NCBI GenBank assembly: GCA_022842995.1
Contig: JALHOM010000003.1
Coordinates: 12,659-76,658, forward strand
DNA length: 64,000 nucleotides
Reading direction: 5' to 3'
Origin: Candidatus Saccharimonadota bacterium
Lineage (GTDB): Bacteria > Patescibacteriota > Saccharimonadia > Saccharimonadales > 2-12-FULL-41-12
Below, piece by piece: positions 1-64,000 of the stretch (positions are counted from its first letter, which is position 1; the number at the start of each line of letters is the position of its first letter). The notes under the pieces are model-generated. The model was not told the origin of the DNA. It saw only the letters and a program-made list of their open reading frames with translations, and searched no databases. The position numbers and the translations under genes are program-made.

Positions 1-116
1 AGTTGAGGCACCCACACATTCTCGTAACCATTATTCTGAAGGTGCGCCTTCAGCCAGCCAAACCAATTAAGCTCCGGCGAGGCCTTCGTTCCATGTAAAA
101 TCAAAGCATTTTTCAT
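1..116 (-). CDS. alpha/beta serine hydrolase (YdeN/RBBP9-like), first 38 codons only; continues past window edge
   Basis: Own translation of the minus strand from ATG at 116: MKNALILHGTKASPELNWFGWLKAHLQNNGYENVWVPQL. This is the typical N-terminus of the Ser_hydrolase family. Too short to appear in the ORF track. Confidence 0.55.
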   Translation of the reverse strand, partial: MKNALILHGTKASPELNWFGWLKAHLQNNGYENVWVPQ

Positions 117-122
117 AATTCT

Positions 123-345
123 AAACCCATACGGCAACAGGGTTTTGTACGTGAGTACAGTTTGGATTTTTCGCCGAGCATCGCAAATGAGCCGTACCGA
201 GAGTACGGTGAATGCGAAGCAAAAGTACTATACAATATCCTCCCAAACCCAAGGGTTTTGTATATGAGTGTAGTTTGGATATAAATTTGAGCAACGCAAA
301 CGAGTCGTACAAATAGGTACGATGAGTGCGTAGCGGAAAATTTAG
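123..345. repeat. two tandem ~113-nt repeat units, each with a stem-loop
   Basis: agggttttgta occurs at 139 and 252. Hairpin CCGTAC-cgaga-GTACGG (192-208) corresponds to TCGTAC-aaatag-GTACGA (305-322), a compensatory change that keeps the stem. Confidence 0.6.
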
Positions 346-372
346 ATTCAAAATACGCCATATACATAAGCC

Positions 373-1383
373 CTACTTAAATTGCCGTAAAAATTCCAGT
401 TTACCCGAGTTAAAATGCCGTATATCCTCTATCGAATTCCGCATCATAACCATCCGCTCCACCCCAAAACCCCAAGCAAATCCGGTATACACATTCGGAT
501 CAATCCCGGCCATCTTAAGAACATTCGGGTTTATCATGCCGCACCCAACCAGCTCGAGCCATCGTTGTTCCTCTGAATCATCTCTGCGCAAAATCTCCGG
601 TCGCTCAACCGCCATCTCAAAGCTCGGTTCGGTAAACGGGAAGTAAAATGGCTGTAACTTGACCTGCAAATCTTCGGCGAAATACTCCTTGATATACGTC
701 TTCAGAGTGGCAACAAGCATGCCAGCATGAACCCCCTTACTAACGTAAAGCCCCTCTACCTGATGGAAAGTATGTTCATGGGTAGCGTCCAGATCTTCGT
801 TACGGAAAACACGGCCGGGCACCACAAAAGCGATCGGCTGTCCTTCGTCGAGCAAATGCTTATTCTGGCTCAAGATTCGGTTTTGCATGGTACTGGTATG
901 AGCTGGAGCGACCAGGCCTTCTTCGGTCATGAAGGTGTCGTAATCGTCTCGCGCCGGGTGGCCTTCTGGAAAGTTGAGGACCTCAAACATATTGTAGTCA
1001 TTGTCAATTTGGCGAGATTCCAAAACGTAGAAGCCCATCCGGGCAAAAATATCGATAATTCGGTCAATTTCTGCCGTCAGTGGATGAATCGAACCCTCTA
1101 GCGACGTCGTGACCTGAGGCCGACTAGCATAAGACGTATTAACGTCCCACGGCGCCGTGACATCAATAGGCGGACGATTATCTTCTTGTTTCTCTTCGCC
1201 AAGCAATGACTCTAGCTCTTGCCGAAAATCGTTCATCGCCTTGCCGAAAGCTGCTTTTTTATCGGCCGGCATGAGCTTAATCTCTTCAAAGAGACTCTTC
1301 AGCTCAACGCTCTTCATAACCGAACGATCGCCTTCGCTGGCACGCCCGCGAAGCTCGTTCATGACATTCTCGTACTGGTGCAT
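373..1383 (-). CDS. pheS: phenylalanine--tRNA ligase alpha subunit
   Basis: 336-aa ORF with class II aaRS motifs (FRNEDLDATHEHTFHQVEGL, GFAWGFGVERMVM) and PheS-type length and architecture. Confidence 0.93.
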   Translation of the reverse strand: MHQYENVMNELRGRASEGDRSVMKSVELKSLFEEIKLMPADKKAAFGKAMNDFRQELESLLGEEKQEDNRPPIDVTAPWDVNTSYASRPQVTTSLEGSIHPLTAEIDRIIDIFARMGFYVLESRQIDNDYNMFEVLNFPEGHPARDDYDTFMTEEGLVAPAHTSTMQNRILSQNKHLLDEGQPIAFVVPGRVFRNEDLDATHEHTFHQVEGLYVSKGVHAGMLVATLKTYIKEYFAEDLQVKLQPFYFPFTEPSFEMAVERPEILRRDDSEEQRWLELVGCGMINPNVLKMAGIDPNVYTGFAWGFGVERMVMMRNSIEDIRHFNSGKLEFLRQFK

Positions 1384-1432
1384 CTTACTGCCATTGTACC
1401 AGAGGTCACCACGTAAATGGTATAGTTTATTG

Positions 1433-2182
1433 ATCTTATGTACAAGGACTGTCCTTGTACATAAGATTGTTTATAAGATTTATTTTATTAGCTATCCGCA
1501 GGCAGTCCTTTTAAATCGCTCCTAATACGTAAATAACCGCTATGAAATTCCTCTATTTCTCTCGGACTATCAAAGGATCCTTTCCACCATTCAGGTTCCA
1601 GCCAATCAGATTTTTCTTTGCCGACATAATTTCGATAACTTGAATAGGGATAGTTCTTAAATCCTTCTTTACTATCTGCTCCATTTAGATGGATATACCT
1701 AACGATATGCCACCAGTAAGAATCATCTTCAATACATGAGCCTTTATATCTACCCTGGAACAATACCCCACTTCGTTTGTATTTTTTATTGAAATATACA
1801 CTATATCCTGTAGCTACTGACCGCATAAGCCCTGATATTCCTCGATCTGAATATTGATATAAGAGCAGGTGGAAATGATTTGGCATTAAACAATACGCCC
1901 TCAGTTCAACCTGCTCATAAAAATTCTGCCGCCTATAGGTATACCGCTCGGCACACGAGAATAAGCTACTGTCTACTTTTTCAATCTTTTCCGGGGACAT
2001 AAGTGCGTATTTGAGTAAATTTAGAAATACAGAATAGTCTTGATCGTCCTCAAAAATAATTCTTTTATCGACTCCACGATTGTACACATGCCACATCTGA
2101 TCTGGCGCAAATTGTTTTAGAGAATTCCTGCTAGGCATATCATTACCATACTGTACAAGGACTGTCCTTGTACAGTATGGTA
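1433..2182 (-). mobile_element. IS200/IS605-type or REP/RAYT-type unit: Y1 transposase gene flanked by two hairpins with the same core
   Basis: Perfect palindromes at 1433-1467 (35 nt) and 2144-2182 (39 nt) share the core tgtacaaggac-t-gtccttgtaca and bracket ORF 1488-2138. Confidence 0.7.
1488..2138 (-). CDS. HUH/Y1 transposase, IS200-like / REP-associated tyrosine transposase (RAYT)-like
   Basis: 216-aa ORF with HUH motif (CLMPNHFHLLL) and a downstream YIHLN tyrosine region. Size is typical of the Y1_Tnp family. Confidence 0.8.
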   Translation of the reverse strand: MPSRNSLKQFAPDQMWHVYNRGVDKRIIFEDDQDYSVFLNLLKYALMSPEKIEKVDSSLFSCAERYTYRRQNFYEQVELRAYCLMPNHFHLLLYQYSDRGISGLMRSVATGYSVYFNKKYKRSGVLFQGRYKGSCIEDDSYWWHIVRYIHLNGADSKEGFKNYPYSSYRNYVGKEKSDWLEPEWWKGSFDSPREIEEFHSGYLRIRSDLKGLPADS

Positions 2183-2192
2183 GAGTTAAGAT

Positions 2193-2690
2193 ATGCCTAA
2201 CTTCAGTTTTGATATAGTTTCTGACTACGATAAAGCCGAGATGAACAATGTCGTCGAACAGAGCAAGAAAGAAATTTCTTCTCGCTACGATTTCAAGGGT
2301 ACTTCTGCCGAGCTCGATTGGCTAAATAGTGACAAGACCGGTCTAAAAATTATCGGCGATAGCGACTATCAAATCGACGCCATCCTTGATATTATTCGCA
2401 AAAAACTAGCGACACGCGGTTTGAGTCAAAAAGTCCTGGACCTAACCAAAGAACCGACCATCACCAACCTTAAGACCACCAAAGAAGTTACTTTCAAAAA
2501 AGGGATATCTTCAGAAAACGCCAAAAAAGTCACCGCACTCATCCGCGACACCTACCCTAAAGTTAAACCCCAGATTCAAGGCGAAGAAATCCGCGTTACC
2601 TCAGCCAAAAAAGACGAACTACAAGCCGTCATGACGCTCCTACGCGAAGCCAACTTTGACTTCCCGCTCGACTTCACTAACTTCCGCTAA
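2193..2690 (+). CDS. yajQ: YajQ-family nucleotide-binding protein (UPF0234)
   Basis: 165-aa ORF, MPNFSFDIVSDYDKAEMNNVVEQSKKEISSRYDFKG..., full-length YajQ pattern. Confidence 0.88.
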   Translation: MPNFSFDIVSDYDKAEMNNVVEQSKKEISSRYDFKGTSAELDWLNSDKTGLKIIGDSDYQIDAILDIIRKKLATRGLSQKVLDLTKEPTITNLKTTKEVTFKKGISSENAKKVTALIRDTYPKVKPQIQGEEIRVTSAKKDELQAVMTLLREANFDFPLDFTNFR

Positions 2691-3414
2691 TTTTTTACCG
2701 AGTGGCTTGCCTCTTCAGAGCTCGGCACGCTTTACCGCCGAGTACTCGCTTACGAATCACCCCAACCGATGTAGCCCTACCGCACCCGAAAGCCATTCAA
2801 AGCATTGCTGTATTGATACAGTCCGATCTGATTGAAACAAAGTAACACCGTGTTCGTTGCGTAAGTCATTACTGATCGCGCTGCCAAATAATTCTTGGAA
2901 CGAATCTACTGGAGCAATCTGCATAATTTCAGAATATGGACACGGGCCTCTAAACCACCCCGTCGCCGATACAGCAACCTGACAGGCAAGCCTGCCATAT
3001 ACCCAATCTTCTTGTCTACGGTAGGACATTTCTCGACGGATCCCAAACCTTGCAACCGAGCTCAAGCCAAACTGATCAACCTCCTCCCTAGAAACGACTG
3101 CGTCTTACCCACAACCATCGCCAGCTATATCGTAAATTTCAAGTATTCAGTCGGGGCTAGAGACTACTGCCCGCCCTCAAAGACTTTACGCGCAGCACGA
3201 TTGTGCGGATCAAAAAATCTAACCTCCATCGGGTTATAACAGTAGAGATTCTCAAAACCAGCAAGTTAATTGCATGCTCTTACAGACCCAGGAAAATCAC
3301 GAAGAATCAATAATAAGCCCATCTACATCAAAATATGCCGGTGCAAAGGTTATAAAAATCAGCAAACAGCAATAGCTCTCACGCATGTTTACTCAAGATG
3401 AAGCATTCACATGT

Positions 3415-4035
3415 TTACGACAGTCGAACCGAGTCATTATTCACCGAGCAAGATTCGGCCACCTCATGCGCCCGCGCGAGAATAGCCCGGACTGCCAAAA
3501 ACCATGGCTCCTCTGGCGTAAACCCGGGCTTAATCGGTGCTTTGTATCGTTCTCTGTGGGCTAATAAACGGCAACTGTCCGGACCATCATTCGGTAATCG
3601 AATCATCGACACAACTTCATCTTCGTAGAGGGAAAACGGTTCATGAAGGCTAATTGCTATCTCTTCCTGAAAAGGAGTCAAGGGATCTTTTTCTTTGCTG
3701 TAACGATAATAATTCACCACAAAACTAGGTCTAAAAAGAAGATAGCCGGCACCTAGCTGTCTGCAGCCAGCGCGAGAAAGACTAACTCTTCCAATGTCAA
3801 CAAATGACCGTAGTGACTTTGGGAAATATTCAAACTCCGATTCTTCACTTAGAGGAACCCTGAAACCAACTTGAGGAAAATCTTTCCAGCCAAATGAATT
3901 CCCGTCGCTGAAAGGATCGTAGCCCATGCCCTCTAACCAAGGGAGCGACTCAGTCTTAAGATAATCGGACCCCGAATACTTACCCGGATTTCTGTATTTT
4001 GCCATAGGATAAACTCTGTCTTTCAGGTCGCTCAT
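3415..4035 (-). CDS. hypothetical protein (206 aa), no recognised domain
   Basis: Long ORF. Possible sigma70-like promoter on the minus strand just upstream (TTGACT-17-ATAAAT within 4040-4075). Confidence 0.5.
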   Translation of the reverse strand: MSDLKDRVYPMAKYRNPGKYSGSDYLKTESLPWLEGMGYDPFSDGNSFGWKDFPQVGFRVPLSEESEFEYFPKSLRSFVDIGRVSLSRAGCRQLGAGYLLFRPSFVVNYYRYSKEKDPLTPFQEEIAISLHEPFSLYEDEVVSMIRLPNDGPDSCRLLAHRERYKAPIKPGFTPEEPWFLAVRAILARAHEVAESCSVNNDSVRLS

Positions 4036-4132
4036 ATATACTATTTATATATATTTACAGCAAATAGTCAATGCAGGCAAGCAACGTCTTGTCGCATCAC
4101 TGTTTTAATTTCGGGCTGGTGCCGAGAGCAAT

Positions 4133-4417
4133 TTAGCGAGCCGTAGAGCCTTTTTCGATCGTATCCCGGAAGCTGTCTATTACCGGGCCAAGGAGCGGAA
4201 TTTGGTCAAACAAGCCCAAGAACCAGATGAAAATACCTAAAACAAACGTCGCGCCAATCACACCACCGATGGCAAAAAACATTCCCCTAACAAAATTTTC
4301 GGCATAGAGTCGCCGGCGACTGATATAATCATCGGCAAACAATATCTCGAGCGCCTTGGCGACGTCGGCACGGTTTTTACGAATAACGGCCGGATCTTTT
4401 TCTTTCTTTTTTCCCAT
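4133..4417 (-). CDS. small membrane protein (95 aa from internal Met)
   Basis: The ORF track gives 4133-4540, but that start overlaps rmuC. MGKKKEKDP... at 4417 starts 16 nt after the rmuC stop. One clear TM segment (FFAIGGVIGATFVLGIFIWFLGLF). Confidence 0.6.
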   Translation of the reverse strand: MGKKKEKDPAVIRKNRADVAKALEILFADDYISRRRLYAENFVRGMFFAIGGVIGATFVLGIFIWFLGLFDQIPLLGPVIDSFRDTIEKGSTAR

Positions 4418-4433
4418 ACCGCTTATTCTAACA

Positions 4434-5510
4434 CTAATTATCGCTTTGTGGCTTATCCAGGACCAACGGTTCAATACTCGGCGCAATATCGGCAATTTTA
4501 ACCACATCTTTGTCAATCTTCTTAAGTTCCTTGTGAGCATTATTATAATGATTAACGGTTGTACCTAAGCTACCGCCAAGTTTTTGCATAAATTCTTCAT
4601 ACGCCGCCAGGTGCCGACCCAGCTGGCCAACACGCAGCTGAATATCCTTAGCTTGTTCTTCGATCTGCAGACTGCGGAGCCCTTGCATCACCGTCTGTAA
4701 ATAGGCCATAAAACTGGTCGGGCTTACAATGATCACCTTCTTGTCCCGGAAGGCATATTCCAGCAGATCCCGCGCATTGGTATTGGTCTCGCCAACCTTG
4801 TTGATCAGTAAATCATAATATATTGCCTCACTCGGGATAAACATAAAAGCGAAGTCCATGGTGTTTTCGCTTGGCCGAATATATTTGGACGTTTCGTCGA
4901 TGCGTTTTTTGAGATCATTTTTGAAATTTTTGATGAGCACTTCTTTTTTATCTTTGTCTTTTTCTTCAATGAGGCGGTTGTAATTCTCGAGACTAAACTT
5001 ACTGTCGATGGGCAGAACCTTACCTTTGTCTAAAAATATAACCGCGTCAACAATCTCGCCGTTTTTGAACTTATACTGCATCGAAATTCGTTCTGGAGGG
5101 AAGATATTTTCCAGCACAGTCTGGAGATAATACTCGCCAATTCCACCACGTTGCTTGGGGTTCTGGAGGGCATTTTGTAGCATTTTAAGCTCGTCGGCCA
5201 CATTAACCACGCGCTTGTTGGTCTCGTCTAATTTGGTTAAGCGCTCGGTAACATCGGTGACTAACTTGGTGGATTCTTTAAACTGATGCATCAGGCTACG
5301 CTGCATCTGTTCGTTATTGCGATCGAGTCGATCATTTATCTGGGTCCCTAGGCTGTCTTTGAGCTTGGTGATGCTATCTGAAAGCGCGTTGATATCCTGC
5401 TTGATGAGAAGCGAAGAATTATCGCCCTCGGGAGCTTTTTTAACAGACCGGATAAACAGATACACTAAAGCAATATTTAAAACACCCAAAACGACTAACG
5501 CTATTTCCAT
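4434..5510 (-). CDS. rmuC: DNA recombination protein RmuC
   Basis: 358 aa with an N-terminal TM, a coiled-coil and an RmuC nuclease-like C-terminus (FAFMFIPSEAIYYDLL, VIIVSPTSFMAYLQTV). Confidence 0.85.
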   Translation of the reverse strand: MEIALVVLGVLNIALVYLFIRSVKKAPEGDNSSLLIKQDINALSDSITKLKDSLGTQINDRLDRNNEQMQRSLMHQFKESTKLVTDVTERLTKLDETNKRVVNVADELKMLQNALQNPKQRGGIGEYYLQTVLENIFPPERISMQYKFKNGEIVDAVIFLDKGKVLPIDSKFSLENYNRLIEEKDKDKKEVLIKNFKNDLKKRIDETSKYIRPSENTMDFAFMFIPSEAIYYDLLINKVGETNTNARDLLEYAFRDKKVIIVSPTSFMAYLQTVMQGLRSLQIEEQAKDIQLRVGQLGRHLAAYEEFMQKLGGSLGTTVNHYNNAHKELKKIDKDVVKIADIAPSIEPLVLDKPQSDN

Positions 5511-5548
5511 AAGAGGTATTATACGCTACTGGCTACACGGGGATGACG

Positions 5549-6448
5549 TTAATCGGCGTGGTCTTCTTCTTTGGCATGATCATCGGCAGCATGAGAGTCA
5601 GCATCATCGTGAGGCTTGCCCGGTTCGTCTTTGTGCTGGACCTGTGAAGTTTCAGTGGCGTGATCATCGTGACCGTGGTCGATATAACGGTGCGCCAGGC
5701 TAATAGACAACCCCACCACCAAAACACCCACCAGCAGCATAATTGGCTGAACATCAAACAACTTCTTCCGGTTGGCCTGCTTGTGGATAGTCGGAATAAT
5801 GTCACTCATGGCGATGTACAGCAAGAATCCAGCACTAACTCCCAGCAAAATTTCAATCGGAAAGTTCTCTGACGAGCCAACCAAATAAGTCAATACTGCA
5901 GCAGCGGTTGTCGCCAGCGAGCTCATGATATTCACGAGCAGTATCTTCTTGCGTTTCATGCCACGTTCCAAAAGCAAACCGAAGTCGCCAATTTCCTGAG
6001 GAATCTCATGAGCAGCAACAGCCAGTGTGGTAATAATTCCGGTCGGGATTGATATCAAAAAGGCAGCGGCAATCGCTACACCGTCTAGGGCATTATGTAT
6101 CGTATCTCCAGTGATAATCAGACTGGACGACACTTTATTGTGGGCCTCATCTTCTTCGTGGTGGTGATGAAACCAGTGCAGAAATCTTTCGGCCAAAAAG
6201 AAGCCGAGAATCCCGAATAATACACCGTAGAGGACGTTATCGATACTGCCCTCATGAGCCCCTTCTTTGATAAGGTCCAAAAAGACAGTCGCCAGCAAGC
6301 CACCGGCCGCAAACGGCGTAACGTAGCGCACAAGCTTCTTCCCATGCTGCTTACTGCCCAATAGTAAAACACCACCGATGAGCGAAATAAGCCCACCAAT
6401 AATCGAAAATATCAAAATGTAAAGTAGTAAATCCATGAACATTACCAT
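5549..6448 (-). CDS. ZIP-family divalent metal (zinc) transporter with His-rich loop and tail
   Basis: Polytopic ORF with HEIPQEIGDFGLL (ZIP signature), HWFHHHHEEDEAH loop and His/Asp-rich C-terminus. Confidence 0.85.
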   Translation of the reverse strand: MVMFMDLLLYILIFSIIGGLISLIGGVLLLGSKQHGKKLVRYVTPFAAGGLLATVFLDLIKEGAHEGSIDNVLYGVLFGILGFFLAERFLHWFHHHHEEDEAHNKVSSSLIITGDTIHNALDGVAIAAAFLISIPTGIITTLAVAAHEIPQEIGDFGLLLERGMKRKKILLVNIMSSLATTAAAVLTYLVGSSENFPIEILLGVSAGFLLYIAMSDIIPTIHKQANRKKLFDVQPIMLLVGVLVVGLSISLAHRYIDHGHDDHATETSQVQHKDEPGKPHDDADSHAADDHAKEEDHAD

Positions 6449-6505
6449 ACGATGGGCGATACTTTATTGCAACATTATCGCAATTTTAATATAATAATCG
6501 CAGTT

Positions 6506-6940
6506 ATGATTAATCTCGACGCCGTTTATTCAGCCAAGCTCAAAGAAGGGGGCCTCAGTAATACCATCCCTCGGCGGACAGTCTTCACTCTCCTCCGTGG
6601 CGCCGACCACAAACCACTCACCATGAATGAGCTCATACGTCTCGCATCTTCAGACTGTGACCGCGCCAGCGTCTATCGAGCAGTCGAGGCACTAGAAAAG
6701 GCCGGCATAATCCATAAGGTACACTACGGCTGGAAATACAGGCTAGAACTCAGCGAAGATTTTCATGGCCACCATCATCATATTGCCTGCAGTAATTGTG
6801 CCAAAATTGTAGCCATTGAAAGCTCAAGCTTGCTAGAAAACGCCCTGCATGAACTCGCTGCAACAAAAGATTTTTCGTTAACAGAACATTCGGTCGAACT
6901 ACGCGGCCTTTGCGGCAATTGCCAAAGCAAAAACCCCTAG
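6506..6940 (+). CDS. Fur-family metalloregulator (Zur-like)
   Basis: Winged-helix N-terminus, HGHHHHIACSNC and CGNC metal-site motifs. Start moved to MINLDAVY (6506) because the track start at 6452 abuts the divergent ZIP gene. Confidence 0.8.
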   Translation: MINLDAVYSAKLKEGGLSNTIPRRTVFTLLRGADHKPLTMNELIRLASSDCDRASVYRAVEALEKAGIIHKVHYGWKYRLELSEDFHGHHHHIACSNCAKIVAIESSSLLENALHELAATKDFSLTEHSVELRGLCGNCQSKNP

Positions 6941-7064
6941 AAAAACATGGAACCCCGGTGATACCGAGGTTCTTGGGAAGCCTCACACTTCCACATGCAT
7001 AATACTGCTGGTTGCTAGCTACGGTCTGTGATAAATCTCACACCCCATGTGCCATTTAAAAGTT

Positions 7065-8894
7065 TTACTTCTGTCGTTTGCGTTTGTTGGGGTCGAGTTC
7101 GCGTTTGCGAAGTCGCAAGTTCGCAGGCGTCACTTCGAGCAGTTCATCGTTTTCGATGAAATCAAGACACTGCTCCAAGCTCAAAATCGTTGGCGGTGTC
7201 AATTGCACCACTCCGTCAGAAGAAGTACTGCGCATATTAGTTAGTTGCTTTGCCTTGCAGACGTTGATCTCCATGTCTTCCTGACGTGTATTTAGGCCAA
7301 TAATCTGACCAGCATACACCTTTTCACCCGGACCAATAAACGTTGTTCCGCGTGCTTCGGCATTTTGCAATGAGTATGGTGTTGTTGTGCCATTTTCGAA
7401 GGCGATTAATACGCCGTTTCTAAGCTGCTGCAACGACTGACCCAGTGGTTGATAGCCAATCATCAAGCTGTGCATGATGATCGTACCCTTGGTGTTCGTC
7501 AGTAAAATTCCTTTTGCTCCAAGCAGTGCCCGGGTTGGCAATTCATAAATAAGCTTGGTTACGCCTTTTGGTGAAGCAAACTGTTCTTTGAGCACCGCTC
7601 GCCGCGAGCCCATTTCCATCTGCGCCGCACCGACATGCTCGGCCGGCACTTCCACGATCAACTCTTCGATCGGCTCTTCTATAACGCCACCGTTATCACG
7701 TGTCACCACTTGAGGGCGACCAACCTCAAATTCATAGCCTTCTCGGCGCATAGTTTCGATCAAAACGCTCAGGTGAAGCTCACCTCTACCCGATACCAAG
7801 AAGCCGATTCCCTCTTCTTCGACACGCAGACCAACGTTAACCTCTAACTCTTTGTCGAGCCGTTCTTTGATTTGGCGAGAGGTGGTAAATTCACCTTCCT
7901 GGCCTTTCATTGGGCTGGTATTTGGCCCAAGGTAAATCTTGAGCGTTGGCGCTTCTACTTCCATAACTGGCAAAGCTTCGGGATTTTCAGCGTCGGCAAT
8001 TGTTTCGCCAATCTGGGCGTCAGCAACGCCGGTCAACTGAACAATATCTCCAGCCACACCTTCAGCGACTTCAAACTTAGAAACTCCGTGGCTCATATAC
8101 ACCTGATCGACTTTTGCTTTAACTGTTTCGCCCGATTTTTGACACAGCGCAACGCTCATCCCAGCTTTTACGCGGCCCCTCGTTATCCGACCAATTGCGT
8201 ACTTTCCTTTGTAACTATCCCACGAAAGAGCAGTTACCAACATTTGAAATGGTTTATCTTGCTCTACCTGAGGCGCTGGAACATGTTCGATAATTGCTGC
8301 AAAAACCGGCTCTAAGTCAGCGCCTGCTACAGGGTCTGAAGGAATATCGTTCCACGCTTTACCCTCACGTCCAATCGCATAGTACACAGGGTAGTGAAGC
8401 TGGTCTTCGTGAACCGCCAGTTCCAAGAACAGATCTGCTAGTTCGTCTTCGACTTCTTTGATTCTGGACCCCGGCTTATCGATCTTGTTAATGATAACGA
8501 TTGGCGTCAGTTCTGCGGCCAAGGCTTTTCCAAGAACGAATTTTGTTTGTGGCATTGGGCCTTCTTGGGCGTCAACAATCAGCAAACAACCATCTGCCAT
8601 GTTAAGCGTTCGCTCAACCTCACCCGAAAAATCCGCGTGACCAGGCGTGTCGATGATATTGATACGGTATTCGCCGTGCTGCACCGCAGTAACCTTGGCA
8701 GTGATAGTAATGCCGCGTTCTTTTTCCTGGTCACCACTATCCATGATGAGGTCTTGGGCCATCTCGGCCTGGTTGTCGCGAAACGTCTGACTTTGCTTCA
8801 GCAGACCATCAACCAGCGTTGTTTTGCCATGGTCAACGTGAGCGATAACAGCGATATTACGAATTTTTGACGGATCTTGAACCGAATTTTGCAC
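7065..8894 (-). CDS. typA: translational GTPase TypA/BipA
   Basis: 609 aa, AHVDHGKTTL, DTPGHADF and NKIDK G-motifs; full-length BipA architecture. Confidence 0.95.
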   Translation of the reverse strand: MQNSVQDPSKIRNIAVIAHVDHGKTTLVDGLLKQSQTFRDNQAEMAQDLIMDSGDQEKERGITITAKVTAVQHGEYRINIIDTPGHADFSGEVERTLNMADGCLLIVDAQEGPMPQTKFVLGKALAAELTPIVIINKIDKPGSRIKEVEDELADLFLELAVHEDQLHYPVYYAIGREGKAWNDIPSDPVAGADLEPVFAAIIEHVPAPQVEQDKPFQMLVTALSWDSYKGKYAIGRITRGRVKAGMSVALCQKSGETVKAKVDQVYMSHGVSKFEVAEGVAGDIVQLTGVADAQIGETIADAENPEALPVMEVEAPTLKIYLGPNTSPMKGQEGEFTTSRQIKERLDKELEVNVGLRVEEEGIGFLVSGRGELHLSVLIETMRREGYEFEVGRPQVVTRDNGGVIEEPIEELIVEVPAEHVGAAQMEMGSRRAVLKEQFASPKGVTKLIYELPTRALLGAKGILLTNTKGTIIMHSLMIGYQPLGQSLQQLRNGVLIAFENGTTTPYSLQNAEARGTTFIGPGEKVYAGQIIGLNTRQEDMEINVCKAKQLTNMRSTSSDGVVQLTPPTILSLEQCLDFIENDELLEVTPANLRLRKRELDPNKRKRQK

Positions 8895-9003
8895 AATAAA
8901 TTACAACTTTCTGAATAAAATAAACATTAACTTTTGCAAATATTTAATTTTATTGTACTAAATACAACCCTGTTTATCAACTTTAGAATCAGCTCGGCGT
9001 CGA

Positions 9004-9702
9004 TTATGCCGCGAATAATAGATCGTCAGCTTTTTCAGGCAATTCGAGGGCCCGACCATAGCGCATATACAACTTCAATGGATCATCGTATTGAAAATCC
9101 AGTGCATCTCTTTCGCTTTGCCCATTATCGACGAAATAATTAACCGCCATAGACGTACCGAGTAAACCTGTCAAACTGGCCGGGATGATTATTCCTGGCT
9201 CAAGCCCTCTTAAGCGGTAAGCTACTACACCAGCCGCAACTGCTCCAATGACAGGGATTGCAGCCCGACCAACTTCTTTGAGTTTTTCGTTCGAAGTTCG
9301 ATCATGCCACTGTCTTATATGTTTGAGCTCGTGTGCTCCGCGCATAATAAGACTCTGCGATCCCACGGCAAAATGAGAGTAACCAGCTAAATTTAAATAT
9401 ATGCGGTTTTTACGTGGCGAAACGCTTGCTAGCTCAAGCCTTCCACCGGCAGTGGTCTGAGCTTCATCGTTATAGAGCATAAAATGTGGCATTGGCGCAT
9501 CTGGCCCCATCACGCAACGGACCAAGCCGCGCAATTGTAAGTGGCGTGCATCAGGGGCATCATTATTTGAAAGCCAATCTTTATGCACCCAGACTCTCGG
9601 CAGGTCTGATGGCTTATTTCGGGATCCTATATACTCCTGCGCTTCTAAATCAAGTGGTAAAAGATCGTAATTTTTTTGTATTTTATTTTTTATTTTAATC
9701 AC
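9004..9702 (-). CDS. putative membrane-associated zinc metalloprotease (HExxH)
   Basis: 232 aa with GAHELKH (HExxH) and two hydrophobic segments C-terminal to it. Family not identified. Confidence 0.45.
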   Translation of the reverse strand: MIKIKNKIQKNYDLLPLDLEAQEYIGSRNKPSDLPRVWVHKDWLSNNDAPDARHLQLRGLVRCVMGPDAPMPHFMLYNDEAQTTAGGRLELASVSPRKNRIYLNLAGYSHFAVGSQSLIMRGAHELKHIRQWHDRTSNEKLKEVGRAAIPVIGAVAAGVVAYRLRGLEPGIIIPASLTGLLGTSMAVNYFVDNGQSERDALDFQYDDPLKLYMRYGRALELPEKADDLLFAA

Positions 9703-9748
9703 AATAACATAGATATTACTATATTATTGTTAAAATGTCAATATTTAG

Positions 9749-10675
9749 TTATAGCCAGCGTCTTTTTTTGAAGTAGATTATAAATCCGCTGGTGCTCACG
9801 ACAATCATCAGCACTATGACCCAAAAAGCTTGCTCGCTCTCGGCGAACGGCAATGCCATATTCATACCCCACAGTCCACCAAATATCATCGGCACGCTCA
9901 AAAAAATACCAATCGAGGTCAGGCGTCGGAATGTTTTGTTAAGATTGTTTGTAGCAATCGTGTCATAGGCCTGTCGAATATTCACCAGTGTACGCAAGCG
10001 AGATTTTGTCAGCTCGATTAACTCTGTCGTACCAAGGGTAAGATCTTCCATAAGATCTTGATCATCTTCGTACAACTTCATATAGCGGCCGGTCCGCAGA
10101 CTCGACAATACAGCGGCCTGTGGTTGCAGGGCAGTCAAGAACTCATTGAGGTCTTCCTCGAGCTCGATAAAACTCACAAACTCCAAGTTTGAAATTTCGC
10201 TTTGCCGCAGTTTGCCCCGAATTTGCAATATTCTTTTACTTTCGATAATCATTTGCTTGCGGAAAGACCTATTAACCTGCTCAAGAATCCGCAAGAAAGT
10301 CTTGGTCTTTTGAGTTGTTAGAATCTCGATTTTACCCGTCAAAATCTGGTCTAGCACGGCGTCGGCTTTACGCATAACCGTAATAATATTGTCTTTTGTA
10401 TAGATCACTAAAAGAGGCTCAGTGGCAATATCTTTACCAGCAGGATGACAGTAACGAGTAAAGACGTAAGTGTCCTTATCACTCATCTCGGCACGTGGCG
10501 CTTCGTAAATATCGATCGCGTCGCTCAAAAGATCTCGGTCTAAGTCAAAACTCTTCGCCAGATCGTCGAGCTCATCTTGAGACGGCTGCACAACATGGAT
10601 CCAACTCCCCACTTTGGGTTTGTCGGATTTTGTAAGCAAACGCGAACGAGCCGTACTGTGGTAGTAGGTAATCAT
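9749..10675 (-). CDS. corA: CorA-family magnesium/cobalt transporter
   Basis: 308 aa with two C-terminal TM helices and the GMNM signature (GGLWGMNMALPF). Confidence 0.9.
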   Translation of the reverse strand: MITYYHSTARSRLLTKSDKPKVGSWIHVVQPSQDELDDLAKSFDLDRDLLSDAIDIYEAPRAEMSDKDTYVFTRYCHPAGKDIATEPLLVIYTKDNIITVMRKADAVLDQILTGKIEILTTQKTKTFLRILEQVNRSFRKQMIIESKRILQIRGKLRQSEISNLEFVSFIELEEDLNEFLTALQPQAAVLSSLRTGRYMKLYEDDQDLMEDLTLGTTELIELTKSRLRTLVNIRQAYDTIATNNLNKTFRRLTSIGIFLSVPMIFGGLWGMNMALPFAESEQAFWVIVLMIVVSTSGFIIYFKKRRWL

Positions 10676-10708
10676 AACCTACAGTCTACCCTAATCAAGA
10701 CGCTTATC

Positions 10709-11362
10709 CTAACCTAAAATGCTGACCGATTTGGCGATCACTAGCGCCAGTGTAAATACCGAAATTAAGGCCTGTGACGACATCAGTAGTTTAGCGCTTC
10801 TGGTGAGCGGCTTGGTGTCAGCAGGGGCAAAATTAATTGCGTTAGTGATCGATAAATAGAGGTAATCGACAAACTCTGGCCGCCAGTCGGGATACTCTTT
10901 TTTCATATCTTGTTGAGTAAACTGGAAATCTTTTTCTTGGTCGGACCATCGTCGCCTTGTGAGCCCAGGACTGTCGATCTCCCAATACCAGAGCGCAAAA
11001 ACGATAATATTGGTCACAAAAATGGCGAGAGCCGAGGCGAGTAACTGTAAACCACTCAGCAAAGAGCTACCCGTTATTAATGAATGAAGAACGATAACAA
11101 GCGAGCTTAGGTTAGCTGCCGACAGCAATATCAATAACGCAATAGCCGCCACACGGTGCAAACCGCGATCATGAAACGACCTCAGCCTCAAGCTTAGACT
11201 GACGACACTGATCATCGCCACTTCGGCCAGCAAAATAAACAATTGAACCTGCGTAAAACCGTGATTAACCTGAAATTCAATAAACTGGAGGGCGATAGCA
11301 AAGACAAGAGCGATCTCTGCTTGGATTATTTCTCTTGTTGCTATACGCTGCACTTTTCCCAC
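10709..11362 (-). CDS. polytopic membrane protein (DUF1345-like)
   Basis: 217 aa, 4-5 TM segments. The family assignment is from memory of its general pattern only. Confidence 0.4.
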   Translation of the reverse strand: MGKVQRIATREIIQAEIALVFAIALQFIEFQVNHGFTQVQLFILLAEVAMISVVSLSLRLRSFHDRGLHRVAAIALLILLSAANLSSLVIVLHSLITGSSLLSGLQLLASALAIFVTNIIVFALWYWEIDSPGLTRRRWSDQEKDFQFTQQDMKKEYPDWRPEFVDYLYLSITNAINFAPADTKPLTRSAKLLMSSQALISVFTLALVIAKSVSILG

Positions 11363-11381
11363 CCTCTCAATCTTCCCCGAG

Positions 11382-11783
11382 CTACTTCGGCTCGAGACGT
11401 TCTCTTAACCGAAGAGCCGTCTGTTCGCGTTCTTCATTACTTGGACGCATAAGTTCTGCCTTGGTTGATATATCACCAATATCATCAAGTGGCAAAACGT
11501 GAACATGGGCATGAGCCACCTCAAAACCTTCTACTTTCAGGCCGACTCGCTGGGGCGAGAAAGTATCATCAAGTGCCTGGGAAATCTTTTTTACGACCGC
11601 CATTACCGCCGAATAATCGGGCTCCTCGATCTGGTAAAAATACTCGTAATGACGCTTGGGGATAACCAGGGTGTGACCCTCCCGTATTGCCTCTATATTC
11701 AAAAAAGCCAGCACCTGGTCATCTTCATAAACCTTAACGGACGGGACGATGCCAGCGACAATTTTGCAGAATATACAATCCAT
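11382..11783 (-). CDS. HIT-family nucleotide hydrolase/transferase
   Basis: 133 aa, CIFCKI N-terminus and histidine triad HAHVHVLP. Confidence 0.9.
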   Translation of the reverse strand: MDCIFCKIVAGIVPSVKVYEDDQVLAFLNIEAIREGHTLVIPKRHYEYFYQIEEPDYSAVMAVVKKISQALDDTFSPQRVGLKVEGFEVAHAHVHVLPLDDIGDISTKAELMRPSNEEREQTALRLRERLEPK

Positions 11784-11801
11784 AATTAGTTATATAGTAC
11801 C

Positions 11802-12725
11802 CTATTCGTCATTAGCATTTATAAAAACATAGGCCAGACGACGCCTGAGCTGCAAAGCCTGGACGCGGCGCACCCGTTTACGCACAAACCGCCACATCGG
11901 AAACGATGCCTTAAATGCCGCTACGCCAAGTAGCGCGCCGACAATCTCGTCAAAGACGTAGTGCTCGGCAAAATACACTGTACCAAAGTAGATGGAAGCC
12001 GGATATATCAGCGTAAAATAACGCCATTTTCCTTTAAATAATTGGAATATAAACAAGCAAACAAGCGTTGCATAAGCGGCGTGCAAAGATGGTACAGCCG
12101 CCACTGCGTTAGGCGATATCTGATTATACATGCTTGGGAAATCTTGGACTCCTAGAGCGAACCAGACATCTGAAGAAATACGGCGAACCGGTTCAATAAG
12201 GCCCATATCACTGGACATCCACGGTGGCGCAGCCGGGAAAGCCAAAAAAGTCAGAAATCCAGCAAAAGACATGGCCACAAATGTCATCACGTAGCGCCAG
12301 TAATGCTGTTCCCTGATCTTCCAGATTACGATAGCCAGCACGATCACGATAACGTAGTGCATCATATACATCAGATACATAAGAAAGTCGTACCACTGCA
12401 CTTGCCCATTCCATAAATACTTCTGTAGCTCTAACGTCGGCAAAACCCCGGCGAACATCAGTCTATCGACAGCCGGCATAAACATGTAGTTAACGTTGTT
12501 ATTGAGGTAATCGGCAAAACCCCTAAAGAGGTCGTAAACTGCCATCAAAGCAATGAAAGGCACGAGACGTTTCGTTAATTCCCAAGCCTGACCAAAAACC
12601 ATGCCGATAAAAACAGCTAATATCAAAAGCTTGTCCGGAGTCGGAAAACTCGGAGACTTGGCATATATATAAACCCACCCAAAAGCCCCTAAAAAACCAA
12701 AAATTGGCAAAACACGTCTAACCAT
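11802..12725 (-). CDS. PAP2-superfamily membrane phosphatase/phosphotransferase-like protein
   Basis: 307 aa, polytopic, PSLHAAYA motif region typical of PAP2_3-type proteins. Confidence 0.55.
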   Translation of the reverse strand: MVRRVLPIFGFLGAFGWVYIYAKSPSFPTPDKLLILAVFIGMVFGQAWELTKRLVPFIALMAVYDLFRGFADYLNNNVNYMFMPAVDRLMFAGVLPTLELQKYLWNGQVQWYDFLMYLMYMMHYVIVIVLAIVIWKIREQHYWRYVMTFVAMSFAGFLTFLAFPAAPPWMSSDMGLIEPVRRISSDVWFALGVQDFPSMYNQISPNAVAAVPSLHAAYATLVCLFIFQLFKGKWRYFTLIYPASIYFGTVYFAEHYVFDEIVGALLGVAAFKASFPMWRFVRKRVRRVQALQLRRRLAYVFINANDE

Positions 12726-12746
12726 CAGATAAAAGCCAGTATACCA

Positions 12747-12977
12747 CTATCGCGCTAGCGGTTTGGTGAGTTCTTGGCTCGAACGTTGTATTTCTTTGAA
12801 TTTCACTGAGTCTTCGATTGGCTTATTACTTACAGCAATATCTTCTGCCAGCTCGTCCATGTTTTCATAACTATGCTTGAGGTTATTGAGCTGAGGCATG
12901 ACGGTAGAATCCAGCACATAAACTGGAGTATACGCCACACCGCCAATAAAAATAGTCGCCACAAGAATTTTTATCAC
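12747..12977 (-). CDS. small N-terminally anchored hypothetical protein (76 aa)
   Basis: ORF with an N-terminal TM (ILVATIFIGGVAYTPVYVL), co-directional with and close to the PAP2 gene. Confidence 0.4.
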   Translation of the reverse strand: MIKILVATIFIGGVAYTPVYVLDSTVMPQLNNLKHSYENMDELAEDIAVSNKPIEDSVKFKEIQRSSQELTKPLAR

Positions 12978-13091
12978 TTGGCAATGATAATACCAGATAT
13001 CTAACGAAATAAAAATTGCTTACGCCTGACAATAACTTATTTATGTTTTGTGATATATTGTTTTGTCTGATTTATGTGATATAGTAGTGCA

Positions 13092-13592
13092 ATGATTTCT
13101 CGTGGCAAATGTAGAAAGGCTATTGCCCCTATGGCTTTAGTATTAGGTGGGTCATTGCTGTTTACAGGCAGTGGTAAAACACCGGACGGCCCAGTTCGCT
13201 CTCCTGAAAATATGTCCATAACGGTCGCATCACCTGCCGAGGTATACCTCGTCAGCGCTCCACCTCACACAGTTATGCCATCATTGCCAGACCTTTTCGA
13301 CCAACAATCAGCTCGCTTGCGATGCTTCATATTATCTGGCTCAAAGCTAACACTCCAGTCGACAGGTGTCGAATACACACCAAAACCGCTATCCGGTTTG
13401 GAACCTTATGAATTCTACCTTAGAGAATGCCCCAGTGGCTCGACCGTCGATATTCCAGATACTAGCCTTGACGTACTAGGAATACCATCATTCACCAGAG
13501 ACCTCCATGTTCGAAGGTTCGCCATTACAGTCCAAGGATCCCTCGAGCGAAAACCATTCAAACCCCGAATACCCTTTGGCATCATCTCATAA
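13092..13592 (+). CDS. hypothetical secreted/anchored protein (166 aa)
   Basis: ORF with a hydrophobic N-terminus (AIAPMALVLGGSLLF). No recognised domain. Confidence 0.4.
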   Translation: MISRGKCRKAIAPMALVLGGSLLFTGSGKTPDGPVRSPENMSITVASPAEVYLVSAPPHTVMPSLPDLFDQQSARLRCFILSGSKLTLQSTGVEYTPKPLSGLEPYEFYLRECPSGSTVDIPDTSLDVLGIPSFTRDLHVRRFAITVQGSLERKPFKPRIPFGIIS

Positions 13593-13696
13593 ATTTACTA
13601 TACTAAAGCATCGGCTAAATCCGGAATGTGCGATTTAAAATCCTCAGGTCAAAGATTCAAGATTGGACACTTTTACGGTATAATTACGTTTATTAA

Positions 13697-13870
13697 TGGG
13701 GATTGGCCAAGTGGTAAGGCACATGGTTTTGGTCCTGGCATTCGGGTGAGAACCTCCAGTGGAGGTTTGCAAGGCCGGAAACTGATTTTAAGCTATGCTT
13801 AAAGTAAGTTGAGGCGGGGCCGAGACTCGGCTGAAGCCCGCTTCACCGAGATCGTGGCGAAGAATCAGTA
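13697..13870 (+). ncRNA. tRNA-Gln(UUG)-like 5' portion (acceptor 5' strand, D arm, anticodon arm, variable loop) fused to a ~120-nt structured extension; not a canonical tRNA
   Basis: TGGGGATTGGCCAAGTGGTAAGGCACATGGTTTTGGTCCTGGCATTCGGG is followed by hairpin AACCTCC-agt-GGAGGTT (13751-13767) and further stems. It lacks the T arm and the acceptor 3' strand. TATAAT at 13679-13684 lies 12 nt upstream. The 3' end is uncertain. Confidence 0.5.
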
Positions 13871-13920
13871 AATCAAGATTCGAACCCCCTGCACTTTTAC
13901 GTTATAATTACGATCATTAA

Positions 13921-14055
13921 TGGGGATTGGCCAAGTGGTAAGGCACATGGTTTTGGTCCATGCATTCGGGGTGAAGATTACCTGTGGTAATCTGCAAGGG
14001 AGTCAACTCTTGCAAACTGGTTTTGCAAAGATGTTGCGACGGGGTTGCCGAAGGT
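13921..14055 (+). ncRNA. second tRNA-Gln(UUG)-like 5' portion fused to a homologous but diverged structured extension
   Basis: The first 39 nt are identical to the 13697 copy (46 of the first 49; differences only at 40, 42 and 43). The anticodon stem is intact (CATGG/CCATG). Then hairpin AGATTACC-tgt-GGTAATCT (13975-13993) sits between the same flanks (GGGTGA ... TGCAAGG) as copy 1. TATAAT at 13903-13908. The 3' end is uncertain. Confidence 0.5.
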
Positions 14056-14080
14056 GACTCGAATCCCAAAATTAACATTT

Positions 14081-14194
14081 CATTTTATAACTCTTGGCTC
14101 ATCAGTGGGATGTGGCCAAGTGGTAAGGCACCAGGTTTTGGTCCTGGCATTCGGGGGTTCGAATCCCTCCATCCCAGCCAAGAGTTATAAAATG
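14081..14194. repeat. perfect 19-bp inverted repeat bracketing the intact tRNA-Gln
   Basis: cattttataactcttggct (14081-14099) is the exact reverse complement of agccaagagttataaaatg (14176-14194). The right arm includes the tRNA 3'-terminal AGCCA. Confidence 0.9.
14106..14180 (+). tRNA. tRNA-Gln (anticodon UUG), CCA encoded
   Basis: Manual cloverleaf: TGGGATG/CATCCCA acceptor, GCCAAGTGGTAAGGC D arm, CCAGG-TTTTGGT-CCTGG anticodon arm, CATTC variable loop, GGGGG-TTCGAAT-CCCTC T arm, then GCCA. Close to E. coli tRNA-Gln. Confidence 0.95.
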
Positions 14195-14213
14195 AATCCC
14201 TCATCCCCAGCCA
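14194..14213 (+). other. orphan tRNA-Gln 3' fragment (part of T loop, T-stem 3' strand, acceptor 3' strand, GCCA)
   Basis: gaatccctcATCCCCAgcca compared with the tRNA 3' end gaatccctcCATCCCAgcca. Its acceptor strand ATCCCCA complements TGGGGAT of the two upstream 5' portions, not the intact gene. Confidence 0.75.
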
Positions 14214-14263
14214 AATGCGAGAGTTAATAATCATATCCGACCAACTAAGAAAATCTCAGTACT

Positions 14264-14692
14264 ATGTCACGAAAATTAGATGCTAAAATCCGAGATTGGT
14301 TACCCCATATCTTTATTTGCTACTTTGAATATGAAAGTTTAAACACTCTAGAAATAGTCAAACACACTGGCGGCGTCCTACGAATCCTTGGTGATGCGCA
14401 AACCCAAATTAATGAAATCAACGATGTACTTAATCACTTAGAAGAAAATAATCTATTGAAGTCATCGAGCACAGAAAGAGCGCATTACTTTGGGATAGAC
14501 CTCGAATCGGTAACCTATAAGGTGCTACCAGACTTCATAAAACTCGCCGACGACGTCAGAAATGCCCCACAATCATCTAAAGATGACATCGTTGTAAACT
14601 ATACCGAAAATAACGTGACCTACAATTTTAATATAACGTTTGCAATTGAGAAATTAGCTGAGATTAAGGCAGGATTATTTAATTTTTTGTAG
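14264..14692 (+). CDS. hypothetical protein (142 aa)
   Basis: ORF followed by a clean terminator. No recognised domain. Confidence 0.5.
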   Translation: MSRKLDAKIRDWLPHIFICYFEYESLNTLEIVKHTGGVLRILGDAQTQINEINDVLNHLEENNLLKSSSTERAHYFGIDLESVTYKVLPDFIKLADDVRNAPQSSKDDIVVNYTENNVTYNFNITFAIEKLAEIKAGLFNFL

Positions 14693-14733
14693 CGTCAGAC
14701 CTTCAACACCAGCCACGAGATTTCCAATAGAAA

Positions 14734-14764
14734 AAGACCGTATTGCTATGAAACGGTCTTTTTC
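14734..14764 (+). terminator. rho-independent terminator (A-run/T-run flanked, potentially bidirectional)
   Basis: AAGACCGT-attgctatgaa-ACGGTCTT followed by TTTC; preceded by AAAAA. Confidence 0.7.
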
Positions 14765-14865
14765 TTACGTGAATGCTCGCTAAAAAAATTGTTGGCTCGA
14801 AACTACTAGGTATTTCCAGATCAAGCAAAGTAGACAGATACCCGCATACTGAACTGACCCTAGTC

Positions 14866-15108
14866 TTACAAACCTAATCTGCTAGTTATATCTTCGACTG
14901 CAGTTTGGCCTTGTTCAGTTAAAGAAGTTGCGATCTCGGCTACTCCATCATTAGCAGAAGTAAGTGCTTCAGTTGCGCCGCCTGCAACATCCTGTAATTC
15001 TTGCACTCCAGAGGCTTCACCTAGACCACCGGCAATGTCTCCGATTGATCCCTGTGCTGCATCTGAAGCTCCACTAATTAGGTTTTGTATCGCATCAAAT
15101 AATCCCAT
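14866..15108 (-). CDS. small acidic Ala/Gly-rich protein (80 aa)
   Basis: The ORF sits immediately downstream of the regulator gene (10-nt gap). Low-complexity helical repeats (GASDAAQGSIGDIAGGLGEASG...). Confidence 0.45.
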   Translation of the reverse strand: MGLFDAIQNLISGASDAAQGSIGDIAGGLGEASGVQELQDVAGGATEALTSANDGVAEIATSLTEQGQTAVEDITSRLGL

Positions 15109-15118
15109 ACTATTCTCC

Positions 15119-15424
15119 TTACTTATTAATTACTAAACGCTCAATATTCCTTATTAGGGGCCTGAAATCCTCTGACCTATCGGTAACAAAATAGCGATTC
15201 TCGATACCGCACTCACGGCAGTCTACTAATCCCTCCATTTTAAGAAGCGTTAATTTTTTTGATAGGGTTACAGCATTAATGTCCGTCATCCTTTTAAGCT
15301 CATTGAACGATTTTTCGCCAAAGGTCATCAGTTCGTAAAGAATTAGCACATTACTAGAATCTCCAATGATCTTGGCGATACTTTTAGTTTTAGCAATCTG
15401 TTCTTGACTGTAGATTTTACGCAC
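15119..15424 (-). CDS. winged-helix transcriptional regulator (ArsR/HxlR-like), GTG start
   Basis: 101 aa. ILYELMTFGEKSFNELKRMTDINAVTLSKKLTLLKMEGLV is a helix-turn-helix plus wing pattern. Confidence 0.7.
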   Translation of the reverse strand: MRKIYSQEQIAKTKSIAKIIGDSSNVLILYELMTFGEKSFNELKRMTDINAVTLSKKLTLLKMEGLVDCRECGIENRYFVTDRSEDFRPLIRNIERLVINK

Positions 15425-15462
15425 TAGTTTACTTTGTTTACTAGTTAATAATACTTACTAGT
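15423..15462. promoter_or_regulatory. three palindromic ACTAGT hexamers at exact 17-nt spacing; candidate operator of the adjacent regulator
   Basis: ACTAGT at 15423, 15440 and 15457. The first overlaps the GTG start codon. Confidence 0.4.
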
Positions 15463-15859
15463 ATAGCAACCAAGTGTCGTCTTGCAAAGAACGAACAAGG
15501 GAGGCGCCGATATAATTAACAAAAACAGGTCATGGAAGATACGCGATACCTACAAAATTGATTTCAAGGAAAAGTGCGTATACGAATATTAAGCTAGCGT
15601 ACGAGCGAGTTCTGAAACACAAGAACCGGGGTTACCTGTCTTCATTTTACGCATTAAAAGGTAATTAAACTCATGGCGCTCATTAAACAGTCCTAAGCTA
15701 AAAAGCTCGAGCCAAAAATAAGGCGATAGGATAACCCGGTTCAAATCCCTCTCCGCTAACTAGCGGACCCAGCCGCCACTCTAAACCCTTCCAAACGTTA
15801 GCTACGAGCGGATTTTTGCTACTTATAAAGTTCGAACGTCAGATAAGATTTCAATAACC

Positions 15860-16810
15860 CTACATCGTAACGATCACATTCCCTACCTTCTTGCCGGTGT
15901 CGACTCTTGAGTGGGCTTTTGATATATCATTAATGGTATAAATACTGTCAACAACCGTAATCAGCTTGCCCTGCTCCATGAGCGAGAGGAGTAGTTTGAT
16001 ATCTTCCGACTTTTCGGTTGCTGGACCAGCAAAAATCTTGCCACGAGCACGTATTGTATCGACAAGATTTGCAACAACCAAGCCAGCTCTGCCATTCACC
16101 CCTACCAGACTTTTGGCACCGGCTATTGAAATATTGCCGACAGCATCTAACACGACGTCAAATTTTTTGCCGAGCTTCAGAATATCTTGTTGTTTGTAGT
16201 CAATTACTTCCTGGGCGCCGATCTTTTTTACTAATTGTCGATTAGCGCCACTTGTAACAGCCGTGACGTGAGCACCGAAATATCGCGCTAGTTGAACGGC
16301 ATTTGTACCAACAGCTCCAGAAGCCCCGTTTACCAGCACGTTGTCACCCTTTTTTACGGCCAGTTTGTCCCTGACATAAGACAATGCTGTCGTACCGCCA
16401 AACAACATTCCGGCTGCGTCCTCATGGCTGACTGAATTAGGCTTATGGGCAATACTTTTTATCGGCCTCGTTTTCAAATATTCAGCATGGGAACCCATTT
16501 TGATTCCAGTCATACCGCAGACTTCGTCGCCGACATTAAAGTTCGCGACATTATCGCCAACTTCTTCCACTACTCCAGAGTAAGTGCCGCCGAGTATCTT
16601 TAACCTCGGCTTTGTGATGCCAAATATTAGCCTCGCCGGAAGACCGAAGCCGGCCGGAAATCTCGCGGCGCGAATTCGTGAATCCGCAGCAGTTACCGAT
16701 GTAGCGACAACACGAATTAAAATCTCGTCGTCGTTAATTTTTGGCTTGACCACCTCTTGGATCTGCAAGACTTTGGGGTCGCCATATTTCGTTACCACAG
16801 CTGCCTTCAT
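15860..16810 (-). CDS. NAD(P)H-dependent quinone oxidoreductase / zinc-type alcohol dehydrogenase superfamily (MDR)
   Basis: 316 aa, GroES-like N-terminus and Rossmann GASGAVGTNAVQLA. Confidence 0.85.
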   Translation of the reverse strand: MKAAVVTKYGDPKVLQIQEVVKPKINDDEILIRVVATSVTAADSRIRAARFPAGFGLPARLIFGITKPRLKILGGTYSGVVEEVGDNVANFNVGDEVCGMTGIKMGSHAEYLKTRPIKSIAHKPNSVSHEDAAGMLFGGTTALSYVRDKLAVKKGDNVLVNGASGAVGTNAVQLARYFGAHVTAVTSGANRQLVKKIGAQEVIDYKQQDILKLGKKFDVVLDAVGNISIAGAKSLVGVNGRAGLVVANLVDTIRARGKIFAGPATEKSEDIKLLLSLMEQGKLITVVDSIYTINDISKAHSRVDTGKKVGNVIVTM

Positions 16811-16856
16811 GGCTTGAGTATAACAAACCTTTCTTACTAATCCCCACTCGTTATCA

Positions 16857-17095
16857 GGAATTGGAAATTGGGAATTAGGAATTAGCAGACATGAGTTATG
16901 AGATATGAGTTAAGAGACAAGAGTAGCTCCTAGCTACTAGATGCTAGCGGCTAGCTACAAACTCCTACTCCTTTCGCCGCAGGCGAATCTTAACTCATGA
17001 CTCTTAACTCATGACTCTTTTTAGTCTTTAGTCTTTAAGCTTTAAGCTTTAAGCTTTCAGCTTTTTTCTAATTCCTAATTCCCAATTTCCAAATA
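16857..17095. repeat. ~240-bp composite palindromic element built from short tandem-repeat modules
   Basis: Perfect 25-nt terminal inverted repeats ttggaaattgggaattaggaattag (16861-16885) / ctaattcctaattcccaatttccaa (17068-17092). Inner modules are (atgagtta)n, (tagctac)n and (ttaagct)n, with complementary modules on the other arm. Confidence 0.85.
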
Positions 17096-18574
17096 TCATA
17101 TTCGCCTATGCCACCGAATAATCACATCCTCGACCTCAGGTCTGATGGCTTCGACGAAACCAACTTTTACAATGTCGCCCACGTGTAAATGAAAGTCACT
17201 GTTTAGTTCTGCTGGTTTGCCGTCTTTTGTAACCGAAATTATACGTACCCCTTTCGGCAAACCGAGCTCGTTCAGCCGAGACCCTACAACCGCGTGTCCG
17301 TCTTGAACAGTAAATTGGATACTTGCTCTCTTTCGCGGGTCTACCGATCGAGCGGCCGCAATCGCAATCTGGTCGAGCAAACCGAGGCGCGTAGCAATTT
17401 TTTCTAGGACTGCGCCCTGAAACAGTGCCGAAACCAATACAACGAAAAAGACGATATTAAAGATCTTATTGGCATCATCCACGCCCGACGACAGCACAAA
17501 AGTCCCTAACACGATCGGCACCGCCCCTCGTAGCCCAGCAATACCGAGAAAGAATTGCTCCTTCCGCCCATACTCAGAGAACAATAACGACACATATACA
17601 GCCACCGGCCGTACGACAACCGCCAGAAGAACCGCGAGCACTACTCCACCTATAGCAATTACGGGGAGTTGCGCTGGGTTAACAAACAGCCCCAATGCAA
17701 CGAACATCACTACTTGAGCCAAAAAAGCAACGCCTTCATGGAACTGGGTCAAGTGACTTCGGTACCTTGAAGGCGTACTACCAATAAATAACCCCACAAG
17801 GTAGACGGCCAAAAATCCACTTCCATCGATCACTTGAGTTAGCCCAAAGGTTATCGCACAAATTCCCAGAGACACGACCGGCGCGAACGACCCAATAGTT
17901 TTTGGTAAATGCGCCAAGATTCTTACCGCAATATAGCCGAATACCAGACCGGCAACCAAGCCGATACCGAGCTGCTTGGCAAGTAATTCCAGCATCTGCA
18001 CCATTCCGTAATCGGACAAGGTCAACCAAGATAGTAACCCAATAGTCAGGGCGATCGCCATGGGGTCATTGATGCCAGATTCGGCCTCTAAAGTTCGAGC
18101 CAGTTTTCGCTTGATTTTAGAAGACCTAAGACTCGCAAACACCGCCGCTGCATCTGTCGAAGACACAACCGCGCCCAGTAAAAGCGCATAGATAACCGGT
18201 AAATCAAAGAGGAAGTACGCGGCAGCACCCACCAAAGCAGCAGTAATCAAAACCCCCAGTGTACTTAACGCAACGGCCGGCAAAGCAACCCCTCTCAGAC
18301 GGCGCCAAGACGTCGAAAGCCCGCCTTCAAACAAAATCAAGACCAAGCCAGCTGTCCCAATAATCTGCGCTACACTGGCGTCGCTAAACTCAATCCCTCC
18401 CGGGCCGTCACTGCCAAGTAGCATGCCAAAGATGAGGAAAGCCACGAGTGACGGTATGCCGATTCGAGAAGCCCCAAAAGCAATCAACAGACTCAGGACT
18501 AACAGACCTCCGGCGGCCAAAAACAACATATCAATTTCCGCCGATGCCCCAAACCGAGTAAAAATCAAATCCAC
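17096..18574 (-). CDS. monovalent cation(K+/Na+)/H+ antiporter (CPA1, NhaP2-like) with C-terminal TrkA-C/RCK_C domain
   Basis: 492 aa, ~11 TM segments plus a soluble C-terminal domain (VGSRLNELGLPKGVRIISVTKDGK...GDIVKV). Confidence 0.85.
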   Translation of the reverse strand: MDLIFTRFGASAEIDMLFLAAGGLLVLSLLIAFGASRIGIPSLVAFLIFGMLLGSDGPGGIEFSDASVAQIIGTAGLVLILFEGGLSTSWRRLRGVALPAVALSTLGVLITAALVGAAAYFLFDLPVIYALLLGAVVSSTDAAAVFASLRSSKIKRKLARTLEAESGINDPMAIALTIGLLSWLTLSDYGMVQMLELLAKQLGIGLVAGLVFGYIAVRILAHLPKTIGSFAPVVSLGICAITFGLTQVIDGSGFLAVYLVGLFIGSTPSRYRSHLTQFHEGVAFLAQVVMFVALGLFVNPAQLPVIAIGGVVLAVLLAVVVRPVAVYVSLLFSEYGRKEQFFLGIAGLRGAVPIVLGTFVLSSGVDDANKIFNIVFFVVLVSALFQGAVLEKIATRLGLLDQIAIAAARSVDPRKRASIQFTVQDGHAVVGSRLNELGLPKGVRIISVTKDGKPAELNSDFHLHVGDIVKVGFVEAIRPEVEDVIIRWHRRI

Positions 18575-18657
18575 TTGCCCCTAGTATACCCCGAACAAAC
18601 AAGCATTAGGTATTTACCAAGAGGAGTATACTAGTAGATATAAAGGGAGGTGCAGTT

Positions 18658-18849
18658 ATGGCAAAAGACGTAAAAATCATCAAAAAAGGAACTGCCCCGG
18701 GCGGTTTTTATTTGTTAACCTACGTCGGTGCTCTCGTCTACTTCCTCAACAAAGCCGAAGGCGCCGGCGAGTTCTTGCTATCGTTCTTGCAAGCCGCCGT
18801 CTGGCCGGCGTTGCTTATTTACCGCGTTTTTCAAACGCTCGCCATCTAA
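18658..18849 (+). CDS. small membrane protein (63 aa)
   Basis: Strong RBS AGGGAGGTG 6 nt upstream; two hydrophobic helices. Confidence 0.55.
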   Translation: MAKDVKIIKKGTAPGGFYLLTYVGALVYFLNKAEGAGEFLLSFLQAAVWPALLIYRVFQTLAI

Positions 18850-18923
18850 ACTGTTAAGACTACTGGGCTCCGGTCGTCAAATAAAGACTCCAGTGTTATG
18901 CTATAAACATAATCGGATAAAAA

Positions 18924-19706
18924 ATGATCTCACACAATTCTTCCAGCAACATAGACTCTCATCGTAAACGACACATCACGCTATGGGTTGTGGTTTCTCT
19001 TATCTTAACTGTACTCATGTTGCCTATTCTCGTTCTTGGCTGGCTCGGCTTCGTACCAGGGTTGTCTAAACTAATGGGCGCCAGCGATCCACGCGATCTC
19101 GGTGTTTCATACTCTCAAGTTGATTTAGACAGCTACAAGCAAAAAACGGCCGTTCGCTTTGTTGACAGCTCCCAGGCACCAAAGATTTCAGCCAACAGCG
19201 GAGAATCAACAACCTTTGCAGACGTCAAAACCGTCAATAACCTAGAGTTGACCGACAAAGAATTAACGGCAGCCATCAATAACATGGAATGGACTTGGTT
19301 GCCAATTAGCAACGTCCAGACTCGCTTTAGCGCAGGATCTCTAGAGTTATCGGGTAAATTTGATTCCGCCAAACTCGACAACCTCCGGAACTACTTATCC
19401 GAACAAGGTGGCCTCAACCCCGATACCAACAACGCCATCTCTTGGGCCGAAAGATTATCAAATGACGCTCCGTTTTACGCCAAAGCCAACGCCGTAATTG
19501 CCAATAATACCCTTTCATTCAAGCTGGTCGAGGCCGAGATCGGACGCCTGGACATACCGCTCGGCAAAATGGGCAAAGACATCCAAAATGGCACAACGGT
19601 CGGCAACATCAACAGCCAGTATCTAAACGTCGATTCCGCCCAGCTAGCGAGCGGCAAATTAATATTTAGCGGTAGCTACCCATCAACGATTTATATCGAG
19701 CAATAA
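18924..19706 (+). CDS. N-terminally anchored hypothetical protein (260 aa)
   Basis: ORF with one TM (ITLWVVVSLILTVLMLPILVLGWLGF). No recognised domain. Confidence 0.5.
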   Translation: MISHNSSSNIDSHRKRHITLWVVVSLILTVLMLPILVLGWLGFVPGLSKLMGASDPRDLGVSYSQVDLDSYKQKTAVRFVDSSQAPKISANSGESTTFADVKTVNNLELTDKELTAAINNMEWTWLPISNVQTRFSAGSLELSGKFDSAKLDNLRNYLSEQGGLNPDTNNAISWAERLSNDAPFYAKANAVIANNTLSFKLVEAEIGRLDIPLGKMGKDIQNGTTVGNINSQYLNVDSAQLASGKLIFSGSYPSTIYIEQ

Positions 19707-19729
19707 CACGTTAATCGCCAATCGGTCAA

Positions 19730-19758
19730 TTGATGATCAGGCTAGTTTGTTTTATAAT
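19730..19758 (+). promoter_or_regulatory. sigma70-like promoter giving a near-leaderless transcript
   Basis: TTGATG (19730) - 17 nt - TATAAT (19753); the ATG lies 7 nt after the -10. Confidence 0.5.
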
Positions 19759-19764
19759 TAGCCC

Positions 19765-20925
19765 ATGAGACAGTCGCATAGTCGACCAGAAACCGTGACC
19801 ATAGACCCAACGCCTGAAGAACTTTCATTATTCGTTCACCCAGATGCTGGACTATTCGTTCCGGCTGGTATGGTAACGAGTTTTGATACGGCAAACAGAG
19901 CTTGTAGTCCCCTAAAGTTAGAGACTTTCGAAAGAATGCTTGGCTCTAGCGCGGTTCTGGAATCCGGCCTGCCGATTGCCTTAACCGATCCAGATTCAGC
20001 GCCTAACGCCCGTCAGCTGGTTATTCACACCTCTCCTCTTGATAGATGCCTCCCTACATCAGACGCACCGACCATCTATCGTTTTTGTTCTCAGACCACC
20101 GAAGTAAATCTAAAAGAAGCTGGACCACACAGCCACCGCGGACTCGCCAATTTCGACACCATAGATCAGGTTAGCCGAGCAGAAGGACTTGGGGAAATCG
20201 CCCACCTTCAATTATTCACCCCGGAATGGAAGGCCATGAGCTTCCTCCAGCGCATGCGGGTTGCCCGTGGCGACGCACACCCATATGGTGAACTCGCCCT
20301 CCAGGCACTCGAATTCGCCGAACAACGCTATGGCAGATCATTTGATTCAGTCCACTTTTTTGGCGCTGGCTTAGGCCTCAAAGCGCTTGGTGCAGCAGAT
20401 TATTTTACAAGCCACAATATTCGCGAAGTCAGATCCGTTACCTTAATGAATTTTGCAGTCGATCCTAACCCACTTCGCGCACTATACAACTATATGGCAA
20501 AAAGCACTTCTGGCTCCCCGAGTGAACAACAACTCCCGAGCGATCACGTTCGTATCAACGAATTCTCGATCGCACTGGTGCTCGACAAAGCAGGCGCAGA
20601 AACGGCCATGCGCACACGTAATATACAGGCTTTGCGCCATATATTGATGCTGTCCTCATTGATCTCAGCCCGCAGAGCGCCGGAATACATCTCCAACCTA
20701 CTGGACGCCGGAGCTAGCATGACGGTAGCTAACGCAATCAATGAAAGCCTCGTTCAGCGTTCTCTAAATCGAATCGGACCAGCCACCGAACACCCGAGGT
20801 TTCACACGATCGATATTGCAGGCGTTAAAGAAACTAAAACAGGAATGCAAACAAACGAATTCTTTGCGCTCACTGCGCTCCTTGTCCATCTTGGTCTCAA
20901 AAACCACCGTCAAGACCTACATTAA
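19765..20925 (+). CDS. hypothetical protein (386 aa)
   Basis: Long ORF. The HFFGAGLG segment resembles an alpha/beta-hydrolase nucleophile elbow but lacks Ser. Confidence 0.5.
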   Translation: MRQSHSRPETVTIDPTPEELSLFVHPDAGLFVPAGMVTSFDTANRACSPLKLETFERMLGSSAVLESGLPIALTDPDSAPNARQLVIHTSPLDRCLPTSDAPTIYRFCSQTTEVNLKEAGPHSHRGLANFDTIDQVSRAEGLGEIAHLQLFTPEWKAMSFLQRMRVARGDAHPYGELALQALEFAEQRYGRSFDSVHFFGAGLGLKALGAADYFTSHNIREVRSVTLMNFAVDPNPLRALYNYMAKSTSGSPSEQQLPSDHVRINEFSIALVLDKAGAETAMRTRNIQALRHILMLSSLISARRAPEYISNLLDAGASMTVANAINESLVQRSLNRIGPATEHPRFHTIDIAGVKETKTGMQTNEFFALTALLVHLGLKNHRQDLH

Positions 20926-20982
20926 CCCACCGATGCGGCGAGCCGATCGTCGAGTCATATCATGATAAAATAACTAAAGTTT

Positions 20983-21690
20983 GTGAAGCAGTTGTTAAGA
21001 AATTATTCCAATAAAACTTTAGCCTATTCAGTAACTCTCTTGATTCTTGGGGTCGGATTACTAGTCATATTCAATATTAATAATGATCAAAATTCCTCGA
21101 TACCTACCGACGATTCGCCTTCCCTTAACACTACGGCACTAAACCCAGAGGTATTAATTATCGGCGACCCCAAAGCCAAGGTAACAATTGTTGAATATGC
21201 CGACTTCAAATGCCCGCAATGTGCCGAGTTTTACAATAGTGCGGGTCACGAAATTCGCAAAAACTACATCGAGCCGGGCCTCGCAAAAATCGAATTCAGG
21301 CCATTCCCTGTCTTTGCGGAAGACGGGGCCAAGGCGCTTTTGGGTGGGTATTGCGCCCAGGAACAAGCTAAATTCACGAATTATCACGACGCTATCTTTA
21401 GCTACATGTGGACCAATCACTTTAAGCAAAAAGATTACCAAAAAGCGATCGATATCGTATTGACCGACCCCGTTATGGACCAAATTATGCGACAAGTTGG
21501 CATCGATATTCCGGCATTTCGAACCTGTTTGGATTCAAAAAAATACGAAACAGCCTATTTCCGCACCATAGACCAAGGCTCGCCGGACGGCATACAGGGT
21601 ACGCCAAGCTTTATCATCAATGGTCAAAAAATTGTCGGCAACCAACCCTACAACGTCTATAAAACTCTAATCGATCTAGCGGCACGATGA
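20983..21690 (+). CDS. DsbA-family thiol:disulfide oxidoreductase (thioredoxin fold)
   Basis: N-terminal anchor; CPQC active site within VTIVEYADFKCPQCAEF; GTPSFIING cis-Pro loop region. Confidence 0.85.
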   Translation: MKQLLRNYSNKTLAYSVTLLILGVGLLVIFNINNDQNSSIPTDDSPSLNTTALNPEVLIIGDPKAKVTIVEYADFKCPQCAEFYNSAGHEIRKNYIEPGLAKIEFRPFPVFAEDGAKALLGGYCAQEQAKFTNYHDAIFSYMWTNHFKQKDYQKAIDIVLTDPVMDQIMRQVGIDIPAFRTCLDSKKYETAYFRTIDQGSPDGIQGTPSFIINGQKIVGNQPYNVYKTLIDLAAR

Positions 21691-22235
21691 AAATACCACT
21701 TAAATTACAACTCCAGATTACACTAAACGCCACCATACAGGTCCTAAAAAGTCCCTGGTATTTACTGATAAGTATTTTTGCCTGTCTGGCGATCATCGCG
21801 GTCATGCTATGGTCACTGAACCTAAACTTATTAGGATATATCTTGTTTGAAGCTAACCTTCCTCTCGGTGAAAAGATTAGCTTCTTCACCTACGCCTATC
21901 AATCACTATTTACCAACATTAACGATATTTTTTCGGCTTCAATAGTTGTTTTTGCTCTCCTCTTCGGCACAAACACTGCCCTCCTAACGAAAGCTATACG
22001 CCAAAATGGCCTCCGCTCTGCACCAAAAAAAGGAGGCCTCGGCGCAACAGGGGCAGCCATTCTCAGTGGAGGATGCGTAGCTTGCGGAACATCAATAGTA
22101 GCACCAATTATCAGTAGCCTGGGCGCATCTTCGTCGGCTCTACTGTTACGGGATCTTGGTACCATAATTACCATTTTAGGAATCGTATTTCTGCTATATT
22201 CTATCTATAAACTAGCGGTTATAATTCCTCGATAG
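21687..22235 (+). CDS. polytopic membrane protein with CxxC (GGCVACGTS), translationally coupled to dsbA-like gene
   Basis: ATGA start/stop overlap at 21687-21690. Four to five TM segments. Family not recognised. Confidence 0.55.
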   Translation: MKIPLKLQLQITLNATIQVLKSPWYLLISIFACLAIIAVMLWSLNLNLLGYILFEANLPLGEKISFFTYAYQSLFTNINDIFSASIVVFALLFGTNTALLTKAIRQNGLRSAPKKGGLGATGAAILSGGCVACGTSIVAPIISSLGASSSALLLRDLGTIITILGIVFLLYSIYKLAVIIPR

Positions 22236-22335
22236 AAACGTTATCCTAATACTCCGATACGAACCGACAGAACTAATCTGTTGATTTAATAACGATATTG
22301 CTTTTTTAGCTGTTTTGTGCTATAGTTAATAGATA

Positions 22336-23718
22336 ATGACTATCAGTAAAGAACAGTTCGTGGAAGCCGAAAACAGACTGGCCCTAGAGAACATTCCACC
22401 AGAAGTCGAGCTTACGTGTTTAATTACTAACTCTCTTCACCTCACGCAGCAAATAGCTAAATCTAGATCAGACTCACTGAAATCGGCCATAACAGAACAA
22501 CGTGATATTATTGACGCCGACATAGATGCATGGGCAGCGAGTAGACCTGATCTTTTTAATAGTCTCTATTTCAAGCTTCGTGAACAACAAGGAGCATTTA
22601 ATGATTTTAAAACTGATTGCCCTAACTTAGTTTTTCCAAAAGAAGTATTCAAACAAAGACTACTCAATCAAGGAATCAATATCGAAGAAGCCTACCCTCA
22701 TCTATTCCTGCTCGGCAATGAGACCTCAGTTTTGGGCTACCTATCAAAGGCCATAAACAAACAAGTGGATGCCAAACACACCGCCAGAAACAGAGAAATT
22801 GAACTCAAGAGACCAAAGGCTGTCGTTCACTATACTGAAATGGACGGTACTGCCACCCTCTACGTAAACAGTACGCCCTTATTCCTGACTAATGATCAAC
22901 TTAACGTTTTAAAAGTTATCCTGGGCTCTCCAGATCCAGTCAAAATTTCTACAATAGCGCAAGCCATAAAGACGCAACCAGCAGAACAATCAGCAATCGA
23001 GGAAACAATCGCCAGCATTCAAGTAGCCTTTTCCCGATCAGCGGTTGAATTTACCGACCTAATTGATGCGGGCTTGGCCAGTGGGGCTGGTACCAGCGCT
23101 CACTATAGACGCCGCGAAAATATTATTGTTCTTGAGGCCCATACATTCAAGAAAATTGCTGAACTTTTACTTGACACGCTCACTTCACCATCAATCGCAC
23201 AACATGATCTGTGTGCAGATTTGCAAAATCAATTACATAGTGGTGTACCACATGACGTTCTACGCTCTATAGGAGAAAGGGTCGTAAAATCTGCAGCAGC
23301 TAGCCTTAAGAAAATCCAACCAACCGCCGAAATTGTCGGGAAACTCACTGAATTACATATCTTGGAAGCTCCTGCAGAAGAAAGCACTATACTTCCTGAA
23401 GGCGAACCACTTAAAGTCGACAATGACGGAATTGCATACGCTAACATAACGGTTCCATTTAATCGTGAGGACAGCTTTTTTTATGGCTTATTTAATCAAC
23501 AGCCTCGAAAACAGCACAACAAGGGTATAAGGCCGTCCGATATAAAAAACAAATTTAAAGCTATTTTTGGGACTGAGGCTGACTTTGACGAAAGCTTTGG
23601 TAGCTTTTTGGCAAAGATGGGACCAATGGTTCAGCGTACAGAAAGAAGGATGGGAAAAGCACATAAAACATCTAACCTTTTATATGTTTATTTCCCGATC
23701 AAGAAAAATCGCAAGTAG
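22336..23718 (+). CDS. hypothetical protein (460 aa)
   Basis: Long ORF, 5 nt upstream of the next gene. No recognised domain. Confidence 0.5.
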   Translation: MTISKEQFVEAENRLALENIPPEVELTCLITNSLHLTQQIAKSRSDSLKSAITEQRDIIDADIDAWAASRPDLFNSLYFKLREQQGAFNDFKTDCPNLVFPKEVFKQRLLNQGINIEEAYPHLFLLGNETSVLGYLSKAINKQVDAKHTARNREIELKRPKAVVHYTEMDGTATLYVNSTPLFLTNDQLNVLKVILGSPDPVKISTIAQAIKTQPAEQSAIEETIASIQVAFSRSAVEFTDLIDAGLASGAGTSAHYRRRENIIVLEAHTFKKIAELLLDTLTSPSIAQHDLCADLQNQLHSGVPHDVLRSIGERVVKSAAASLKKIQPTAEIVGKLTELHILEAPAEESTILPEGEPLKVDNDGIAYANITVPFNREDSFFYGLFNQQPRKQHNKGIRPSDIKNKFKAIFGTEADFDESFGSFLAKMGPMVQRTERRMGKAHKTSNLLYVYFPIKKNRK

Positions 23719-23723
23719 TTACC

Positions 23724-24896
23724 ATGCAAGGACCAGAATTACTCGATAGACTACACCCCCGAGGCACTAGAATTACCTACGGGTCTCACGAAATGCACGG
23801 CTTCGAACCAATGGCAACTCGTGCCATAATTAACCTCCTCGATCCTCAAAGATCGGCGAATGTAATCCGAGCTTGGCCCACCGATTCAGAAATCGCAAAT
23901 CAACTTATAAATCAATTCACGAGGACCGACGAACAGCTCGTAGTCTACTTTGAAGGTCATTATCATGCCGCACACAAAGGTGGTATCGGCAACCCAACGG
24001 CATTTTTTTTATATAGCGCATTTACTGCAGCCTGGCTCGAAACATTCAATCAACTACGAGGATCTAAAGACGTCGACAAACCACTCCCAGATTATGCCTA
24101 CCAAAATACGCAAGACATTTTATTCGGCCAAGCCATAGCTTTCGATTCCGTCCGGGAAGAATTGATCGATGAAAAATATAACGGAAACCGGGGGGCATAT
24201 CTTAAAGATTCCGACTCAACAGAACGAGCACATTTTGAAGGACTAATGACGGAATATGAAGCGGCTTATATGCTCGCCGAGATTGCACTTAGGCAAGAAG
24301 TCATCGTACTGCCAGCGCCAGGTTTCCTCGAGAGAAGACAAGCCCGGAATGGACATTGGAATACAAACATTGATTTCATCCTATTCGACCCTAAATCCAA
24401 GGAATCTGTCGGTATCCAGGTAAAATCTCGAGTAGATGACGGAAATATTGACGCAATAAATGGCCGGCAAGGTTTGGTGTATCTGTTCAACGGGAGAGAG
24501 CATTTAGATAATTCCGCTAAAGCTACTAATCAGGATGACCCAAGATCACCCGAAGTCACAGGAACATACGGCGGAGCAATTATAAAAAATCGAATTCAAT
24601 ACTTCGCAAATACACGCGGCCGGGACGATACAGTAAGGGTGCTTGCCTCCGTCGATTATGAAATTCTGCGAAAATACAATGAAGCGAGACAGCAAAAAGG
24701 CCGTAGACATACACCGAAATCTAGCCCTCTCGAAGTAGCATATGTGGCTAGAGTGGATCATCTATGGAAGAAAATCAGAGGGTATATCGGACGCAGTGAT
24801 GACCTAGGCGCTGCTCCTGTATATTTAAATGAAATCGCACGACAACGACCCCATCTTATCGGTTATTCCTCTCGAAAGCGATTATTTGAACAGTAA
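23724..24896 (+). CDS. hypothetical protein with PD-(D/E)xK / Mrr-like nuclease core motif
   Basis: TEYEAAYMLAEIAL ... VIVLPAP ... NIDFILFD-x10-GIQVKSR fits the E...D...(E/Q)xK restriction-endonuclease-like fold pattern. Confidence 0.5.
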   Translation: MQGPELLDRLHPRGTRITYGSHEMHGFEPMATRAIINLLDPQRSANVIRAWPTDSEIANQLINQFTRTDEQLVVYFEGHYHAAHKGGIGNPTAFFLYSAFTAAWLETFNQLRGSKDVDKPLPDYAYQNTQDILFGQAIAFDSVREELIDEKYNGNRGAYLKDSDSTERAHFEGLMTEYEAAYMLAEIALRQEVIVLPAPGFLERRQARNGHWNTNIDFILFDPKSKESVGIQVKSRVDDGNIDAINGRQGLVYLFNGREHLDNSAKATNQDDPRSPEVTGTYGGAIIKNRIQYFANTRGRDDTVRVLASVDYEILRKYNEARQQKGRRHTPKSSPLEVAYVARVDHLWKKIRGYIGRSDDLGAAPVYLNEIARQRPHLIGYSSRKRLFEQ

Positions 24897-24942
24897 GTCG
24901 ACTTGCAGAAAAGTAGATCGGCTTCAGCAATATAGTCTTGAG

Positions 24943-25335
24943 CTATAAAGCGGCGCCGAGGACGTTTTTTACGATATCGTCGATTTGGTCGTTTTGTAGA
25001 TTTGCCTTGACCGAATAGCCAACAATACCGTTATCTCGAATACCAGCAGGAGCGTCGGCTTCGTTGAGGTTGGAGATGATATGTACCTTTATATCTCTAC
25101 CCCAGTCGTTGGCGCGCATGGTGGCCAGCACTTGGTCACCAGATATTTTGGGGATCATAATGTCGAGCAACACCAGATTGGGCCGTTCTTTTTGTATGAT
25201 CTGCAAAGCCTGCTCTCCATCGTATGCAGAGAAAATTTTGTAGCCGAGAATCTCTAATCGTACCTTATAAATTTCAGCCAATGCTTCGTTGTCCTCGACA
25301 ATAACAACCTTCGGCCCTGATCCAAATAATCCCAT
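24943..25335 (-). CDS. single-domain response regulator (CheY-like receiver)
   Basis: 130 aa, VVIVEDNE..., phospho-acceptor context LVLLDIMIPKISG, conserved Lys region. Confidence 0.88.
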   Translation of the reverse strand: MGLFGSGPKVVIVEDNEALAEIYKVRLEILGYKIFSAYDGEQALQIIQKERPNLVLLDIMIPKISGDQVLATMRANDWGRDIKVHIISNLNEADAPAGIRDNGIVGYSVKANLQNDQIDDIVKNVLGAAL

Positions 25336-25370
25336 AATGCTTTATATTTTATATCTCACCCTTACTTAGT

Positions 25371-25414
25371 ACAAATAAAACGTCCGCACCGAGGCAAAAA
25401 AGTCGGTGCGGACG
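25371..25414 (-). terminator. rho-independent terminator for the 25492-26526 gene
   Basis: 12-bp stem CGTCCGCACCGA/TCGGTGCGGACG (25381-25414), followed on the minus strand by TTTTATTTGT. Confidence 0.75.
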
Positions 25415-25491
25415 ATTTTCAATTCTTGTTTTCTATTTACGAATACCCTTGTCCAACACCTCCCGATAAAGAGAGGTCTTGCTGAGGAGGT

Positions 25492-26526
25492 CTAATTCGC
25501 AATATCTACTTTGACGCTAGTATTAGAATCATTTGTAGCGTTGCCGGTTACAGCACTTCCAGCATTGGTATTGTAAGCAACAGTGGCGTTACCGCTTGAG
25601 GCATTTTGGCTAACGCTGTTATTAACAGATACGTTATTGCTTACTTTGCTGGAGTAAGTATAGCCACCGTGCCCATGCCCACTGCCTATGTAATTGGATG
25701 AGTGAGGACCGGTGTTATGAATACTTGACGAGCCGCCGTGATAGACTGGCGCCTTGGGAGTGTTGCTACTTGAAGGGTTATGGACAGCTACTTCAATGTC
25801 AACTTCTGAGTTGTTTTCAGCGTCACCAGTGGTGGCATGTCCGCCATGAGTATTTCCCTTCACTGTCGCGTTGCCTGTCTTGGCCTTCTGATCAACGCTA
25901 TTATCAACCACCACTGTATTCTTTACTTTATTCTCTACCTGAGTAGATGCTCCACCGGGGCCCTGGGAATAGTGTGGCTTGTTGTCTTTTTTATCTTTTC
26001 CGTACTTATTGTCGTTGCTATCTTTTTTGTCATCATACTTTTCATGCTTATCTTTATCGTAAGACTCATGTGATGGCTTATCGTATTTTTTGTCATGACC
26101 GTTGTAGTCTTTGTCGTGTGACGACTTCCAGTTTTTCTTGTCAGAATAATCGTACTTGTAGTCATCGTTCAACCAGTTGCCTTTATTGTCCTGGTACCAT
26201 CCGTTCCACTTCATTGGATACATCTGATGCGGCTTTTTGTTCCAGGCAACTTTCTTCGTCAAACCACAGTGCCCAGAAGAGTAAGTCGGCTTCCAACCAT
26301 TGTGACTATTCCAGTTATTGCCGTAACTTCCACTACCAATTTTGTTACTAGACCATGGGCCAGTATTATGGATCGAGCCACCATTCCAAGATGCATTAAT
26401 CGAGTTCTTCGAACCCGGCCCAGTATTGGATATACTGCTTGCCGAAGCCACTGAAGCGCCGGCTGCAAAGACCAGCACCATGCTGCTCAAGGCCACTGCC
26501 GAGCTTTTAATTAGGTATTTTATCAT
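25492..26526 (-). CDS. secreted repeat protein (Asn/Ser/Gly modules flanking a Lys/Asp/His/Tyr-rich core)
   Basis: Signal peptide; repeated I(S/H)NTGP.S.N.I and N.V.V.NSV.Q.A.(T/S)GNATV modules; central KYDKPSHESYDKDKHEKYDDKKD low-complexity core. Confidence 0.65.
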   Translation of the reverse strand: MIKYLIKSSAVALSSMVLVFAAGASVASASSISNTGPGSKNSINASWNGGSIHNTGPWSSNKIGSGSYGNNWNSHNGWKPTYSSGHCGLTKKVAWNKKPHQMYPMKWNGWYQDNKGNWLNDDYKYDYSDKKNWKSSHDKDYNGHDKKYDKPSHESYDKDKHEKYDDKKDSNDNKYGKDKKDNKPHYSQGPGGASTQVENKVKNTVVVDNSVDQKAKTGNATVKGNTHGGHATTGDAENNSEVDIEVAVHNPSSSNTPKAPVYHGGSSSIHNTGPHSSNYIGSGHGHGGYTYSSKVSNNVSVNNSVSQNASSGNATVAYNTNAGSAVTGNATNDSNTSVKVDIAN

Positions 26527-26849
26527 TCTCTACCCTCCTTAATTACTTGCATTACAGTACCTGGCAATGCCCTGCCTAACTACGAGATACCTAGCACCCC
26601 TATTTCAGTAGCAAAACCATAACCGATACTGTATCACAAGTCTGCATAAGCATGATGTAGTATTTTTTATACCCAAAAAACACCGCTATACGGCAAATCA
26701 AGATAACCATTCCATGAATGATGCGACTAGTATGGAGCGAGCATTAAAAGACTACGCGCTCACTTCTACCAAAAATCGTTTTCAAAATAGCGAATTACTC
26801 TGTTCGGTATTTGCCTCTGGTATTTTATGGGTATACTTTAGTATTAGAT

Positions 26850-27773
26850 ATGCTTAAGCTCATTGCCGTTTGCCTGATGCTCCTCTCTTTCGTTTGGGGG
26901 TTCAATATTCAAAGTGCCCACGCCGATAGCTACGACGTTTCTGCCAGCGTACCGTTCCCCGCGCCAACTGCGGCCGCGGTTATCGACCCCAGCTTTGCCG
27001 GATCCACCCAAACAGCGGAAGTCGTAGAGCTATTTGGCACCTGCCAAAGTGTATATCCATCCTCAATAGTATCAATTTGGCGAGACGGACAGTTATTGGG
27101 CTCTACGAACTGCCAAGCCAACAATACCTTTCGTCTCAATATTACCTTAGCCCTGGGCGGCAACTCGCTGATTGCTCGAACGAGTAGCATCTCCTTGATC
27201 TATGGACCCGACAGCCAGCCGGTTAATGTAACTTATACACCATCAACAGTGCCAACAATCGCCTCACCTGGCCCTACTCCTGCGACAAACAACCCCTCCG
27301 ACCTAAGAATCACGAGCAATCAACCAGTAGCCGTCATGAGCGAATCCAACACCGTAACGATAGAAATAAAAGTCGATGGCGGCACAAGTCCCTACACCAT
27401 CACTATCAACTGGGGTGATGGCTCAACCGAAACGCAAACGGTTGCTGGACCGGGCCTGTATCGCTTTACACATACCTATGCCTCGCCGAATATCTTCCGC
27501 GTACTGGCTAGCGTGACCGATGTTCTGGGTGCCACAAAAGTTTTTCAATTTATCGTTACATCAACCTCTCCGCAAGCAGCTACCGCCCAAAAGCCTACGG
27601 CCGAAACGACCCCTCAATCCGCAGACAGTAAAGGTCGCAATTACTTCTTGTTGCTCGGCACATTTATCGGCTTATTTGTTTTGTTAATTATCTTTTTGAC
27701 TAGTTTCTGGCTCGGCAGACGTTACGAGCACAAACATGCGGTCGTCGCCAAAAAAAGGACGAATAAACGATGA
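26850..27773 (+). CDS. secreted PKD-domain protein with C-terminal TM anchor
   Basis: ATG at 26850 gives MLKLIAVCLMLLSF (signal peptide); the track start at 26811 is TTG. ITINWGDGSTE...HTYASPNIFRVLASVTDVLGAT is a PKD signature. C-terminal TM plus basic tail. Confidence 0.75.
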   Translation: MLKLIAVCLMLLSFVWGFNIQSAHADSYDVSASVPFPAPTAAAVIDPSFAGSTQTAEVVELFGTCQSVYPSSIVSIWRDGQLLGSTNCQANNTFRLNITLALGGNSLIARTSSISLIYGPDSQPVNVTYTPSTVPTIASPGPTPATNNPSDLRITSNQPVAVMSESNTVTIEIKVDGGTSPYTITINWGDGSTETQTVAGPGLYRFTHTYASPNIFRVLASVTDVLGATKVFQFIVTSTSPQAATAQKPTAETTPQSADSKGRNYFLLLGTFIGLFVLLIIFLTSFWLGRRYEHKHAVVAKKRTNKR

Positions 27774-28363
27774 ACATCCTAAAGCGTTTCAAAAAAATTT
27801 ACATCCTGCCGCTTGCCCTCTTGATTCTGTTTAGCGGCGGCTTCTTGATGCTCAAGAACTGGGCAGTGTCCCCAGCAACAGGAACCCTACCCGAGAAGCA
27901 AAATCCCACTTCGTCGGTCCAAGGTAGTACCCTTACCCTCCGAGATTTCTCTACAAGCGAATTCTCGACTAAAGTTAACGCCGAACTGATCGACAAGACA
28001 AAAAACACCGCCAAGCAAGGCTCTATCACGGGGCAGTTTCTGCTTTCAAATAAATCCATAGAGGTCAATGACCAGCTCGCCGTAACAATTGGTCTCGCCG
28101 ATTCAAATGATATTTCAGAATTATCGGCAGTTAAATTTCGTTTATCCCAGCCAGAAACGTACAAAACAGAGCCAGCTCCAGCAGGCTATCCGATCAATTC
28201 TGTTGTCTTTATTTCTACAAATGACGGTTTTGAAAAAGGTGTTTTCTGGATAGAGAACAACCGTTTTGCCCAGGTAGTCGGCACTGGACGCCTAAACACA
28301 CGAGCAAAAATCATTACTTCTACGGATACAGCCGTATTAAATTGGCAATGGAGCGAGCAATAA
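27770..28363 (+). CDS. N-terminally anchored hypothetical protein (197 aa)
   Basis: ATGA overlap with the upstream gene; TM LPLALLILFSGGFLML. Confidence 0.55.
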   Translation: MNILKRFKKIYILPLALLILFSGGFLMLKNWAVSPATGTLPEKQNPTSSVQGSTLTLRDFSTSEFSTKVNAELIDKTKNTAKQGSITGQFLLSNKSIEVNDQLAVTIGLADSNDISELSAVKFRLSQPETYKTEPAPAGYPINSVVFISTNDGFEKGVFWIENNRFAQVVGTGRLNTRAKIITSTDTAVLNWQWSEQ

Positions 28364-28388
28364 TCAACGTTTTGCTATAATTAAGCTT

Positions 28389-29444
28389 ATGCTTAATGGA
28401 GTTGTATCGGTGTTTACAGCTGGACTACTGTTATTTGCTACTTCGCCGAGTAGCACTAATTATGTATTGCCGTCCTATGACATCGGCTCCGGAGGAACAG
28501 ACAATAGCAGTAGCAGCAACTTTCGACTTAACGCCACAAGCGGGACCCAAAACACTTCTCAGCAAAGTTCGACGAACTTTCGCATCAATTCTGGTGAAAA
28601 CCCCACCCAAAACGCCAATGTAGTTTCGGCGCCCACCCTTACCAACCCCGAAAATTATTATGATCGCCTGCGTTTAGTCATAAACACATCGGGCAATCCC
28701 AGCGACACGCGTTACCTCATTGCTATCAGCTCAGATGGCTTCGCCACGTCCCGCTACGTCCAAACCGACAACTCAATTGGTACATCCACAGCCCTCACCA
28801 ACTATCGTACGTACGCCGCCTATGGCAGTGGCAGTGGCTTTTTAATACTAGGACTATCCCCCTCTACGACGTATCAGGCCCGGATCAAGGCAATAAGAGG
28901 CAACTTCACTGAAAATAATTTTGGACCGGCATCTACTTCTGCTGCAACGGTATCGCAAAACCTATCATTCGGAATCACCACGACATTAAGTGGGTCACCG
29001 CCGTTCTCGGCAAGTTTTTCGAGCTTAAATCCAGGCTCTGTCTCTTCGGCAAACGCTGATATCAATCTAGCCCTCTCTACCAATGCAATGAGCGGCGGCA
29101 GTATCTATTTGAAAGGAGTTAATTCGGGTCTACTAAGCCCATCGCAATCGTTCACCATCTCATCGGCAACGGCTGATTTGGGCAGCGCATCAAGTGGATA
29201 CGGTGCTCGAATACAGTCATCGTCTCAGGTTAGTGGCGGACCGCTAACCTCACTAGCCCCCTATAACGGCGCGGGCGATAATGTTGGCGCAATACCGGCC
29301 TCGTTTCAACCGCTCCTCAGCACAAGCGGGCCAATCACTACCGGCACTTCTGTTATCCGTTTACTTGCCAAAGTTACCGGCGATACACCCGGAGCAACAG
29401 ACTATAGCGACAGCTTGACGATCGTTGCCGCCATGGATTACTAG
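28389..29444 (+). CDS. secreted Ser/Thr-rich surface subunit A (351 aa), WxL-like/pilin-like (tentative)
   Basis: Signal peptide; repeated S.NY/NF..N..G modules; C-terminal strand TPGATDYSDSLTIVAAMDY shared with the next gene. Confidence 0.6.
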   Translation: MLNGVVSVFTAGLLLFATSPSSTNYVLPSYDIGSGGTDNSSSSNFRLNATSGTQNTSQQSSTNFRINSGENPTQNANVVSAPTLTNPENYYDRLRLVINTSGNPSDTRYLIAISSDGFATSRYVQTDNSIGTSTALTNYRTYAAYGSGSGFLILGLSPSTTYQARIKAIRGNFTENNFGPASTSAATVSQNLSFGITTTLSGSPPFSASFSSLNPGSVSSANADINLALSTNAMSGGSIYLKGVNSGLLSPSQSFTISSATADLGSASSGYGARIQSSSQVSGGPLTSLAPYNGAGDNVGAIPASFQPLLSTSGPITTGTSVIRLLAKVTGDTPGATDYSDSLTIVAAMDY

Positions 29445-29463
29445 CACTAAAATACTCTTTTTA

Positions 29464-29492
29464 TTGCTACAATGCGCACGTCTATGTATAAT
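29464..29492 (+). promoter_or_regulatory. strong sigma70-like promoter for subunit B
   Basis: TTGCTA (29464) - 17 nt - TATAAT (29487); GAGGAG RBS before the ATG at 29551. Confidence 0.65.
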
Positions 29493-29550
29493 TCAGATAT
29501 ATAAGCATAAGCAGTACGCGAGTACCGAAAGTAACTATGAGGAGTAGAAC

Positions 29551-30588
29551 ATGAGTTCATTAACGCAAACAAGGCGACTATCGTTAGTGGTTGCCTTTGG
29601 CCTAGTTTTGGCAGCCTGTATACCACTTTTAACGACACAGCTGGCGTCAGGCGCCACACTTACACGCACTCTTGTACGCTTTGATAGAATGCGGACTTCC
29701 ACGGCCACAACAGGAACTGTTTGTGCCAACCCTACTACAGTCGGCACCGAAGCCGATGTTCAAGTGACCTTCCCGACTGGCTACACCGTTAGTACCACTA
29801 CCGGCAACTGGACGGTTAACACCACTAACCTGGCATGGCCAGCAGGCGGAACAGCATGGCCAGGCATCGGCACGGCAACTGCTGCAGCCGGACAGACTGT
29901 CACCTTCCCAAGCACCGATCTCACCGTTGGAACACTTTATTGTTTTAACTGGACCAACACGGCAGCTCTCAGCATCAAAGCAGCCGCTACCAACTCTAAC
30001 TCAGGCACGGTAACATTACGCGCCAGTGGTCCAACCGTTATCGATAACGGTGATTTCTCCACTGCCAGCATTGCCGATGATCAAATTGTGGTTAGCGCTA
30101 CCGTAGCTCAGACATTCTCCTTTGCTTTATCGGCCAACACAGATGCTCTTGGTACTCTTAGCACCGGCTCAGTAACATCAAGTCCTACCCCTCGTACAGC
30201 GACGGTGAACACTAATGCCAAAAACGGTTGGCTGGTTTGGGCTCGTGATTCAAACACTGGGCTTAACTCGGCTTCAGCATCCTCAACAATCCCATCAACA
30301 ACTCCTGGCACCAACTCTACACTCACAGCCGGAACACCGGGCTACAATACCGGCGTAACATCCTCGCAAACCAGTGGCTCTGGAACGATTACCGTGGCGG
30401 TACCATTCGTCGGTGGAGCATCTCAGGGTGGTGGCTTAGACACATCACTAAGAACCATCGCCTCTAGTAACGGAACGGCAAATAATGCCGTACTCACTAT
30501 GACAAATAATGTCGCAATTAACGCAGTAACTCCTGCCGCGACCGATTACACAGATACAATTACAGTTGTCGGAGCAGGACTCTTCTAG
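29551..30588 (+). CDS. secreted Thr/Ala-rich surface subunit B (345 aa), paralog of subunit A; probable major subunit
   Basis: Signal peptide; C-terminus TPAATDYTDTITVVGAGLF; NGWLVWARDSN segment. Has its own consensus promoter, RBS and terminator. Confidence 0.65.
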   Translation: MSSLTQTRRLSLVVAFGLVLAACIPLLTTQLASGATLTRTLVRFDRMRTSTATTGTVCANPTTVGTEADVQVTFPTGYTVSTTTGNWTVNTTNLAWPAGGTAWPGIGTATAAAGQTVTFPSTDLTVGTLYCFNWTNTAALSIKAAATNSNSGTVTLRASGPTVIDNGDFSTASIADDQIVVSATVAQTFSFALSANTDALGTLSTGSVTSSPTPRTATVNTNAKNGWLVWARDSNTGLNSASASSTIPSTTPGTNSTLTAGTPGYNTGVTSSQTSGSGTITVAVPFVGGASQGGGLDTSLRTIASSNGTANNAVLTMTNNVAINAVTPAATDYTDTITVVGAGLF

Positions 30589-30610
30589 AGCAATCCAGTC
30601 ACAGAATCTA

Positions 30611-30651
30611 AACGCCGTAACGTGCAGTTGTCATTGTTACGGCGTTTTTTA
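30611..30651 (+). terminator. rho-independent terminator
   Basis: 11-bp stem AACGCCGTAAC/GTTACGGCGTT followed by TTTTTT. Confidence 0.85.
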
Positions 30652-30690
30652 TTACCCTTCAACTAGCGTAACCGTTATACTAGGTACAGA

Positions 30691-31764
30691 ATGAGGAAAG
30701 TTTACCTTGCTGCGTCATTTGCAGCTTGCATACTAGTGTTTACCGCAGTTACGGCTTCTGTTTTGAATGCACAAAACGATACCGCCAACGATGGCTTTTC
30801 TCTCCAAGTTACCCCTTCACCGATAATCTCGACTATTGAGCCCGGCAAAAAATCCGAGCTAGAATTCAAAGTCAAAAACGGTAGCTCCAAACCAGAGAAA
30901 CTTAAAGTCGAGCTCAAAAGCTTCGAAATTAATCCTCAAACCAACGATGTAAAAATTAAGGACGAAACACCAAGCGAAGTAGCCGACTTCGTTTCATTCA
31001 GTAACCCTTCCTTCACTGCAGAACCTGGTGAATGGTTTACACATAAGCTCATTGTTGATACACCACAAAATGCAGGGTTCACCTATAATTTTGTCGTTCT
31101 TATCAGTCGAGCATCCGCACCCGACAAAGTTGACGGCGGTAGTGCTCTAGAAGGTTCGGTTGCAATCTTCGCACTACTCTCTACCAATCGGCCTGACGCA
31201 GTAAAAAAACTTGAGATCGCAAGCTTTACATCCGCGAATAAGCTTTATGAATATGCACCAGCCAGCTTCGATCTTGTGGTCAAAAATAGCGGGAATACTT
31301 TCGTACAACCAGAGGGTAATATCTTTATCGGTCGATCTGCGGACGAAAAAAATCCAATCTCGGTTATTCAAATCAATCCCGGCAACGGCTACACCATCCC
31401 CGGAGCAAACCGTACATTAAAGGCCTCCTGGGAAGATGGTTTTCCTCGGCGAGACGAAAATGGCAAACTTATCTGGGACTGGTCTAAGTTATCACAGATC
31501 AGGCTGGGTAAATATACCGCCCAAGCAACACTCATCTACGACGATGGCCAGCGCGACAACGCCATAACGAGCACACTGACTTTCTGGGTAATTCCTTGGA
31601 AAATTCTCCTCGGGGTACTACTGTTTCTCATTATTTTACTGGTAGGAATTTACACTATTTTAAAGAAATCCTTCGGTGCTTTCAGCGCTAAACCCAAGAA
31701 AAAACTTGCACCAAAAGCTTCGGAATATACCTCTGACGATAAAACGTCCGACAGCGATGACTAA
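30691..31764 (+). CDS. signal-peptide protein with Ig-like ectodomain and C-terminal TM anchor (DUF916/DUF3324-like, tentative)
   Basis: FSLQVTPSPIISTIEPGKKSELEFKVKNGSSKPEKLKVELKSFEIN; C-terminal FWVIPWKILLGVLLFLIILLVGIYTILKK plus a charged tail. Confidence 0.6.
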   Translation: MRKVYLAASFAACILVFTAVTASVLNAQNDTANDGFSLQVTPSPIISTIEPGKKSELEFKVKNGSSKPEKLKVELKSFEINPQTNDVKIKDETPSEVADFVSFSNPSFTAEPGEWFTHKLIVDTPQNAGFTYNFVVLISRASAPDKVDGGSALEGSVAIFALLSTNRPDAVKKLEIASFTSANKLYEYAPASFDLVVKNSGNTFVQPEGNIFIGRSADEKNPISVIQINPGNGYTIPGANRTLKASWEDGFPRRDENGKLIWDWSKLSQIRLGKYTAQATLIYDDGQRDNAITSTLTFWVIPWKILLGVLLFLIILLVGIYTILKKSFGAFSAKPKKKLAPKASEYTSDDKTSDSDD

Positions 31765-32722
31765 ACTCCAACCAGCAATACTCAGATTTGTTGTTTGCCT
31801 TCTGCTAAGCGGGCTTCTTTTCAGCACTACGGCTTCTGCACAACTTAGCCAAAACCCCGTAAACACGATAACCGTCTCTCCGGCCACTGCCGAAGTTTTC
31901 GTGGCCGATGAAGACCCAGAAAAAGTCTTTATGATAACAGTACAAAACGGCTACCCTTCAACGGTTAATTTGGTTGCCGAGTTACGCGGAATAGATGATG
32001 TAAATGGCCGGATAATACCAACCGGCACCCCCTCGGCCGCGATATCCAAGCACCTCACTATCGACCAGCCTGAGTTTTCGGTGCCACCGAACGAAAAACG
32101 CTTTGTAAAAATTTTCGCAAAAAATTCCTCCAGTCTACCTGCGGGCGGTCACTATGGCAGCCTAGTTATTCGAAACATCGACAACAACAGCTCCACGTCA
32201 TCCCTGGATTCTCAGATCTCGGTCGGGGTCTTTCTTGTGAAAACTTCAGGGGTATCAAAGGAAATTCAGCTTGTTTCCAGCAAACTCATCAGCAATCGGC
32301 TTGGAGTACCCAAGGAAGTGCAACTGGAATTCTTCAATAACGGAAACATCCATCTCGTGCCTCGAGCATCGATTCAAGTTTTCGATGGCCAAACGTCGAT
32401 TTATCATGAGGTAATTAACCAACGCTCCAAACAAATATTGCCAGGAAAACGATACGGCGAAACAGTCCAGATACAACCAATAACAAGTTCGTTCTGGCCA
32501 CAAAAACTAACCGTAACAACCGAGTATCGTGCCGACGGAATCGATACTTCTAAATCCTGGCAAGTTTCTACATGGACATTTCCACCTCTGTTTATTATCA
32601 TGCTCATCGCCACAATCTCATGCTTCCTAGTTGCGGCTTTCTTCGCCCATAAAAATCGACATCGGCTCCGTGCAAGCTTACGAAAAACAGTGGCAAAAAT
32701 TGTACAATTCAAAAATTCTTAA
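31757..32722 (+). CDS. paralog of the 30691 gene (signal peptide, Ig-like ectodomain, C-terminal TM anchor)
   Basis: Start moved to MTKLQPAILRFVVCLLL (ATG 31757, overlapping the upstream stop as ATGACTAA). ITVSPATAEVFVADEDPEKVFMITVQNGYPSTVNLVAELRG; C-terminal TM FIIMLIATISCFLVAAFF. Confidence 0.6.
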   Translation: MTKLQPAILRFVVCLLLSGLLFSTTASAQLSQNPVNTITVSPATAEVFVADEDPEKVFMITVQNGYPSTVNLVAELRGIDDVNGRIIPTGTPSAAISKHLTIDQPEFSVPPNEKRFVKIFAKNSSSLPAGGHYGSLVIRNIDNNSSTSSLDSQISVGVFLVKTSGVSKEIQLVSSKLISNRLGVPKEVQLEFFNNGNIHLVPRASIQVFDGQTSIYHEVINQRSKQILPGKRYGETVQIQPITSSFWPQKLTVTTEYRADGIDTSKSWQVSTWTFPPLFIIMLIATISCFLVAAFFAHKNRHRLRASLRKTVAKIVQFKNS

Positions 32723-32762
32723 TTTTTTCAGATTTAATAGCAAATTTTCTCTGTTATTCCGC

Positions 32763-32791
32763 TTGAGCTTGGTAAGCAAAAGCGTTATAAT
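32763..32791 (+). promoter_or_regulatory. sigma70-like promoter for the giant gene
   Basis: TTGAGC (32763) - 17 nt - TATAAT (32786); the ATG is at 32800. Confidence 0.55.
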
Positions 32792-32799
32792 TTTTAGCA

Positions 32800-35700
32800 A
32801 TGAAGTCTTTTGGGTTAAGCGCTTGGGTGGGCGCCGCTTTAGTGGCATTATTATTGGTAGCTTTTCACGTACCGTTTTCACCCACGGCTTCTGCAGATAT
32901 TAATCCGCAAATAAACTTCCAGGGTAAGCTTACTAACCCCGACGGCACTAACGTCACAAACGGGACGTATTCGATTGTATTTAGTATTTATACTGTTTCG
33001 AGTGGCGGGTCTTCTGTCTGGACCGAAACCCAAAGCTCTGTCTCTGTTACCGATGGGATTTTCCGGGTTTCTTTGGGGAGCATAACACCACTGCCTGGCA
33101 GTGTTGATTTTAACAGCAACTCACTTCACCTCGGAATCCAGGTCGGTGCCGATGCCGAAATGACACCTCGAGTTCAGTTTACGGCTGCGCCATATGCCTT
33201 TAATTCCCAGCGACTCGGTGGTCTGACTGCCGACGGGTTCATAAGGCTCGGTAACGCTACCGCGCAGGCTGACGCCACAACGAACAACAGTATTTTTCTT
33301 AACAAAACCGCAGCTGGCAATATCGTCCTCCTACAATCCTCTGGAACCGATGTTTTCAGCGTAACTGGGGCCGGCAACATCCTCCTCGGTCAAAATGCCG
33401 ACAAAACCATCAGCGTTGCACAGACTGCCTCAAACGCTGGCGGTCAAGACTTAACGTTAATCGCCGGGCAAGGTGGCGCTGGGGCTGGCGCAAATGCCGG
33501 TGGCGCTACGACCATCCAAGGTGGTCAGGGTGGCGGCACTAACGGCGACGGTGGATCAGTTATTTTAGCTGGTGGCGCTGCTAGCGGTTCCGGATTAGCC
33601 GGCAACGTAACAGTCCGGAACGCCGCAAACTCAACCACTGCCTTCCAGGTCCAAAACGCAGCCGGGACAACAACGGTCCTGGCAGTCGATACCGTTGGGG
33701 GTAATGTTAATGTAAATGGCGGGGTTAATGTCAATACTGTCGACAGTTCAATCGTTAAAACCTCGTCTGCTGATTTCGCCCTTGGTACCGTGGGCGCATC
33801 CATCCTGAACGCCAATGGGCAATTAGAACTTAATGACGGGACTATCCCGAACGCTGGTCGTGGCACTATCACGACCGCTGGCCAGCCAGCCACTTCTGGC
33901 GCAATCGCTGCCGGGGCTTTAGCTATCTCTCGACCAGACGGACGCTACCTTGTACTGCGCGGTGGTGGTACTGGCATGGATATCTATGACTCGATCACCG
34001 GCACCTTCACCAACTCTGCCCAGGTTCTGAACGGGGTAGCCGGCGCTGGATCACTGGCATTTCCACGACCAACTGGTCAATACCGCATCATTCACGGCGG
34101 CGGCCTCACAACCACATCACTCGTTGACCCACAGGGCAATATCGCCGTCGGCGGCAGCGTAGCCGTTACTGCATCAAACGCCGGTACAATTGCCCACAAA
34201 CGCCCCGATGGCCGATATATATTTACCAACGGTGGCGCCGCATCAACACAGGTCTATAACCCTATAGCCGACAACTTTGCCGCCGGGCCGGCGCTGGCAA
34301 CCGGTACTTCTGGAGCTGGTTCATTATTCCTCCCCAGGAATGACGGCAGCGGCTTACTGATAAATGGCGGCGTAACCAGCACGACAAATGTCTACAACCC
34401 AACAACGGGCGCAGGCGACATTGGCGCCTTCACTGCCGGACCTTCCCTGGACGGCAACCAAGCAGCGGGCACCTGCGGTATCAACGGTGCCGGCTCAGTA
34501 GCCTTACGCAAAGCGGACGGCAAATACCTAATACTCTCGAGGGTCAATGTCTCGGCCACCTACGACCCAGTGGCCAATACGATCACATGTTCAACCACCG
34601 GGCCCGCCACTGCTCTTGGCGACGGTGCCCACGCCATTCCTTATCATGACGGTAAATTCTTAATCATTGTCGGCGGTAACTCCACTCTTTCTTACGTTTA
34701 TGACCAAAATGCCGGCACCTTCACCGTTCACAACACCGCCCTTACAGCAGTGACAACGGGCGCATTTTCGCTTATGCGACAAAACGGCACCTGGCAGATA
34801 ATTACCGGCACCGACACCTGCACCACCGGCTGCAGTAACAACCTCGACCTCGGTATGCCAATGAACGGCGCCACTGCTCGCTACACCACCGAAGATATCT
34901 CCACTACTTCATTAAACGAAGCAACAACGCTTAAATGGACAGCCCAGCTTGAAGCAATCTACGCTGCTGCATCTAACGGCACAACTAACTCAGCTTTCTC
35001 GGCCATGCAATTTTTTGTCCGAACTGCTACCAACTCAAGCGGCTGCACCACACCACTCAACAGTGCCATAGACAAAGAGATCACCGTTAACGGCGACTTT
35101 ATCCGTCCCTCCCCAACCGATAACTGCGTACGTATCAGCGTACAAATGAATCGACCCCTGCCAAAAAGAATCATCGACGAACGAGGTACTTGGACTGGCA
35201 ACAGCTCAACAATTTCACGGCTTGATTTCGTAACGCCAACCCTGTTCGACCTCGCCTTAGACAACTCGACTGTATTGCACCGCGATAGTTTCAATTTCAA
35301 TGCGCCCGGCTCACAAGAAAACAGCAACGGCACTATTCCAACCGCCATCACTTCAAATGCTCCGACCGCTGGTGGCGCTTGTACAGCTGGTAACCACTTC
35401 TGGTTCGTCACTTATGTCACTAACGGCGTCGAGTCACGTCTGAGCCCTACTTCTGCCGTCCAAAACTGTACCGGACCAAATGGTACCGTGTCTCTAACGA
35501 CTATTCCAACCGGACCCAGTGGCACGACTGCTCGCAAAATATATAGAACCAAGGCCGCCGCCCTCGCTACCGACACACCATATCTTTTAACAACTATCAA
35601 CGATAACGTCACCACCATCTTCAGCGACACCCTCGCCGACACCTCACTTGGTGCAGCCTACACGTACATCGAAAACTCAGGGCCTATTGGCACCAGGGTT

Positions 35701-38613
35701 GAAGCAGCCGCTAATCTCGGTGGGTCGCTCACCCTCCCTACCGGCCGCGTTCCAGGACCAACAGCCACCGGTACCACCGGATTTTATGCAGGCGTTATTT
35801 CAGGCGCCCACCCTAACCTCAACCAAGCGCAAACCAACCAAAGTACCATTGTAATAGCCCGACCTAATCGAACTTTCGTGGTCATTGCCAGCCTGACTGC
35901 TCCCGCAGCCAATGCTTCTATTTACGACCCTGCAACCCAAATCTTTACCGCCCAGGCAGGTACGAGCATCCCAACGGCAGCGAACGGCACGGGCGGTTTT
36001 GCACTCAAGCGACCAGATGGAAAATACTTTGTCGTTCTGGGCAACAATACAGCCACAACAAATATTTATGACCCCGTCACGAATACCTTTTCGCTTGGAC
36101 CAGCAATGACAGCCGCTATTGCTGGTGTCGGCGCAAGCGCTATCCTTAACTCTGACGGTACATATACTATCGTTCACGGTAACGCGCTCACCAGCACGAC
36201 GCTCTACGACCCTATTCGCAATACCACATCAGCCGGGCCAGTCACTACAACGGCCGTTAACTGTGGTTTTTGGGCTATTCCACTTAAAAATGGTCAATAT
36301 AAAGTATTCCCTGGTGTCGCCGACGGTATAGCCGGAGTCACAACATCAATGAACTACGACCCACGCACGAAATCATTTACTGCCGGAATAGCGCTTGCTA
36401 GTGCCCATGGCTGTGGATCATTTACCTTCCAAAGACAGGATGGTTTTTGGTTAACAGTCTCAGGAGGTGCCGGTGTAGCAGGCGCCGACGTCTTAACAAC
36501 CAACCTCATAAACCCGGACAACGGAACCGCAATCGCCGGACCTGCGCTATCTGGTGTCGCCGGTACGTCTGGGCCACGAAGAGGCGCTCATGTTATTCCA
36601 CGAGCTGACGGCACTTTCTTGATCATCCACGGTCGCCAAGTCACCAATACCACCATCTACTTCCCGTGGGGTGGAACATTCGGTGTTGGCGCCGGCATCG
36701 GTACGGCTGCTGCCGGTCCCGCCCTAACAGCGGCGGCCGATTCAGGCGCGTTATCATTCCAAAGACCAGATGGTAAATGGGTCATCATTAACGGCAATGC
36801 TACGCAAACAACCATGCTCTATGATGCCGGTTGGTACGGAGATGGCCAATATTTATCAGAACAAATGCAAGTCCCGGCCATGCCTGCCAACTCCACGCTC
36901 AACTGGAAACAAACCAACGACAACTTCGTACGTTTTGAAGTCCGCTACGCGAGCTCGCAAGCAGCCTTGGCAACAGCACCGTATTATTCGATTGCCAGAC
37001 CAGGTCAAAGTATCGCCAACCCCGGCGGTGAAACATGGGCTCAGATCGAGATCAACCTACGCCGCGACTTCCCAACCTTCCCCGGCACCCTGGACGGGGT
37101 TTACGTTAGTGGTGGCGGCTTGGTCTTCGGCAACCGCGCCATATCACAACCAACCGTTATGTCTTATAGCATTAACAACGGCAGAGACTTACTGACCTTA
37201 CAAAACAACGGCCTCGACGTCTTCCGCGTCACCAGCGACGGCAGCGTTTATTCGTCAAGTCGCGGCGGCTTTTACTCTGGTGGTGCCGACTTAGCAGAAA
37301 ACTATAGTTCAACCGAAAACTTATCTCCCGGTGAAGTCGTAATCATGGACTCTGTCGATAATAAATCGGTCAAGCGATCGACCAACCAATATCAAGAATC
37401 AATCTTGGGCGTTGTATCGACCGAGCCTGGCTTTGTGGCTGGCGCTTTCACCGAAAACTCACACCCCATCGCCCTCGTCGGGCGTGTCCCCGTAAAAATA
37501 AGTACCGAAAACGGCGACGTTAAACAAGGCGACTTCTTAACCTCAGCCTCCATACCCGGCTACGCTATGAAGGCAACTGTCTCTGGCCGTGTACTTGGTA
37601 CCGCTCTAGAAGGATTTGACAGTAGCAAAGCAACACCGTGCCCTCAAACTGGGTTAGGCAGCCAGTCAGAAACACTATGTGGCCAAGTGATGATGTTCGT
37701 TAACCTCACTAACTACCAAGGCGCCAGTGTTGACGCCCTGATGGATCAAGCGCCGAGCGGCTCATTTGTCGGTGAAGCAATTTTGCCAGGCTTTGACTAC
37801 CACTCCATCAACGGCCTTTCCAGCGATAATTCTCGCCAAGAAAATATCTTAGGCTACCTCAAATCACTCCGCGACAAGCAAGCCTCCGGCCAATCTCCAG
37901 AAGGTGGCGAAATCCTCACCAACCGATTAAGCGCGGTCAACGAAGTCATTAGCCCTGTTATCGTCACTGACCTACTACGGGCCAATAAAATCCAGGCCAA
38001 TTCTATCGAAGGCCTCGAGATTTACACCGACAAAATTGCCGCCCTCGAAGATTCACAAAAAGGACTTGTAACCACCGCGTCGGCTACATCCAACAGTACC
38101 GCCATCAACCAACTCGAGAGAATCCAAGCCAAAAACGGCTACTTTACTATCGGATTAGTGTCTCTCGGCCAAATAGAGGCCAGAGGCGGGCTGGTAGTCG
38201 ACGGAGCCTCGCAGTTCAATGGCCGTACCACCTTTGCCGCCATGGTTCAGTTCATGGGCAACGTCGAATTTACCAACGATATCTTGGCCAAAGGCCGTGT
38301 AACGTTCAACAAAGACAGTGGCGGTAGCGTAGCCATCAAGAAAACAGAAAGGCGCATCTCGGTTGTTTTCGATAAACCTTATCAAGAAAAACCGATCATC
38401 ACTGCTTCAGTTACGATAGATAGGCCAAAGGATCAACTCACCCCTCAGGAAGAAGCCGAAGCTGCATTAAGGGAACAAACACTATTCGACGCCGGCTATA
38501 GCTATCTCGTTTCTGACGTTAGCACCAAAGGCTTTACAATAGTCCTAAACAAACCAGCAGCCGAAGACATAACTTTCAGTTGGAACGCCATCTCGGTCCA
38601 ATCCGACAACTAA
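32800..38613 (+). CDS. giant secreted surface protein (1937 aa): tail-fibre-like N-domain, Gly-rich segment, two Kelch-like beta-propeller repeat blocks, C-terminal H-type-lectin-like domain
   Basis: Signal peptide. INPQINFQGKLTNPDGTNVTNGTYSIVFSIY...VWTE N-domain. About 13 repeats of (R/K)PDG.Y.(V/I)..GG...T..(Y)DP...TF..GP (nt ~33900-34860 and ~35850-36840). ADLAENY...PGEVV module. C-terminus GFTIVLNKPAAEDITFSWNAI. Confidence 0.85.
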   Translation: MKSFGLSAWVGAALVALLLVAFHVPFSPTASADINPQINFQGKLTNPDGTNVTNGTYSIVFSIYTVSSGGSSVWTETQSSVSVTDGIFRVSLGSITPLPGSVDFNSNSLHLGIQVGADAEMTPRVQFTAAPYAFNSQRLGGLTADGFIRLGNATAQADATTNNSIFLNKTAAGNIVLLQSSGTDVFSVTGAGNILLGQNADKTISVAQTASNAGGQDLTLIAGQGGAGAGANAGGATTIQGGQGGGTNGDGGSVILAGGAASGSGLAGNVTVRNAANSTTAFQVQNAAGTTTVLAVDTVGGNVNVNGGVNVNTVDSSIVKTSSADFALGTVGASILNANGQLELNDGTIPNAGRGTITTAGQPATSGAIAAGALAISRPDGRYLVLRGGGTGMDIYDSITGTFTNSAQVLNGVAGAGSLAFPRPTGQYRIIHGGGLTTTSLVDPQGNIAVGGSVAVTASNAGTIAHKRPDGRYIFTNGGAASTQVYNPIADNFAAGPALATGTSGAGSLFLPRNDGSGLLINGGVTSTTNVYNPTTGAGDIGAFTAGPSLDGNQAAGTCGINGAGSVALRKADGKYLILSRVNVSATYDPVANTITCSTTGPATALGDGAHAIPYHDGKFLIIVGGNSTLSYVYDQNAGTFTVHNTALTAVTTGAFSLMRQNGTWQIITGTDTCTTGCSNNLDLGMPMNGATARYTTEDISTTSLNEATTLKWTAQLEAIYAAASNGTTNSAFSAMQFFVRTATNSSGCTTPLNSAIDKEITVNGDFIRPSPTDNCVRISVQMNRPLPKRIIDERGTWTGNSSTISRLDFVTPTLFDLALDNSTVLHRDSFNFNAPGSQENSNGTIPTAITSNAPTAGGACTAGNHFWFVTYVTNGVESRLSPTSAVQNCTGPNGTVSLTTIPTGPSGTTARKIYRTKAAALATDTPYLLTTINDNVTTIFSDTLADTSLGAAYTYIENSGPIGTRVEAAANLGGSLTLPTGRVPGPTATGTTGFYAGVISGAHPNLNQAQTNQSTIVIARPNRTFVVIASLTAPAANASIYDPATQIFTAQAGTSIPTAANGTGGFALKRPDGKYFVVLGNNTATTNIYDPVTNTFSLGPAMTAAIAGVGASAILNSDGTYTIVHGNALTSTTLYDPIRNTTSAGPVTTTAVNCGFWAIPLKNGQYKVFPGVADGIAGVTTSMNYDPRTKSFTAGIALASAHGCGSFTFQRQDGFWLTVSGGAGVAGADVLTTNLINPDNGTAIAGPALSGVAGTSGPRRGAHVIPRADGTFLIIHGRQVTNTTIYFPWGGTFGVGAGIGTAAAGPALTAAADSGALSFQRPDGKWVIINGNATQTTMLYDAGWYGDGQYLSEQMQVPAMPANSTLNWKQTNDNFVRFEVRYASSQAALATAPYYSIARPGQSIANPGGETWAQIEINLRRDFPTFPGTLDGVYVSGGGLVFGNRAISQPTVMSYSINNGRDLLTLQNNGLDVFRVTSDGSVYSSSRGGFYSGGADLAENYSSTENLSPGEVVIMDSVDNKSVKRSTNQYQESILGVVSTEPGFVAGAFTENSHPIALVGRVPVKISTENGDVKQGDFLTSASIPGYAMKATVSGRVLGTALEGFDSSKATPCPQTGLGSQSETLCGQVMMFVNLTNYQGASVDALMDQAPSGSFVGEAILPGFDYHSINGLSSDNSRQENILGYLKSLRDKQASGQSPEGGEILTNRLSAVNEVISPVIVTDLLRANKIQANSIEGLEIYTDKIAALEDSQKGLVTTASATSNSTAINQLERIQAKNGYFTIGLVSLGQIEARGGLVVDGASQFNGRTTFAAMVQFMGNVEFTNDILAKGRVTFNKDSGGSVAIKKTERRISVVFDKPYQEKPIITASVTIDRPKDQLTPQEEAEAALREQTLFDAGYSYLVSDVSTKGFTIVLNKPAAEDITFSWNAISVQSDN

Positions 38614-38625
38614 AACGGAGCTACC

Positions 38626-39120
38626 ATGCAGCAAGACATCTCACCACCCAAACAACCACAACAGCACCAGAAATCACCTAATCGCAAATCATCAAGATCA
38701 CTAATTTTTACAAATGCTAGCGGTAATGTTAAAAAAACAATATTCGGCCTCATCATCCTTACCCTTATAATCGCACCATCCGCCTACTTCTATAAAAAGA
38801 GTCAAGACGCCGAAAAAAAACTATCGAATACCACCGAAGTTAACCAAAAAGTCGTCGATGATGTCGTCTCTAAAGTTAATCAGCACTACCTCCTACCAAC
38901 AGACGAAAAACCGACTCTCGTCACCGTCACCGATGTCAGCAAAGTAAAAGAGCAACCCTTCTTTGCTCGAGCCGAAAACGGCGATAAAGCGCTCGTCTAT
39001 ACTCAATCACGAAAAGCCATCCTCTATCGACCAAGTAAAGATGTTGTCGTCGAAGTAGCACCCCTGAACGTCGACTCCTTACCCTCCGACCAACAGGGCA
39101 CAACTTCCGAACAGAATTAA
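38626..39120 (+). CDS. N-terminally anchored hypothetical protein (164 aa)
   Basis: Starts 12 nt after the giant gene; TM IFGLIILTLIIAPSAYFY. Confidence 0.55.
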   Translation: MQQDISPPKQPQQHQKSPNRKSSRSLIFTNASGNVKKTIFGLIILTLIIAPSAYFYKKSQDAEKKLSNTTEVNQKVVDDVVSKVNQHYLLPTDEKPTLVTVTDVSKVKEQPFFARAENGDKALVYTQSRKAILYRPSKDVVVEVAPLNVDSLPSDQQGTTSEQN

Positions 39121-39142
39121 AGAACATTTTTTATCAATGTTT

Positions 39143-39171
39143 TTGCATTAACGTATTTTTTGTGTTATAGT
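39143..39171 (+). promoter_or_regulatory. sigma70-like promoter with extended -10, heading the orphan array
   Basis: TTGCAT (39143) - 17 nt - TGtTATAGT (39163-39171). It overlaps the track start of ORF 39170, which argues for the ATG at 39197. Confidence 0.55.
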
Positions 39172-39196
39172 GTTATTACGTAATCAAAAAATACAC

Positions 39197-39805
39197 ATGA
39201 TAACAAAACTACACGAAGTCGACCCTTCGACTATATCTTCATCTAGCGATCTTTTGCCCCATCTGGTAGGCGTCGCTTCATATGTTGGTCAGAGAATCTC
39301 TGATTTAGAAGCTGTCGGCAGAACAATCGACACAGAAACATCGGGTAGTTATAGGCCCGAGAGAATTTCTAGCCGTAGAGTTTCCTTCCCTCAAGCCAGC
39401 CCATTTGATGGAACACCAATTTCTCGTCTTGTGGCCCGAGTTGATAATCAAGGAAACGCCATGCTCGCAAGTGCTCCGCCTTGGGACGAAACCTATGGCA
39501 CGGTATTTTACACGGAAGTTTATATTCCCGGAGACGAGCTAATCCGGCAACTTGCCAGGACGGAACCATGCCTCTGGGACGTACAAGATGCAGCATCGGC
39601 CTTTATTGACGGTAAAATTGTATATCCTTTCTGCTCATACTTATACCGGCAACATAACCCCACAAGGTATGCATCGGCCCTGCAACGCCTAACCGCCGAA
39701 CTCGACGAATTAGCGCCCTGCAAGGATATCGAATTAGGGATTCATGGATGTGATCCAGACCCACCTTCGCGTCTACATACATTTCGCCATGACCAAAAAA
39801 CATGA
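39197..39805 (+). CDS. orphan array member 1 (202 aa from ATG 39197)
   Basis: ORF track 39170-39805, trimmed to the first ATG downstream of the promoter. Shares the array architecture (helix LLPHLVGVASYVGQRI, PPWDETY, C-terminal helix). Confidence 0.55.
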   Translation: MITKLHEVDPSTISSSSDLLPHLVGVASYVGQRISDLEAVGRTIDTETSGSYRPERISSRRVSFPQASPFDGTPISRLVARVDNQGNAMLASAPPWDETYGTVFYTEVYIPGDELIRQLARTEPCLWDVQDAASAFIDGKIVYPFCSYLYRQHNPTRYASALQRLTAELDELAPCKDIELGIHGCDPDPPSRLHTFRHDQKT

Positions 39806-40361
39806 CATAACTCCTGTACATACCGAATCCACGAATCATCTATGGCCGAACCGTGGGAATCTATTGGTTTTTCCTTCTTACCTCACCAACACGCAATCAA
39901 ATATCCCATCAATCATCAGATTAGATCAAATGACACAAGCCTGGGAAGGCATACCTACAAAATGTATTGCAATAACAGATGATCGGCTTGCAGAAAAAAG
40001 CCATCGACCAGACCCCAGCGTAGAGCTTGCAAGTTTCGTATACGATCACCTTGCGCTTCAAGGCGACATCAAGCAGATTAACGGCGTTCATCGAATCCCC
40101 GCATGTAATCCTGTCATTACCCATCATACTCTTGCAACAATAGCGCGGAGTTCTCGGTCAGAACATGGTCTAGGCAATCGGCATCGTTTACTTATTTTTA
40201 TAGGCGGCAGAGCTCTCGAGGGCGTATCCGAAGAACAAATGCGTTTACGGCCAGTGTACTTTAGCCTAGATGAAATAAGTGAAACTGGGAAAGAACTCGC
40301 CTTTAAACCTCATTACCCTGTTGCCACCCGAAGACGATCCATCGCAAGAACGAAACTTTAA
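39789..40361 (+). CDS. orphan array member 2 (190 aa from ATG 39789)
   Basis: ORF track 39744-40361. ATG 39789 overlaps the end of member 1 by 17 nt across an A6 run. Contains QAWEGIP. Confidence 0.45.
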   Translation: MTKKHDITPVHTESTNHLWPNRGNLLVFPSYLTNTQSNIPSIIRLDQMTQAWEGIPTKCIAITDDRLAEKSHRPDPSVELASFVYDHLALQGDIKQINGVHRIPACNPVITHHTLATIARSSRSEHGLGNRHRLLIFIGGRALEGVSEEQMRLRPVYFSLDEISETGKELAFKPHYPVATRRRSIARTKL

Positions 40362-40546
40362 ATTTCCTGCTCTTAAATGTAGTATCCAGCCAATGTATTG
40401 CTAAAAACTAAAAAAACCAGAGTCCAAAATGTCGTAGTGTATGCGTTAAATCTACGAATTTTAGACCCTGGTTATTGCCATCCAACCCTTAAAATAATCG
40501 GACTGGATGGCAAGATTAACGTAACTTTTAGTTGCGCACGAGCTGA

Positions 40547-41164
40547 CTAGCGTCGTCCGCGGTTACTGCGGTCATCGTCGTCACCGTCGTCATCTTTGTC
40601 GTCTGAACTGTCGTTTTCACGAGAGCTTTCAATTTCAGTCCGCATCACCGTACCGTCTTTAGTGCTCACGTCTACTCGACTTCCATCAGCAAAACGGACG
40701 CTAATTACTTTTACGCCATGCTCGATCTCTACTTCGGTCTTTCTGATAGTCGATCCACTGTGCTGGCGTAGTGCGATTTCTTTAGCCTGCTGGACGGTTA
40801 TCTCGCCGGTCGAAGTACTGTTAGAAGAATTACTTGAAGAGTTTGAGCTAGAACTAGGAGTTCCCGTGGTAGCACTTCCTTCAGCAATGTCGCTGGCACT
40901 TGGGTTATCATCTACTTTCGGCAATGTTTGCGGGCCGCTCGCTACCGTATTTGCCCTATCGCTACGGCTATCTACTCCCTGTTGAGAGCTGTTATTTCGG
41001 TCATTTCGGCGATCTTCACGCCTGTCTTCACGACGATCTTCGCGTCGAACATCGTTTGCCTTATTGACATCATCAGCACCCTGACGTGCCATAGCCACAC
41101 TTGGCACCAAAACCAGTCCAGCAACCGCCGGGATAAGTAGTAATTTCTTGCTAACTAATTTCAT
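40547..41164 (-). CDS. secreted PepSY-domain protein with basic/acidic low-complexity regions
   Basis: Signal peptide; REDRREDRREDRRNDR repeat; C-terminal PepSY-like ITVQQAKEIALRQHSGSTIRKTEVEIEHGVKVISVRFADGSRVDV. Confidence 0.7.
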   Translation of the reverse strand: MKLVSKKLLLIPAVAGLVLVPSVAMARQGADDVNKANDVRREDRREDRREDRRNDRNNSSQQGVDSRSDRANTVASGPQTLPKVDDNPSASDIAEGSATTGTPSSSSNSSSNSSNSTSTGEITVQQAKEIALRQHSGSTIRKTEVEIEHGVKVISVRFADGSRVDVSTKDGTVMRTEIESSRENDSSDDKDDDGDDDDRSNRGRR

Positions 41165-41289
41165 TTGATTTTTCCCTCCTAAAATATACGGGATTAATTG
41201 CTATTACCTGACATATAACGCAGGTACCACCCAAAACGTTACAAAAATCTCCCCAATGGCAAATCAAAAACCCCTTAACTACCACAACC

Positions 41290-41334
41290 ATTTTGCAAGG
41301 ATAAACCCTGCAACAGGGTTTATCCTTGCAAAAT
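41290..41334. repeat. perfect 21-bp-stem palindrome
   Basis: attttgcaaggataaaccctg-caa-cagggtttatccttgcaaaat. Confidence 0.9.
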
Positions 41335-41431
41335 GACGCCTTAAAAACATGTAAATAAATTACGCGATCGTGGATTTTATTTACATAGAGGTCGCACCTC
41401 TGTAGTTGGGCGGACAAACAGAGGTTACCGC

Positions 41432-41479
41432 CATGTAAATGTTGTACGCGATCGCGTACAACATTTACATGTTTTTTTT
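41432..41479 (+). terminator. perfect 40-nt palindrome followed by T8 (terminator-like, no annotated upstream + gene)
   Basis: catgtaaatgttgtacgcga|tcgcgtacaacatttacatg, then tttttttt (41472-41479). Confidence 0.6.
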
Positions 41480-41808
41480 GGCGGTTAATTGACGAGGGTA
41501 ATCGGGTACTATAAGGCGACCTAACAGGGGTGCAGCAAGAAAATCGGGGTATTTTGTATTGGAATCTGGGGATTATTTGTAACAATTTGTTATGTATCTC
41601 GTTATATATAAAGTAAGCCCTGTTCTCGATTCTCGGTAATCGAACTTCATCACCGAAATAGAACTATCGGATTTGATAGACTAGAGTTATGAGTTATGGC
41701 GTGCCAGCAATCGGCCAAATGCCGAACTATCGTCAAGCCGGGAGCACCTCAACAGCACGTAAGGGAGCATGGGTTATAAGAAAAAGACCCAAAAAACACA
41801 ACTAAGAT

Positions 41809-42291
41809 ATGCTACGTAAACGGAGATTTTCACAGATGTACAATACGTACGCAGACGACATTTATCGTTATCTGTTTTCATATGTCCACAATTCCGCTTT
41901 AGCAGAGGATTTGACCGCCGAGACGTTTACCAAAGCATGGGCCAATATCGATAACTTTGACTTCAAACAACCCCGGCCGTGGCTTTATAAAATCGCCAAA
42001 AACACCCTGACAGACTATTTCCGGAAGAAACAGCCTCTCCCCCTCGACGAAGATATCGAGATTATCGACAATAAACAGTCCGTCGAAGATTATGTCGACA
42101 ACCAACTCTCCCAAAAACGTATTGCCACTGCCATGACCAAATTGCCCGATGACATGAAGTCGGTAGTATCTATGCGCTTTCTGCTTGGCTACTCTGTCAA
42201 AAAAACCGCCTCCTCCCTAGAACTTACCGAAGCGAATGTTCGCGTCTTGCAATACCGTGCACTCAAAAAACTCCGAGGTTACCTATCATGA
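41809..42291 (+). CDS. ECF-type RNA polymerase sigma-70 family factor
   Basis: 160 aa. Region 2 (DIYRYLFSYVHNSALAEDLTAETFTKAW) and region 4 HTH (SVVSMRFLLGYSVKKTASSLELTEANVRVLQYRALKKLR). Confidence 0.88.
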   Translation: MLRKRRFSQMYNTYADDIYRYLFSYVHNSALAEDLTAETFTKAWANIDNFDFKQPRPWLYKIAKNTLTDYFRKKQPLPLDEDIEIIDNKQSVEDYVDNQLSQKRIATAMTKLPDDMKSVVSMRFLLGYSVKKTASSLELTEANVRVLQYRALKKLRGYLS

Positions 42292-43049
42292 AACAGAATA
42301 AATTAGCCAACGAGCTTCGAGACGTCGGTGCTTCAGACAACGAAATTACCGAACTAGAGAAACTCGCTCACGCACTAGGAAATTCTCCTCAAAGCCGATT
42401 ATCTAAAAGCTCAAAAAACGCCATTGCCCATCAAATAGGCTTTAAAAACGCCTTTGTATTCAGACGACCAGCACTCAGTGGCGCCATGGCCTTTGTGTTG
42501 CTCCTTTTGTCACTAACAGTCTTTGCCCAAACCGCCCAGCCTGGCCATCCGCTCCACGCGCTGAAAAGAGGCAGCGAAGAAATTCGCAAAGTAGTGCAAC
42601 CCGGCTTCGACGATGACGATATCCAAAAAATCCGTGACGACGAAGTCAAAAAGAGCAATTCCTCAGACGATTCAGATGATGATAGCCATAACTCAAGCTC
42701 AGACGATAAAGGCCGAAACCGCGGCTCCGGCGATACAGAAAAATCAAAAGATGACCACCGCGAAAGCGACTCAGAAGACTCATCAGGTTCCCGCGATCGG
42801 ACGCGCACCGAAGAAGACGACAACGACAGCAATTCAGGATCGTCAGGCTCTGGAAGCTCTGGCGGTTCGGGGAGTAATTCCGGCTCAGGTAGCTCAGGAT
42901 CAGGCTCTAGTAACGACGATGATAAGAAGGATGATAATAAAGACGTCCTCGGCACAAACTCCGGTTCCGGGAGCAATAAATCAGGCAGTAACTCTGGCTC
43001 CGGCTCTAACAATTCTGGCAGCAACCGAGACAAACCAGAAGACGACTGA
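42288..43049 (+). CDS. putative anti-sigma factor (single TM, Ser/Asp/Gly-rich low-complexity ectodomain)
   Basis: ATGA overlap with the sigma gene; TM ALSGAMAFVLLLLSLTVFA; C-terminal SGSGSSGGSGSNSGSGSS tracts. Confidence 0.6.
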   Translation: MKQNKLANELRDVGASDNEITELEKLAHALGNSPQSRLSKSSKNAIAHQIGFKNAFVFRRPALSGAMAFVLLLLSLTVFAQTAQPGHPLHALKRGSEEIRKVVQPGFDDDDIQKIRDDEVKKSNSSDDSDDDSHNSSSDDKGRNRGSGDTEKSKDDHRESDSEDSSGSRDRTRTEEDDNDSNSGSSGSGSSGGSGSNSGSGSSGSGSSNDDDKKDDNKDVLGTNSGSGSNKSGSNSGSGSNNSGSNRDKPEDD

Positions 43050-43125
43050 AATCTTATTCAACAACCGAGATATTTGAATTCATCAGATTGACATAAATAC
43101 TAATGTAGTTTATTGTCCAGTTATT

Positions 43126-43809
43126 ATGAGCCTCTCGAAAAAGCCTTCAGATTTACATAGAGAATCCCAAAAAATCATAAAGTTAACCGATCGACTTTGG
43201 AGTACGATGGAAATCCCCAGGTCCAGGCCACCGCAACAAGCACTTAGAATCTCTAGAGCCTTGGGTGTAGCATGTATTCTCACTATAGCCCTCCTGCAAG
43301 AGCACGACTTATTAATACCAGAACGGCATTGGCGCACGACTAACACCTTTGGAAATATTCATGAGCTGCGTTCAACCCTGCCAGTTCCACAATTGATCAG
43401 CTTCACCGGAAAATCACGCATGTTCTTAAGCGAAGCCGAGGAAGAACAAAACAGAGTGATAGCACTTGAGCTAGAGCACACTGAAAATCCCGATAGCAAG
43501 CCCGTGACACTAACCACGATTTTACCTCGTCCAATTTATGCAGATGAGCTTCTCAAGATTCCCGCACCTTCAAAATGGGAAGAAGGGTTACTTAGAACAG
43601 TTGCGTCTAACCTTGATCGGCCTCCGACAAACCCGGATGGATGGCCAAATGATCCTGATTATTCAGACCAAATCCAAATCGTCGCACCTTTTACGCAGGC
43701 CTCTCTTGACGATCCGACCCAAATCATCGACTACCTCAGAATTAGCGCCCGCCTAACTCACACTTTCGCGCAGTCGGCATTTGCCAATCTTCCCAACTCA
43801 ACAGCCTAA
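43126..43809 (+). CDS. orphan array member 3 (227 aa)
   Basis: ORF. Promoter TTGACA (43088) - 17 nt - TATTGT (43111). Architecture motifs SQKIIKLTDRL, ALRISRALGVACILTIALL, ERHWRTT. Confidence 0.6.
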   Translation: MSLSKKPSDLHRESQKIIKLTDRLWSTMEIPRSRPPQQALRISRALGVACILTIALLQEHDLLIPERHWRTTNTFGNIHELRSTLPVPQLISFTGKSRMFLSEAEEEQNRVIALELEHTENPDSKPVTLTTILPRPIYADELLKIPAPSKWEEGLLRTVASNLDRPPTNPDGWPNDPDYSDQIQIVAPFTQASLDDPTQIIDYLRISARLTHTFAQSAFANLPNSTA

Positions 43810-43934
43810 ACTCTCCTGTATATTAACCACAAAAACTCTTTTTAATACCATTCGATATACAATAAGACTTTCGTGCTATTATTGCATATAGATTGTTCTG
43901 TAATTTTTTGAGACAACTCACAAAGGCTTTACGT

Positions 43935-44639
43935 ATGAACAGTAAGAGAACTTTACCCAGAGGCTTCCTCTACAAAGGCCGTAAGGCTAGTCCTGAAAAG
44001 CTGACTCAATGTATCAGCCAACTACAAGAATGCCCAACTCCAAGGCTAAAATACTCTGCACCCACATTCAGCGCCCTGACAACACTTGGCGAAGTTTTTT
44101 ATCTAGCAACAAGCATAATTGGTTATAGATATATAGACGACATTGCGCCAAACTGGCAATATGACCAGCGTCGCACCCAGCTTGCTTACATACCCCCAAC
44201 ATGCGACTCTACAGAAGAGCATGCGTTTTCGAAAACCGCTATTCTACCGGCTACTCACGGCCCGAGCGGAGTACTTTCGCTTTTAGTCGACGCCCCTGAC
44301 TACTCTAACGCAAACAGAACAGTCACCACGGTGTATGGCGTTGCCATCCCTTCAGTTGTCAAATCTATCAAATCACCTTTTCAACTAAGCAAAATAAACG
44401 CAATCGGACTTATGACAACATCTTCAACAAAAATTCCGACATCGACAACAGAAGAGCCCGATTCAAACCAAGCTTTCCACATCGAATCACATATTAAACC
44501 TTACGGCCGCAGCCTTCTTTTACCAAATGGCAGTCTCGGGGACACCGGCTTCGCTTCGCTCATGGCGACCTACTTTACAGAGACAAGGACTGCGGTACTG
44601 TCACTGGCTCATTTAGCACTCAAAACACAAGAAATATAG
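43935..44639 (+). CDS. orphan array member 4 (234 aa from ATG; the track start 43893 is TTG)
   Basis: ORF. FSALTTLGEVFYLATSIIG, APNWQYD, and C-terminal helix GFASLMATYFTETRTAVLSLAHLAL. Confidence 0.55.
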   Translation: MNSKRTLPRGFLYKGRKASPEKLTQCISQLQECPTPRLKYSAPTFSALTTLGEVFYLATSIIGYRYIDDIAPNWQYDQRRTQLAYIPPTCDSTEEHAFSKTAILPATHGPSGVLSLLVDAPDYSNANRTVTTVYGVAIPSVVKSIKSPFQLSKINAIGLMTTSSTKIPTSTTEEPDSNQAFHIESHIKPYGRSLLLPNGSLGDTGFASLMATYFTETRTAVLSLAHLALKTQEI

Positions 44640-44698
44640 TCAAAAATATAAGTTCATCAATTAATGACTGAAACAGCGGAATCAACCGGCGCAGAACC

Positions 44699-44938
44699 TT
44701 GGTTTCGGCTTGGCTAAAAACTATCAACGAGGCAAGGCATCTTCTGCCTGAACCTATCACAGAAAAACCTATATGGATACAATCCGCGTGCAATAACCGG
44801 AATTATACCTACGTCAAAGACCTTCGGGCTCGGTATGATTTATATACTAGATTGTTTGGCATCTATGACGTCCTCGCATTGGAACAAGGCGCAAAACTAG
44901 ACAAGACTTCGGGGAACTACTTTATACCAAGAAATTAG
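44699..44938 (+). CDS. short array ORF (79 aa, TTG start) - possibly truncated or frameshifted member
   Basis: No ATG in frame. An ATG at 44664 opens an 18-codon ORF in another frame that ends inside this one. Confidence 0.3.
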   Translation: MVSAWLKTINEARHLLPEPITEKPIWIQSACNNRNYTYVKDLRARYDLYTRLFGIYDVLALEQGAKLDKTSGNYFIPRN

Positions 44939-45017
44939 CCATCCTTGGTAAAAATAAATATACAGCTCGGTAATACTGCTTTTGTTTAAGCCTTACCCGG
45001 CATTATATATTTGAATT

Positions 45018-45668
45018 ATGACAATGACTCCTTCCGGAAAGCATGACCGTGGCAACGGCTTATCAGATCCACACATCATACTTAAGCAAACAAGAGAAAT
45101 AATTCAGATATCACCAAGCGATGATCCTTTAGAGATCCTCGGTCTCGCAACTGAGCTCGGAAGATTAACCACTCTAACGCTTAAAAATACCTTTGTACAA
45201 ATTAAAAAAATAGGTCTACCTCCGGATTGGGAACCTTATTGCATGGCCGGTGTACAAGGTTTCAGCTTTTCGCGCACTCCTGAGAATGATTTAAATCCAT
45301 TAATTGAAGGCAGGTGTGCTCTTGGCATAAACACGCTTGAGCATTTACCGACATTGGTCGAACCGGGAAATCATATTGACTTTGCCCGCCCCAGGCAACA
45401 AATTATTTTTCCAAGCCGTAAAACCCAATTAGCTCTAGCCGGTATGGATCCCAAGGACTGGCTTGATTCAAAAATCAAAACTCAAATGCTTGCAGGCGAA
45501 GAAATAACTGGCGAGATAACGCCCTTCGTACTGCCAACTTTTAAAGGGGTGCACTCAGTCGATAGTCGTCGTTTCGCCGAACTGCACGCCTATCTCACAA
45601 CTGCTCGACGTATTGCAGATCAAGTTTTAGTTTCGGCTTTACAACAATTAATTTCACGCGAGGAATAG
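45018..45668 (+). CDS. orphan array member 6 (216 aa)
   Basis: ORF. KQTREIIQI, LEILGLATELGRLTTLTL, PPDWEPY, and C-terminal helix RRFAELHAYLTTARRIADQVLVSALQQL. Confidence 0.6.
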   Translation: MTMTPSGKHDRGNGLSDPHIILKQTREIIQISPSDDPLEILGLATELGRLTTLTLKNTFVQIKKIGLPPDWEPYCMAGVQGFSFSRTPENDLNPLIEGRCALGINTLEHLPTLVEPGNHIDFARPRQQIIFPSRKTQLALAGMDPKDWLDSKIKTQMLAGEEITGEITPFVLPTFKGVHSVDSRRFAELHAYLTTARRIADQVLVSALQQLISREE

Positions 45669-45673
45669 ATTTC

Positions 45674-46420
45674 ATGACACAGCAATCACCAGAGAAGACC
45701 ATAGCCCAATCTCGAAAAGAGATCCTTGAGCACCTCAAGGTTTTGCGTGGGCAAAAAGTTGCCGAAGATATCCACTCCGACCAAGCTAGAGTAAATCTCC
45801 AAACGCTGGGGCAAGTAGCCAATGGGAGCCTGGTTTTGCTCGCAACGGCACACGCCTCCGGACAAGCCAAACACTGGTCTTTTGACGCTCCTAACGGTTA
45901 TTTCATCTATGAAAGACCTGGCGCCGTCCAGAGGAGGGGCGGAGTTACTCACTATCACCAAATGATGGTCAACAGAACATCTACAAGAGCCGTTGGTTAC
46001 ATAAAGATACTGCGAGCTGAAGTTCATGCTGGGCTTCATACACCTACTTATTTACGCTCTACTGGGGTTCCTGACCCTTCATCGCCAGCAAGTCCAGATG
46101 TAGTGCTATATAGAAGTGCTCGGCACGACTTATATTACGACTCAGACAAAATTGCAGATTCCCTATTACCTCACTTAAGAACCGAGGAAGAAATATATGC
46201 AGCCGAAGCAGAAACGGCTACTGCCATGCCATTTTACACTGCTCAAGAACACTCGCGCAGATTACCTGAATTCCCCGACAGACCCGACGTCCCACGCACC
46301 CCATTTGGCTTATACTACGCCGGAGCATCTCTACTGGTAGCAAATTTCGCGCAACTCGTCCTTGATACGACACCTAATCCCAGCCTGCCTCCACATTCCC
46401 ACATTAAAACAATCATCTGA
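45674..46420 (+). CDS. orphan array member 7 (248 aa)
   Basis: Starts 5 nt after member 6. SRKEILEHLKVL, LQTLGQVANGSLVLLATA, AKHWSFD. Confidence 0.6.
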   Translation: MTQQSPEKTIAQSRKEILEHLKVLRGQKVAEDIHSDQARVNLQTLGQVANGSLVLLATAHASGQAKHWSFDAPNGYFIYERPGAVQRRGGVTHYHQMMVNRTSTRAVGYIKILRAEVHAGLHTPTYLRSTGVPDPSSPASPDVVLYRSARHDLYYDSDKIADSLLPHLRTEEEIYAAEAETATAMPFYTAQEHSRRLPEFPDRPDVPRTPFGLYYAGASLLVANFAQLVLDTTPNPSLPPHSHIKTII

Positions 46421-46464
46421 CTAATTTTCTGTACTAACCAGTAATACACCGAGGTGAAGTTCAC

Positions 46465-47184
46465 ATGCTAGACGGACTACAAGGCATAGATCCAGATTCG
46501 TACCCAAACTCGCATAGAGCACTCAAAGCGACAGTCCTAGAAGAAGTCGAATCGATTATAGATCTCCTTGGGCGTTCCCCAAACCCAGCCTTTACACTAG
46601 AAGTTGCATCGGTCCTTGGAGGATTTGCTTTTAGCGCAGCAACCATGGCCCGCCGCCACGTCAGAGACATTGACGGCTCCGATCCAGAGTGGCACACCGT
46701 CGAAAGCTATTCTGACCCGGACGAGCCATTTACTCTATCGAACGAAGCTACGTTTATTTCTGTGATTTACAACCCTGTGCCTTCAGAATCACCAGACAAC
46801 GAACCTAACCGATATCGTCATTTCATTCGGATTCCAAAAGATTATGGAGTTGTCACGCTGTACGCATCGGACTACGACCCCCGCCTAGGGCTAATGTCGC
46901 TCAGCGCGTCCATTCCGTGCATCGAACCGCACACAGATCTAAATCGAGCCTTAATTCAGTACACTATGGATGGTAAGATAAGAGCCGCATCTACCGACGA
47001 GCCAGAATTACCGCAAATAGATTTGCCCATCCCTACTTCCTGGACCCAATTAGACCAGAATCCTAACAGCGACGAACTTGCCGAGCACAACCGGTACAGA
47101 GATAAACTTATTGTGCTCACAAAAAAAGTAGTTCTATACACCTTCGAATTCTTGGACGAGAAGTATTTCGTTTTAGATGCTTGA
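46465..47184 (+). CDS. orphan array member 8 (239 aa)
   Basis: GAGGTGA RBS. KATVLEEVESIIDLL, FTLEVASVLGGFAFSAATMA, DPEWHTV. Confidence 0.6.
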   Translation: MLDGLQGIDPDSYPNSHRALKATVLEEVESIIDLLGRSPNPAFTLEVASVLGGFAFSAATMARRHVRDIDGSDPEWHTVESYSDPDEPFTLSNEATFISVIYNPVPSESPDNEPNRYRHFIRIPKDYGVVTLYASDYDPRLGLMSLSASIPCIEPHTDLNRALIQYTMDGKIRAASTDEPELPQIDLPIPTSWTQLDQNPNSDELAEHNRYRDKLIVLTKKVVLYTFEFLDEKYFVLDA

Positions 47185-47303
47185 AAATCGACTACACTCA
47201 GCAAAATTAAAGTAATAACTTTTTAAAAGGCCATCTCGGTTTTGTTTAGTCTGTCTGGAGTTGCTATAACAGTAGTTAAGGAGCACCTAACAGCCGAACT
47301 AAT

Positions 47304-47981
47304 ATGACCAAAACAACAGAGCAGAAACGAATTGCAAGAGAAACAATAGGGCAACATCTCGACCGCGTCCATATACTTACTGAGAATGGCGGTTTCGAGG
47401 CTTCAACTACTTTAGGAAAAGATACTTTAGAGCGACTCAAACTAGCTAGTAAGGCCATCGCTACGCTTCTTAGAGCTCCTCAACTTCCTTCAGAAAGAGT
47501 TTTAATTTCACCTGATCAAATTACACACTTTGGACAGGATTCCCTACGCCTATTCTATCTTTCTCAATCAGGATTGCATTTGGGAAAAAGCAGTGGCCCA
47601 CAGTTTAGTCTCTGCCCATCTGGAGCAATACGATTTCGGTCAGTCGAGCATGCGCTTTCACCACCATTAAATGGCACTTTGCCGCCACAGAGCGCAGTCA
47701 TCCCTCCGGCTAAAATATTGCAGCAATGTATCGACGGCGAGAACATTTACCTAGGAACCCACGCAGTCTATTATTATATGCCCCGCCAAGGACACCCGAG
47801 AGCCACACTAGAAGCTCGACCCTCTCTGAGAACCGAATCAGAAAGAAACTTAAGATACCTATCCGCCGCATCTGTCACCGCCCAAACCTTCCATGAAGTA
47901 TATACTCGCCTGCTTGAACACCCCGATTTCCCTTACGATACGTTCGTTGACCTCACCCCTCCCAAACCCATAAAAGAATAA
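47304..47981 (+). CDS. orphan array member 9 (225 aa)
   Basis: ORF. RIARETIGQHL, TLERLKLASKAIATLL, and C-terminal helix LRYLSAASVTAQTFHEVYTRLLEH. Lacks the Trp. Confidence 0.55.
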   Translation: MTKTTEQKRIARETIGQHLDRVHILTENGGFEASTTLGKDTLERLKLASKAIATLLRAPQLPSERVLISPDQITHFGQDSLRLFYLSQSGLHLGKSSGPQFSLCPSGAIRFRSVEHALSPPLNGTLPPQSAVIPPAKILQQCIDGENIYLGTHAVYYYMPRQGHPRATLEARPSLRTESERNLRYLSAASVTAQTFHEVYTRLLEHPDFPYDTFVDLTPPKPIKE

Positions 47982-47989
47982 AGATTAAA

Positions 47990-48098
47990 GAGAGCTACGA
48001 GTCTTAAGCTATGAGCTTTGAGTCATAAGCTATGAGTTATTGTAAAAGGGCTATGAGTCGTAAGATATGAGTTATGAGTTAAGAACTTTGAGAATCTA
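47990..48098. repeat. short-tandem-repeat block of the (a)tgag(t/c)(t/c)a(t/a) type
   Basis: aagctatgagctttgagtcataagctatgagttat...ctatgagtcgtaagatatgagttatgagttaagaac. Same word family as 16890-16915, 41684-41698, 51153-51186 and 52150-52180. Confidence 0.8.
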
Positions 48099-48108
48099 GT
48101 CAGCTGGG

Positions 48109-48148
48109 GCCGGCTTTCGCTGGCCAGCGAAGGATAACTGATGAAAAA
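48109..48148. repeat. 40-nt direct repeat copy 1 (contains palindrome TTCGCTGG/CCAGCGAA)
   Basis: gccggctttcgctggccagcgaaggataactgatgaaaaa, identical to 48898-48937. Confidence 0.95.
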
Positions 48149-48239
48149 CCAAATATATTAGAATACACTTGACATTTCTTGTCAAGACATGCTACTATTG
48201 CTATATCACCATGACGGGCTACCCTAAAGTGAACGTGCT

Positions 48240-48809
48240 TTAGGTTATGCCCGTCTCTTTTTGTCTCTTGTCTTTTTCCAATTTCTTTTTATTAACGGAT
48301 ACATAATCCATATAATCAACAAATTTTGACAATAAATTAGAGTAACGATGCTTGTTCGGAACAACTAGTGCTCCTAGTTTTTGAACACCTTCAAGATGTT
48401 CACATAAACTCAAAAAATCACCATCGCCAGATACAATAACTGCTTTATCGTAATTCTCAATTTCTTTAGCTGAAGCGTATAAAACCAAGTCAGTGTCTAC
48501 ATTGCCTTTGACGCGTATCCTTCCATCTGTATCTTTGAAGGATGTTGTGGGTTTTAGTACAACTATATAGCCTATTCGTTGAAGATAGGCGTACAAGCTT
48601 TCCCTTCCTGGCATATTACCTATAAATAAGAAGGCGGTTTCTACTTTGTGCTTATCTTTTAAGTACTGCCTGAATTTTTTAAAATCAAGTTCCCAGCCAG
48701 AATAAATTTTCTTACCTTTATGAATTACGTCATTGCTCACACCCAGATTCAGATTCTGACTGTCAATAAAAGCATATACAACTGGCCGTTTTTTATCTTT
48801 CACCATCAA
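48240..48809 (-). CDS. NYN-domain (LabA/DUF88-like, PIN-fold) putative ribonuclease
   Basis: 189 aa. VYAFIDSQNL...AFLFIG...NVDTDLVLYA...AVIVSGDGDF matches the NYN acidic-residue pattern. Confidence 0.8.
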   Translation of the reverse strand: MMVKDKKRPVVYAFIDSQNLNLGVSNDVIHKGKKIYSGWELDFKKFRQYLKDKHKVETAFLFIGNMPGRESLYAYLQRIGYIVVLKPTTSFKDTDGRIRVKGNVDTDLVLYASAKEIENYDKAVIVSGDGDFLSLCEHLEGVQKLGALVVPNKHRYSNLLSKFVDYMDYVSVNKKKLEKDKRQKETGIT

Positions 48810-48897
48810 ATAAATTATACCATATTTTGTTTGCGTTAATGGTTAATTTATTGGCCAATACGTTTTAGCCCAAATAAGATCCTCCGCTCCCGCGCGA

Positions 48898-48937
48898 GCC
48901 GGCTTTCGCTGGCCAGCGAAGGATAACTGATGAAAAA
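48898..48937. repeat. 40-nt direct repeat copy 2
   Basis: Identical to 48109-48148; the two copies bracket the NYN gene. Confidence 0.95.
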
Positions 48938-49235
48938 TAGGTAGGTATGCAATATAATTTTCGAGGACTGTTCGAATCCGCCGTGCAAGGCGGATAGTCC
49001 CGGCTTCATGAAAACTGATTAAAAATATAAGACCAGGCTAGTCTATGTTCGGCTCGAACTGTCTGAAACCCCAAACGGTGAGTTTTCGAGACGACTGATT
49101 AGTTTGGTCTTATATTTTTAGTAACGTTTTTATGATTGCCGGTCATTTTTTTGGGCTACCTTTTTGCTGATGCAAAAAAGGTAGTAATTTGGTTCTTTAA
49201 AAAGAACATTCTTAAAAAATTTCTAATTTTTCTTT

Positions 49236-49266
49236 CCAAAAGAAAAACCCCAGTTTCCTGGGGTCT
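49236..49266 (-). terminator. rho-independent terminator for the 49299-49772 gene
   Basis: On the minus strand, ACCCCAG-gaaa-CTGGGGT is followed by TTTTTCTTTT. Confidence 0.7.
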
Positions 49267-49298
49267 CTAATTCCTTCCGCTGGCTAGCGGATCACAAA

Positions 49299-49772
49299 TT
49301 ACAAGTCTTCGTCTTGTCCGTTACGATTAGCGTCATCGTCGTTAATGTTGGTCTGGAACTGATTTCCACCATAACCACCACCTGGGTATAATTTAAGATA
49401 TCTTCGGCAATCACTCGTGTTCCTAAATCCAAGACTTCGTGCTTCACGTCGACACTGTTCCCGAGATGTTGGCTTCGGTGTGGATGTGTAGTTGATGCAC
49501 TGCTGGTAACTTCTAAATCCGAGCATATCGTAGTTAGGGATCCATTTTGTAATCCGCTTGATTCCATGTCGCCATGACCATTCGCGAACTACCACCCATT
49601 CACCGCCTTCACACTGCTGTGAGGAACTGGGCTTTTCTACCTGAAAATAACTCCTAGACGAGCCCATAGCTGAAGCAGATGTAGCAAAGATACTGAACGC
49701 CAGCACCATGACAAAAGCAAAGACTAGCTTGTTTCGTCCTAGTGCCCGTGTTAGATTACTTAGTTTGCTCAT
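49299..49772 (-). CDS. small secreted Cys-containing protein (157 aa)
   Basis: Signal peptide LVFAFVMVLAFSIFATSASA; 5 Cys; Trp/Arg-rich. Confidence 0.55.
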   Translation of the reverse strand: MSKLSNLTRALGRNKLVFAFVMVLAFSIFATSASAMGSSRSYFQVEKPSSSQQCEGGEWVVVREWSWRHGIKRITKWIPNYDMLGFRSYQQCINYTSTPKPTSREQCRREARSLGFRNTSDCRRYLKLYPGGGYGGNQFQTNINDDDANRNGQDEDL

Positions 49773-49850
49773 TTATCCCTCATTTCAAAACTATTGCGAG
49801 CGCATACCCTAATACATTACACGTCGGCTTGTGCTTTTGTAAATAACTTT

Positions 49851-50624
49851 TCACAGTTGTATTAATTTTGGTCTTGACTTGGTATTTTTTACAGAGGTGG
49901 CACCAGAACGAGCTTGTGGATAAACGTGGTCATTTTTAATCGATGTTTTTGCGTCGGCTCGTTTAGTTGGCGCTATATGTTGCGTAGCGGTCTTGGATTG
50001 TCGCGCTAGACCGTGTGGCTTCGGTCCAAGTTGCGGGTGACGTGGTATGGTCGGGCCCATCATTTCTTCGGCAGTACGACGCCTTTGCGTATGAGCGTGC
50101 CGTTCAACCAACGGGCTTCGACCAAGGGCCATTAACGCCATGAGCTTAACGGGTCGTACTTGATCACGCCGTAAACCGCGTCTCACGAACTGCGCTCCGG
50201 CCTTGACTGACTCTACTGCCTCGTGACCATGATTCCTACCGTCTCGAATACTCTCGACGATTGCTGTTACTACACCTACAACCAATAGCAAATACGTATA
50301 GACGGCCAGGGTGTCAGTCATCTCGTTTTCGGGGTCAACGGCCGACAAGCCCGCTACAGCGAGCAACGTTATCAGGGCTAGCTTAAAAGTCGTTCGACTA
50401 TCTATCTTGAAAATAAGCGCCAGCACAAAGTACACGCCTATAGCGATCTCCCCTACCTGCTGGACCTGCAACAAGCTACTGACCGAGCTCAAGACCGCGA
50501 TCATCAGTACAAAAAATGCCAGACTGATGTAACCCGGTAAATTCCGGAAATACCAAACTAAGCCAATGCTCTCCAAACGAGATTGCTTATTTGATTTTAC
50601 TCTTTTGCTTTTCTTGAATGCCAT
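49851..50624 (-). CDS. membrane protein with basic C-terminal tail (257 aa)
   Basis: ORF with 4 TM segments followed by an Arg/His/Pro-rich tail. Confidence 0.5.
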   Translation of the reverse strand: MAFKKSKRVKSNKQSRLESIGLVWYFRNLPGYISLAFFVLMIAVLSSVSSLLQVQQVGEIAIGVYFVLALIFKIDSRTTFKLALITLLAVAGLSAVDPENEMTDTLAVYTYLLLVVGVVTAIVESIRDGRNHGHEAVESVKAGAQFVRRGLRRDQVRPVKLMALMALGRSPLVERHAHTQRRRTAEEMMGPTIPRHPQLGPKPHGLARQSKTATQHIAPTKRADAKTSIKNDHVYPQARSGATSVKNTKSRPKLIQL

Positions 50625-50655
50625 TTATAAAATACTCGTTAACGCCTTGCTAGAA

Positions 50656-52629
50656 TTATTGGATTTTATAGAGTGCTATGGAATCGTCTTGATAGCTCTC
50701 ACTAAAGCTCGGTCGGCCGTCAAAGACGTCGTATTTCTGCCAATCGAACTCTTTGACCACTACTACGTATTCTATGCTATCTTCTTTCAGGACGTCCGCC
50801 AAGTTTTGCCGGAAAGCAAGATCGGGCAATACATCCTTCTCAAAGCGCATTACCGCCGAATCTTGAACGGACTCATTGAGCGCGCCCAGCTCGGGATTAC
50901 TACTCATCACCGCCGGATATCCCATAAACCTTGGCGCAGGATTCGCCACGACACCACCCGTAAACTCCATTGGCATATACAAATGCCAGGGCAAATACAA
51001 AACCTTGCCACCACGATATTCACGGTCCAATACCGACTCTACCTGATACCACCCTCTCGGGTAATCGCCAGTTTTTGGCCAGGCGGTTGGGTCGAGGAAG
51101 ATGCCCGGTACCAAAAATATTGGGACAAGTAAAAATACTGCCCAATATTTTTGTGAGTCATGAGTCATGAGCCATGAGTCATGAGTTTTTTGTTTTCCGT
51201 AATCTGTTTTCCGTAATCTTGTATTACTGCCCACCGATATCTTTTTGCTGCTACTTAATTTTCTACTGACTACGGATAACTGATGACTGATAACTGACTT
51301 ATTGCTTTGAGCAAATGCAAGCAAGCCGCAGCCCGCGAAGTAGACGTACGCCAATGCAATAAGTCCGGCGAATTTCTGAGGTTCACGGTAGCCACTAAAC
51401 AGCGGGATATGGTCGACCAAAAACTGGTTTAGTAGGCCGACTATTGGAGCCTTTGTACCTGCCGCGAGAACGAGTCCAGCCGCCAACAAACTAGCGAAGA
51501 TTTTGAAGTAAAATCGCATGTGTTTATAGGACCAAAATGCCCCCTTAATAACCAAGTAAAGCAGCACCGCAAGTGGGAGCCACCACCACCAATGCGTATC
51601 TTGAGGCAAGAGGTACAAATTGCCGTTGTCCGCCCAAAAACCCTGCAATCGTAATAGGTTGCCGAATATTCCTATCCCGTCGCCAGTTGTTGCGTAAGCG
51701 GTTAGATCATCGACGCCAAATGAGCTGATCGTGTCCGCTGTTTGCCCTTTGCCGAGGATGAGGGGCAGGAGCCAATAGGAAGATAGCAGGAGCCATGAGA
51801 TTTGAGTCATGAGATAAGATTTAGCTGCGCGCTTGACAGTATCTTTATTAGCACGCTCGTCAATAGCCCACCACATAAAGACTATGAACGTCATGATGAC
51901 GGAGATGCCGAGGAAGTGAATGGACAATACGCCGGTTAAGGCCAGCAGTCCGCCGAGCGTTAGCCATTGTTTTCTGGTGGGGTTTTTGAGCAGTTTTAGG
52001 GTAGCTAGGAGGATGAATGGGAGGAGGGCGTAGCCCATTAAAACGGCCCATTGACCTGTCATGAAGCGAGTATAGACGAAATTATTTAGCAGATATAAGG
52101 CTCCAGCAAATATCGGGACTATCGCAATGGGCCGTGTAGCTTCATTTGAGACATGAGTCATGAGATATGAGTCATGAGCTTTTTGCTGCTTATCTTTTAT
52201 CTTTAATCTTTTATCTTTTATCTCGAGTCTTTCTTCTTTTGTCTTTCCTCTTTGAACTTTTGCATGCACTCTTTCATCTGCGGTCTTTGTTTTTTTCTGC
52301 TTGTCCTCCGGAGCCTTGGCGAAGGAGGATGAACCGTTAACTGTATACTCGATCATTTTTTTGGCACCAATAAAAATGGTCGCTAGTATTGCTAAGAGCA
52401 AAAGCCTCTGCACCACCCAGGCCGGCATAATCTTGGACAAAAGATACAGTAAATACTCGAACCAAAAAATAGACGTAACCGCCGTCGGTGCCGGCATATC
52501 CGGGACAAAAACCATATCCGGCACAAAGATATACCCCGGAACAAAAGATAACTGCATCACTAAAAACACCAGAGATATCAAAGCAACTTTTGCCCATCGT
52601 GATTGCAGGAAGTTACTTCGTTTTAGCAT
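50656..52629 (-). CDS. polytopic membrane protein (657 aa), likely envelope-glycan assembly; carries in-frame tandem-repeat insertions
   Basis: About 12 TM segments plus a C-terminal soluble domain. Hydrophilic loops are encoded by repeat DNA at 51150-51305, 51790-51830 and 52148-52300. Confidence 0.65.
   Translation of the reverse strand: MLKRSNFLQSRWAKVALISLVFLVMQLSFVPGYIFVPDMVFVPDMPAPTAVTSIFWFEYLLYLLSKIMPAWVVQRLLLLAILATIFIGAKKMIEYTVNGSSSFAKAPEDKQKKTKTADERVHAKVQRGKTKEERLEIKDKRLKIKDKQQKAHDSYLMTHVSNEATRPIAIVPIFAGALYLLNNFVYTRFMTGQWAVLMGYALLPFILLATLKLLKNPTRKQWLTLGGLLALTGVLSIHFLGISVIMTFIVFMWWAIDERANKDTVKRAAKSYLMTQISWLLLSSYWLLPLILGKGQTADTISSFGVDDLTAYATTGDGIGIFGNLLRLQGFWADNGNLYLLPQDTHWWWWLPLAVLLYLVIKGAFWSYKHMRFYFKIFASLLAAGLVLAAGTKAPIVGLLNQFLVDHIPLFSGYREPQKFAGLIALAYVYFAGCGLLAFAQSNKSVISHQLSVVSRKLSSSKKISVGSNTRLRKTDYGKQKTHDSWLMTHDSQKYWAVFLLVPIFLVPGIFLDPTAWPKTGDYPRGWYQVESVLDREYRGGKVLYLPWHLYMPMEFTGGVVANPAPRFMGYPAVMSSNPELGALNESVQDSAVMRFEKDVLPDLAFRQNLADVLKEDSIEYVVVVKEFDWQKYDVFDGRPSFSESYQDDSIALYKIQ
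51150..51305. repeat. in-frame modular short-tandem-repeat block inside CDS
   Basis: (gtcatga)n at 51153-51186, (ttttccgtaatctg)x2 at 51192-51219, (ctga[tc]aa/ctgac)n at 51263-51301. Translated as ...SHQLSVVSRKLSS...RLRKTDYGKQKTHDSWLMTHDSQ. Confidence 0.85.
52148..52300. repeat. second in-frame modular short-tandem-repeat block inside CDS
   Basis: gagacatgagtcatgagatatgagtcatgagc, then (cttttatct)n, then (tctttc)n. Translated as KTKEERLEIKDKRLKIKDKQQKAHDSYLMTHVS. Confidence 0.85.
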
Positions 52630-55600
52630 GGATACGATAAATCCTTCGAGAGTGGTGATAGATTAGATAAACTACTACGCCCGCAAGCGTAACTCCACTG
52701 ACCACTTTGCCATAGCCAAACCACTTCTGCGGCACATAGACTATAGTCATCTCGAAATCATAACTGCCGTCATTATTTTTCGAACAATCAGAAGCTGAAT
52801 TCTTGCAGTGTTCTATCGGGTCAACATACCAAGCATTCATAAAATTATTGAGCCTGTAATGGTCATCTAGATTGACTGCAACTCGCTGATTCGTAGACAT
52901 CAATCGCCACCGAACATCGTACCTCTCTGCAAATTCCAGTACAAACGGGTCTATGCCGCCACTTATTTTCACATTCTTTTTAACTGTGCTGACATTTTGG
53001 AAATCGGTTGATTTTGGCACTTTCATCTGTCTGCCGGGCGACTGCAAGACGGCGTATTTTGTATTTATATCCGGTATTTCCCCAAAGAAAAAATTATCAT
53101 ATCGGTTAACGTAATTAATTGTAGCCCGTCTCTCATCCGAATAGGAATACATGACTAAATCAATATTATCCGCCCCGAAAGGTATACGAATATATCGTTT
53201 GTAACGATCCCAAACTTGACCAGTGTCAATTTGCTCAGTAATTCTGCTACCAGCTTTGTCATTAAACCCTATGTAGTAACCTGCGGTTCTCGCATTTTGA
53301 CTCTGATGATCAAATGCAAAATAATATAAACCACCCTCTTTAACTTTGATATTATTAACACCTGTGCAGGCAATATGCCGCTTAGCACTTAACTCGAGTG
53401 AGTACTTTCCGTCACTCGCAATATTTTGCCGACGATCCATATTTATTATCGGATCGTCATCATAGGCATTGCAGTCACTGACTTTCTCTTGCCACAACCG
53501 ATTTTCAAATGAGGGATCTGGGATCAGATTCGCTAGCTGTTCTCCTCCGCTATCAAATTGAAAGCTGCCGTTATTTGAATTGCCTTTCAGAGACATCTCT
53601 TTCAAATCATCTTTGAAAGATCTATTGACTTGCGTTTTCATTGGCTTTACAGAAACATTCCTTAGCTGTGTAATGCCAAGAATCGGCTGCCTAATATTTT
53701 TATAAAACCTAAATGTAACCTTTGCTGTATTTGCGTTTTTTGGGACAGGGACTCTTACCATTTCAGTTCGCCAGCCAGAACCACCAGTATTAAATATTTT
53801 TTCCGAACCGATTTTGTTTTCATCAAATTCTACTGTATAACCCAAAAATTTACCCGTGACAGAATTATGATCAAACTCAAATAATAAATTCTCCGCTCCA
53901 TTCAGTTTTATGTCACCAAAGTCTTGACAAGCTATGTGGTGATTAACGGAAACTTCTAAGTAATTACCTTCTCTCGAATTATTGGTCGTTTTTTTGTAAT
54001 CACCCTTATCAAAATAATCCGTGCAATCTCGGAGTGGAGGTAGAGATTCGTCTGGAAAATTACCATTCCTGAGGATACTTTGGCCGGCCGTAAAAACTGT
54101 ATAATAATCTCTTGCCACGCCCATAGACCTTAACTCCGTTGCGGCAGCAACTTTACTTATCTGATCGTCAATTTCAATATATGTGTCCGAGCCGCCAGTA
54201 TTAATTTCTGTAATTTTTTGCGACTCTTCAAGTATCGCCGATCTATCATATTCAAGGCTTCCAATAGGGTCTTCCGATACACTTAAAGAAGCGCCTGACT
54301 GTTTCAATTGGATACTTCTACTACCTGCAATGTATAATGTCTCGTCGGATTTTAGTTCCAGCTCGTCGGTAATTCTTCCTTCATTCGATATAAATTCGTC
54401 AGTATTTTCAAACAAATTTTTTATAAACGGAAGCTTATTATTATTTTCCTTACTTACAACGAAATTAAGCTCATTACGTCCAATCGTCTTCGAAATAAAG
54501 TCCATTTTTTGTCGTATATTTAGTTCTGAGTTAATTTGAACTACACTATCACTTGATCTGATATAAGGTTTTGGATTTTCGTTTTTATAAATATCATAAT
54601 TACGACCGTCGGCTTCTTTTTTCAGCCATGATATTTGATCCAAACTTCTTTCGTAGTAGCCTCGGTCATCTCCGTAAAATCTATAGAAATCCTCCCCAGC
54701 CTCGCTCAATCTTGGCGGGAGTATAACGTGCGAAATCGAGGACTCGGATAGCAATGACTCTGCGAAGCTAGACTGGAGCAATTCCACAATATCACTCTCG
54801 ATCGGCTGTTCTGTAGTACTATACTCATCCTTACTATACAAAAGCCACTCGTTATCAAGTAAATTGACAGCGTTCGCTTTTGGCTTTCCGATAGAGGATT
54901 CTGCCCAGCGACCAGGAGAGGGGACCCACAGTGCCCTCCCCGGCGACTCGGGCGAACCCACCGTTTCATTAATTGCTTTATACTCCGGAGGTACTGGACT
55001 GCTTACCGTAAGCCCCCCTAACCTTCCGCTCACGACCGGGAAAGCGTTTACAGCAGATGACAGGACAACTAATGATGAGGCGACAAATATAATTTTATTC
55101 CGATGTTTATTTTTAAGTTTGAACAAGCCATAAATGCTAAGACCTATCAGACCCATATACCCAAGTGCAGTTAGTGTATAAAATTTAGATGATTCACGAA
55201 ATAAATTAAATCCAGGGATATTAGAATAGGACCAAAAATACAAATTAGAGAAAGGCTCGCCGGATTGCTTAGCATACAGGATCCCTGCGGCGGCAATTAT
55301 CACAAAAAAGAGCGTAATGCGACGACGAGCAACCGAAGGGCTAAATACGACAGCCATGGCAATTATTGGGGCGACCCAAAGGTGAGGCAATATAGTCTGC
55401 ATTATGAATTCATCATTCGGTAAACCACCCGTCCAATACCAAGGGCTGAGCGCTAGGGAGTGGGCGATATCGGCCAGCTCATCACCAAATAAACCTCTAT
55501 TCGCAATAGCACCGATATCTTGACTTGCTCCTCCTAGAACTGTAGGCAATATCCAAAAAGCATTCAAAAGCAAAATCAATAATACGGATAACAATCCATA

Positions 55601-56236
55601 AACATACAACAATCTGTCCTTAAATTTAAAATGCAGTAACAAGTAAACTAGCAAGACCAACGTTACAAGAAACATTATCCGTACTTCATAAATCAAACCG
55701 ACGTTATAGCATAATACGAAGTAAACCCAACTACTTAGCCTTCTGTTCTGCATCGCTTTCATAAATAAGAGAATGATCAAAGGGGCCAAGGCGTATACGA
55801 CATGGATGGGCGGCTGATTAGTTATCCCGTAGGGTGTGGTGGCATAAAAAATCGCTGCGATAAACGCAGCAAATTTATTCTCGATAACGTTCTTCATTAA
55901 AAAGTACGGCGACAGAAAAGTAAGCAAAGCTATTGGTATAAAGAAAGTAATCTTAGTAACCGCATCATAGCCTAGCCCAAGCAATGCTAGAGCATCCCAA
56001 ATATTCATAAATATCGCGAATGGAAGTTGAATATTCGTTTGACCAAAATTATCCGTAGATATCCATGTTTGCCATACGTTTCCTATTTCTTGCACCTGCT
56101 GAGGTGACAGATAACCCCAATCGCCAGATGTCAGTGCAGTTGTCGGATTAAACCAGGCATTGTGAACTAAAATAGACAGCAACACCAGTGCGAATACATA
56201 GATCTTATTTGAATGCTTATGAAAAAGCTCTATCAT
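52613..56236 (-). CDS. large polytopic membrane protein (1207 aa), GT-C-like N-terminal half with carbohydrate-binding-like C-terminal repeats
   Basis: About 14 TM segments in the first ~430 aa. The C-terminal half has two similar modules (NGNFPDESL...HHIACQDFG; DPSFENRLW...RHIACTGVN). C-terminal TM. Confidence 0.6.
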   Translation of the reverse strand: MIELFHKHSNKIYVFALVLLSILVHNAWFNPTTALTSGDWGYLSPQQVQEIGNVWQTWISTDNFGQTNIQLPFAIFMNIWDALALLGLGYDAVTKITFFIPIALLTFLSPYFLMKNVIENKFAAFIAAIFYATTPYGITNQPPIHVVYALAPLIILLFMKAMQNRRLSSWVYFVLCYNVGLIYEVRIMFLVTLVLLVYLLLHFKFKDRLLYVYGLLSVLLILLLNAFWILPTVLGGASQDIGAIANRGLFGDELADIAHSLALSPWYWTGGLPNDEFIMQTILPHLWVAPIIAMAVVFSPSVARRRITLFFVIIAAAGILYAKQSGEPFSNLYFWSYSNIPGFNLFRESSKFYTLTALGYMGLIGLSIYGLFKLKNKHRNKIIFVASSLVVLSSAVNAFPVVSGRLGGLTVSSPVPPEYKAINETVGSPESPGRALWVPSPGRWAESSIGKPKANAVNLLDNEWLLYSKDEYSTTEQPIESDIVELLQSSFAESLLSESSISHVILPPRLSEAGEDFYRFYGDDRGYYERSLDQISWLKKEADGRNYDIYKNENPKPYIRSSDSVVQINSELNIRQKMDFISKTIGRNELNFVVSKENNNKLPFIKNLFENTDEFISNEGRITDELELKSDETLYIAGSRSIQLKQSGASLSVSEDPIGSLEYDRSAILEESQKITEINTGGSDTYIEIDDQISKVAAATELRSMGVARDYYTVFTAGQSILRNGNFPDESLPPLRDCTDYFDKGDYKKTTNNSREGNYLEVSVNHHIACQDFGDIKLNGAENLLFEFDHNSVTGKFLGYTVEFDENKIGSEKIFNTGGSGWRTEMVRVPVPKNANTAKVTFRFYKNIRQPILGITQLRNVSVKPMKTQVNRSFKDDLKEMSLKGNSNNGSFQFDSGGEQLANLIPDPSFENRLWQEKVSDCNAYDDDPIINMDRRQNIASDGKYSLELSAKRHIACTGVNNIKVKEGGLYYFAFDHQSQNARTAGYYIGFNDKAGSRITEQIDTGQVWDRYKRYIRIPFGADNIDLVMYSYSDERRATINYVNRYDNFFFGEIPDINTKYAVLQSPGRQMKVPKSTDFQNVSTVKKNVKISGGIDPFVLEFAERYDVRWRLMSTNQRVAVNLDDHYRLNNFMNAWYVDPIEHCKNSASDCSKNNDGSYDFEMTIVYVPQKWFGYGKVVSGVTLAGVVVYLIYHHSRRIYRIHAKTK

Positions 56237-57183
56237 TTTTTAAATACGCCAGGTATCAACTGAAATATGAAGTAAAAAATTAAATTAGGCCTTGGATATT
56301 TAATTAGTAGATAAAACTTCTTCGGTAAATTCTCTAAGAGTGATATATCGAAATCTATTTGCTCTTGCCTGGCCTTCAATGCGCGCTTCTTTGCGTCAGT
56401 GCTACAATATTTGCCTGCAGCGTTTATCGCTACCTGCATGTTCCTTAAACTATTTAGATAATTACTGAGAGAATCTTTCCTAAATAATGACTTAGCGTAA
56501 TACCTAATACCTCGAATTTTCGCCCCCTGCATATTGCCTGGCCTTTGCCTATATTTCACTAGCGGGGTATCTATGTAGCCGATATCTCCGGAAGCTAATG
56601 CGACCAGTGCACACCAATGATCCTGATTAATACCTGTCGGAACCGGCAACAAACGCTCAACCAAACCCTTTCGAATAACTACCGACGGTGCAGTTACATA
56701 ATTTTCATTCAGCACAAAGCGAAATTTTTGATTTTCGTCATATTTTGACTTACTTTGAAGATCGAACTGATCAGACATTTTTTTCCCAGTAGAACTCAGA
56801 TCTTCATTAACGATTTCCAGATCATGAAAGACAAGGTAGATATCCTTATTCTTCTCTAAAAAAGCTAACTGTTTCTCTATCTTCTCGGGCTCCCAATAAT
56901 CATCAACATCACAGACCGCAACAAAGTCAGCGTCTGATATTTTTAATAATTCTTCAAAATTTTTTGCTAGTTTTAGGTTTGTTTTATTTTGCCGTACAAT
57001 TATTTTATTGGGGTATTTTTTTGCATAATTGCGTGCAATATCATAAGTAGCGTCAGTTGAGCAGTCGTCAGAAATAATCAATCTCCAATCGGAATAATTC
57101 TGACCTAAGATACTCTCAACCTGTTCTGATATATAAGCCTCTGCATTAAATGCAGTTAGTAATATATCAATCTTAGCCTTCAT
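56233..57183 (-). CDS. family 2 glycosyltransferase
   Basis: Start at MKAKIDILLTAFNAEAYI (ATG 57183); ISDDCSTD, CDVDDYWEP (DxD). Confidence 0.85.
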   Translation of the reverse strand: MKAKIDILLTAFNAEAYISEQVESILGQNYSDWRLIISDDCSTDATYDIARNYAKKYPNKIIVRQNKTNLKLAKNFEELLKISDADFVAVCDVDDYWEPEKIEKQLAFLEKNKDIYLVFHDLEIVNEDLSSTGKKMSDQFDLQSKSKYDENQKFRFVLNENYVTAPSVVIRKGLVERLLPVPTGINQDHWCALVALASGDIGYIDTPLVKYRQRPGNMQGAKIRGIRYYAKSLFRKDSLSNYLNSLRNMQVAINAAGKYCSTDAKKRALKARQEQIDFDISLLENLPKKFYLLIKYPRPNLIFYFIFQLIPGVFKK

Positions 57184-57862
57184 GATTTGGTCCTTTTTTG
57201 TTGACAACAATCACTAACCTATAAAAATTCTGGCCTTTTTTGTCCAATAAATTTATAAGCCAAAAAGGCAAAAGTGGGTCGATATACGACGTGCCTTTAG
57301 TTAACTGTTCAATTTTTTGAGTAATCCGGTGCATTTTGATAGATTCATGCCAGTAAAAATCGGTGGAACAATCGTCCGGTATAGCGCTCAATACGAGAGA
57401 TTCATCTGGGTAATCAAGTTCAACATGCTCGTTTAGCCAGCCCGGTACGGCTTTCTTTTGGCTGAGAAGTTTAGCTAATTGCTCCTCATCAGCCCTTCTT
57501 GCAGCATCTCCGCAAGGGAAAGCAATCACTAATTTATCGCCAGTTACCCTTATTAATTCCTTAACTGCCTTCTTCCGCAATTTTTCAGGTATATGTTCGA
57601 TCATATCCAACGAAAAAGTTATATCAAACTCATCATTTTCGAATGGTAAATCCAATGCACTTGCTTTAATTGCTCTCATATTTACATGAGTTTGCCTATT
57701 TGCACCGTAGTCACCAAAATCATTGTCCACTCCCGTAAACAGAGTATTCTTAAAATATTGCCCCAATCCCTGACTTCCGCAACCGACTTCAAGGATCGAA
57801 CTACTCTCGTTTTTCGCTAAATGAGAGCGTAAAATATTATATCTAATTTTATGATTAATCAC
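57173..57862 (-). CDS. class I SAM-dependent methyltransferase
   Basis: ILEVGCGSQGLG motif I; FDITFSLDMIEHI motif. Confidence 0.8.
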   Translation of the reverse strand: MINHKIRYNILRSHLAKNESSSILEVGCGSQGLGQYFKNTLFTGVDNDFGDYGANRQTHVNMRAIKASALDLPFENDEFDITFSLDMIEHIPEKLRKKAVKELIRVTGDKLVIAFPCGDAARRADEEQLAKLLSQKKAVPGWLNEHVELDYPDESLVLSAIPDDCSTDFYWHESIKMHRITQKIEQLTKGTSYIDPLLPFWLINLLDKKGQNFYRLVIVVNKKGPNHEG

Positions 57863-57863
57863 T

Positions 57864-58835
57864 TTAACCCCTAACCCTACTTACTAAATGATTCAGTTTC
57901 GCCGGCCACCAATACATCAACTTCATTATTTCCCGGTCTTTAGAAACTCTATTTTGCTGAACTAGTGAACGCTTTTTCAAGATTTTAGAAATATTTACAA
58001 TATTGAACCACCATCCCAAAACGTAGGTTGCCGATATCCCAGGTTTAATTGCAAAAAGAAAAGCAATTATTTCAGCTACATTAATTACAAAATAGACTGG
58101 CAAAACCCAAAGTAAGTTGTAGGCCGAGTAATTTTTAAGCAACATCTGTAACGTATTCTGATTCCGCCATAAAAAAACCTTCGAGTTAATTCCGCTATCC
58201 GAAGATCCAGTCCCATAATGATGTACGTAAACATTTGGGGCGTATGCAATTGTCTTCCCATATATATGCAGTCTCCAAAACCAGTCAACATCTTCGCAAT
58301 ACATAAAAAAATCATTATCCAATCCACCAGAAAATTCATATAAATCTTTCGAGAACAGTAACGAAACGCCACTTAGAAAGAAGGGTGGTTTATCAGAATT
58401 TTTTAGATTTATAGGGTGGCCAAATATATCAATCTTCCTCGAAAAATTACTAACCTGATCAACCTTTAACTCTGGACCCACCTCTGTTGGCGCAACAACA
58501 TCAAAGTTATTTTCCTGGTAAAAACCGACTAACTCTTCAATAAATTCTTTCTCAACCCAGGTATCATTGTTCAATAGCAGCAAGAGCTCACCCCTTGCCT
58601 CTGCAATCCCAGCGTTATTTCCGCTAGCAAAACCAAGATTTTTCCCCGTCTCAACAATTCGAACTTTAGGGTAGTTTTTAATTACATATTTCACACTATC
58701 ATCAGTAGAGCCGTTGTCGACTAGTACGATCTCGAAGTCTTTGTAGGTTTGACCATTAAGACTGCCTAGACATTCTTTAAGCCACTTTTTTCCATTCCAA
58801 TTAACGATAATAGCCGAGACAAGAGGCTGCTTCAT
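57864..58835 (-). CDS. family 2 glycosyltransferase (rhamnosyltransferase-like)
   Basis: Start trimmed to MKQPLVSAIIVNWNG (58835), 8 nt after the upstream stop; VDNGSTDDS, LLNNDT; C-terminal TM segments. Confidence 0.85.
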   Translation of the reverse strand: MKQPLVSAIIVNWNGKKWLKECLGSLNGQTYKDFEIVLVDNGSTDDSVKYVIKNYPKVRIVETGKNLGFASGNNAGIAEARGELLLLLNNDTWVEKEFIEELVGFYQENNFDVVAPTEVGPELKVDQVSNFSRKIDIFGHPINLKNSDKPPFFLSGVSLLFSKDLYEFSGGLDNDFFMYCEDVDWFWRLHIYGKTIAYAPNVYVHHYGTGSSDSGINSKVFLWRNQNTLQMLLKNYSAYNLLWVLPVYFVINVAEIIAFLFAIKPGISATYVLGWWFNIVNISKILKKRSLVQQNRVSKDREIMKLMYWWPAKLNHLVSRVRG

Positions 58836-58843
58836 GACGACCT

Positions 58844-59674
58844 TTAACCCTTCACCTTCTTGAGGCTTTTCGGTGGCCCTGCAATCATTCCCATAAATCC
58901 AGCGACATATTTTACGAACATATAGAACCAAAAGACGATAAAAAGATGGGGGCGTTTAAGTAGTTCCTTCTGGACTTTCTTGAAACTAGGTCGGAAAAAT
59001 GCAAGTTGCTTTGTAGAAATTTGAGTGTTTTTCTGATGATATCTCCTGATTGTTCTGCCATAGTAAAAAAACTTACGCCAGACCTCTAAAATGCTTTTTG
59101 GCTCACCGATGTGGTTTTCGACTGCGTCTACATGTGCCCATTTATATCCCGCTTCAACTATCCGGTTATGAAGGTCGAAATCCTCGCCAGCAACCATCGA
59201 CTCGTCAAACATCCCGACAGCCTTGAAAACTTTTCGCTTCATAAAGCGTACTGCAACTATACTGTCGTCGTTACGATAACTCTCTCGCTCATAGTACCTA
59301 ACTTTTGCCCAAACACTGTCCCCAACACTGCGGTTATGTAGCGCCAGAGCATCGTAGCCTTCATTCATTTTTGCGACACAAGTTTTTATAACGTCTTTAT
59401 CCAAGACGTAGTCTGGTCCAATCCTGTATATATAATCTCCCTTGGACTTCATGTATCCGTAATTAAATTGTGTACTACGCTCTGGGCCTTTCTGATAGAT
59501 TTGGTCGGCGTACTTTTTGCCGATTTCATACGTACCATCTTTACTGAAGTTATCTACAACGATAATCTCAATATTTTTATATGACTGAGACCGGACACTC
59601 TTCAGGCACTTCTCAAAATGTGCTGCCGTATTTTTACAGGCGATAATAATGGATACTCTAGGATTTTTCTTCAT
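58844..59674 (-). CDS. family 2 glycosyltransferase
   Basis: VSIIIACKNTAAHFEKCL, VVDNFSKDGT, GEDFDL. Confidence 0.85.
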   Translation of the reverse strand: MKKNPRVSIIIACKNTAAHFEKCLKSVRSQSYKNIEIIVVDNFSKDGTYEIGKKYADQIYQKGPERSTQFNYGYMKSKGDYIYRIGPDYVLDKDVIKTCVAKMNEGYDALALHNRSVGDSVWAKVRYYERESYRNDDSIVAVRFMKRKVFKAVGMFDESMVAGEDFDLHNRIVEAGYKWAHVDAVENHIGEPKSILEVWRKFFYYGRTIRRYHQKNTQISTKQLAFFRPSFKKVQKELLKRPHLFIVFWFYMFVKYVAGFMGMIAGPPKSLKKVKG

Positions 59675-60540
59675 ACATTACCTCCTCTTGGCGGAACTGA
59701 ATTCGATTTGCCCCTTATTGCGCCCTTAAGGTACCCTGCTGCGCCCGCAAGATACTCTAAGGATTTCATTACCAGCATGCCTAACGATTCTAGTGGGTTC
59801 GCGAGAAGCTTGTTGGGGTTCCGAAAAAATAATCTAAATCGAGCCACAGGCCCCGCATCGTCCATCAGCTTCGAAGTTGTGTTAGAGGCAGACAAGTACT
59901 GCTGGGCATGCTGGGCGTAGTAATACTTTTTCTTGAGGGTTTTATATAAATTAATTTTGCCTTCATTGTGATAAATCAAATCATCAATGCGCACGATCTT
60001 GCCGATTTCTCTTACTCTCCGGCTCAAGTCCCAGTCTTCCCCACTTACTAAGTCCGTATTAAATCCACCAAGTTTTTGATAAGTTGCTTTTTTAAAAAAG
60101 CGAGCTGCTTCTATAGCGTCGTTTCCGATATAATATGACCTCTCCAGCTTTTTGCACTGCGCCCAAAAGCCTATTCCAAATGACTCCTCAGGGATAATAA
60201 CTCCTTCGTTTTTGGCACTTTTTGCCATAGCACTTACGCAAGACTCAACCACGCCATCGCTAAGCTTCATGTCTGAGTCTATAATCGCCACGTATTCGCC
60301 AGATGCTTTATCTACCCCAAGGTTTCTTTGGGCGGAGCGTTCGGGGCCATGGTTGAAGACTTTTTTGGTAAACTTACGAGCGATCTTTTTGGTGTCGTCG
60401 GTTGAGTCACGATCTACGATCATTAATTCAATTTTTTTATACGTCTGGTCGGCTATGGACTGCAGACAATCTTCTAGAGTTCCCGCGCTATTCCGCGTCG
60501 GGACAATCACTGAAACCAGAGGGTCTTTGGTCCTGCTCAC
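59671..60540 (-). CDS. family 2 glycosyltransferase
   Basis: VSVIVPTRNSAGTL, VDRDSTDDT, IDSDM, GEDWDL. Start set to the GTG at 60540, which forms a GTGA overlap with the upstream stop (the track ATG at 60606 would overlap by 70 nt). Confidence 0.8.
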   Translation of the reverse strand: MSRTKDPLVSVIVPTRNSAGTLEDCLQSIADQTYKKIELMIVDRDSTDDTKKIARKFTKKVFNHGPERSAQRNLGVDKASGEYVAIIDSDMKLSDGVVESCVSAMAKSAKNEGVIIPEESFGIGFWAQCKKLERSYYIGNDAIEAARFFKKATYQKLGGFNTDLVSGEDWDLSRRVREIGKIVRIDDLIYHNEGKINLYKTLKKKYYYAQHAQQYLSASNTTSKLMDDAGPVARFRLFFRNPNKLLANPLESLGMLVMKSLEYLAGAAGYLKGAIRGKSNSVPPRGGNV

Positions 60541-61676
60541 GCGGTTTCCTTTAGTACGTTTTTGAAATCTTTGTAGCATTGTTCGAAGGTGATTTGCTTG
60601 CTCCATTGCCAGGCGTCTTGTTGCAGTCTTTTATATAACGAGTCGTCGGTCAGAATTGTTACAATATTTTTGGCTAAATCTTCCGGCGTCGACACGCTTA
60701 CCAACCCAGTTTTATAATGCCGCACGCTGTCACGCAGGCCATCGCTGTTATATACCACCGCTGGCGTGCCTTGGCTATTTGCCTCGGTCACCGTCAGTCC
60801 CCAGCCTTCTTTGACCGCTGTTTGTAACAATATGTGCGCTTTGCCCATAAGCTCGACTTTTTTGGCCTCACTCACCCGACCGAGATATTCTATGGCGTCT
60901 TTGTGTCGACTAGCTTCTACGTATGCGAGGACCTTTTTGCCGTACGCAGTATTGGCTCCACCGCCGGCAATCTTCATGCGTAGTTCTGGCATTTCGTCCC
61001 GCGCAATCTCAAAGGCTTTGACCTGCGCCAAAGTTTGCTTCATAGCCCGCAGAGCACCCAAACTCAAAACCGTCGACTGAGAATACTTCCCCCCCAATTT
61101 CAAATTTCTATTTTCTAATTTCTGAATTGGCTTAATGCCAATTCCCTCGGATATAATATGAATCTTGTTACCACGGAAGGTATAACGCATCAGATCTTTC
61201 TTGGTCGATTCACTGACTGTCAGTACCGTTGCCTTGGACCGAGACAGCAAAAACGTCGCAGCCGGCTCTAAAATTCCATAGCCAATAATCGCAAGCGGCA
61301 ACGGCGCTTCATAAAACCAGATCTGCCGTGCTAACTGGTGATAAAACAAGATTGAACGTGTCTTTTTGCCCTTAAAAAACGGCGTGAAGTACGGCGCAGT
61401 ATTGACCGCCTCTATCACTACGTCGTATTTGCCACGACAATGCTTTATGAAATATGGCGCAGTTTTAAAAGGCTGAATATACCGGTTACCCTTTAACCGA
61501 ACAACATTTGCTCCATCGAGCTCCAGCTCTTCATGTTTACCCGAAAATGAAGCAGTAAGGATATCCACTTCGTGGCCATCGGCAATCTGGCGCTTGATAA
61601 TCTCGTGCATCACCAACTCCGCCCCGCCACTCTGGGGGTGCTCCCAATCCTTCCAGGTAACCCACAGAACTCTCAC
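60537..61676 (-). CDS. family 4 (GT-B) glycosyltransferase
   Basis: 379 aa; N-terminal GGAE motif region; C-terminal EGWGLTVTEANSQGTPAV (E-x7-E type). Confidence 0.85.
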   Translation of the reverse strand: MRVLWVTWKDWEHPQSGGAELVMHEIIKRQIADGHEVDILTASFSGKHEELELDGANVVRLKGNRYIQPFKTAPYFIKHCRGKYDVVIEAVNTAPYFTPFFKGKKTRSILFYHQLARQIWFYEAPLPLAIIGYGILEPAATFLLSRSKATVLTVSESTKKDLMRYTFRGNKIHIISEGIGIKPIQKLENRNLKLGGKYSQSTVLSLGALRAMKQTLAQVKAFEIARDEMPELRMKIAGGGANTAYGKKVLAYVEASRHKDAIEYLGRVSEAKKVELMGKAHILLQTAVKEGWGLTVTEANSQGTPAVVYNSDGLRDSVRHYKTGLVSVSTPEDLAKNIVTILTDDSLYKRLQQDAWQWSKQITFEQCYKDFKNVLKETA

Positions 61677-62635
61677 ACCGTGGCCTCCTCTGGATTGTCT
61701 TCTTCTGGACGGAGAATATACAGCGGTCTATCTATCACCTCGGCATGAATGTGCGCAATATACAACGCCACCAGCCCAAGACTCGCCAGAACCATCCCAA
61801 CCAAAAACAAAAGCATAACGGCCAGCAAAGCCGTTCCAGAGGTACTGAGACCCAAAATGTCATCTAGCAAAAATCGGTTTACGCCCAAAACTACTCCCAT
61901 CGGCCCCGAAAAAGCCAAGATAAAGACCCCGATATACCCAGCAAGCCTCAGCGGGAACAAACTATACGACGTCAGGCTATTGAAAGCCAGGCCAACCAGT
62001 TTGCGGTAATTATACGAAGCCTTGCCACTATGCCGCTCTGCCGCCGTAAAGTAGATGTAATCCCTGTCGAAACCAAGCCAGTCTATGAGACCGCGGATCA
62101 TGCGATTCCTCTCGGTAAAACGGTTGAACTCGTCCAATACGACGCGGTCGATGAGCCGAAAGTCGGTAGCGTGCGGCGTGATATGAGTATGAGAAATAGA
62201 GCTCAATAATTTATAAAAAGCGCCCGAGCTTTTGCGCTTGAACCAACCAGCTTGCTTGGAATAATGCTTAACCCCCACTACCACTTCCTGGCCCTGCTCC
62301 CATTTATCCAAAAACTGCGGGATCAAATGCGGTGGGTGCTGAAGGTCAGCGTCCATAACAATTGCGGCGTTGCCTTTGGCTGCGTGAAGTCCGGCCGATG
62401 TTGCCGCCTCTTTACCAAAGTTGCGTGAAAACCGCAGTAAACGCACGCGCTTGTCCTTCTTTTGGAGCTTGCGAACCTGCGCCACGGAATTGTCGCGGCT
62501 GCCATCATCAACAAAAATAATTTCCAAACGATCGACAATTTTATCGACATGTTCAATAAGCGCATCATAGAGCGGCTTGATGTTGGTTGCCTCGTTATAA
62601 AACGGCACCACAATACTGATATATCGCTTCGCCAT
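61673..62635 (-). CDS. family 2 polyprenyl-phosphate glycosyltransferase (GtrB/ArnC/DPM1-like) with two C-terminal TM helices
   Basis: ISIVVPFYNEATNI, VDDGSRDNS, MDADLQHPP, C-terminal TM pair. Confidence 0.88.
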   Translation of the reverse strand: MAKRYISIVVPFYNEATNIKPLYDALIEHVDKIVDRLEIIFVDDGSRDNSVAQVRKLQKKDKRVRLLRFSRNFGKEAATSAGLHAAKGNAAIVMDADLQHPPHLIPQFLDKWEQGQEVVVGVKHYSKQAGWFKRKSSGAFYKLLSSISHTHITPHATDFRLIDRVVLDEFNRFTERNRMIRGLIDWLGFDRDYIYFTAAERHSGKASYNYRKLVGLAFNSLTSYSLFPLRLAGYIGVFILAFSGPMGVVLGVNRFLLDDILGLSTSGTALLAVMLLFLVGMVLASLGLVALYIAHIHAEVIDRPLYILRPEEDNPEEATV

Positions 62636-62982
62636 TTTTTCTACTCTACCTCCATGCTGGGATTCGCACTCTCCAAGTCAATACCTCCTTGGAAAAAAAT
62701 TTCATTAATCTTGCTTATCCCCACATTAAATCCGCATATACCGAGATAAATCCCGATAACGCATACTCTCAAATGCCAAACCCCAATAATTCATTAGATA
62801 AGGTCTATCAATTATTATAGCCGGTGTTACCGCTCACGACCAGCCCTCCAACAGATAAGCCACCCTAAATCCGTTACGTCTCCCCCTAGCACCCTCAACT
62901 CAACCAATCATCAACCAGTCATCCTGCCCCAACCCACCCAACTCTACTCTTCCACGAACCTCACCCCCCTTGCGCAAGCTTT

Positions 62983-63012
62983 TTGCGCAGGGTCTGACCC
63001 TGCGCACTCTGC
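62983..63012. repeat. 30-nt direct repeat copy 1 containing a 21-nt palindrome
   Basis: ttGCGCAGGGTCtGACCCTGCGCactctgc, identical to 63166-63195. Both copies are followed ~30 nt later by [tc]tagagcactca. Confidence 0.9.
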
Positions 63013-63165
63013 GCACTTCACCGCCAAGGCCGAAGTTATTAGAGCACTCAAAACAAAAGTACGGCAAGACAATAATAGCGCTTTCATGCGCACTTCTCTT
63101 GCCAGCGTGTAAGAGCAAACCCCTGATCGCTAATTTCGAATCACTAATTCACCCATCTCCTCTTG

Positions 63166-63195
63166 TTGCGCAGGGTCTGACCCTGCGCACTCTGC
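63166..63195. repeat. 30-nt direct repeat copy 2
   Basis: Identical to 62983-63012. Confidence 0.9.
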
Positions 63196-63298
63196 AATCG
63201 AGGGCCAACTCACTAGAGCACTCATTGGTGAGTACAACAAGTCAGCACCACTTTCCTCGCTCACTCCCTGCTAAAAAGTCGGGGCGGGTACCTTATTG

Positions 63299-64000
63299 TT
63301 ATTTCCTGACTGCTCTCCAGCCTGTCCACCCGAATAGACCAGCCATCATCACCCCGCTTCCAGCCGCTATACTCTGGACAACCTGAGCCGGTGTGTCGTT
63401 ATGCAGCACAATAGCCGCCGCACCCGCCAGCGCCCCAAGACCCACAAACCACATCACCCCGAAATGCCGAAGAGCAATATGATAACTAGCCAGCAGATTA
63501 GCGACCGACATCATGAAGATTGCAACACTTAGCAGCGGCAAAAGGTGTGCATAAGCATCGAACTTTGTCCCAAATAATACATGGACTACTTGGGTTGGAA
63601 ACGCCATAAAAATAATGGTTGCCGTACCGCCCAGCCCAACCGTAAGGCCCAGCGAACGCAGCAATAAACGACTGTTTTCCTTGGGCTTTTTATGAATAGC
63701 CACGGACGACAAAAGCACCACCGCGAACGACCCCGTCAAAAACAAAATTATCCTCGAGATAGTGGCAATACCGGCGTACTGCCCCGCGACCTCTGGCGTA
63801 AACAAGTACTTCACAACCAAAACGTCTGCAGTGAACTGCACTGTCGTTATGAGCGACACGAATAGTACAAGTCCTGCATATTTGGCCTGTGGCCGAAGCA
63901 CGCTCCAGTCAGGCTTAATCGCACCCTTAAACTTACTAAATCCAAGCTGCTTGGCTTTACGACTCGCATACAATAACGCAATGAATTGAGCTGCAAGTAT
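63299..64000 (-). CDS. MOP-superfamily flippase (Wzx/MurJ-like polysaccharide biosynthesis protein), C-terminal part; continues past window edge
   Basis: Six or more TM segments with the typical short basic loops. The frame stays open to position 64000, so the Met at 63973 is probably internal. Confidence 0.65.
   Translation of the reverse strand: MLAAQFIALLYASRKAKQLGFSKFKGAIKPDWSVLRPQAKYAGLVLFVSLITTVQFTADVLVVKYLFTPEVAGQYAGIATISRIILFLTGSFAVVLLSSVAIHKKPKENSRLLLRSLGLTVGLGGTATIIFMAFPTQVVHVLFGTKFDAYAHLLPLLSVAIFMMSVANLLASYHIALRHFGVMWFVGLGALAGAAAIVLHNDTPAQVVQSIAAGSGVMMAGLFGWTGWRAVRK

Follow-up and report, generated by a model that had tools for sequence, protein, structure and literature searches.

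The tRNA-Gln array

The window analysed here, a 64,000-nt stretch of contig JALHOM010000003.1 from a Candidatus Saccharimonadota bacterium, contains at 13668-14213 an array of tRNA-Gln sequences, with orphan ORFs and housekeeping genes as neighbours. Two tandem units, in which a partial tRNA gene runs into a structured insert, are followed by an intact tRNA-Gln gene and an orphan 3' fragment:

13668-13891, + strand: unit 1, with TATAAT box, tRNA-Gln(UUG) 5' part and structured insert
13668-13696, + strand: upstream repeat of unit 1, with a -10-like TATAAT at 13679-13684; 94% identical to 13892-13920
13697-13746, + strand: long arm of unit 1, tRNA-Gln(UUG) 'A' positions 1 to ~52, acceptor 5' strand TGGGGAT
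13747-13858, + strand: element 1, subtype A, laid out as P1 (13747-13772), AGG, P2 (~13774-13815), GGGG and P3 (13819-13858), with an extra hairpin within P3 as in loci L068 and L140
13859-13891, + strand: short arm and spacer of unit 1, with GAATC (13862-13866), a loop and GATTCGAACCCCC (13877-13889)
13892 to ~14067, + strand: unit 2, with TATAAT box, tRNA-Gln(UUG) 5' part and structured insert
13892-13920, + strand: upstream repeat of unit 2, with TATAAT at 13903-13908
13921-13971, + strand: long arm of unit 2, tRNA-Gln(UUG) 'A' positions 1-52
13972-14058, + strand: element 2, subtype B, with P1 AGATTACC-TGT-GGTAATCT, TGCAAGG, P2, GGGG and P3 TTGCC-GAA-GGTGAC
14059-14067, + strand: short arm of unit 2, TCGAATCCC, tRNA positions 55-63
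14068-14105, + strand: spacer, containing a TATAAC sequence that resembles a -10 box and, at 14079-14099, the left arm of a 21-nt inverted repeat
14106-14180, + strand: intact tRNA-Gln(UUG) 'B', acceptor TGGGATG/CATCCCA, called by ARAGORN; Rfam tRNA, 65.7 bits
14176-14196, + strand: right arm of the 21-nt inverted repeat, beginning within the tRNA 3' end (AGCCA)
14194-14213, + strand: orphan 3' arm of tRNA-Gln 'A', GAATCCCTCATCCCCAGCCA, from T loop to CCA

The two units share a direct repeat of 79 nt (13668-13746 and 13892-13970, 94% identical), to which the region of the intact gene at 14077-14155 is 70% identical. Both TATAAT boxes end 12 nt upstream of TGGGGAT, and the tRNA parts comprise the first 50-51 nt, with the break at T-stem position 52/53. 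The long arm of unit 1 ends in GG, directly followed by element 1; in unit 2, tRNA nucleotides 53-54 (GT) are absent between the long and the short arm. No acceptor 3' strand stands directly after either unit, and the interrupted copies lack a complete cloverleaf; the orphan GAATCCCTCATCCCCAGCCA pairs with the acceptor strand TGGGGAT of both. ARAGORN, and Rfam at the gathering threshold, call a complete tRNA at 14106-14180 alone, the tRNA part of unit 2 reaching 22.4 bits, below the cut-off of 29. The intact tRNA-Gln 'B' is the functional gene, spared by the array.

A first-pass annotation, made from the sequence of the window, had described the tandem units broken in the T stem, the different intact gene and the orphan fragment, all of which were recovered. 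It had also presented both units as promoter-bearing: the -10-like box is there in each case, but a sigma-70 scan called neither of them, and they are treated here as putative promoters. The upstream repeat of unit 2 would double as the replacement promoter supplied by the spacer of unit 1. The anticodon stem of unit 1 is chimeric (CATGG/CCTGG, with two mismatches), those of unit 2 (CATGG/CCATG) and of the intact gene (CCAGG/CCTGG) being self-consistent, and the chimera is explained, as proposed in that annotation, by recombination between copies.

Two further features had been overlooked. The inverted repeat (14079-14099 and 14176-14196), perfect over 21 nt, flanks the intact tRNA, and, according to repeat analysis, the segment at 13877-13889 and the T arm at 14153-14165 are exact reverse complements of each other. 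In loci L174, L177, L179 and L082, elements are followed by 3' ends with the very sequence of the orphan fragment, which probably stems from a downstream-type unit, as the long arm left after loss of the element, or else from gene A, as its displaced 3' end. A phage origin of the window was considered and discarded, with no megablast match, generic tRNA-Gln hits only and housekeeping neighbours. A flanking ORF of 166 aa matches itself alone, and tblastn of the window against named loci gave no informative taxonomic signal.

A family of three-hairpin RNA elements

The two inserts can be aligned through a common GGTGA and TGCAAGG, followed after exactly 33 nt by GTTGnGnCGGGG, and the pairing of their first hairpin is preserved through four double changes, as the first reading had noticed from the shared flanks and the varied yet paired stems. 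Shuffled sequences predict 0.00 occurrences of this common pattern in the window, where there are two. The extensions are copies of one family of three-hairpin RNA elements of 90-115 nt, abundant in Saccharibacteria-type (CPR) bacteria. The core of the element measures ~88 nt, with variants of up to ~115 nt, and its parts follow the order P1, GCAAGG, P2, GGGG and P3; the window carries two different subtypes, A and B, side by side.

At least ~150 copies were found, in named Saccharibacteria and Patescibacteria genomes and in unclassified metagenome contigs. A tRNA-independent pattern retrieved 30 loci from species-representative genomes, 19 of which are true copies, hosted by ~12 named Saccharibacteria, 2 Patescibacteria and, for the remainder, unclassified MAGs; a pattern centred on the P1 apex yielded at least 120 loci in metagenomes, where model R1 detected 128 copies in 100 loci among the matches listed. 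The covariance-model search of relatives thereby recovered a conserved family. R1 assigns 82.4 bits to element 1 (13745-13858, E = 5e-21) and 86.2 bits to element 2 (13970-14058, E = 4e-22), the other training copies scoring 66-94 bits, and element 2 aligns with 18 relatives. The two inserts are thus intact members of a widespread family rather than the decayed products that they had been suspected to be, and the locus is not simply a nest of insertions but an array of independent standard units, like loci L082, L017, L020, L008 and L009. The number of element copies per locus ranges from 1 to 5, and the closest analogue of the array among the matches listed is L082, a tRNA-Gln locus with the same architecture.

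No Rfam 15 family matches the element: scans of the locus and of 16 relatives' loci, permissive ones included, returned tRNA and chance-level hits. Viral contigs, which served as a negative control for the pattern searches, gave 35 pattern hits across two scans, the best at 18.6 bits, none of them convincing and none adjoining a tRNA. A literature search that included sequence strings returned no description of the element, and the family is apparently undescribed.

Across 126 distinct sequences, the proposed partners pair in 98.1% of cells, compared with 29-51% after sliding one against the other, and both sides have changed in 15 of the 18 pairs, values attained by none of 500 shuffles; alignment A4 was fitted to the model and several of its columns were set by the search patterns, which also fixed the seeming invariance of GGTGA, the GCC/GGC apex and GCAAGG. 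A seed alignment of 20 sequences agrees with the large set (97.2% pairing). The G·U pair of P3 is retained in 106 of 116 sequences. Wobble pairs are far commoner than mismatches, which assigns the fold to this strand. By these compensatory changes the element is a conserved structured RNA, and the selection on structure that had been proposed for its first hairpin is borne out across the 126 sequences. The minimum free energy fold of element 1 consists of P1, P2 and P3 (-48.8 kcal/mol, z = -4.0); that of element 2 departs from the family fold, which in this copy therefore rests on covariation.

Other structural readings were rejected. A helix between the 5' GGUGA and UCGCC, closing a three-way junction, is disfavoured by covariation, which supports the local P3 hairpin: the change of UCGC to CCGC is compensated by that of GUGAC to GUGGC, the 5' GGUGA remaining unchanged meanwhile. 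A hammerhead (CUGAUGAG, minus strand, 14098-14105) was considered from the sequence and set aside as unsupported, as were HDV-like, k-turn and two-tier G-quadruplex readings.

Insertion sites and interrupted tRNA copies

The junction between tRNA and element follows one rule. Exactly 2 tRNA nt are missing at the element in 59 of the 60 mappable copies, and the nucleotide before the element is G in all 60, with GG in 55 and GGG or AGG in 53; the target reads G(G)-NN-Y. These 60 sites fall in the T arm (43), the D arm (9) and the anticodon arm (8), and the element has the orientation of the tRNA in 57 of them (95%). The extensions of the window are insertions in the T arm of tRNA-Gln copies, as previously suggested. 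The element itself is not flanked by a short target-site duplication. The same junction rule is also seen in non-tRNA hairpins and in antisense orientation; a T-box as the non-tRNA target was entertained for loci L077, L108 and L109 and dropped without Rfam support.

An intact tRNA, of 14 identities overall, lies within 400 nt of 79 of 115 copies, against 2 of 12 chance-like matches. The interrupted tRNA is only partial in 133 of 137 copies, the other 4 becoming complete after in-silico removal of the element with any dinucleotide restored. One of its arms is long and reaches the tRNA end, and the other has a median length of 9.5-11 nt; in relatives, the retained tRNA arm is sometimes the first ~20 nt only, or the last ~21 nt only, from T loop to CCA. 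In upstream-type units, a spacer module made of the short arm, a T-arm complement and a TAyAAT box recurs at 9 tRNA identities.

Evidence for mobility

Within an array, the members show no closer relationship than family members taken at random (P2 identity of 0.37 versus 0.38), whereas their arms are near-identical. An orthologous site was found both empty and occupied in one clean pair: the tRNA-Pro(UGG) of locus L016 is uninterrupted, and locus L025, with flanks 92% identical, has an arm, an element and a spacer before that tRNA. Furthermore, 1-2 MAGs carry copies at different tRNAs of the same genome. Polymorphism at an orthologous site together with dispersed copies would qualify the element as a mobile genetic element. 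We consider it probable, albeit far from certain, that a mobile structured-RNA element, site-specific and non-autonomous, has inserted here independently at least twice, capturing a tRNA promoter and building up the array.

We know of no mechanism that replaces exactly 2 nt. Each unit consists of a long tRNA arm (here the TATAAT box and tRNA-Gln positions 1-52), the element, which begins right after G(G) in the loop and replaces exactly 2 nt, a short tRNA arm and a short spacer; in upstream-type units, this spacer contains a fresh TAyAAT box as well as the T-arm complement. In the proposed sequence of events, the interrupted copy would be a truncated decoy, so that the essential tRNA gene stays intact beside it. 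The element would inherit the resident tRNA promoter, from which a chimeric RNA joining the tRNA 5' part to the element would presumably be made, while the spacer promoter would drive the displaced gene. Mobilization may depend on a trans-acting enzyme, and a circle comprising the element, the short arm, the spacer and the long arm may integrate Campbell-style. Spread between cells could proceed by DNA uptake, Saccharibacteria being naturally competent (PMC10187176), and recombination through the conserved tRNA arms. However, Campbell-type recombination between arms cannot account for one spacer module at nine tRNA species.

ORF clustering at 20 and then 128 loci, among the matches listed, disclosed no protein family recurring within 2.5-3 kb, and no transposase, integrase, reverse transcriptase or nuclease is linked to any copy, nor is any protein encoded in cis; neither a circular intermediate nor recent identical copies were seen. 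A bolder version of the mobile reading, which we put forward only tentatively, is that the ~88-nt RNA, ribozyme-like or protein-recruiting, directs its own insertion in the G-rich hairpin loops of structural-RNA genes, excising two nucleotides, capturing the promoter and installing a spare one, unlike any known transposase, integrase or intron; such an insertion might pass through an RNA intermediate or recognize the folded target at the RNA level. A guide role of the bridge-RNA or omega-RNA kind was set aside, the same subtypes occurring in T, D and anticodon loops with no evident guide-target correlation. P1 was considered as a genome-specific determinant or a product of concerted evolution, an idea that had come from loci L008, L009/L026 and L016/L031, and that was abandoned in view of the larger set, with a P1 identity of 0.60 within loci versus 0.65 between loci.

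Alternative explanations and known systems

The elements might instead form a family of host-beneficial non-coding RNAs, that is, trans-acting RNAs (ribozymes, aptamers or protein-binding RNAs) expressed from tRNA promoters, with tRNA-derived stems as a stabilizing scaffold and with copy number changing through ordinary duplication and recombination. Such a role would fit the very strong covariation, the nearly invariant G·U and the conserved G-rich junctions, the co-orientation with the tRNA in 95% of copies and the linkage of a mobility protein to no copy. It would also fit the remodelling of the pseudo-tRNA arms to longer hairpins in loci L009 and L018, and the short-arm flanks, which exceed their own shuffles in structure in 40 of 59 cases. 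Moreover, purifying selection on the RNA fold and an invariant G·U go beyond the typical needs of a selfish repeat, and the case for mobility is comparative, built on one empty/occupied pair and the heterogeneity of arrays. Nevertheless, ordinary duplication would hardly lead us to expect array members no closer than random ones, an orthologous site empty in one genome and occupied in another, or a single junction rule across D, anticodon and T loops, non-tRNA hairpins and antisense sites, nor would it readily fit 1 to 5 copies per locus, with two subtypes adjacent in the window. We regard this explanation as possible but doubtful. It is compatible with the mobility that we favour, as a mobile unit can carry an RNA that is of use.

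Transposition through single-stranded DNA, as in REP/REPIN-RAYT systems or the 'PATE' type of IS200/IS605, would involve folded hairpins mobilized by a remote Y1/HUH transposase into loops extruded on the lagging-strand template. Like REP/REPIN sequences and the PATEs or MITEs of IS200/IS605, which are mobilized in trans, the element is short, non-coding, multi-copy and strand-specific, with a hairpin at each end and no target-site duplication, and it targets loops of hairpin-forming DNA, in terminator-like hairpins as well as in tRNA arms. The orientation bias could mirror the direction of replication, with which tRNA genes are generally aligned. However, instead of a single palindrome or terminal inverted repeats, the element has three local hairpins, G-rich joints that are single-stranded and conserved, and an invariant G·U; it is targeted precisely to loops and lies within incomplete copies of the gene that it targets. 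REP/RAYT and IS200/IS605 elements insert beside a fixed tetra- or pentanucleotide and delete no bases, whereas exactly 2 nt are replaced here. Besides, P1 varies in sequence within a locus, contrary to a protein-recognized REP hairpin, the IS605-associated RNA motifs of Rfam give no match, and a RAYT or TnpA was seen near none of the at least ~150 copies, among the matches listed. We regard a single-stranded DNA element as unlikely. Regarding other transposons, IS607-family elements prefer a (G)GG target and produce no target-site duplication (PMC6188088), both of which are found here (GG in 55 of 60). IS607, though, carries GG at both termini and makes its exchange over this dinucleotide with nothing lost, in ~2 kb compared with ~90 nt, whereas the element ends 3' in GUGAC or a covarying equivalent, 2 target nt are lost and tnpA/tnpB are absent nearby.

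Decayed attachment-site scars of integrase-type islands or prophages once residing in tRNA-Gln are very improbable, even though their classic footprint is an intact tRNA with a partial duplicate next to it and the orphan at 14194-14213 resembles an attR remnant. Williams is said to have described in 2002 that tyrosine-integrase elements leave partial tRNA duplications and favour T and anticodon loops. Genomic islands, prophages and tycheposons do resemble the units in their insertion in T and anticodon loops and their tandem arrays at one tRNA, and in both cases the insert carries part of the tRNA, which restores an intact gene and leaves a partial duplicate at its side. In contrast, the units here span ~200-250 bp, with no integrase or other protein, and many of them duplicate the 5' part with a replacement promoter, not the 3' part, with exactly 2 nt replaced; D-arm and non-tRNA hairpin sites are used as well. 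What lies between the arms is a conserved, covarying structure of 88 nt in at least ~150 loci, no integrase was found near any of 128 loci among the matches listed, and viral contigs lack the element.

Equally hard to sustain is the proposal of the first-pass annotation that the units produce tRNA-derived decoys, here taken to titrate anticodon nucleases, synthetases or other tRNA-recognizing factors. The units of the window do keep the D and anticodon arms of tRNA-Gln behind a TATAAT box, but in relatives the retained part may shrink to ~20 nt from the 5' end or to the ~21 nt from T loop to CCA, 14 tRNA identities and some non-tRNA hairpin loops serve as hosts, the anticodon stem of unit 1 is mismatched, and conservation resides in the inserted element and its junction, not in the tRNA portion or any feature of tRNA identity.

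An interpretation as introns of T, D or anticodon loops in tRNAs, whether self-splicing or spliced by proteins, is largely refuted: it would suit the loop positions, the plentiful tRNA group I introns of Patescibacteria (PMC13011429), the complete tRNA-Gln that unit 2 and the orphan fragment give if 14068-14200 is removed and the 4 of 137 copies regenerated in silico, but one tRNA end is absent in the other 133, splicing could not restore a tRNA from which two nucleotides are missing, Rfam intron models remained unmatched up to E = 10 at the locus and up to E = 1-10 at 16 relatives' loci, ~88 nt is much too short for a group I or group II intron, and an intact copy of that tRNA stands alongside. 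The group I introns share with the element the phylum, the interruption of a loop and the escape from standard tRNA finders; they are, however, Rfam-detectable ribozymes of >200 nt which interrupt complete genes at position 35/36 and splice precisely (PMC13011429), as opposed to an Rfam-negative element of ~88 nt in incomplete copies lacking 2 tRNA nt. Free-standing insertions of homing endonucleases or introns in organelle genomes also preserve an essential gene through a partial duplicate, but encode an endonuclease, whereas the element encodes no protein.

Implications

The genomes of CPR/Patescibacteria are tiny and thought to be streamlined. The element, with at least 120 loci in one metagenome scan, is nonetheless among their commonest non-coding features. 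To our knowledge, there is no known enzymology for a 2-nt replacement after G(G) in loops, for the choice of the tRNA elbow and anticodon tip, or for the promoter swap. These junction features could indicate a new recombination or RNA-guided insertion system, which, if so, would be appealing for engineering as a means of precise insertion in conserved safe-harbour genes that leaves these genes undestroyed. If the RNA were beneficial to the host, it would represent a new and widespread class of structured non-coding RNA, whose invariant G·U makes it a good ribozyme or aptamer candidate. For annotators, the model offers a way to mask or label these regions. The element would account for the tRNA fragments and tandem pseudo-tRNAs of these genomes, and for assembly breaks at tRNA loci, as in this organism, whose other assemblies are represented by short Logan contigs only, ending inside the repeat.

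The tRNA-Gln locus of the window

The two tRNA-derived units described here carry copies of a structured element that is abundant in CPR bacteria, has apparently not been described before, and stands in an unusual and highly precise relation to tRNA genes. The finding is real and exceeds in interest both readings offered by the first-pass annotation, namely decayed nested insertions or expressed tRNA-derived ncRNAs. With a GC content of about 45%, the window represents part of a bacterial chromosome and carries ordinary genes (TypA/BipA, CorA, PAP2 phosphatase, HIT protein, alcohol dehydrogenase, Na+/H+ exchanger), and no phage records resemble it. Its taxon is deduced from where the element occurs and from tRNA similarity. 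Its relevant features are:

13668-13891: unit 1, with element 1 (subtype A) at 13747-13858
13892 to about 14067: unit 2, with element 2 (subtype B) at 13972-14058
13668-13746 and 13892-13970: 79-nt repeat, 94% identical between the units
14106-14180: intact tRNA-Gln(UUG) B (acceptor TGGGATG), the sole tRNA gene in the window
14194-14213: orphan 20-nt fragment, the sole matching 3' end for tRNA-Gln A

Both units lie in tandem upstream of the intact gene, in an arrangement that rests on one assembly, the other contigs of the organism being short and ending within the repeat. The 79-nt repeat contains a TATAAT box, whose end lies 12 nt ahead of TGGGGAT, and then a tRNA-Gln portion extending as far as the T stem's 5' strand; this tRNA-Gln A (acceptor TGGGGAT) differs from the intact B. 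The anticodon stem of unit 1 is an A/B chimera (CATGG/CCTGG, with two mismatches) which shows that A-type and B-type sequences have recombined. The first-pass annotation had described the tandem units, both tRNA types, the orphan fragment and the chimeric stem accurately. It had also called the 5' portions promoter-bearing, of which the TATAAT, a -10-like hexamer, is present; a sigma-70 scan did not call it.

Independent assemblies of the same organism (Logan contigs L001-L003) stop within the tRNA arms of the repeat, at about 13726 and 14140 in window coordinates; element arrays therefore break short-read assemblies, and MAGs probably under-represent them.

A family of structured elements

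The two inserts align as homologues, both with GGTGA ahead of a variable hairpin, TGCAAGG separated by exactly 33 nt from GTTGnGnCGGGG, and a hairpin at the end, bearing out the earlier remark that they share flanks. A pattern devoid of any tRNA sequence, run on one genome per species, returned 30 loci. The full motif is present in 19 of them (about 12 named Candidatus Saccharibacteria, 2 Patescibacteria, the remainder unclassified MAGs), and the other 11, beside a chance rate that we estimate at about 7, belong to unrelated phyla and have neither the hairpin nor tRNA context. In every true locus, the motif adjoins tRNA sequence.

The first-pass annotation had proposed a covariance model and a search of related genomes, which reveal that the extensions are conserved in a large family. 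The model, built from 20 full-length copies, scores the window's copies at 82 and 86 bits, finds none beyond these two in the 64 kb, and adds copies in relatives: three around one tRNA-Gln in locus L017 and four in L020. A second pattern, covering the first hairpin only, matched at least 120 metagenome loci, where the model found 128 copies in 100 of the loci listed; the middle hairpin of the dominant metagenomic subtype is unlike that of subtypes A and B. Neither pattern found a real copy in viral contigs, Rfam 15 held no matching family even at permissive thresholds, and our literature search found no description of the element, the closest paper being one on Patescibacteria tRNAs with canonical group I introns at position 35/36 (PMC13011429). 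We are virtually certain that the window's elements belong to this family and share a real conserved structure.

Fold and covariation

The consensus of about 88 nt reads GG-UGA, P1, GCA-AGG, P2, GGG(G), P3. P1 has 11 bp with an A·G mismatch and the apex GCC-nGU-GGC, P2 is a long irregular hairpin with several subtypes, and P3 (GUCGC…GUGAC) sometimes bears an extra loop hairpin, as in element 1. This RNA-type fold is conserved, as summarized below; several conserved positions are fixed by the search patterns, and alignment A4 is fitted to the covariance model.

Pairing and covariation in the family, with several positions fixed by the search patterns
20-sequence seed: 97.2% of cells paired (slid-partner control 24-48%); both-side changes in 8/18 pairs (P1 7/10); P3 G·U kept in 20/20
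126 distinct sequences: 98.1% of cells paired (slid-partner control 29-51%); both-side changes in 15/18 pairs; P3 G·U kept in 106/116

None of 500 shuffles of the larger set attained any observed measure, and the both-side changes in P1 agree with the selection on first-hairpin structure argued from the window's two copies. The many G·U pairs and few mismatches across the family assign the fold to the GGUGA-to-GUGAC strand, which indicates a transcript or possibly single-stranded DNA; we regard the odds that it acts as RNA rather than as single-stranded DNA as even. The minimum-energy fold of element 1 gives the three family helices (-48.8 kcal/mol, z = -4.0). Single-sequence folding of element 2 does not reproduce them, so its predicted fold rests on comparison with relatives.

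Insertion sites

The insertion signature is precise. For 60 copies both flanks could be mapped to an intact tRNA nearby, and in 59 of these the flanks lack exactly two nucleotides of the tRNA between them. UGA is always preceded by G (60/60), and by GG in 55 copies; immediately 3' of the element stands C in 38 copies and T in 14. T-arm sites predominate (43/60, typically G53|T54 T55|C56), followed by D-arm sites after G18 G19 (9/60) and anticodon-arm sites (8/60), and 57/60 copies are co-oriented with the tRNA. The window obeys this rule, G53 and T54 being absent after CGGG(G) and unit 2 resuming at TCGAATCCC. The same subtypes occur at T-, D- and anticodon-arm sites, so no internal guide correlates with the target.

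Host tRNA copies and spacers

The interrupted tRNAs are partial copies, which leave the essential gene intact. Copies upstream of the intact tRNA (n=34) combine a long 5' arm (median 27.5 nt, extending to tRNA position 1 in 21/34) with a short 3' arm (median 9.5 nt), and those downstream of it (n=25) show the mirror image. The element is no intron within a functional tRNA gene, because in-silico removal of the element, with any restored dinucleotide, yields a complete tRNA in just 4/137 copies.

In the upstream-type T-loop units (15 units, nine tRNA identities), 39-57 nt separate the element from the intact tRNA. This promoter-bearing spacer comprises the short arm TCGAATCC and a few nucleotides, then a T-arm complement (G)ATTCGAACC followed by 5-8 nt (8/15 units), and finally a TAyAAT box ending about 7-12 nt before tRNA position 1 (12/15). 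Unit 1 has exactly this layout (GAATC, loop, GATTCGAACCCCC, 13 nt, TATAAT). Given this box, the interrupted copy would retain the resident promoter, with a fresh one provided for whatever lies downstream. In 40/59 cases the short-arm flank has more structure than shuffled versions of itself, a real but modest tendency.

A close analogue is the tRNA-Gln locus L082. It begins with two upstream element-bearing decoys (one with D-loop and T-loop elements), each followed by its short arm, and continues with a TATAAT-bearing spacer, the intact gene with its terminator, and a downstream unit ending in TCGAATCCCTCATCCCCAGCCA. Since this 3' arm matches the window's orphan fragment, and the same end follows elements in three further loci (L174, L177, L179), the fragment is best read as the long arm of a downstream-type unit minus its element, or as a 3' end displaced from gene A.

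The segment with tRNA-Gln B is bounded by GAATCCC, a direct repeat of 7 nt (14061-14067 and 14194-14200). Removing 14068-14200 would join unit 2, the short arm and the orphan fragment into a complete tRNA-Gln A interrupted by element 2 alone, and the segment has the look of a replacement tRNA gene that was inserted separately.

Probable mobility and proposed mechanism

Copies that share a locus resemble one another no more than do family members taken at random (P2 identity 0.37 vs 0.38; P1 0.60 vs 0.65) and their tRNA arms, unlike the elements, are nearly identical, which argues that arrays probably arose by independent acquisitions rather than by local duplication and drift. The window displays such heterogeneity directly, with subtype A beside subtype B, and single MAGs have copies at different tRNAs. 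Gain or loss between related genomes is seen in one empty/occupied pair, L016 and L025, with 92%-identical upstream DNA over 1.65 kb. The tRNA-Pro(UGG) of L016 is uninterrupted at the site where, in L025, the orthologous promoter is followed by an arm and an element, then by a short arm, a spacer of ~110 nt that has a TATAAT to itself, and an intact tRNA-Pro(UGG) 100% identical to that of L016. L016's own element lies in a neighbouring tRNA-Pro(CGG) decoy and is ~90% identical, with compensatory changes in P2. No protein is encoded in cis, and no recurrent protein family was found nearby in either 20 or 128 loci. A host-beneficial ncRNA role is compatible with these data; "mobile insertion element" is, in our judgement, the reasonably probable description.

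In the mechanism that we propose, the captured tRNA promoter would drive a chimeric RNA that includes the element, and new sites would be made by a trans-acting activity recognising G-rich hairpin loops. Existing units might spread between cells by DNA uptake, as Saccharibacteria are naturally competent (PMC10187176). Imported units may recombine into the genome by way of the tRNA arm, which is highly conserved, and Campbell-type integration of a circle (element, short arm, spacer, long arm) would reproduce both unit types. Arm-mediated recombination cannot explain one spacer module in nine tRNA species. We know of no enzymology that takes out two nucleotides exactly. The (G)GG preference and the absence of a duplication recur in IS607 serine transposases, but these require GG at both ends and lose nothing (PMC6188088).

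Copies outside tRNAs and other observations

A few copies lie outside tRNAs, some in a G-rich hairpin loop and others at the tips of hairpins that their own flanks build close to the ends of genes. The former are arrays in relatives' loci L077 (minus strand, ~385-593), L108/L161 and L109, with the same partial-duplication logic; their target is a hairpin with the loop AGGGGGTGGGCACCG, and CACCCTTCAACCCACC, which comes next, could form a pseudoknot. A T-box is not supported; Rfam finds neither it nor any other family there, so the target may be another undescribed RNA. The latter are L106 (~4341-4429, minus) and L153 (3800-3887), near protein-gene ends, which makes hairpin loops of any kind the target, and not just those of tRNAs. 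The L106 copy adjoins sequence whose reverse complement would encode GMGGMM, resembling, by eye only, a GroEL C-terminus.

Several features of the window deserve mention. A perfect 21-nt inverted repeat (14079-14099 / 14176-14196) encloses tRNA-Gln B, its right arm starting within the tRNA 3' end (AGCCA) and its left arm including a -10-like TATAAC box; it might act as a processing stem, or be a scar left by recombination. On the minus strand at 14098-14105, just upstream of this tRNA, CTGATGAG comprises the core heptamer of the hammerhead and one further base; as Rfam detects no hammerhead there, its presence is probably due to chance. The flanking ORFs (13092-13592 and 14264-14692) have no Pfam or PHROG match, and the 166-aa one matches itself alone among 5.8 billion proteins, so they are orphan genes or non-genes. 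A 1937-aa ORF (32800-38613) coincides with a local GC rise (0.52-0.54 vs ~0.45 elsewhere).

Among relatives, single pseudo-tRNAs in L008 (4170-4433) and L082 (minus strand, oriented 13568-13778) carry two elements, in the D arm and T loop. In the pseudo-tRNA-Pro of L009 and L018, the decoy D arm GCGC-AGTTGGCTA-GCGC is remodelled to a longer, near-perfect hairpin (GCGCTAG-AAT-GCTAGCGC or GCGTTAG-ACT-GCTAGCGC), which suggests selection on the arm as an RNA structure, not as a tRNA. Finally, the 3' end of intact tRNA-Gln (…AGCCA) begins a long terminator hairpin in L017, L020 and L082 (e.g., AGCCAAATAAAAT…ATTTTATTTGGCT), an arrangement that seems common in genomes of this type.

Follow-up and report, generated by a model that had tools for sequence, protein, structure and literature searches.

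The 239-nt spacer (positions 16857-17095, here E1) between a K+/H+ antiporter gene and a dehydrogenase gene of an uncultured Saccharibacteria bacterium (Saccharimonadales, CPR) consists wholly of 7-nt tandem repeats and folds to a long predicted hairpin. E1 is a heptanucleotide tandem-repeat assemblage and belongs to a known class, which includes the STRR/LSSR sequences, the TAACTGA repeats and the GGGAATC repeats of Xanthomonas. What is new is the presence of this heptamer class in a Saccharimonadales (CPR) genome; a paper search found no report from that group. The explanation we favour, and consider reasonably probable, is that E1 is an STRR or long-SSR-type assemblage that filled the antiporter-dehydrogenase spacer by slippage and inverted copying, within bounds set by selection, and that it acts as an mRNA hairpin. 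All coordinates refer to the window, the 64-kb stretch of DNA that was analysed.

E1 is made of 34 consecutive 7-nt units in a single register counted from 16857. The nucleotide agrees with that of the preceding unit at 153 of 232 positions, a period-7 self-match of 0.66 that was reached by none of 2000 shuffles, while periods 3-6, 8-13 and 15 give values of only 0.20-0.27. Across the window, a search for periods 4-22 returned repeat segments for 7 (six segments), 14 (three) and 21 (two), and zero for every other period; shuffles yielded no segment. The words had been described in the first-pass annotation as 7-9 nt long; every unit is 7 (or 14 or 21) nt. The TRF arrays of E1, with period 7 or 14, are in order AGGAATT (4.3 copies), ATGAGTT (3.7), TAGCTCC (7.1), TCTTAACTCATGAC (2.3), TTTAGTC (2.6), CTTTAAG (4.6) and CTAATTC (2.9). 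Adjacent units differ by none to two substitutions, as in TCTTTAG TCTTTAA GCTTTAA GCTTTAA GCTTTCA, and a second series, CTCCTAG CTACTAG ATGCTAG CGGCTAG, displays the same stepwise drift.

Read along the plus strand, E1 opens with array A (16857-16885; GGAATTG GAAATTG GGAATTA GGAATTA G), which holds the left 25-nt arm (16861-16885). There follow array B, the left inner arm (16887-16923; ATGAGTT ATGAGAT ATGAGTT AAGAGAC AAGAG, of ATGAGTT type), and array C (16924-16972), with about seven copies of TAGCTCC/TAGCTAC-type units and a local hairpin through the self-complementary TAGCTA. A central GC-rich hairpin, TTCGCC-GCA-GGCGAA (16973-16987), keeps the 7-nt register. Beyond it lie array B′ (16988-17019), the TCTTAACTCATGAC array with internal matches of 100%, and array D (17020-17067), which drifts stepwise from two TTTAGTC units through three TTTAAGC units and TTTCAGC to TTTTTT, and is self-complementary via AAGCTT. 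Array A′, the right 25-nt arm (17068-17092), completes the element, stopping 3 nt short of the antiporter stop codon. The outer arms show inverted identity at 25 of 25 positions and end abruptly at either side, so that the perfect terminal inverted repeats previously claimed are borne out. The further claim that the two halves are complementary module by module stands for A/A′ (100%) and for the inner pair B/B′ (86% over 29 nt) but not for C (TAGCTAC-type) and D (AAGCTTT-type), which are each self-complementary and not each other's partners. The GGAATT words of the arms occur nowhere else in the 64-kb window, E1 contains no ORF of 20 aa or more, and a scan found no promoter-like sites in it.

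Both flanking genes lie on the minus strand. The upstream neighbour (17096-18574) encodes a K+/H+ antiporter with Na_H_Exchanger and TrkA_C domains, whose C-terminus (...RWHRRI*) is intact and of the same form as in homologues; E1 begins 3 nt past the stop codon. Downstream, a zinc-type dehydrogenase/quinone-oxidoreductase-like gene (15860-16810) has its start codon 47 nt past E1. The nearest antiporter homologues (58-61%) sit in different gene contexts where heptamers are absent, and a scan for an orthologous, 'empty' antiporter-dehydrogenase junction returned only Gaiellaceae (71-73% GC) and Kangiella relatives. For a second assembly of E1, exact-protein look-ups with the antiporter, P0001 and the dehydrogenase gave no match, and the Logan contig from the source run SRR28154522 spans BipA only.

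The very long hairpin proposed downstream of the antiporter gene is supported by predicted folds. RNA of the sense (minus) strand has a predicted folding energy of -107.1 kcal/mol compared to -55.8 ± 4.6 kcal/mol for shuffles (z = -11.1), and the predicted fold of E1 as DNA has z = -12.4. In a co-directional transcript E1 would fold as a hairpin of approximately 230 nt with a perfect basal stem of 25 bp. Comparison of E1 with Rfam covariance models gave no match at the gathering score, nor at E ≤ 1. There is no U-tract behind the 25-bp stem and the hairpin is therefore not a canonical intrinsic terminator; a terminator scan of 16500-17400 identified one weak internal stem, which is chance level (one found, 0.9 expected). 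Hairpins of this type would block 3′-5′ exonucleases and act as substrates for RNase III, and on that basis E1 would uncouple or stabilise the antiporter message and not encode anything. We consider that it is probably a processing or stabilising structure of the mRNA.

E1 is not an isolated locus. Of the seven heptamer blocks in the 64 kb, two are intergenic, one overlaps a stop codon and the remaining four occupy loops or linkers in a pair of genes. Matches to ATGAGTNATGAGT with up to two mismatches number 26 against 4.6 expected. The first-pass annotation listed related blocks at 41684-41698, 47990-48098, 51150-51305, 51790-51830 and 52148-52300 and considered that the locus might yet prove unique, with no related copies; related blocks are present at all of these sites, and 61093-61130 can be added to them. 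On the plus strand, a small array (41684-41698; GAGTTAT, 2.1 copies) lies upstream of a sigma-70 family gene, in the spacer, and block E2 (47973-48098), which starts 6 nt ahead of the stop codon of gene 47304-47981, runs from AAGAAT/AAAGATT units through 21-nt (3 × 7) units, GAGCTAC GAGTCTT AAGCTAT, to ATGAGTT units. Block E7 (61093-61130, minus strand), with AGAAATT-type units, is found in a GT4 glycosyltransferase (60537-61676), in the linker between its domains, which exceeds that of homologues by 4-6 aa. Apart from E1, clear inverted symmetry is seen only at 51154-51300 (78% over 27 nt). A shared core, TTCGC...GCGAA, was considered and rejected; it has four matches against 0.9 expected, but two of the four are accounted for by a 40-nt direct repeat that surrounds an NYN gene and lie outside the heptamer blocks.

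Three blocks, E3, E4 and E5, reside in the gene for P0241 (50656-52629, minus strand), a DUF6541/arabinofuranosyltransferase-like membrane protein of 657 aa compared to 542-572 aa for DUF6541 homologues. Block E3 (51154-51300, plus strand) comprises TGAGTCA (4.7 copies), TGTTTTCCGTAATC (2.1 copies), a spacer and GATAACT/GATGACT (3.3 copies), and corresponds to insert 2, its minus strand being read in frame. Block E4 (52147-52300, plus strand) passes from TGAGNCA (4.6 copies) to TTATCTT (4.9 copies) to TCTTTCN units and is in frame as insert 1 (~62 aa). The CATGAG-type units of block E5 (51794-51825, plus strand) fall within a transmembrane segment (…KSYLMTQISWL…). We note that the blocks at 51150-51305, 51790-51830 and 52148-52300, whose location in a translated gene was overlooked at first reading, are thus not in spacers. 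Inserts 1 and 2 are missing from nine DUF6541 homologues of ~550 aa (alignment A1). For insert 2, disorder is predicted, with pLDDT < 50 at residues 462-501 of the protein.

The 657-aa ORF stays open across the blocks, with conserved domains at both sides. Every TGACTCA junction that is in frame on the minus strand has been altered, to TGG, to TAT or by the end of the array, whereas five of the six out-of-frame junctions have kept TGA. In-frame stop codons have been edited out of the DUF6541 blocks. The suggestion that insert lengths are multiples of 21 nt is unsupported; insert 1 is ~62 aa (186 nt) and the ends of the alignment are ambiguous.

A relative from another sample and another assembly (L015) carries heptamer arrays at the same three DUF6541 sites. 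The blocks are remodelled between the two, with insert 1 mostly different and insert 2 distinguished by a 39-nt indel. That the blocks might be assembly artefacts had been allowed for at the outset; their presence at the same sites in an independent assembly upholds the class of block, which is therefore not an assembly artefact, with the caveat that E1 itself is seen in one assembly. Synonymous-site conservation between window and relative reaches its maximum for the gene at insert 2, where 22 of 25 codons are identical against a mean of 12.6 (sd 3.0). The conserved segments are the two arms of a predicted hairpin and the indel falls in its loop. Together these features point to nucleic-acid-level constraint on at least some of the blocks, and the conservation of insert 2 runs counter to pure neutrality. 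In relatives identified through BipA (87% identity) there are no heptamer blocks in 2 × 22 kb, but this is a weak test as blocks are clustered even in the window.

Variation in array length had been proposed as a check among strains. A single locus in another organism, recovered from two metagenome samples (L042 and L043), carries a GGAATTN array of 20.3 copies in one and 25.3 in the other, a change in 7-nt steps. In other heptamer-rich contigs, adjacent array pairs are inverted complements able to fold in 7 of 17 cases, and in one (L046) outer inverted arrays enclose an inner GGAATT-type array. In 11 contigs, (GGAATTN)n arrays fit tightly into the space between ORFs and leave gaps of 0-26 nt. 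Heptamer-rich 'viral' contigs matched nothing in a plasmid collection by megablast, and their proteins are not similar to those of the window. Identical GGAATTN and ATGAGTY words recur in genomes of 31-63% GC. The idea of a 'shared vocabulary across phyla' was rejected, as non-query words are no closer to window words than a letter-shuffled control.

How might such an element arise? Slipped-strand mispairing would duplicate a 7-nt unit, the unit would mutate and the mutant would be duplicated in turn, leaving runs of related words in one register. Inverted copying would then have occurred at least twice, by fold-back or template switching on a hairpin-prone strand, the B/B′ pair representing an older event and the perfect A/A′ pair a recent one. 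Arrays would expand up to sequence under selection. E1 would abut the native antiporter stop codon because arrays grow until they meet selected sequence, and the DUF6541 and GT4 blocks would sit in loops or linkers, with the frame kept and every in-frame TGA lost, because selection bounds them. A family generated by slippage or templated copying had been suggested previously, and the observations are in agreement with both parts. The single register and stepwise drift of units fit slippage, as do the 7-nt-step change at the L042/L043 locus and the remodelled blocks of the window and L015; the abrupt, perfect 25-nt arms require an inverted copying step. Slippage alone would not account for perfect mirror arms, which leads us to infer fold-back copying at E1. 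Against simple local slippage is the occurrence of the exact 25-nt arm sequence of E1 in unrelated contigs whose GC content spans 37-63%. Much of this recurrence is accounted for by a limited number of unit variants.

Heptanucleotide tandem-repeat assemblages are a described bacterial class, for which the origin, the reason for a 7-nt unit and any function are still poorly understood (PMC4679880, PMC4692102). According to the accounts given in these two papers, heptamers are the commonest class of long SSR in most of the genomes surveyed, with polymerase slippage as the suggested cause (Mrazek 2007); for the heptanucleotide long SSRs and the STRR sequences of Cyanobacteria they cite Mazel 1990 and Mrazek 2007. 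The window resembles the STRR and long-SSR systems in its tandem 7-nt units, mostly intergenic and with several words per genome, in over-representation at period 7 only and in slippage as the proposed origin. It differs in that numerous short arrays, varied in their words, follow each other in one register and together form a nested palindrome. The TAACTGA repeats of Beggiatoaceae, Cyanobacteria and Bacteroidetes (MacGregor 2015, PMC4679880) are likewise mixed heptamer assemblages in spacers and likewise overlap with stop codons; they differ between strains by indels in 7-nt steps. In reverse orientation they are translated in ORFs as LSVISYQ; the window carries GATAACTGATGACTGATAACTGAC, translated as KSVISHQLSV. 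However, TAACTGA is a minor word in the window, there is no preference for sites just upstream of starts, and the insertions lie in the interior of a conserved membrane protein, not at the ends of proteins. With respect to the GGGAATC/GGGGAYT repeats of Xanthomonas and Nostoc (Rehm 2015, PMC4692102), the E1 arm word GGGAATT/AGGAATT is one base removed from GGGAATC. These repeats are also intergenic and include some inverted pairs capable of forming stem-loops, and their length varies strongly among relatives. In contrast to them, the E1 arms form a perfect 25-nt mirror pair around other arrays, and an arm has one GGG where a G-quadruplex requires four G3 tracts.

An alternative, which we regard as unlikely, is that the blocks are selected nucleic-acid elements, either arrays of sites recognised by a regulator that binds RNA or DNA, or structured RNA or DNA hairpins dedicated to a task such as translational control, processing or termination, with the heptamer period set by the footprint of the partner. 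The synonymous-site maximum at insert 2, its conserved arms and variable loop, the strongly negative hairpin z-scores and the identity of GGAATTN words across genomes of widely differing GC would all be accommodated. There is precedent in the regulator binding proposed for TAACTGA repeats (PMC4679880), in heptamer repeats that affect recO/recF expression in Nostoc (bioRxiv 10.1101/2022.06.06.494920) and in the 'global regulatory elements' of Geobacter, four tandem heptanucleotides found within and between genes (PMC2700814). Yet words vary between and inside blocks, insert 1 is almost wholly diverged between the window and L015, and the blocks, distributed over coding loops, 3′ ends and spacers, have no common position with respect to start codons. 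No candidate heptamer-binding protein is evident among the window genes, and the sharing of non-query words is not above the shuffled control. A related proposal, to which we assign a low probability, is that heptamer assemblages are not slippage debris but maintained hairpin elements, written, copied or bound by sequence-specific machinery. Candidates for that machinery are a hairpin-acting single-strand-DNA enzyme or a regulator with a 7-nt footprint. If this is correct then the mirror arms of E1, the conservation of the insert 2 arms across two species and the recurrence of GGAATTN/ATGAGTY over 31-63% GC would be its signatures, and CPR bacteria would offer a minimal-genome system in which to find the machinery.

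The two genes with internal arrays, one for a DUF6541 glycosyltransferase-like membrane protein and one for a GT4 enzyme, belong to a GT2/GT4 gene cluster. Contingency loci are conceivable in that setting, gain or loss of one 7-nt unit shifting the frame and switching envelope-glycosylation genes, with E1 a by-product of the same hypermutability. The neuO gene is phase-variable in this manner; its 7-nt units are translated within the ORF, as are those of the in-gene blocks of the window, and protein is made only at unit numbers that keep the frame. Heptanucleotide repeats are contained in neuO of E. coli K1 (PMC13001214), and the L042/L043 locus indicates that copy number does change naturally in 7-nt steps. 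The neuO tract is, however, long, perfect and at the 5′ end, whereas the window tracts are internal, short and imperfect (4.6-4.9 units, 80-92% matches), and lower slippage rates are therefore to be expected. Since the arrays have been edited so that the frame stays open, and the palindromic, intergenic E1 is left unexplained, we consider this reading improbable.

MITEs are similar to E1 in size and in having terminal inverted repeats, and they exist as multiple copies of one consensus with target-site duplications. Rickettsia palindromic elements insert in frame into genes, and the sister blocks of E1 are comparable in that in-frame presence is tolerated. That E1 is a MITE, or a non-autonomous mobile element of another kind bounded by 25-bp terminal inverted repeats, is nevertheless, in our estimation, likewise improbable. 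The perfect 25-nt repeats, the length of 239 bp, the intergenic site and the hairpin potential are what such an element would possess, TATCA is found near both ends (16852-16856 and 17094-17098) and the window contains a RAYT-like gene for a Y1 transposase-like protein (1488-2138), which with its flanking palindromes spans 1433-2182. But the two TATCA copies are unequally spaced, the left one being separated from its arm by 4 nt and the right one by 1 nt, and the latter overlaps the native stop codon, so that they do not make a convincing target-site duplication. The E1 interior is wholly heptamer array in one register, there is no second E1 copy in 64 kb and the arm words are confined to E1. 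In each of the 11 metagenome contigs that contain the arm sequence it lies within a plain GGAATTN array of a single orientation, and an inverted arm pair around an E1-like interior is absent from all 11. The blocks of the window vary in content and evolve in place, unlike the multicopy consensus of MITEs and Rickettsia elements. The Y1 gene has palindromes of its own, with a core, TGTACAAGGACTGTCCTTGTACA, present only at 1439-1461 and 2152-2174; a sequence search of the PDB with the Y1 protein gave no match. REP/REPIN elements with their RAYT (PMC3116915) are, like E1, intergenic, palindromic and hairpin-forming, but E1 consists of tandem repeats, occurs once in the window and has no sequence similarity to the palindromes flanking the Y1 gene, so a REP/REPIN identity is rejected. 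A CRISPR array is rejected also, the 7-nt units being contiguous and spacers absent. The initial view that E1 is neither CRISPR nor a classical REP or MITE is therefore supported, there being no repeat-spacer layout, no arm resemblance to the Y1 palindromes, no clean target-site duplication and no second copy in the window. On the favoured explanation E1 would not itself be a mobile element.

That E1 is an assembly or amplification artefact is very improbable. Repeats and palindromes are difficult to assemble and E1 itself comes from one assembly, but homologous blocks occupy the same gene positions in the independent L015 assembly from another sample, they keep the 657-aa ORF open between conserved domains, the units are irregular and not collapsed perfect copies, and arrays of these types turn up in many assemblies that are unrelated.

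The window adds a case from a Saccharimonadales genome, which is small and has little DNA to spare, and its single register, stepwise word drift and nested mirror arms provide an argument for slippage plus inverted copying. There is a warning for annotation, in that repeat blocks of intergenic appearance can be translated. The DUF6541 gene offers direct evidence that heptamer arrays can be carried in frame in an essential-looking membrane protein, with stop codons removed by selection. Finally, the hairpin block of insert 2, conserved at the nucleotide level far beyond its protein context, is a lead to a role for these repeats at the level of the nucleic acid.

The element at 16857-17095 lies between two minus-strand genes, that of a K+/H+ antiporter upstream (17096-18574, Na_H_Exchanger and TrkA_C domains) and that of a zinc-type dehydrogenase downstream (15860-16810). 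The antiporter C-terminus (...RWHRRI*) agrees with homologues and the array abuts the native stop codon. Tandem Repeats Finder, a check proposed in the first-pass annotation, was run on the window and reports only arrays of period 7 or 14 in the interior of the element (words AGGAATT, ATGAGTT, TAGCTCC, TCTTAACTCATGAC, TTTAGTC, CTTTAAG and CTAATTC); repeat segments across the window have periods of 7, 14 and 21 only. The words are of 7 nt, not the 7-9 nt described earlier. The 239 nt constitute 34 units in a single 7-nt register starting at 16857, which also accommodates the central GC-rich hairpin, TTCGCC-GCA-GGCGAA. Units match their neighbours at 153 of 232 positions, an identity of 0.66; every other period gives 0.20-0.27 and none of 2000 shuffles reached the period-7 value. 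The restriction to period 7, the neighbour identity and the shuffles place the observation far beyond chance, and the element is real and non-random.

The outer inverted arms (16861-16885 and 17068-17092) are abrupt and, as first described, perfect over 25 nt; the inner pair (16887-16915 and 16988-17016) has diverged to 86% complementarity. Units drift stepwise along the register. With modules ordered A, B, C, centre, B', D and A', the earlier proposal of two halves complementary module by module holds for A/A' and B/B' only; C, of TAGCTAC type, and D, of AAGCTTT type, are both complementary to themselves.

A fold of -107 kcal/mol (z = -11) is predicted for the sense-strand RNA, in which the perfect 25-bp stem forms the base and encloses the B/B' stem together with local hairpins in C, centre and D, in line with the very long hairpin suggested downstream of the antiporter gene. 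As single-stranded DNA the predicted z is -12. The element contains no ORF of at least 20 aa and matches no Rfam family, whether at the gathering score or with a cut-off of E ≤ 1. Consensus scans of the region detect nothing promoter-like, and their single terminator-like site is at chance level. In a co-directional transcript a hairpin with such a stem would stand in the way of 3'-5' exonucleases, would be cleavable by RNase III, and would set the antiporter message apart or make it more stable.

Long perfect stems are evidently tolerated or used here, because other spacers in the window contain them. The tRNA-Gln gene (14106-14180) is inside a perfect 21-nt inverted repeat (14079-14099 and 14176-14196), a possible stem for processing of the precursor; its right arm overlaps the tRNA 3' end. 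Upstream of a sigma-factor gene, long palindromes cluster at 41289-41476: a 22-bp stem without mismatches that closes a 3-nt loop (41289-41335), a 20-bp palindrome, also perfect (41432-41471), which is followed by T8 and terminator-like in appearance, and a 50-nt arm pair of 76% complementarity.

All the related word blocks listed elsewhere in the window exist, and many 10-14-mers are common to them. Unexpectedly, those at 51154-51300, 51794-51825 and 52147-52300 are inside a gene rather than between genes: a 657-aa ORF on the minus strand (50656-52629) spans all of them and is a single protein in the protein database, the DUF6541 membrane protein P0241. In an alignment of eleven sequences, Saccharimonadales homologues of about 550 aa are colinear with P0241 on either side of the blocks, and both large blocks are insertions; insert 1 (about 62 aa) follows ...EYTVNG and insert 2 (about 50 aa) follows ...LAFAQS. 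The nearest relative, P0242 (685 aa), has insertions at both sites. On the coding strand (TGACTCA)n should give an in-frame TGA at every third junction. At just these junctions the array stops or has a variant unit (TCA-TGG, TCA-TAT), whereas TGA is retained at five of six out-of-frame junctions; the arrays are thus translated and show editing by selection. The AlphaFold model built on this alignment has a confident transmembrane core (pLDDT >90 at 201-290), a disordered insert 2 (pLDDT <50 at 462-501) and, with moderate confidence, a charged helix for insert 1; as the alignment is shallow, the model is supportive only. A small array at 61093-61130 forms part of the inter-domain linker of a GT4 glycosyltransferase, a linker that exceeds those of homologues by 4-6 aa; in-frame, stop-free arrays sit in protein loops. 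The block at 47973-48098 begins 6 nt ahead of a stop codon.

On the plus strand a 188-aa ORF (50566-51132) without a Pfam match is wholly antisense to the part of the DUF6541 gene that encodes the conserved C-terminal domain, and is probably a shadow ORF rather than a gene. Next to the 51154-51300 block, and within coding sequence, a perfect 13-nt inverted repeat (51112-51153, CAAAAATATTGGG ... CCCAATATTTTTG) encodes ...VFLLVPIFLVPG.... The perfect 40-nt direct repeat GCCGGCTTTCGCTGGCCAGCGAAGGATAACTGATGAAAAA (48109-48148 and 48898-48937) brackets an NYN-domain gene (48240-48809, minus strand) and may mark a cassette insertion or duplication; within it are a perfect palindrome of 16 nt and a 13-mer, GGATAACTGATGA, that recurs in the block at 51274-51286. 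A sigma-70-like promoter motif (TTGACA, 18 nt, TACTAT) at 48160-48200 overlaps a TTGACA/TGTCAA hairpin, with no plus-strand gene within about 2 kb after it.

P0242 is encoded on contig L015, from a different sample and a different assembly. Its insert 1, (AAAGATT) ×3.7, is otherwise unrelated to that of the window; the site corresponding to 51794 has (TCATGGC) ×4.7, and insert 2 has (AGTCAGT) ×5.4 and (AGATTACGGAAAAC) ×2.2. Nucleotide identity between window and L015 is 64.7% gene-wide and 93-95%, with sharp borders, in two repeat segments of insert 2. Over stretches of 25 residues conserved between P0241 and P0242, identical codons average 12.6 ± 3.0 and reach a maximum of 22 on insert 2 (window 51177-51311, L015 2018-2104), the site of highest synonymous-site conservation in the gene. 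The two segments are 78% complementary to one another, and the hairpin predicted from them is the same in the two genomes (z = -3.5 and -6.0); they are its arms, and a 39-nt indel falls in the loop. Neutral slippage debris does not predict such conservation, which may reflect a function at the nucleic-acid level, recent patch transfer, or concerted evolution of this block with other copies.

An origin by slippage or templated copying, as first proposed, fits the single register, the stepwise drift, the change in 7-nt steps in nature and the rapid remodelling between relatives. Slipped-strand mispairing would multiply units, which would mutate and multiply again, fold-back or template switching on a hairpin-prone strand would generate inverted copies, and selection on adjacent functional sequence would set the array borders. 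The strongest rival to slippage and copying is a selected regulatory or structural element, given the conservation of insert 2 and reports on TAACTGA (PMC4679880), Nostoc (10.1101/2022.06.06.494920) and Geobacter (PMC2700814) heptamers. For the in-gene tracts, which are within an envelope-glycosylation cluster, phase variation is conceivable, but they are short and imperfect.

An assembly artefact is unlikely for the class of heptamer blocks, to judge from their presence at the same sites in the independently assembled L015; the element itself is known from one assembly. The source of the window is an 85.6-kb NCBI MAG contig of which the BipA gene also occurs in run SRR28154522, and the window has a GC content of 45.6%. 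BipA and DUF6541 homologues carry the names Candidatus Saccharimonadales or Saccharibacteria. No heptamer blocks occur in about 100 kb of relatives with 87%-identical BipA and of antiporter relatives; given how clustered such blocks are within the window itself, this is weak evidence. The nearest species-representative relatives of the antiporter are in Gaiellaceae (Actinomycetota) MAGs of 71-73% GC, at 54-71% identity over the best-matching segment and about as close as Saccharibacteria homologues (58-61%); the gene may have undergone inter-phylum transfer.

The exact 25-nt arm was found in 11 contigs of a metagenome scan (37-63% GC), always as a piece of a plain one-orientation (GGAATTN)n array wedged between ORFs at distances of 0-26 nt. 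None of the 11 reproduces the interior of the element or encodes relatives of window proteins, and recurrence of the 25-mer is largely explained by the few unit variants, T[AG]G[GA]AAT. A resemblance test of their other words against those of the window was negative relative to a shuffled control, so we make no general claim of common vocabulary. One locus, seen in two samples, has 20.3 (L042, 1993-2134) and 25.3 (L043, 638-814) copies of GGAATTN with unit variants in different order, a natural length polymorphism in 7-nt steps. At locus L046 outer inverted arrays enclose about 30 GGAATT-type units, an architecture resembling the element. Among viral contigs, a search for (ATGAGTY)3 gave 26 loci, several very rich in period-7 arrays (e.g. 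19 in 12.7 kb); in heptamer-rich viral loci, 7 of the 17 pairs of adjacent arrays consist of inverted complements, with predicted hairpin folds.

Of MITE features the element has terminal inverted repeats only, and such an origin is unlikely given no second copy in the window, no clean target-site duplication, an interior that is entirely array and arm matches elsewhere that are plain arrays. A CRISPR array is rejected for lack of repeat-spacer architecture, and a REPIN of the window Y1 transposase-like gene is excluded by sequence, so the initial view that this is neither a CRISPR array nor a classical REP or MITE stands. The Y1/HUH gene (1488-2138, minus strand, 216 aa; Pfam Y1_Tnp E = 1e-7) encodes HFH and YIHLN motifs, and its best NCBIfam match, 'REP-associated tyrosine transposase', is under the cut-off. 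Perfect 17-19-bp palindromes on either side, with the common core TGTACAAGGACTGTCCTTGTACA, are unlike the element. In a relative (L014) pheS and yajQ are direct neighbours, 52 nt apart, identifying the 750-bp IS200/RAYT-like unit (1433-2182) as an insertion in the window lineage.

The element has the tandem 7-nt units that define the heptanucleotide tandem-repeat class and, as in that class, sister arrays dispersed in spacers, at a gene end and within genes; change of copy number in steps of the unit is seen at a locus of another organism. It lacks the defining features of CRISPR arrays, REP/REPINs, intrinsic terminators and any Rfam family. Its closest known kinds are heptanucleotide long SSRs, cyanobacterial STRRs, the GGGAATC/GGGGAYT repeats of Xanthomonas and Nostoc (PMC4692102), some of which form inverted pairs, and the TAACTGA repeats of Beggiatoaceae, Cyanobacteria and Bacteroidetes. 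Reported for the last are mixed heptamer assemblages, 7-nt indels between strains and stop-codon overlap, with reverse-orientation repeats translated as LSVISYQ (PMC4679880); the window counterpart is KSVISHQLSV, read from GATAACTGATGACTGATAAC. The element belongs to a known, poorly understood repeat kind, in a phylum for which our literature search found no report of heptamer repeats. Its interest lies in an anatomy of one clean register with mirror arms nested inside each other, in sister blocks that a conserved membrane protein carries in frame and from which stop codons have been edited out, and in one hairpin block conserved at synonymous sites.

Follow-up and report, generated by a model that had tools for sequence, protein, structure and literature searches.

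The locus described here raises the question of how a single gene came to lie between two perfect copies of a 40-bp sequence. The gene, of the NYN/LabA-like type, was found in a 64-kb stretch of DNA (hereafter, the window) from a Candidatus Saccharimonadota bacterium, and an earlier note on this DNA had likened the arrangement to a cassette with recombination sites. The best explanation at present, which we hold as possible and short of probable, is that the NYN unit would be a recent insertion via recombination at a 40-bp hairpin-bearing site and could be lost again through the repeats. The evidence that bears on this reading and on its rivals is given below, and the coordinates of the features are collected in Table 1.

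Table 1. Features of the NYN locus and of related elements in the 64-kb window.
Feature	Position	Strand	Remarks
RAYT-like Y1 (HUH) transposase ORF	1488-2138		46 kb away from NYN locus; motif NHFHLL
Related palindrome TCCGCTAACTAGCGGA	15752..15767		Within tRNA-Gln 3'-end-like repeat (GGTTCAAATCCCTC ... CCCAGCC); closes 1.6-kb islet
Heptamer tandem arrays (AAAGAAT, ATGAGTY and similar)	47973..48106		Adjoin left copy
Left 40-bp direct repeat copy	48109..48148	+	91 nt beyond NYN stop codon
16-nt perfect palindrome TTCGCTGGCCAGCGAA, left copy	48116..48131		6-bp arms and 4-nt centre
Unique interior	48149..48897		749 bp; with one repeat, a 789-bp unit
Terminator-like hairpin CTTGACAAGAAATGTCAAG	48168..48186	-	Downstream of NYN; consensus match only
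NYN/LabA-like gene	48240..48806	-	188 aa from ATG 48806; 189 aa from TTG 48809
Predicted extended -10 element TGGTATAAT	48814..48822	-	Ends 7 nt before NYN ATG
Right 40-bp direct repeat copy	48898..48937	+	Begins 92 nt upstream of NYN start codon
16-nt palindrome, right copy	48905..48920		Same palindrome as in left copy
Structured right flank	48938..49295	+	z=-10; about 360-bp spacer
Long hairpin in right flank	about 49000-49140		T-run after
o157 operon terminator	49247-49264		Within right flank
Related palindrome TCCGCTGGCTAGCGGA	49276..49291		7 nt past stop codon of o157 (minus strand)

The 40-mer (GCCGGCTTTCGCTGGCCAGCGAAGGATAACTGATGAAAAA) was found as two plus-strand copies in direct orientation with 0 mismatches, exactly where the earlier note had placed them, and the palindrome which that note had reported was present in both. 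Identity between the copies spans exactly 40 bp, and the sequences that adjoin them, inside and outside, are unrelated. No third copy was detected across the 64-kb window with up to 3 mismatches allowed, and a candidate degenerate copy at 48997-49024 was rejected, as its alignment score of 26 lies inside the shuffle range of 21-33. The 40-mer gave 0 matches in 100 dinucleotide-preserving shuffles of the window, and the occurrence of the pair is far beyond chance. By a scan of the window for repeats of at least 22 nt, the pair was found to be the longest perfect non-tandem direct repeat; the other direct repeats of this size were the heptamer arrays, a tRNA-Gln-like triplication, a 34-nt pair near 63 kb and the hairpins of a transposase gene. 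Three imperfect direct-repeat pairs (25-27 nt, 78-81% identity) were also present. Short-range duplications were likewise observed elsewhere in the window, including the 34-nt pair, whose members are 183 bp apart (62979/63162), palindromes at 41343/41427 and the tRNA-like triplication.

Exact searches returned 0 matches for the 40-mer in GTDB (one genome per species) and 0 matches for its 22-nt core in IMG/VR and the JGI metagenomes. When folded, the 40-mer was not unusually stable compared to shuffled sequences (z=-1.5 and -0.6) and it is not followed by a T-run; thus, it is not a terminator. The end bases of the right copy (ATGAAA, 48930-48935) correspond to the -35 of a plus-strand promoter-like site with TATAAT at 48953-48958.

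Independent assemblies also bear on whether the repeat is real. By exact-protein look-up, a positive result was obtained for the left-flank gene o225 only, on three short Logan contigs (SRR28154522, SRR28154524 and SRR28154525), and no record was returned for NYN (three start variants and the protein of an NCBI contig record, P0001, which is 100% identical to the NYN protein), o157 or o257. The three contigs carry an identical left-flank gene, differ at their left ends and share one right end, window position 48138, reached after k-1 = 30 nt of the left copy. This shared stop indicates a branch in the k=31 graph at which the next k-mer has two predecessors. In those samples, the 40-mer is thus preceded by at least two different sequences, and it is not the product of a single assembly.

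The arrangement of the unit, as distinct from the existence of the repeat, could still be an assembly effect if the 789-bp unit were in truth repeated in tandem, or were a free circle beside an empty chromosome, and the graph loop had been traversed once. With k up to about 40, the same graph is expected for all three structures, such that the Logan k=31 contigs cannot separate them, and an intact identical NYN product was not found on any Logan contig. By contrast, at k of 55 or more, the junction of left flank, 40-mer and interior must exist in reads, and MAG assemblers usually finish at k of 55 or more. An assembly effect is considered very improbable; even so, a 40-bp repeat common to the chromosome and the NYN unit would still be real and equally interesting.

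Between the repeats, the minus-strand NYN/LabA-like gene is the sole ORF, in agreement with the earlier note: no other ORF of more than 39 aa lies wholly between the copies, and no partner (antitoxin-like) ORF was detected inside the unit. The encoded protein matched the Pfam NYN domain (PF01936) with an E value of 4.7e-13 and 50.3 bits, compared to a cut-off of 24.2, and residues D15, D104 and D106 and the GDGDF motif (127-131) are present and invariant in a 26-sequence alignment. By its profile match, the gene is a member of the NYN (PF01936) LabA-like family. This family is large and slow-evolving, with thousands of matching proteins and dozens at 70-75% identity. The earlier designation of the product as an NYN-domain ribonuclease thus holds for the domain, which scores above cut-off, and its second half is better worded as a putative ribonuclease, based on domain homology; the closest solved structure, 2qip, is of a protein of unknown function.

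The position of the extended -10 element suggests that the NYN mRNA is leaderless or near-leaderless, the function of this predicted element being assigned by its motif. The same layout was observed for the NYN homologue of a closer environmental relative (L001), in which TATAAT is located 6 nt before the ATG. On the plus strand, the terminator-like hairpin reads as a promoter-like site (TTGACA-18-TACTAT, 48169-48198) directed antisense into NYN, by consensus match only. With a predicted promoter, a terminator-like hairpin and a single gene, the interior would form a self-contained expression unit. The interior has no paralogous fragment in the rest of the window, and terminal inverted repeats were not detected at its inner ends (score 6.5 vs a null mean of 5.9). 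The NYN gene has the lowest GC (0.351) and GC3 (0.314) among the 58 ORFs of the window. Low GC was rejected as a mark of recent transfer, since NYN homologues are 0.02-0.15 below their surroundings in GC at 23 of 23 relatives' loci, syntenic ones included, and low GC is thus a family-wide trait.

The unit was described in the earlier note as sitting at the boundary of an orphan array and a glycan operon, and the two flanks conform to this description. On the left, the heptamer arrays are of the same family as arrays at 16856-17092, and the ORFs beyond them are without Pfam match. The nearest of these, o225, had no homologue but itself among 5.8 billion proteins and is a complete, lineage-specific orphan. 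On the right is an operon, o157-o257-o657 (DUF6541)-o1207, with several glycosyltransferases. The structured spacer before this operon may encode a small RNA about 190 nt long (48965-49152), and no Rfam family was detected in it. A tRNA-like remnant (GTTCGAATCC) at 48965-49003 was considered and found no support: its 10-mer is expected 0.11 times by chance, and neither Rfam nor ARAGORN gave a match. No tRNA, tmRNA or Rfam family was found at or adjoining the 40-bp repeat.

The left copy adjoins the heptamer arrays, and one 13-mer from the 3' third of this repeat (GGATAACTGATGA) is found again at 51274, within a (GATAACT)n array, a match of marginal significance. Together, these features suggest that the duplicated sequence is native intergenic material, a target and not an imported sequence. 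This native look is uninformative on how the duplication arose.

Relatives were compared at two levels, the NYN gene itself and the flanking operon. For the gene, exact repeats of at least 12 nt were sought around NYN in all 35 homologue loci, and upstream and downstream flanks were aligned locally (Smith-Waterman) for 26 of these 35, with the window scoring 40 compared to a null maximum of 11. No flanking repeats comparable to those of the window were found at the other NYN homologue loci save one (L033), at which the signal was explained by paralogous flanking genes. Oral and animal-associated Saccharibacteria have NYN in two conserved syntenies, its context differs in the closer environmental relatives L001 and L003, and none of the genes of these NYN neighbourhoods occurs in the window. 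The several contexts of NYN homologues across Saccharibacteria suggest that the gene has relocated during evolution.

For the operon, the only relatives found to share o1207-o657-o257-o157 were L040 and L041/L042, at about 39% identity (o657, o157). In both, the terminator at the close of the operon is conserved in position, the genes after it are unrelated, and no NYN gene was found within the next 3-8 kb; presence or absence of the NYN segment in related genomes, a check that the earlier note had proposed, thus comes out as absence after the shared operon in two relatives. A third sequence (L039) is closer (57% for o657, 79% for o257) and, at 3.3 kb, ends before the junction. The unrelated genes after the operon in relatives, together with the orphan on the other flank, point to a variable junction. 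No close sequenced relative of the lineage was found in any database, and an empty site was not findable because o225 is an orphan and the lineage is without close relatives, a lack that also left no second occupied site to compare. Phage or plasmid origin of the unit is unsupported, as no relatives were detected among phages or in IMG/VR and plasmid matches reached only about 31% identity. Literature searches on Saccharibacteria with NYN, Patescibacteria with attC, and heptanucleotide repeats returned nothing relevant.

Related palindromes had been noted both near the unit and at the edge of a tRNA islet, and TCCGCTGGCTAGCGGA and TCCGCTAACTAGCGGA were indeed present there. The motif YCGCT-N4-AGCGR had 4 matches in the window compared to 0.17 expected, with the motif having been defined after the sites were seen, and members of the family TYCGCT-N4-AGCGRA are found at three loci, where they differ by symmetric (compensatory) changes. 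The core motif was absent from the 37 loci fetched from other Saccharibacteria and CPR lineages. At the islet, two pseudo-copies of the promoter and 5' part of tRNA-Gln lie upstream of the gene itself (14106-14180). Downstream of it are 1.6 kb closed by a repeated tRNA 3' end, where TCCGCTAACTAGCGGA stands in place of CAT. The presence of a palindrome-family member exactly at the edge of a second apparent insertion is circumstantial evidence for a role in recombination. Local repeats that bear hairpins are abundant in this genome, as are scars of integration. Avoidance of the restriction-site palindromes GGCC, GCCGGC and TGGCCA was not seen.

This abundance of local repeats bears on a second explanation, in which NYN would be resident and the hairpin, with its promoter -35/SD-like tail, would have been copied across the gene by template switching or gene conversion, the copies perhaps staying identical by function (e.g., as paired operator sites or insulators). 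The many short-range duplications of hairpin segments (62979/63162, 41343/41427 and the tRNA-like triplication) are consistent with such copying, as are the -35 that the right copy supplies to a promoter-like site and the symmetric changes in TYCGCT-N4-AGCGRA at three loci, such as a dimer-binding site or an RNA stem would show. By contrast, to copy exactly 40 bp over 749 bp without duplicating the sequence between would require a non-standard mechanism, and the other local duplicates are partial tandem units with decaying identity. The ordinary fold of the 40-mer, the missing T-run and the syntenic relatives that are without NYN at the site also argue against this explanation, and we regard local copying as rather unlikely.

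The compensatory changes also bring in an explanation at the RNA level, in which an NYN transcript read through from the upstream operon would have a stem-loop on both sides of the gene, serving as sites of processing or autoregulation for an RNase that could be the NYN protein. An analogy is provided by Regnase-1 and its cleavage of a stem-loop in the 3' UTR of its own mRNA; NYN has a PIN-like nuclease fold, a related stem-loop is found in the 3' UTR of o157, and the stem is kept intact by the changes between members of the palindrome family. The upstream copy, however, is outside of the transcript predicted from the proximal extended -10, the stability of the hairpin is not above that of shuffles, the motif is absent from all NYN homologue loci examined, and 40-nt identity beyond the stem is left unexplained. 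Of the explanations considered, this one seems to us scarcely credible.

A further explanation calls on an enzyme that is encoded in the window. The RAYT-like ORF (1488-2138) scored 32.5 bits against Pfam PF01797, above cut-off, and E=1.3e-10 against NCBIfam REP_Tyr_transpos, below cut-off. A 23-nt palindrome (TGTACAAGGACTGTCCTTGTACA) lies on either side of the ORF, and this hairpin (TGTACAAGGAC/GTCCTTGTACA) is unrelated to the palindrome of the 40-mer. This geometry, a gene between hairpins, resembles that of the NYN locus. In Pfam scans of the 58 ORFs across the 64-kb window, no tyrosine or serine recombinase was found.

With the Y1 (HUH) transposase acting in trans, the locus could be a product of single-strand transposition that depends on hairpins, as in IS200/IS605 (PATE) or REP/RAYT systems. 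In one version, the hairpins would be the left and right ends of a non-autonomous element with NYN as passenger; in the other, a 40-bp REP-like hairpin element would have inserted twice locally. Both the presence of the Y1 gene and its own position between two palindromes are in line with this explanation, as are the ends of IS200/IS605 elements, which bear similar hairpins in the same orientation. RAYT genes, in turn, have REPs on their flanks (PMC2817692). Yet the hairpin that flanks the Y1 gene is unrelated to that of the 40-mer, which also is without a GT(A/G)G head, and only two copies of the 40-mer were detected in 64 kb with no exact public match, compared to the more than 100 copies per genome that are usual for REPs (PMC2817692). 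In addition, REP pairs at rayt genes and in REPINs are inverted and the 40-mer pair is direct, and perfect identity runs 7 nt and 17 nt past the palindrome, which end hairpins of a transposase do not need. Transposition of this type is thus judged unlikely.

Insertion by recombination remains the explanation that we tentatively prefer. In this model, the NYN gene, together with a promoter and a terminator-like hairpin of its own, would have arrived on a DNA molecule that recombined with the chromosome at the 40-bp site that holds the 16-nt palindrome. The crossover could have been made by a site-specific recombinase that acted in trans on an att-like site, or by a Campbell-type single crossover over 40 bp of homology. 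As a result, the module would have a perfect direct copy of the site at each end and would now be an integrase-less, att-flanked islet similar to a CIME, from which the gene could later be lost by recombination between the repeats. A length of 40 bp is in keeping with the identity segments usual at integrase att sites, and 40-bp direct repeats located 749 bp apart permit occasional deletion of the gene between them.

We infer the insertion itself, a crossover at the repeat and a capacity for excision from several observations. Identity is 40 of 40 with abrupt edges on both sides, and the zero divergence between copies points to a recent event. The interior is a complete single-gene expression unit, as far as its signals can be predicted, and the repeat is real in three Logan assemblies. 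The junction past the conserved operon terminator is variable, and NYN homologues are found in differing contexts. Other integration footprints that are without an integrase in cis, namely the tRNA-Gln islet and the 5' pseudo-copies, are present in the same genome. Against an insertion stand the window, which is without a recombinase, the repeat, at which no tRNA or tmRNA is found, and the absence of phage relatives with plasmid matches of about 31%; moreover, the 16-bp palindrome is short compared to known recombinase core sites.

The cassette reading of the earlier note was thus upheld in part. Its geometry is as described, the 40-mer is not a dispersed repeat (two window copies and no exact public match) and NYN is not conserved at the site, contrary to what that note had said would speak against it. 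By contrast, no recombinase was found in the window, attC, REP and TIR features were not detected, and other NYN loci were without such repeats. A recombination-bounded cassette is plausible; positive comparative or enzymatic backing for a cassette system was not found, nor was any indication of membership in a wider one, and the locus looks like an isolated case in a lineage of which no relatives have been sequenced. More speculatively, TYCGCT-N4-AGCGRA could be the core site of an unrecognised, lineage-specific recombination system that moves promoter-bearing single-gene modules and that left its palindrome at the edge of the tRNA-Gln islet, a proposal that we consider a long shot.

If true, this proposal would amount to a gene-cassette system of minimal form in a CPR bacterium, one that is neither an integron nor an Xer module nor REP/RAYT. 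Little is known about the mechanisms of gene flux in the small genomes of CPR bacteria and Saccharibacteria; one gene in a clean module between perfect 40-bp repeats would be a small, tractable example of the gain and loss of single genes, and a palindrome that served as recombination core would point to a new cassette-type system. The present scope is one locus in one lineage, of immediate use as a concrete target for checks at the level of reads.

When compared to known systems, the unit shares with integron cassettes and CALINs a single ORF between direct, palindrome-bearing repeats and a cassette-like size of about 0.8 kb. It differs in its repeats, which are of 40 bp with a perfect 16-nt palindrome in contrast to the imperfect attC of 57-141 bp (R''-L''/L'-R'). 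RYYYAAC and GTTRRRY cores were found on neither strand of the 40-mer nor within 30 nt of it. The window also has no IntI and no array (two copies), and the gene has its own predicted promoter. Judged by these features, the NYN unit is not an integron cassette. With REPs and REPINs it has in common short extragenic palindromes and a RAYT-like gene in the window that is also between two hairpins. The copies of the 40-mer, by contrast, are direct, without a GTAG/GTGG head and only two in number, and the RAYT-like gene is flanked by the unrelated 23-nt palindrome; by these traits, the 40-mer is not a REP or REPIN.

The unit resembles a PATE of the IS200/IS605 type in its same-strand hairpins near both ends, its lack of terminal inverted repeats and a possible passenger gene, and differs from one in that the 40-bp identity takes in non-hairpin flanks, that the unit is single-copy in the window and that the Y1 gene's hairpin is different. 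Elements of this type insert 3' of a fixed tetra- or pentanucleotide, which one copy does not define. It is not a TIR transposon, as read from its ends, there being no inverted repeats at the inner ends and a 40-bp duplication that is far above the usual 2-15 bp. Xer-dependent modules (IMEX, pdif) are likewise small, with short recombination sites and host recombinases that are encoded elsewhere. The 40-mer, however, is without the 11-6-11 XerC/XerD architecture (by eye), and pdif modules are bounded by inverted sites.

The closest likeness is to CIMEs, in which attL and attR are kept and the genes for integration and transfer are lost (PMC6323972). The NYN unit is smaller, at only 789 bp and one gene compared to the several kb usual for CIMEs; it is not at a tRNA gene, the usual target being the 3' end of a tRNA, tmRNA or conserved gene, and no cognate integrase is present in the 64-kb window. 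As in CIMEs, direct attL/attR-like repeats bound cargo that is without integration or transfer genes, the repeats, at 40 bp, have a length typical for identity blocks of att sites, and a second islet in the window is bounded by a repeat of a tRNA 3' end. The locus would thus be closest in its working to att-flanked islets without an integrase, and its putative class is that of a small att-flanked insertion.

The GC content of the NYN gene was found to be 0.02-0.15 below that of its surroundings in every lineage examined (loci L001-L035, fetched for its homologues), including the loci at which synteny is conserved; low GC is a compositional trait of the whole family. On its left side, the unit formed by this gene and its 40-bp direct repeats adjoins a lineage-specific block of six ORFs, for which no Pfam matches and no detectable mutual similarity were found. 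The last of the six (o225), which is the nearest to the NYN unit, had no homologue among 5.8 billion proteins. The right flank of the unit (48938-49160) is strongly structured, with a z of -10 on the + strand, and was without a match in Rfam. This flank is a candidate for a 190-nt small RNA or, alternatively, a MITE-like inverted repeat.

Features located in the window, in order of position
Feature	Position	Strand	Remarks
RAYT/IS200-like Y1 transposase ORF	1488-2138	minus	HUH motif NHFHLL
Promoter and tRNA-Gln 5' part, three tandem copies	13668-13746, 13892-13970, 14077-14155		region 13668-14180
1.6-kb islet	14181-15776		3' of tRNA-Gln
Heptanucleotide tandem arrays	16856-17092, 41684-41698, 47973-48106, 51154-51297, 52147-52253
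22-bp stem	41289-41335
Degenerate palindrome copy	41348-41386
40-nt perfect palindrome	41432-41471		GCGATCGC centre
Six consecutive ORFs	43126-47981	+	216-248 aa
Promoter-like site	48930-48958		ATGAAA-17-TATAAT; precedes ~140-nt hairpin
Hairpin, ~140 nt	49000-49140		followed by T-run
o657, DUF6541-like membrane protein	50656-52629

Of the tandem copies of the tRNA-Gln promoter and 5' part, copies 2 and 3 display 94% and 70% identity to copy 1, respectively, and the third alone is part of a complete tRNA. Copies 1 and 2 were found to have approximately 85-135 nt of structured sequence in the T-loop position, after which TCGAA(T/C)CCC is present without the acceptor 3' strand. These first two copies could be pseudo-tRNAs that arose from serial integrations, or something more unusual. 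The islet downstream of the tRNA gene terminates in a repeat of the 3' end of this tRNA (GGTTCAAATCCCTC...CCCAGCC), with the palindrome TCCGCTAACTAGCGGA standing in place of CAT. The islet encodes an HTH protein of the HxlR type together with small ORFs, and no integrase was found among its coding content.

Palindromes were also observed elsewhere in the window. The Y1 transposase ORF is flanked on both sides by the 23-nt palindrome TGTACAAGGACTGTCCTTGTACA (region 1433-2182), with each of the two copies nested in a longer perfect palindrome (1433-1467 and 2144-2182). A cluster of long perfect palindromes at 41289-41476 overlaps the 5' part of a minus-strand ORF (41151-41585); a gene for an ECF-type sigma factor lies downstream. 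At 62979-63224, the palindrome TGCGCAGGGTCTGACCCTGCGCA is carried by a pair of 34-nt repeats that are 97% identical and 183 bp apart; weaker similarity extends for approximately 45 nt more, and thus the pair is a partial tandem duplication in intergenic DNA.

Right of the NYN unit, o657 was found, in an alignment with shorter homologues of 552-565 aa, to contain two in-frame, lineage-specific insertions (at approximately residues 105-165 and 470-525). The DNA that encodes these insertions consists of heptamer arrays, with (TGAGTCA)n, for example, translated as HDSWLMTHDS. The 57%-identical relative of o657, P0123, has insertions at both of these positions. Heptanucleotide arrays are abundant in the window and are built from several unit sequences (ATGAGTY, AGGAATT, CTTTAAG, GATAACT and TTATCTT, among others), with mirrored heptamer arrays forming a long imperfect palindrome at 16856-17092. 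A literature search found no report of this pattern for Saccharibacteria; the pattern recalls the STRR repeats of cyanobacteria.
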